From positions 1 through 4,955 of IMG/VR virus record IMGVR_UViG_3300018483_000002: a DNA stretch of 4,955 nucleotides; one strand, 5' to 3'. The stretch's first letter is position 1, and every line of letters starts with the position of its first letter. Below are positions 1 through 4,955 of this stretch, piece by piece. The position numbers and the translations under genes were made by a program. The stretch is from a virus. Lineage: Duplodnaviria; Heunggongvirae; Uroviricota; Caudoviricetes. The notes beneath the pieces were generated by a model that saw nothing but the letters and a program-made list of their open reading frames with translations, was not told where the DNA came from and did no database searches.

Positions 1-36
1 AATTATGTCACTCTAATTTTTACTAGCTTCGAAGTG

Positions 37-483
37 TTAATTTGTAACGACTCTAAATATCATATCTTGAATGAGCTTAATTACTTCAGCATTTATCCCT
101 AACAGCCGTCTCTCTGCATAGTGTACTCGCGGACCATTACGACTGACGCGATCACGCAGGCCGTAGTGATGAACACGGGCAATGCGCTGTACCTTACCTT
201 CAAACTGCACGCTGGCAGAATCGGCGCTGGCGGCAGTTTTCAGGTATTTTGTGGTGCGAAGCTTTGTAAACATCTGACGTTTGATGCGCCCCTTTTTACT
301 GCGTGCTGTTACCCTTCGCGGTTCATAGCTGCTGCCATCAGGATTACGCTGCATCCTGATGTTCTGCTGCTGTGTCCGGCGAAGTTCCTGCGCCAGCTGG
401 CGCATCATGCGGCTTCTCGTGGCTGGTTCCAGATTCGCCAGCAAGGCACTCAGCCAGTCGTCCACCTTCTGCAGTTCAGCCAC
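37..483 (-). CDS. S: Phage virion morphogenesis / tail completion protein, gpS-like
   Basis: ORF track 37..483 (148 aa), stop TAA at 37-39. The first codon is GTG at 481-483, 2 nt after the R stop (TGA 476-478), which suggests translational coupling. The translation carries blocks (MMRQLAQELRRTQQQ, RIARVHHYGL) that I recall from P2 gpS-family proteins, and its position after R matches P2 synteny. Confidence 0.8.
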   Translation of the reverse strand: MAELQKVDDWLSALLANLEPATRSRMMRQLAQELRRTQQQNIRMQRNPDGSSYEPRRVTARSKKGRIKRQMFTKLRTTKYLKTAASADSASVQFEGKVQRIARVHHYGLRDRVSRNGPRVHYAERRLLGINAEVIKLIQDMIFRVVTN

Positions 484-907
484 GTTTCACCGTCCACATT
501 TCTTCAGGTTCATCGGGTTCTGCTACAGCTTCAACGCTCGACACACTGCCGTCAGTGCTGACCAGCACACGTTCCGTCAGTTGCAGATTAAGGCTGATAT
601 CACAGACATCGTTGCGCAAAATATCCACATCAAAGGTGAATAGCTTTTCCCGTAACGCCGGGTTATTGATGGCATCGGGCTGGTTATCCCTCAGCCACAG
701 CAAAACCGGGGCCATCAGCAGATTCTGGTCGCCGCTGAAATCCTCTATCACCACGTTCAGGGTATAGCGGTACTCCCATGACATGGAGCTGGCCCCCGTG
801 GCAACCAGCGAACCGTTATCCACAAACAGATGCAGTTTGTCCGGGTTATTGCGGACATAAGGCACAGCTTTATTGAGGGCGTGGCGCAGGGATTGTGGTT
901 TGTTCAC
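476..907 (-). CDS. R: Phage tail completion protein, gpR-like
   Basis: ORF track 476..928; stop TGA at 476-478. The track's first codon at 926-928 is TTG. I place the start at GTG 905-907, which is preceded by AGGAGC 6 nt upstream and gives MNKPQSLRHAL..., matching the P2 gpR N-terminus as I recall it (MLKPDSLRRAL...). Conserved FVDNGS, RYTLNV and LTERVLV blocks are present. Confidence 0.8.
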   Translation of the reverse strand: MNKPQSLRHALNKAVPYVRNNPDKLHLFVDNGSLVATGASSMSWEYRYTLNVVIEDFSGDQNLLMAPVLLWLRDNQPDAINNPALREKLFTFDVDILRNDVCDISLNLQLTERVLVSTDGSVSSVEAVAEPDEPEEMWTVKRG

Positions 908-1160
908 TGTTTCGCTCCTGACACGCAATAATCATGTCCACTTTGTCTGCACAGACCGCCCAGGCGGCCTCCGTTTCATCCAGCAACGCATTCAGATCAC
1001 CGTTAGTGCGCGGTGCTGCCTGCTCCAGCCGACACGGCGTCACTCGCGGACAACCACTGACGGTAAGCTGCACCTCCGGTGAGTGCCGGACGTTCCCGCA
1101 GCCGGATAATGTCAGCAGGCAAAGGAGTATCAGCCCAGTGGCGTAAATCCTCGTTCTCAC
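870..1160 (-). CDS. lysC: Outer-membrane spanin lipoprotein (LysC / Rz1-like o-spanin)
   Basis: 96-aa ORF in a different frame, starting inside the 3' part of lysB and ending 38 nt inside R (stop TAA 870-872). GTG start at 1158-1160 is preceded by GAGGA about 8 nt upstream. N-terminus MRTR-IYATGLILLCLLT-LSGC is a lipoprotein signal with lipobox LSGC (Cys codon 1098-1100). The mature part is Pro- and Cys-rich, as is typical of o-spanins. Confidence 0.6.
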   Translation of the reverse strand: MRTRIYATGLILLCLLTLSGCGNVRHSPEVQLTVSGCPRVTPCRLEQAAPRTNGDLNALLDETEAAWAVCADKVDMIIACQERNSEQTTIPAPRPQ

Positions 1161-1431
1161 GTTTCAGTTCCTCGATCCGGCGTTGTCGTTGTCTCAGCTG
1201 TGCGCTGGTCTGTTCTGCTTCGGCATAGAGCCGCACCTGCTCCCGGTTATTGGTTTCAGTCAGAATGGACAGGCTGATAAGCTGGCTGTTGCTCTTTGCC
1301 AGTGCCTGGCTTTTGCTCTTCAGCTCGTCTGCCTGCGTGCTAATGGTCTGGCTGGCATCAGCCAGCCGCCACGCCTGCCAGCCCAGCGCCGCCAGTAATA
1401 ACGCCAGCACAACCAGCAGCAACCGGTTCAT
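1003..1431 (-). CDS. lysB: Inner-membrane spanin (LysB / Rz-like i-spanin)
   Basis: 142 aa; ATG at 1429-1431 overlaps the lysA stop (ATGA). It has one N-terminal TMD (LLLVVLALLLAALGW) followed by a charged, Q/E/R/L-rich predicted coiled coil. It sits after the endolysin and lysA and contains the embedded lipoprotein ORF, which is the classic Rz/Rz1 arrangement. Confidence 0.75.
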   Translation of the reverse strand: MNRLLLVVLALLLAALGWQAWRLADASQTISTQADELKSKSQALAKSNSQLISLSILTETNNREQVRLYAEAEQTSAQLRQRQRRIEELKRENEDLRHWADTPLPADIIRLRERPALTGGAAYRQWLSASDAVSAGAGSTAH

Positions 1432-1805
1432 GCTGCTACCTGTTGCGCCATCTGATTACGGGTGATCCAGAAGGCAATAACGGTCAGTAGATAAAAGACC
1501 AGGGTAATAGCCCACCCCGTCCATGCGAGACTTACAACAATCAGCAATCGCATCACCCAACTGGTAAATACGTTTTCTTTTCGGGTAATTGTCTTCAGCA
1601 AAGATGCCCTTAACTCCTGCCAGAGCGGGCCATTCTTAATTAACGCAGCCAGTGCTACCGGAATTACCGCCCATGTCAGCAAACAGGCTACCCAAACGCC
1701 GGACGCTGCCAGTACCGGAAAAATCCCCTGCGGATACACCATTGCTGCGATTAACAGCGCCATCCATAACATCAGAAACAGTCCGCTGATTAATTTCTTT
1801 TTCAT
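1428..1805 (-). CDS. lysA: LysA-like polytopic membrane protein (lysis-timing accessory, function unproven)
   Basis: In-frame ATG at 1803-1805 is preceded by GGGAG about 8 nt upstream and lies directly after the endolysin stop (TGAAATG). The 125-aa product has 3-4 hydrophobic segments. Its position between the endolysin and lysB matches P2 lysA. The track's longer 1428..1877 ORF would start inside the endolysin gene with no RBS. Confidence 0.6.
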   Translation of the reverse strand: MKKKLISGLFLMLWMALLIAAMVYPQGIFPVLAASGVWVACLLTWAVIPVALAALIKNGPLWQELRASLLKTITRKENVFTSWVMRLLIVVSLAWTGWAITLVFYLLTVIAFWITRNQMAQQVAA

Positions 1806-1806
1806 T

Positions 1807-2319
1807 TCAGTTTGCTCCCTGTAAACACCAGGCCATCTCCCGCGCACGGCGGTTATCCAGCCCCTGATTAAACACACCTTTTACATAAACCCAGCGCGGT
1901 AACTGTCGGCACGCATCCGCCCAGCGCCGCTGATTGAGCAATTTCACCAGCGTGGAGCTGCAGGCATTGCCTGTCCCCACGTTGAAGGCAAACGACACCA
2001 CCGAGTCATACACCTTTTGTGGCGGCTGTTGCTTCACACACCTTTCCAGCGCCCGCTCCACACGCAGCACGTTGGAGATCAGCCCTTCCGCTGCCTGTCG
2101 TTCCGTAATGGTTTTGCCTGGAATGACGCCAGATGTATTACCAATGCCGTCGGTCCAGACACCCGCGCTGCACTGATACGGCTGCAGACGACAGCCTTCG
2201 TAATCGGCAATCAGTTTCAGCCCCTCCACGGAGGTGTGAAGCTGCTGAAAACCCGGCAGCGTGGCAGCAATAGCCAGCACGGTCCCGACAAGGCAGCGTT
2301 TAACGATTGATGGATTCAT
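1807..2319 (-). CDS. SAR endolysin, T4-lysozyme-fold (GH24) muramidase of the P1 Lyz type
   Basis: 170 aa; ATG 2317-2319 preceded by GGGAGGA; stop TGA 1807-1809. The N-terminus has a weakly hydrophobic Ala/Gly/Thr-rich segment (CLVGTVLAIAATLPGF), typical of a signal-arrest-release domain. The catalytic block EGCRLQPYQCSAGVWTDGIGNT aligns with T4L E11...D20...T26 and with P1 Lyz EGCRRDPYMCPAGVWTDGIGNT (from memory). Residues are E41 (2197-2199), C43 (2191-2193), C50 (2170-2172), T56 (2152-2154) and SAR Cys9 (2293-2295). Confidence 0.9.
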   Translation of the reverse strand: MNPSIVKRCLVGTVLAIAATLPGFQQLHTSVEGLKLIADYEGCRLQPYQCSAGVWTDGIGNTSGVIPGKTITERQAAEGLISNVLRVERALERCVKQQPPQKVYDSVVSFAFNVGTGNACSSTLVKLLNQRRWADACRQLPRWVYVKGVFNQGLDNRRAREMAWCLQGAN

Positions 2320-2515
2320 AGTCCTCCCGCGAGATCTGCCCGTCGCGCAGAAGCTGGTAGGCTTTGTGTTTGTAGTACCAGTTGATAGCCAGCATCAGCA
2401 CACCAATCATCAGGCCGCCCAGCGTTGAGGCATCCTTGATGGACAAATCGCCCAGCCAGGCCAGCACGACGGCGATGCAATACGTGATAAAGGCGCTGAT
2501 TCGCTCAAGCGTCAT
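2300..2515 (-). CDS. Putative holin, small two-TMD (class II-like) membrane protein
   Basis: 71 aa; ATG 2513-2515 lies 3 nt after the X stop; stop TAA 2300-2302 overlaps the endolysin start by 20 nt. Two hydrophobic segments (ISAFITYCIAVVLAWLG and LGGLMIGVLMLAINWYY) are followed by a charged C-terminal tail (KHKAYQLLRDGQISREDYESINR). Its position directly upstream of the endolysin supports a holin call. It is not similar to P2 Y as I recall it. Confidence 0.6.
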   Translation of the reverse strand: MTLERISAFITYCIAVVLAWLGDLSIKDASTLGGLMIGVLMLAINWYYKHKAYQLLRDGQISREDYESINR

Positions 2516-2518
2516 AAT

Positions 2519-2722
2519 TCAGTCCCATAGCTGGACGGTCTGCACGGTGGTGGTGGTCGGAATGTCCGGCAGCTCCACCTGCAGCCCGTGAGGTAAAAAG
2601 GGGCCGTATTCGGCAAGCCCCGGATTTGCCTTCAGTACCTGCTCCGTGACACCCTGCGTGCGCCCGTAATGACGCCAGCAAAGCGCGTCCACCGTGTCAT
2701 ACTGATGCGCACGCACTTTCAT
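2519..2722 (-). CDS. X: Phage tail protein X (gpX-like)
   Basis: 67 aa; ATG 2720-2722 shares a base with the L stop (TGATG). The translation MKVRAHQYDTVDALCWRHYGRTQGVTEQVLKANPGLAEYGPFLPHGLQVELPD closely resembles P2 gpX as recalled (same length, DTLDAIC..YYGRT..NPGLAE..LPHG..VELPD). Confidence 0.8.
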   Translation of the reverse strand: MKVRAHQYDTVDALCWRHYGRTQGVTEQVLKANPGLAEYGPFLPHGLQVELPDIPTTTTVQTVQLWD

Positions 2723-3186
2723 CAGATAAGCTCCACTGTGCAGTGCGGCGCATCCTGTACCCGGCTGATGGCCCAGCGGGCGTCACGCCACAAATCACCG
2801 CTGGCTTCTGCCAGTTCTTCGCCCCGCTTCACACCGGATGCCGTGGCGTCATAGTCCTGGTATCGTTCGTTGAGCATGGCGCGTGCCCAGCAGTAAACCG
2901 CGTTGAAATAGTGCTGAATGCGCTCACTTTTGCCGTCCAGCTGTTCCGCCGGAACCTCTGCCAGCGAGGCATATCCCAGCATCTGCTGACGTCTGCGAAA
3001 CTCATACAGCTCTGCGTTGACCTCCGAAATTGCCGACAGCGCAACCTGCTTTAAACGCGGCTGCGTCACCGTGCCGTCAGTGCGCATGACACTGCGAAAC
3101 TCCGACAGGTCCACATCAGGCCAGAACGGCGTATTTCTGATGATTTCCGCCTGTTCCGGTGCCTGTTCTGGCGCAACAAACTTCAT
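2722..3186 (-). CDS. L: Head completion / stabilization protein (gpL-like)
   Basis: Stop TGA 2722-2724. I place the start at ATG 3184-3186, which has AGGAGA 8 nt upstream and gives a 154-aa protein (MKFVAPEQ...). The track's longer ORF begins at GTG 3247-3249 with no SD and inside a GC hairpin. Conserved gpL-like blocks are present (NTPFWPDVD, NAELYEF, DLWRDARWAISRVQ). Confidence 0.78.
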   Translation of the reverse strand: MKFVAPEQAPEQAEIIRNTPFWPDVDLSEFRSVMRTDGTVTQPRLKQVALSAISEVNAELYEFRRRQQMLGYASLAEVPAEQLDGKSERIQHYFNAVYCWARAMLNERYQDYDATASGVKRGEELAEASGDLWRDARWAISRVQDAPHCTVELI

Positions 3187-3251
3187 GCTGCTGTCTCCTG
3201 AAATAGAGGGCGGTGGACGGGGTTTTGATGTGGCAGTGCCTTTCGCCACCC

Positions 3252-3276
3252 CGTGCCGCCCGTGCGCGGGGGCACG
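3252..3276 (-). other. GC-rich stem-loop in the M-L intercistronic spacer (possible mRNA structure; not a canonical intrinsic terminator)
   Basis: Inverted repeat CGTGCC(G)CCCG-TGCG-CGGGGGCACG: a 6 bp + 4 bp stem with a one-base bulge and a 4-nt loop, starting 6 nt after the M stop. No U-tract follows on the transcribed strand. Confidence 0.3.
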
Positions 3277-3281
3277 TTCTG

Positions 3282-3932
3282 TCAGCGGCTGTCATTGCGC
3301 AGTCTGCGCTCCAGCTGCTGTTTGTCTTTTTTCACGCCACAGCGGGGATCGAGCTGTAACGCATGGTTGAGATGATTAAGGGCGGACGCCGGATTGTTTT
3401 CACTCAGGACAGCGCCAATCGCTTTATGCAGACGCGCCCGTGACTGGTCCGGCATATCCATACCGTCTGTCAGCTCCAGCGTCTGCAGCAACAGATCGGC
3501 ATCAAAGCCGGTGGCGGCAAGCATTGCGCTCTGGGCTGCATCTGCCATTTCCTCTGCCAGCACGGTCTGCACGTTGCGGTTACCCAGCGGCATCACCCAG
3601 CCATGACGCAGGGCATGACGCCCGATCTCCAGCGCCCCGGCATAATCTCCGGCATCAATGCGCCACAGCATCACGTACATCAGCACGTCATCCTGTTGAG
3701 CGCCTCCGGCAGCCAGGACACCCTCTGCCCAGGCGGCGTACTTCGGCAGCAGCTCCACCTTGATTTCCGCTTTTTTGACCGTGGACTGAACGCCCTTGAG
3801 ACGGCGGCGGTCTTCCGCCAGCTGCAGCAGCATCAGGTCATAGCCCGACGCGTGGCGAACACTGCCGCCCTCGCGGGCGGCCTGTTCAGCCTGAACGCGC
3901 AGGCGATGCTGCCGTGCGGGACTCAGGCTCAT
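3282..3932 (-). CDS. M: Terminase small (endonuclease) subunit, gpM-like
   Basis: 216 aa; ATG 3930-3932 lies 3 nt after the N stop, with GGAGCG upstream; stop TGA 3282-3284. The block AQQDDVLMYVMLWRIDAGDYAGALEIGRHALRHGWVMP matches the P2 gpM core as recalled (AQDDILMTVMLWRLDTGDIAGALEIARYALKYGLTMP). Confidence 0.85.
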   Translation of the reverse strand: MSLSPARQHRLRVQAEQAAREGGSVRHASGYDLMLLQLAEDRRRLKGVQSTVKKAEIKVELLPKYAAWAEGVLAAGGAQQDDVLMYVMLWRIDAGDYAGALEIGRHALRHGWVMPLGNRNVQTVLAEEMADAAQSAMLAATGFDADLLLQTLELTDGMDMPDQSRARLHKAIGAVLSENNPASALNHLNHALQLDPRCGVKKDKQQLERRLRNDSR

Positions 3933-3935
3933 GGA

Positions 3936-4955
3936 TTACGCTCCGGTTTCTGCTGCGGCGGCGCTGAAGTCGCCAATCTGGATGTTTTCCACCAGTGCGG
4001 CGCAGCGGTAGTCCTCAACCACATAGGCTTCGTTAACGGATTCAAAGTTTTCAATCCGGTCACGTTTCGGGTTGTCGATAACCGAACGGCGGCGGGTGTC
4101 CTCCTGCCAGTAAATGGACAGGTTATCCAGACGGGTGATCAGCAGCGCATTCGGCGGGAAGAACGGCGCACGCACGGCCTGCAGGCCACCCATGCGTTTC
4201 TGACTGATGATCATATCGGCAGCCAGTTTTTCACTGTTTTCCTGCTCTTTGTTGACCAGCGGGAAATACTTGTCAGACAGCAGCTCACGACCGCAAATCA
4301 CCACCAGATCGTCATCGTCCTGGTAGACCACGTCGATAAGCTCATTGACGGCATCCATCACCACGGCGTCCAGGTTGGCATATTCGCCACCTTTCCCGAC
4401 TTTCACTGCGCCCGGTGTGGTTTCACCGCCCGTGGTGGTGCTGCCCATGACGTGATCCGGTGCATCCTCACGGATTTTCTGCAGCCAGCCTTTGTTCACA
4501 TCCTGCAGCAGCGGGTTTTCACTACGGTTGGAGGTTTTCGCACGCTTCACGCCGTTAAAGCCGATCATGATGCGGTCCAGTGCCTGACGTTTCACGATGG
4601 CGTTACGGATACGCACCTGGAAATCCTGAAACTTCGCCCACAGGTCCAGCTTCGCGTAGGTCAGCACCGTGTCAAAGTTGGTCTGTTCGCATTTGTATTC
4701 CACATCGACCATCAGCGTCGGATCGACAGGTTCACGCTCTTTCGCGGTGGTGTCAGTGGTTCCGGCAATGGTGCTGCCAACACCCAGCCCCAGCAGCTGA
4801 CCGGACTGCTCAGTCACTGGCGTGACGTTAATCAGCGTCAGGAAAGCGGCGGACTGCTGGATCTGGTCTTCCAGCGTCTGCTGTACAGACGGCTCCACGG
4901 TGAATTTGCTGGACAGTTCAGATCGGCAGAGCGTCGTGTAGGGAAAGAGTGTAGA
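3936..4955 (-). CDS. N: Major capsid protein (gpN-like), 5'-partial (N-terminus lies beyond the right window edge)
   Basis: Stop TAA 3936-3938. The reading frame stays open to position 4955; the track's M at 4898 is a GTG internal to the gene, and upstream in-frame codons read ...SELSSKFTVEPSVQQTL, matching P2 gpN ...SKKFTVEPSVTQTL. Strong gpN similarity runs along the whole length (IRNAIVKRQALDRIMIGFNGVKRA, SQKRMGGLQAVRAPFFP, DFSAAAAETGA C-terminus). Confidence 0.9.
   Translation of the reverse strand, partial: STLFPYTTLCRSELSSKFTVEPSVQQTLEDQIQQSAAFLTLINVTPVTEQSGQLLGLGVGSTIAGTTDTTAKEREPVDPTLMVDVEYKCEQTNFDTVLTYAKLDLWAKFQDFQVRIRNAIVKRQALDRIMIGFNGVKRAKTSNRSENPLLQDVNKGWLQKIREDAPDHVMGSTTTGGETTPGAVKVGKGGEYANLDAVVMDAVNELIDVVYQDDDDLVVICGRELLSDKYFPLVNKEQENSEKLAADMIISQKRMGGLQAVRAPFFPPNALLITRLDNLSIYWQEDTRRRSVIDNPKRDRIENFESVNEAYVVEDYRCAALVENIQIGDFSAAAAETGA

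What the first reader, a model, noticed from the sequence alone, without database searches (positions are those of the whole stretch)
1807..2319. Endolysin is a P1 Lyz-type SAR lysozyme with the complete disulfide-caging cysteine set
In sequence: the N-terminus is a weakly hydrophobic Ala/Gly/Thr-rich segment containing one Cys (Cys9, codon 2293-2295). In the catalytic block, the position aligned to T4 lysozyme Asp20 is Cys (C50, 2170-2172), with a second Cys two residues after the catalytic Glu (E41 at 2197-2199, C43 at 2191-2193). Established knowledge: this is the arrangement in phage P1 Lyz (Xu et al. 2005), where the active-site Cys is held in a disulfide with the neighbouring Cys while the enzyme is membrane-tethered, and the SAR-domain Cys frees it by isomerisation after release. 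Inference: this P2-like phage secretes its endolysin via sec and keeps it covalently inactive until the membrane is depolarised, unlike prototype P2, whose K endolysin is cytoplasmic and holin-released.
Basis: partly seen in the sequence, partly recalled or inferred. Interest (0 to 1): 0.45.

Follow-up and report, generated by a model that had tools for sequence, protein, structure and literature searches.

The report
P1-type cysteine-caged SAR endolysin
The lysis enzyme of this P2-family prophage is an ordinary though well-preserved relative of the phage P1 lysozyme: it very probably sits in the membrane with its active-site cysteine locked in a disulfide until the membrane is depolarised, a mechanism described in 2005, and about a fifth of complete E. 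coli genomes carry it.

Summary
ORF 1807-2319 (- strand, 170 aa) is a T4-type (GH24, PF00959) lysozyme. Its best solved relative is P1 Lyz. E41/C43/C50/T56 align without gaps to P1 E42/C44/C51/T57 and to T4 E11/D20/T26. Cys9 is the only Cys in the N-terminal hydrophobic segment and falls in the same alignment column as P1 Cys13 and HP1 Cys11.

The triple is not chance. In 33 of 33 distinct homologues with a SAR-like segment plus Cys at E+2 and E+9, the segment holds exactly one Cys. None of 7 Asp-type SAR-like segments does.

A confident AlphaFold model matches active full-length P1 Lyz (1XJT, TM 0.85) much better than the inactive form (1XJU, 0.57).

The gene sits in a P2-type late operon. 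Only the holin and endolysin (P2 Y and K) have been replaced, by an HP1-family class II holin and this enzyme.

Export, absence of signal cleavage and disulfide isomerisation were not testable here.

It is not new. HP1, also a P2-family phage, has an experimentally supported SAR endolysin with the same Cys set, and this module is in 1031 of 5426 complete E. coli genomes. Minor differences from P1: an uncharged stretch of only 16 residues, with the Cys at its cytoplasmic edge.

The parts
1807..2319 (-). Endolysin CDS, 170 aa plus stop: GH24/T4-type lysozyme with an N-terminal SAR-like segment
   Evidence: PF00959 E = 2.7e-39. P1 Lyz 1xjt E = 5.7e-26. AlphaFold pLDDT 94.3, best Foldseek hit 1xjt with TM 0.85. 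100% identical to the endolysin of Escherichia phage 500465-1.
2248..2295 (-). SAR-like segment, residues C9-F24 (CLVGTVLAIAATLPGF), preceded by K7 R8
   Evidence: 16 uncharged residues, 44% G/A/S/T, mean Kyte-Doolittle 1.95. The summed Hessa insertion energy is less favourable than for P1 or R21.
2293..2295 (-). Cys9, the only Cys in the N-terminal segment; proposed isomerising thiol
   Evidence: Same MAFFT column as P1 Cys13 and HP1 Cys11; Cys in 75/76 distinct homologues. 33/33 against 0/7 co-occurrence test.
2197..2199 (-). Glu41, catalytic Glu (T4 E11, P1 E42)
   Evidence: Invariant in all alignments.
2191..2193 (-). Cys43 (E+2), proposed caging partner (P1 C44)
   Evidence: Ungapped alignment to P1. 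75/76 conserved; the exception is P0083, which has Gly.
2170..2172 (-). Cys50 (E+9), catalytic-triad position of T4 Asp20 and P1 Cys51
   Evidence: 76/76 in the SAR-bearing set.
2152..2154 (-). Thr56, third triad residue (T4 T26, P1 T57)
2038..2040 (-). Cys94, proposed structural disulfide partner of Cys120
   Evidence: Covarying pair: the query subfamily has Cys at 94+120, the P1/HP1 subfamily at 90+116 in query numbering. Pairing is inferred.
1960..1962 (-). Cys120, proposed partner of Cys94
1909..1911 (-). Cys137, proposed structural disulfide partner of Cys165
   Evidence: This column is Cys in P1, HP1, R21/RrrD and nearly all homologues examined. Pairing is inferred.
1825..1827 (-). Cys165, proposed partner of Cys137
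2300..2515 (-). Class II holin, 71 aa, two hydrophobic segments, HP1 family; its 3' end overlaps the endolysin start by 20 nt
   Evidence: PF16080 at 36.7 bits (cut-off 28.8); weak P21 S hit below cut-off. PHROG 20 holin. PGAP name 'HP1 family phage holin'. A homologous holin overlapping the endolysin start is found in 16 viral contigs.
2323..2327 (-). GGAGG Shine-Dalgarno for the endolysin, inside the holin coding sequence, 3 nt before the ATG
   Evidence: Read directly from the sequence.
1428..1805 (-). LysA-type membrane protein, 125 aa, about four hydrophobic segments; probably modulates lysis timing
   Evidence: 26% identity to P2 LysA, E = 6e-6. PHROG 162 E = 1.2e-43. No Pfam hit in the local copy.
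1003..1431 (-). LysB, i-spanin (Rz equivalent)
   Evidence: 32% identity to P2 LysB, E = 4e-14. PHROG 89.
870..1160 (-). LysC, o-spanin lipoprotein (Rz1 equivalent), overlapping lysB and R; lipobox LSGC at residues 18-21
   Evidence: PF23793 E = 1.5e-15. 41% identity to P2 LysC starting from residue 1.

Best explanation
The gene encodes a signal-arrest-release (SAR) endolysin of the P1 Lyz type.

Inferred sequence of events: the N-terminal segment (K7 R8 followed by C9-F24) engages the Sec system and leaves the enzyme tethered to the inner membrane, N-in and C-out, with the catalytic domain in the periplasm. Cys9 lies at the cytoplasmic face, out of reach of DsbA. In the periplasm DsbA oxidises consecutive cysteines: C43-C50, and probably C94-C120 and C137-C165. 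The catalytic-triad Cys50 is thereby locked ('caged').

When the co-transcribed HP1-family class II holin, probably a pinholin, collapses the proton motive force, the weakly hydrophobic segment leaves the bilayer. Cys9 attacks the C43-C50 disulfide, a C9-C43 bond forms, Cys50 is freed, and the N-terminal segment folds into the body of the enzyme. The active muramidase then degrades the wall. The LysB/LysC spanins disrupt the outer membrane, and the LysA-type membrane protein probably tunes the timing.

Shown here: the fold, the triad, the positions and conservation of the Cys residues, the composition of the segment, the gene context, and replacement of P2 Y/K. Inferred: export, tethering, absence of cleavage, which Cys pair with which, and the trigger.
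For: - PF00959 E = 2.7e-39.
- Best PDB sequence match is P1 Lyz 1xjt/1xju, ungapped across EGCRxxPYxCxAGVWTDGIGNT.
- MAFFT alignment with P1, R21/RrrD and T4 places C50 on T4 D20.
- Cys9 shares a column with P1 C13 and HP1 C11. It is the best-conserved residue of positions 1-30 (75/76) while its neighbours vary.
- 33/33 Cys/Cys-type SAR-like segments have exactly one Cys, against 0/7 Asp-type.
- The protein has 7 Cys, like P1 Lyz and HP1 Lys: three in the triad plus two pairs, one of which covaries. One thiol is therefore always unpaired.
- AlphaFold model: pLDDT 94.3, with residues 11-30 at about 95 and packed as short helices. Foldseek gives active P1 Lyz 1xjt TM 0.85 over 172 columns, against inactive 1xju TM 0.57.
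- The segment is 44% G/A/S/T and less hydrophobic than P1 or R21, so it is plausibly releasable.
- The HP1-family holin immediately upstream is a conserved, overlapping partner in 16 viral contigs.
- HP1 Lys (same Cys set, also 16 uncharged residues) lyses E. coli without holin. HP1 release is azide-sensitive, and the HP1 holin behaves as a pinholin (PMC7312051).
Against: - Nothing here tests export, cleavage, tethering or disulfide chemistry.
- The uncharged stretch is only 16 residues, and Pro22-Gly23 lie near its end. The summed Hessa insertion energy is +1.9 to +5.9 kcal/mol, against about -1 to +0.8 for P1 and R21. It therefore also resembles a signal-peptide h-region. AXA-like sites exist (A16-I17-A18), and SignalP called the comparable HP1 segment a signal peptide.
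- AlphaFold was trained with 1XJT available, so agreement with the active form is not fully independent evidence.
- The co-occurrence statistic is not corrected for phylogeny, and the Asp-type control is small (7).
- Many soluble homologues carry the Cys/Cys pair without a SAR, so the pair can exist without a caging role.
- One close homologue (P0083) has Gly in place of Cys43.
- The primary papers (Xu 2004, Xu 2005, Kuty 2010) could not be read here.
Confidence: 0.8

Rival explanations
1. The N-terminus is a conventional Sec signal peptide that is cleaved, releasing a soluble periplasmic lysozyme. Cys9 would be lost and would play no regulatory role.
For: The hydrophobic stretch is short (16 residues), preceded by Lys-Arg and followed by Pro-Gly, and AXA-like sites are present. 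SignalP predicted a signal peptide for the comparable HP1 Lys segment.
Against: Cys9 is the most conserved residue of the first 30 and co-occurs strictly with the Cys43/Cys50 pair, which is unexpected for a discarded peptide. AlphaFold packs residues 11-30 into the enzyme with pLDDT around 95, as in active full-length P1 Lyz. Without Cys9, a C43-C50 disulfide would leave the enzyme permanently inactive. P1 Lyz and R21 also contain AXA motifs in their SAR domains, yet both were crystallised as full-length proteins (3HDE and 1XJT).
Confidence: 0.07
2. It is a SAR endolysin, but the cysteines are not the switch. Activation would be purely conformational, as in phage 21 R21, and the Cys triad would be an inherited feature with only a catalytic or structural role.
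For: R21-type SAR endolysins work without any SAR Cys (one search shows none in R21/RrrD). Soluble homologues have the Cys/Cys pair without a SAR. One close homologue lacks Cys43.
Against: The strict 33/33 association of a single SAR Cys with the Cys/Cys block, against 0/7 for the Asp type. The Cys column is retained down to about 31% identity of the N-terminal region while its neighbours change. The Cys count is odd, as in P1.
Confidence: 0.07
3. The enzyme is cytoplasmic and soluble. The N-terminal segment is simply part of the fold, and release depends on a large-hole holin, as in the lambda and P2 paradigm.
For: The model shows the segment folded into a globular protein. Insertion energy is unfavourable. 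Many relatives are soluble.
Against: Soluble relatives lack this roughly 28-residue extension altogether: their catalytic Glu is at about position 15. The closest characterised relatives, P1 Lyz and HP1 Lys, are exported. The partner holin belongs to the HP1 family, whose prototype does not pass beta-galactosidase.
Confidence: 0.04
4. The segment is a stable type II signal anchor and the enzyme acts while still tethered, never being released.
For: Lys-Arg on the cytoplasmic side followed by a hydrophobic stretch fits an N-in anchor.
Against: The stretch is shorter and less hydrophobic than the releasable P1 and R21 SAR domains. The model places it inside the soluble fold.
Confidence: 0.02

Closest known systems
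Phage P1 Lyz (PDB 1XJT active form, 1XJU secreted inactive form; Xu et al. 2004 and 2005)
   Same: GH24 fold. E-8X-C-5X-T triad. Cys at E+2. A single Cys in an N-terminal SAR-type segment, in the same alignment column. 7 Cys in total. 37% identity overall, and identical over most of EGCRxxPYxCxAGVWTDGIGNT.
   Different: The uncharged stretch is 16 residues, not 20. The Cys lies at the N-edge after Lys-Arg, not mid-segment. The second structural Cys pair is shifted by four residues on both partners (94/120 against 90/116). A 12-residue insertion of P1 is absent. The gene is directly coupled to an HP1-family holin in a P2-type late operon; in P1, lyz is unlinked to lydA/lydB.
Haemophilus phage HP1 Lys with HP1 Hol (PMC7312051)
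   Same: A P2-family (Peduoviridae) phage. Holin of the same Pfam family (PF16080) whose end overlaps the endolysin start. SAR-type lysozyme with 16 uncharged residues and the same Cys set (C11, E47, C49, C56, T62; 7 Cys).
   Different: Only 34% identical to the window enzyme, and the holins are not detectably similar by BLASTP. In HP1 the cassette lies after the tail genes, not between X and lysA/B/C. The HP1 paper does not discuss the cysteines.
Phage 21 R21 / DLP12 RrrD (PDB 3HDE, 3HDF, 4ZPU)
   Same: SAR endolysin of the same GH24 family, paired with a class II (pin)holin. The C137/C165-equivalent Cys pair is shared.
   Different: Asp, not Cys, in the triad. No Cys at E+2 and none in the SAR domain. 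Its regulation is conformational, not by disulfide caging (mechanism from established knowledge, Sun et al. 2009).
Phage P2 gpK with gpY (prototype of the family)
   Same: Same position in the late operon, between X and lysA.
   Different: No significant sequence similarity. No PF00959 hit. No hydrophobic N-terminus. Y is a 93-aa holin of a different family (PF04550).

Membership tests
GH24 / T4 E-type phage lysozyme (PF00959) | Profile match above the curated threshold | tested here: met
   134.8 bits against a cut-off of 22.3, E = 2.7e-39.
GH24 / T4 E-type phage lysozyme (PF00959) | Glu-8X-Asp/Cys-5X-Thr catalytic triad | tested here: met
   E41, C50 and T56, aligned to T4 E11/D20/T26 and P1 E42/C51/T57. 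Motif as stated in PMC3556154.
GH24 / T4 E-type phage lysozyme (PF00959) | Lysozyme fold | tested here: met
   AlphaFold pLDDT 94.3. Foldseek hits to 1xjt, 3hde, 4zpu, the P22 lysozyme and T4L.
SAR endolysin | N-terminal weakly hydrophobic, Gly/Ala/Ser/Thr-rich transmembrane-like segment preceded by basic residues | tested here: met
   K7 R8 followed by C9-F24, 44% G/A/S/T, mean Kyte-Doolittle 1.95. It is shorter (16) than in P1 (20) or R21 (23).
SAR endolysin | The segment is not cleaved by signal peptidase | not testable with these tools
   No SignalP or DeepTMHMM available. Indirect support only: a conserved Cys in the segment and the segment packed into the modelled fold.
SAR endolysin | Sec-dependent export, membrane tethering, and release on depolarisation; holin-independent lysis | not testable with these tools
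   Experimental properties. Shown in part for the relative HP1 Lys.
P1 Lyz-type disulfide-caged SAR endolysin | Cys in place of the catalytic Asp | tested here: met
   C50. 76/76 in the SAR-bearing homologue set.
P1 Lyz-type disulfide-caged SAR endolysin | Caging Cys two residues after the catalytic Glu (P1 C44) | tested here: met
   C43. 75/76.
P1 Lyz-type disulfide-caged SAR endolysin | A single Cys in the SAR domain (P1 C13) | tested here: met
   C9, in the same MAFFT column as P1 C13. Exactly one Cys in 33/33 such segments.
P1 Lyz-type disulfide-caged SAR endolysin | C43-C50 disulfide in the tethered form, isomerising to C9-C43 on release | not testable with these tools
This needs biochemistry or structures.
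Pinholin / SAR-endolysin lysis cassette | Small class II holin encoded immediately upstream | tested here: met
   71 aa, two hydrophobic segments, PF16080 above cut-off, 20-nt overlap with the endolysin start. Conserved pairing.
Pinholin / SAR-endolysin lysis cassette | The holin makes only small, depolarising holes | not testable with these tools
   Shown only for the distant family prototype, HP1 Hol. The P21 S profile hit is below the cut-off.
P2 K-type endolysin | Sequence similarity to P2 gpK | tested here: not met
   BLASTP E = 0.10 over 24 residues. P2 K has no PF00959 hit.

The most novel reading that the evidence does not exclude
The enterobacterial P2-family subfamily to which this enzyme belongs may be a distinct variant of the P1 design. 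Its anchor is minimal (14-16 uncharged residues ending in Leu-Pro), and the isomerising Cys is fixed at the cytoplasmic boundary, directly after Lys/Arg, instead of being buried mid-bilayer. The thiol would then be kept reduced by contact with the cytoplasm rather than by burial. The marginal anchor would give different spontaneous-release kinetics and a different dependence on the pinholin. The covarying relocation of the second structural disulfide (94/120 against 90/116) would mark the same split.
Probability: 0.2. Interest if true: 0.3.

Novelty: new member of a known kind. Interest (0 to 1): 0.18.

Why it matters
Its value is mainly for annotation. More than a thousand complete E. coli genomes, and many Klebsiella, Salmonella and Citrobacter prophages, label this gene only 'lysozyme' or 'endolysin'. 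Recognising it as a caged SAR endolysin paired with an HP1-family holin predicts holin-independent toxicity on cloning. It also predicts DsbA and Sec dependence, and a need for reducing or isomerising conditions, or a Cys43 substitution, when the enzyme is produced as an antibacterial. In addition, it documents that within Peduoviridae the holin-endolysin pair is an exchangeable module, while lysA/B/C and the tail genes stay P2-like. It opens no long-standing question.

Tried and rejected
- First AlphaFold run, using 18 close homologues, gave pLDDT 49 and was discarded. A 54-sequence alignment fixed this.
- The search for related loci with two alignments failed because no stretch was conserved enough. 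I replaced it with a degenerate DNA pattern for AGVWTxGxG. That pattern turned out to favour Cys-type enzymes, so the Asp-type SAR control stayed small (7 segments).
- Xu 2004, Xu 2005, Kuty 2010, Sun 2009, Cahill & Young 2019 and two Young reviews are not held. A text search for Cys13/Cys44/Cys51 found nothing relevant. The residue-level P1 mechanism therefore rests on established knowledge, the PDB entry titles and PMC3556154.
- Apparent exceptions to the SAR-Cys rule (P0145, P0155, P0157, P0163, P0170, P0146) were inspected. Two have the Cys just before a Lys that splits the segment. The others begin inside the hydrophobic segment, so they are truncated start calls or fragments.
- I considered a programmed frameshift producing the 296-aa endolysin-LysA fusions and rejected it. 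Two different 1-nt deletions produce them, and their clusters are tiny.
- The + strand ORFs across the region (1934-2176, 2017-2310) are shadow ORFs with no support.

Full report
**What is there.** The window is part of the late operon of a P2-family prophage, with all genes on the - strand. In order these are: major capsid N (partial), small terminase M, head completion L, tail X, a 71-aa holin, the 170-aa endolysin (1807-2319), a 125-aa membrane protein, LysB, LysC, R and S. It is about 97% identical to Klebsiella and E. coli temperate phages. The endolysin is 100% identical to that of Escherichia phage 500465-1 (Peduoviridae, Wadgaonvirus), where it is annotated simply as 'endolysin'.

**Check of the observation.** Translation and codon arithmetic confirm Cys9 (2293-2295), Glu41 (2197-2199), Cys43 (2191-2193), Cys50 (2170-2172) and Thr56 (2152-2154). 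Four further Cys lie at positions 94, 120, 137 and 165. There is no in-frame start upstream, a GGAGG lies 3 nt before the ATG, and related records use the same start.

The protein hits PF00959 at E = 2.7e-39. Its best solved relative by sequence is P1 Lyz (1xjt, E = 5.7e-26). That alignment is ungapped through EGCRLQPYQCSAGVWTDGIGNT against EGCRRDPYMCPAGVWTDGIGNT, so E41/C43/C50/T56 correspond to P1 E42/C44/C51/T57. My recalled P1 Lyz sequence is 100% identical to the lyz gene of NC_005856. The 'R21' sequence I used is identical to DLP12 RrrD (4ZPU) and near-identical to R21 (3HDE). MAFFT with P1 Lyz, R21/RrrD and T4 E puts C50 in the column of T4 Asp20.

The N-terminal uncharged stretch is C9-F24, 16 residues, 44% Gly/Ala/Ser/Thr, with a single Cys.

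**Is the Cys triple more than chance?** I used two samples: the 150 best representatives from a search of 1.84 billion 50%-identity cluster representatives, and 113 lysozyme ORFs recovered from viral contigs with a degenerate pattern for AGVWTxGxG, a motif downstream of the residues in question.
- Pooled and de-duplicated, 33 of 33 SAR-like segments attached to a Cys(E+2)/Cys(E+9) catalytic block contain exactly one Cys. None of 7 SAR-like segments attached to an Asp-type block contains any (Fisher p = 5e-8, uncorrected for shared ancestry).
- In a MAFFT alignment of 76 distinct N-terminal pieces (31-100% identical to the query), the Cys falls in one column that also holds P1 Cys13 and HP1 Cys11. 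It is Cys in 75 of 76, and the exception starts inside the hydrophobic segment. It is the most conserved position among residues 1-30.
- Apparent exceptions were truncated start calls, or cases where a Lys splits the segment.
- One caveat matters. The Cys/Cys block alone is common in relatives that have no hydrophobic N-terminus (32 representatives, 45 distinct viral-contig proteins). PMC3556154 had already noted a soluble enzyme with a catalytic Cys (phiCbK gp104). Only the triple is informative.

**Further anatomy.** The enzyme has 7 Cys, as do P1 Lyz and HP1 Lys. The 137/165 pair is near-universal and is shared with R21/RrrD. The other pair covaries: it is 94+120 in the query's subfamily and 90+116 (query numbering) in the P1/HP1 subfamily. 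Most members have 3 + 2n Cys, so one thiol is always unpaired, as an isomerisation switch requires. Which Cys bond to which is inferred.

**Structure.** With 54 diverse sequences, AlphaFold gave pLDDT 94.3 and pTM 0.88. Residues 11-30 have pLDDT around 95 and form two short helices packed on the body of the enzyme, not one long membrane helix. Foldseek ranks the active full-length P1 Lyz first (1xjt: TM 0.85, 172 aligned columns, rmsd 3.0 Å). The secreted inactive form scores only 0.57 (1xju). This fits a segment that is retained in the mature enzyme, with the caveat that 1XJT may have informed the predictor.

**Context.** X (61%), R (51%), LysC (41%), LysB (32%) and the 125-aa protein (26%, E = 6e-6 to LysA) are P2 homologues. 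The holin and endolysin show no significant similarity to P2 Y and K. P2 K has no PF00959 hit and no hydrophobic N-terminus. So the Y-K module has been replaced.

The holin belongs to the HP1 family (PF16080, 36.7 bits against a cut-off of 28.8). A hit to the phage 21 S family is below its cut-off. In 16 of the 22 viral contigs that carry a Cys-caged SAR endolysin, a homologue of this holin (26-100% identical) lies immediately upstream, and its end overlaps the endolysin start by 17-35 nt. Of the other six, two are P1-type, one has no upstream sequence, and in three my script picked an out-of-frame ORF. The LysA-type gene is present downstream in only a few of these contigs.

**Mechanism.** The best-supported reading is the P1 Lyz mechanism: Sec-dependent insertion as an N-in/C-out tethered protein, DsbA-made C43-C50 caging of the catalytic Cys, and holin-triggered depolarisation. 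The weak anchor is then released, Cys9 attacks the caging disulfide, and the N-terminal segment refolds into the enzyme.

The P1 mechanism itself is established knowledge (Xu et al. 2004, 2005; Kuty et al. 2010). I could not read those papers here. The available support is the titles of 1XJT and 1XJU and the statement in PMC3556154 that the P1 catalytic Cys is held in a disulfide until activation.

For a P2-family relative, HP1 Lys has the same Cys set (C11, E47, C49, C56, T62) and also 16 uncharged residues. It lyses E. coli without its holin. HP1 release is blocked by the SecA inhibitor azide, and the HP1 holin kills cells without letting beta-galactosidase out (PMC7312051).

**Differences from P1.** The anchor is shorter (16 residues against 20). 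The summed Hessa insertion energy is +1.9 to +5.9 kcal/mol, against about -1 to +0.5 for P1. The Cys sits at the N-edge of the segment right after Lys7-Arg8, so it would lie at the cytoplasmic face rather than mid-bilayer. The closest subfamily shares this layout (KR-C-x13-LP).

**Rivals.**
- A cleaved signal peptide is the most serious rival, because the stretch is short and SignalP called the HP1 equivalent a signal peptide. The conserved, co-occurring Cys and the modelled packing argue against it.
- A purely conformational switch of the R21 kind.
- A cytoplasmic soluble enzyme.
- A permanent anchor.

The last three are each less likely, and none can be excluded without experiments.

**Novelty.** SAR endolysins in P2-family phages are already published (HP1, PMC7312051; Midge, PMC12697156), and P1-type caging is textbook phage biology. 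This holin-endolysin pair is present in 1031 of 5426 complete E. coli genomes, where PGAP names it 'lysozyme | HP1 family phage holin'. I found no paper describing the cysteines of this particular enzyme or of HP1 Lys, so it is a new, well-supported member of a known kind. Interest is low.

Noticed in passing
window 1810-1840 (3' end of the endolysin) and 1428-1805; proteins P0007, P0015 and others: Public databases hold many 276-296-aa 'proteins' in which the endolysin is fused in frame to the downstream LysA-type membrane protein. Two different single-G deletions just before the stop codon create them. The clusters are tiny (1-10 members; P0015 is on 30 contigs, including complete genomes), against 600-1750 members for the normal 170/171-aa form. 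They look like prophage decay or homopolymer sequencing errors, not a programmed frameshift.
   Followed up: partly
window 1428-1805 (-); L001 1802-2179; P2 lysA in L004 2510-2935: The LysA-type protein, with about four hydrophobic segments, is labelled 'endolysin' in RefSeq records NC_049342 and NC_001895, evidently because PHROG 162 carries that description. It has no enzyme domain and is homologous to P2 LysA, whose record note says 'affects timing of lysis'. This is a propagating misannotation.
   Followed up: partly
window 870-1160 (-): The LysC o-spanin ORF starts at GTG 1160 with a lipoprotein signal (lipobox LSGC, residues 18-21) and aligns to P2 LysC from residue 1. The related phage records annotate only C-terminal fragments, equivalent to window 869-985 (39 aa, NC_049342) and 870-1043 (58 aa, KP12), which lack the signal and the lipidated Cys.
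   Followed up: partly
homologues P0164, P0166, P0176, P0181, P0190 and others; loci L007, L017, L022, L044, L062 and others: Many GH24 lysozymes with no N-terminal hydrophobic segment (catalytic Glu at about residue 15) still carry Cys at both E+2 and E+9, that is, the 'caging pair' without a SAR Cys. Whether they are oxidised and inactivated after holin release, or descend from SAR ancestors as PMC3556154 suggests for phiCbK gp104, is open.
   Followed up: no
window 2038-2040 and 1960-1962 (Cys94, Cys120), compared with P1 Cys91/Cys118 and HP1 Cys96/Cys123: The second putative structural disulfide has moved by four residues on both partners between subfamilies: 94+120 here, 90+116 in P1/HP1 numbered on the query. 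A third subfamily uses a pair at 151 plus an insertion instead. This covariation argues that the two Cys are bonded to each other.
   Followed up: partly
protein P0083 (Dryocola sp. LX212, 87% identical): This close homologue keeps Cys9 and Cys50 but has Gly in place of the caging Cys43. It is a natural 'uncaged' variant, or a sequencing error.
   Followed up: no
window 2300-2319: The holin stop codon (2300-2302) lies 17 nt inside the endolysin ORF, a 20-nt overlap. The endolysin Shine-Dalgarno (2323-2327) is inside the holin coding sequence, which suggests translational coupling. The same 17-20-nt overlap recurs in most related viral contigs.
   Followed up: partly
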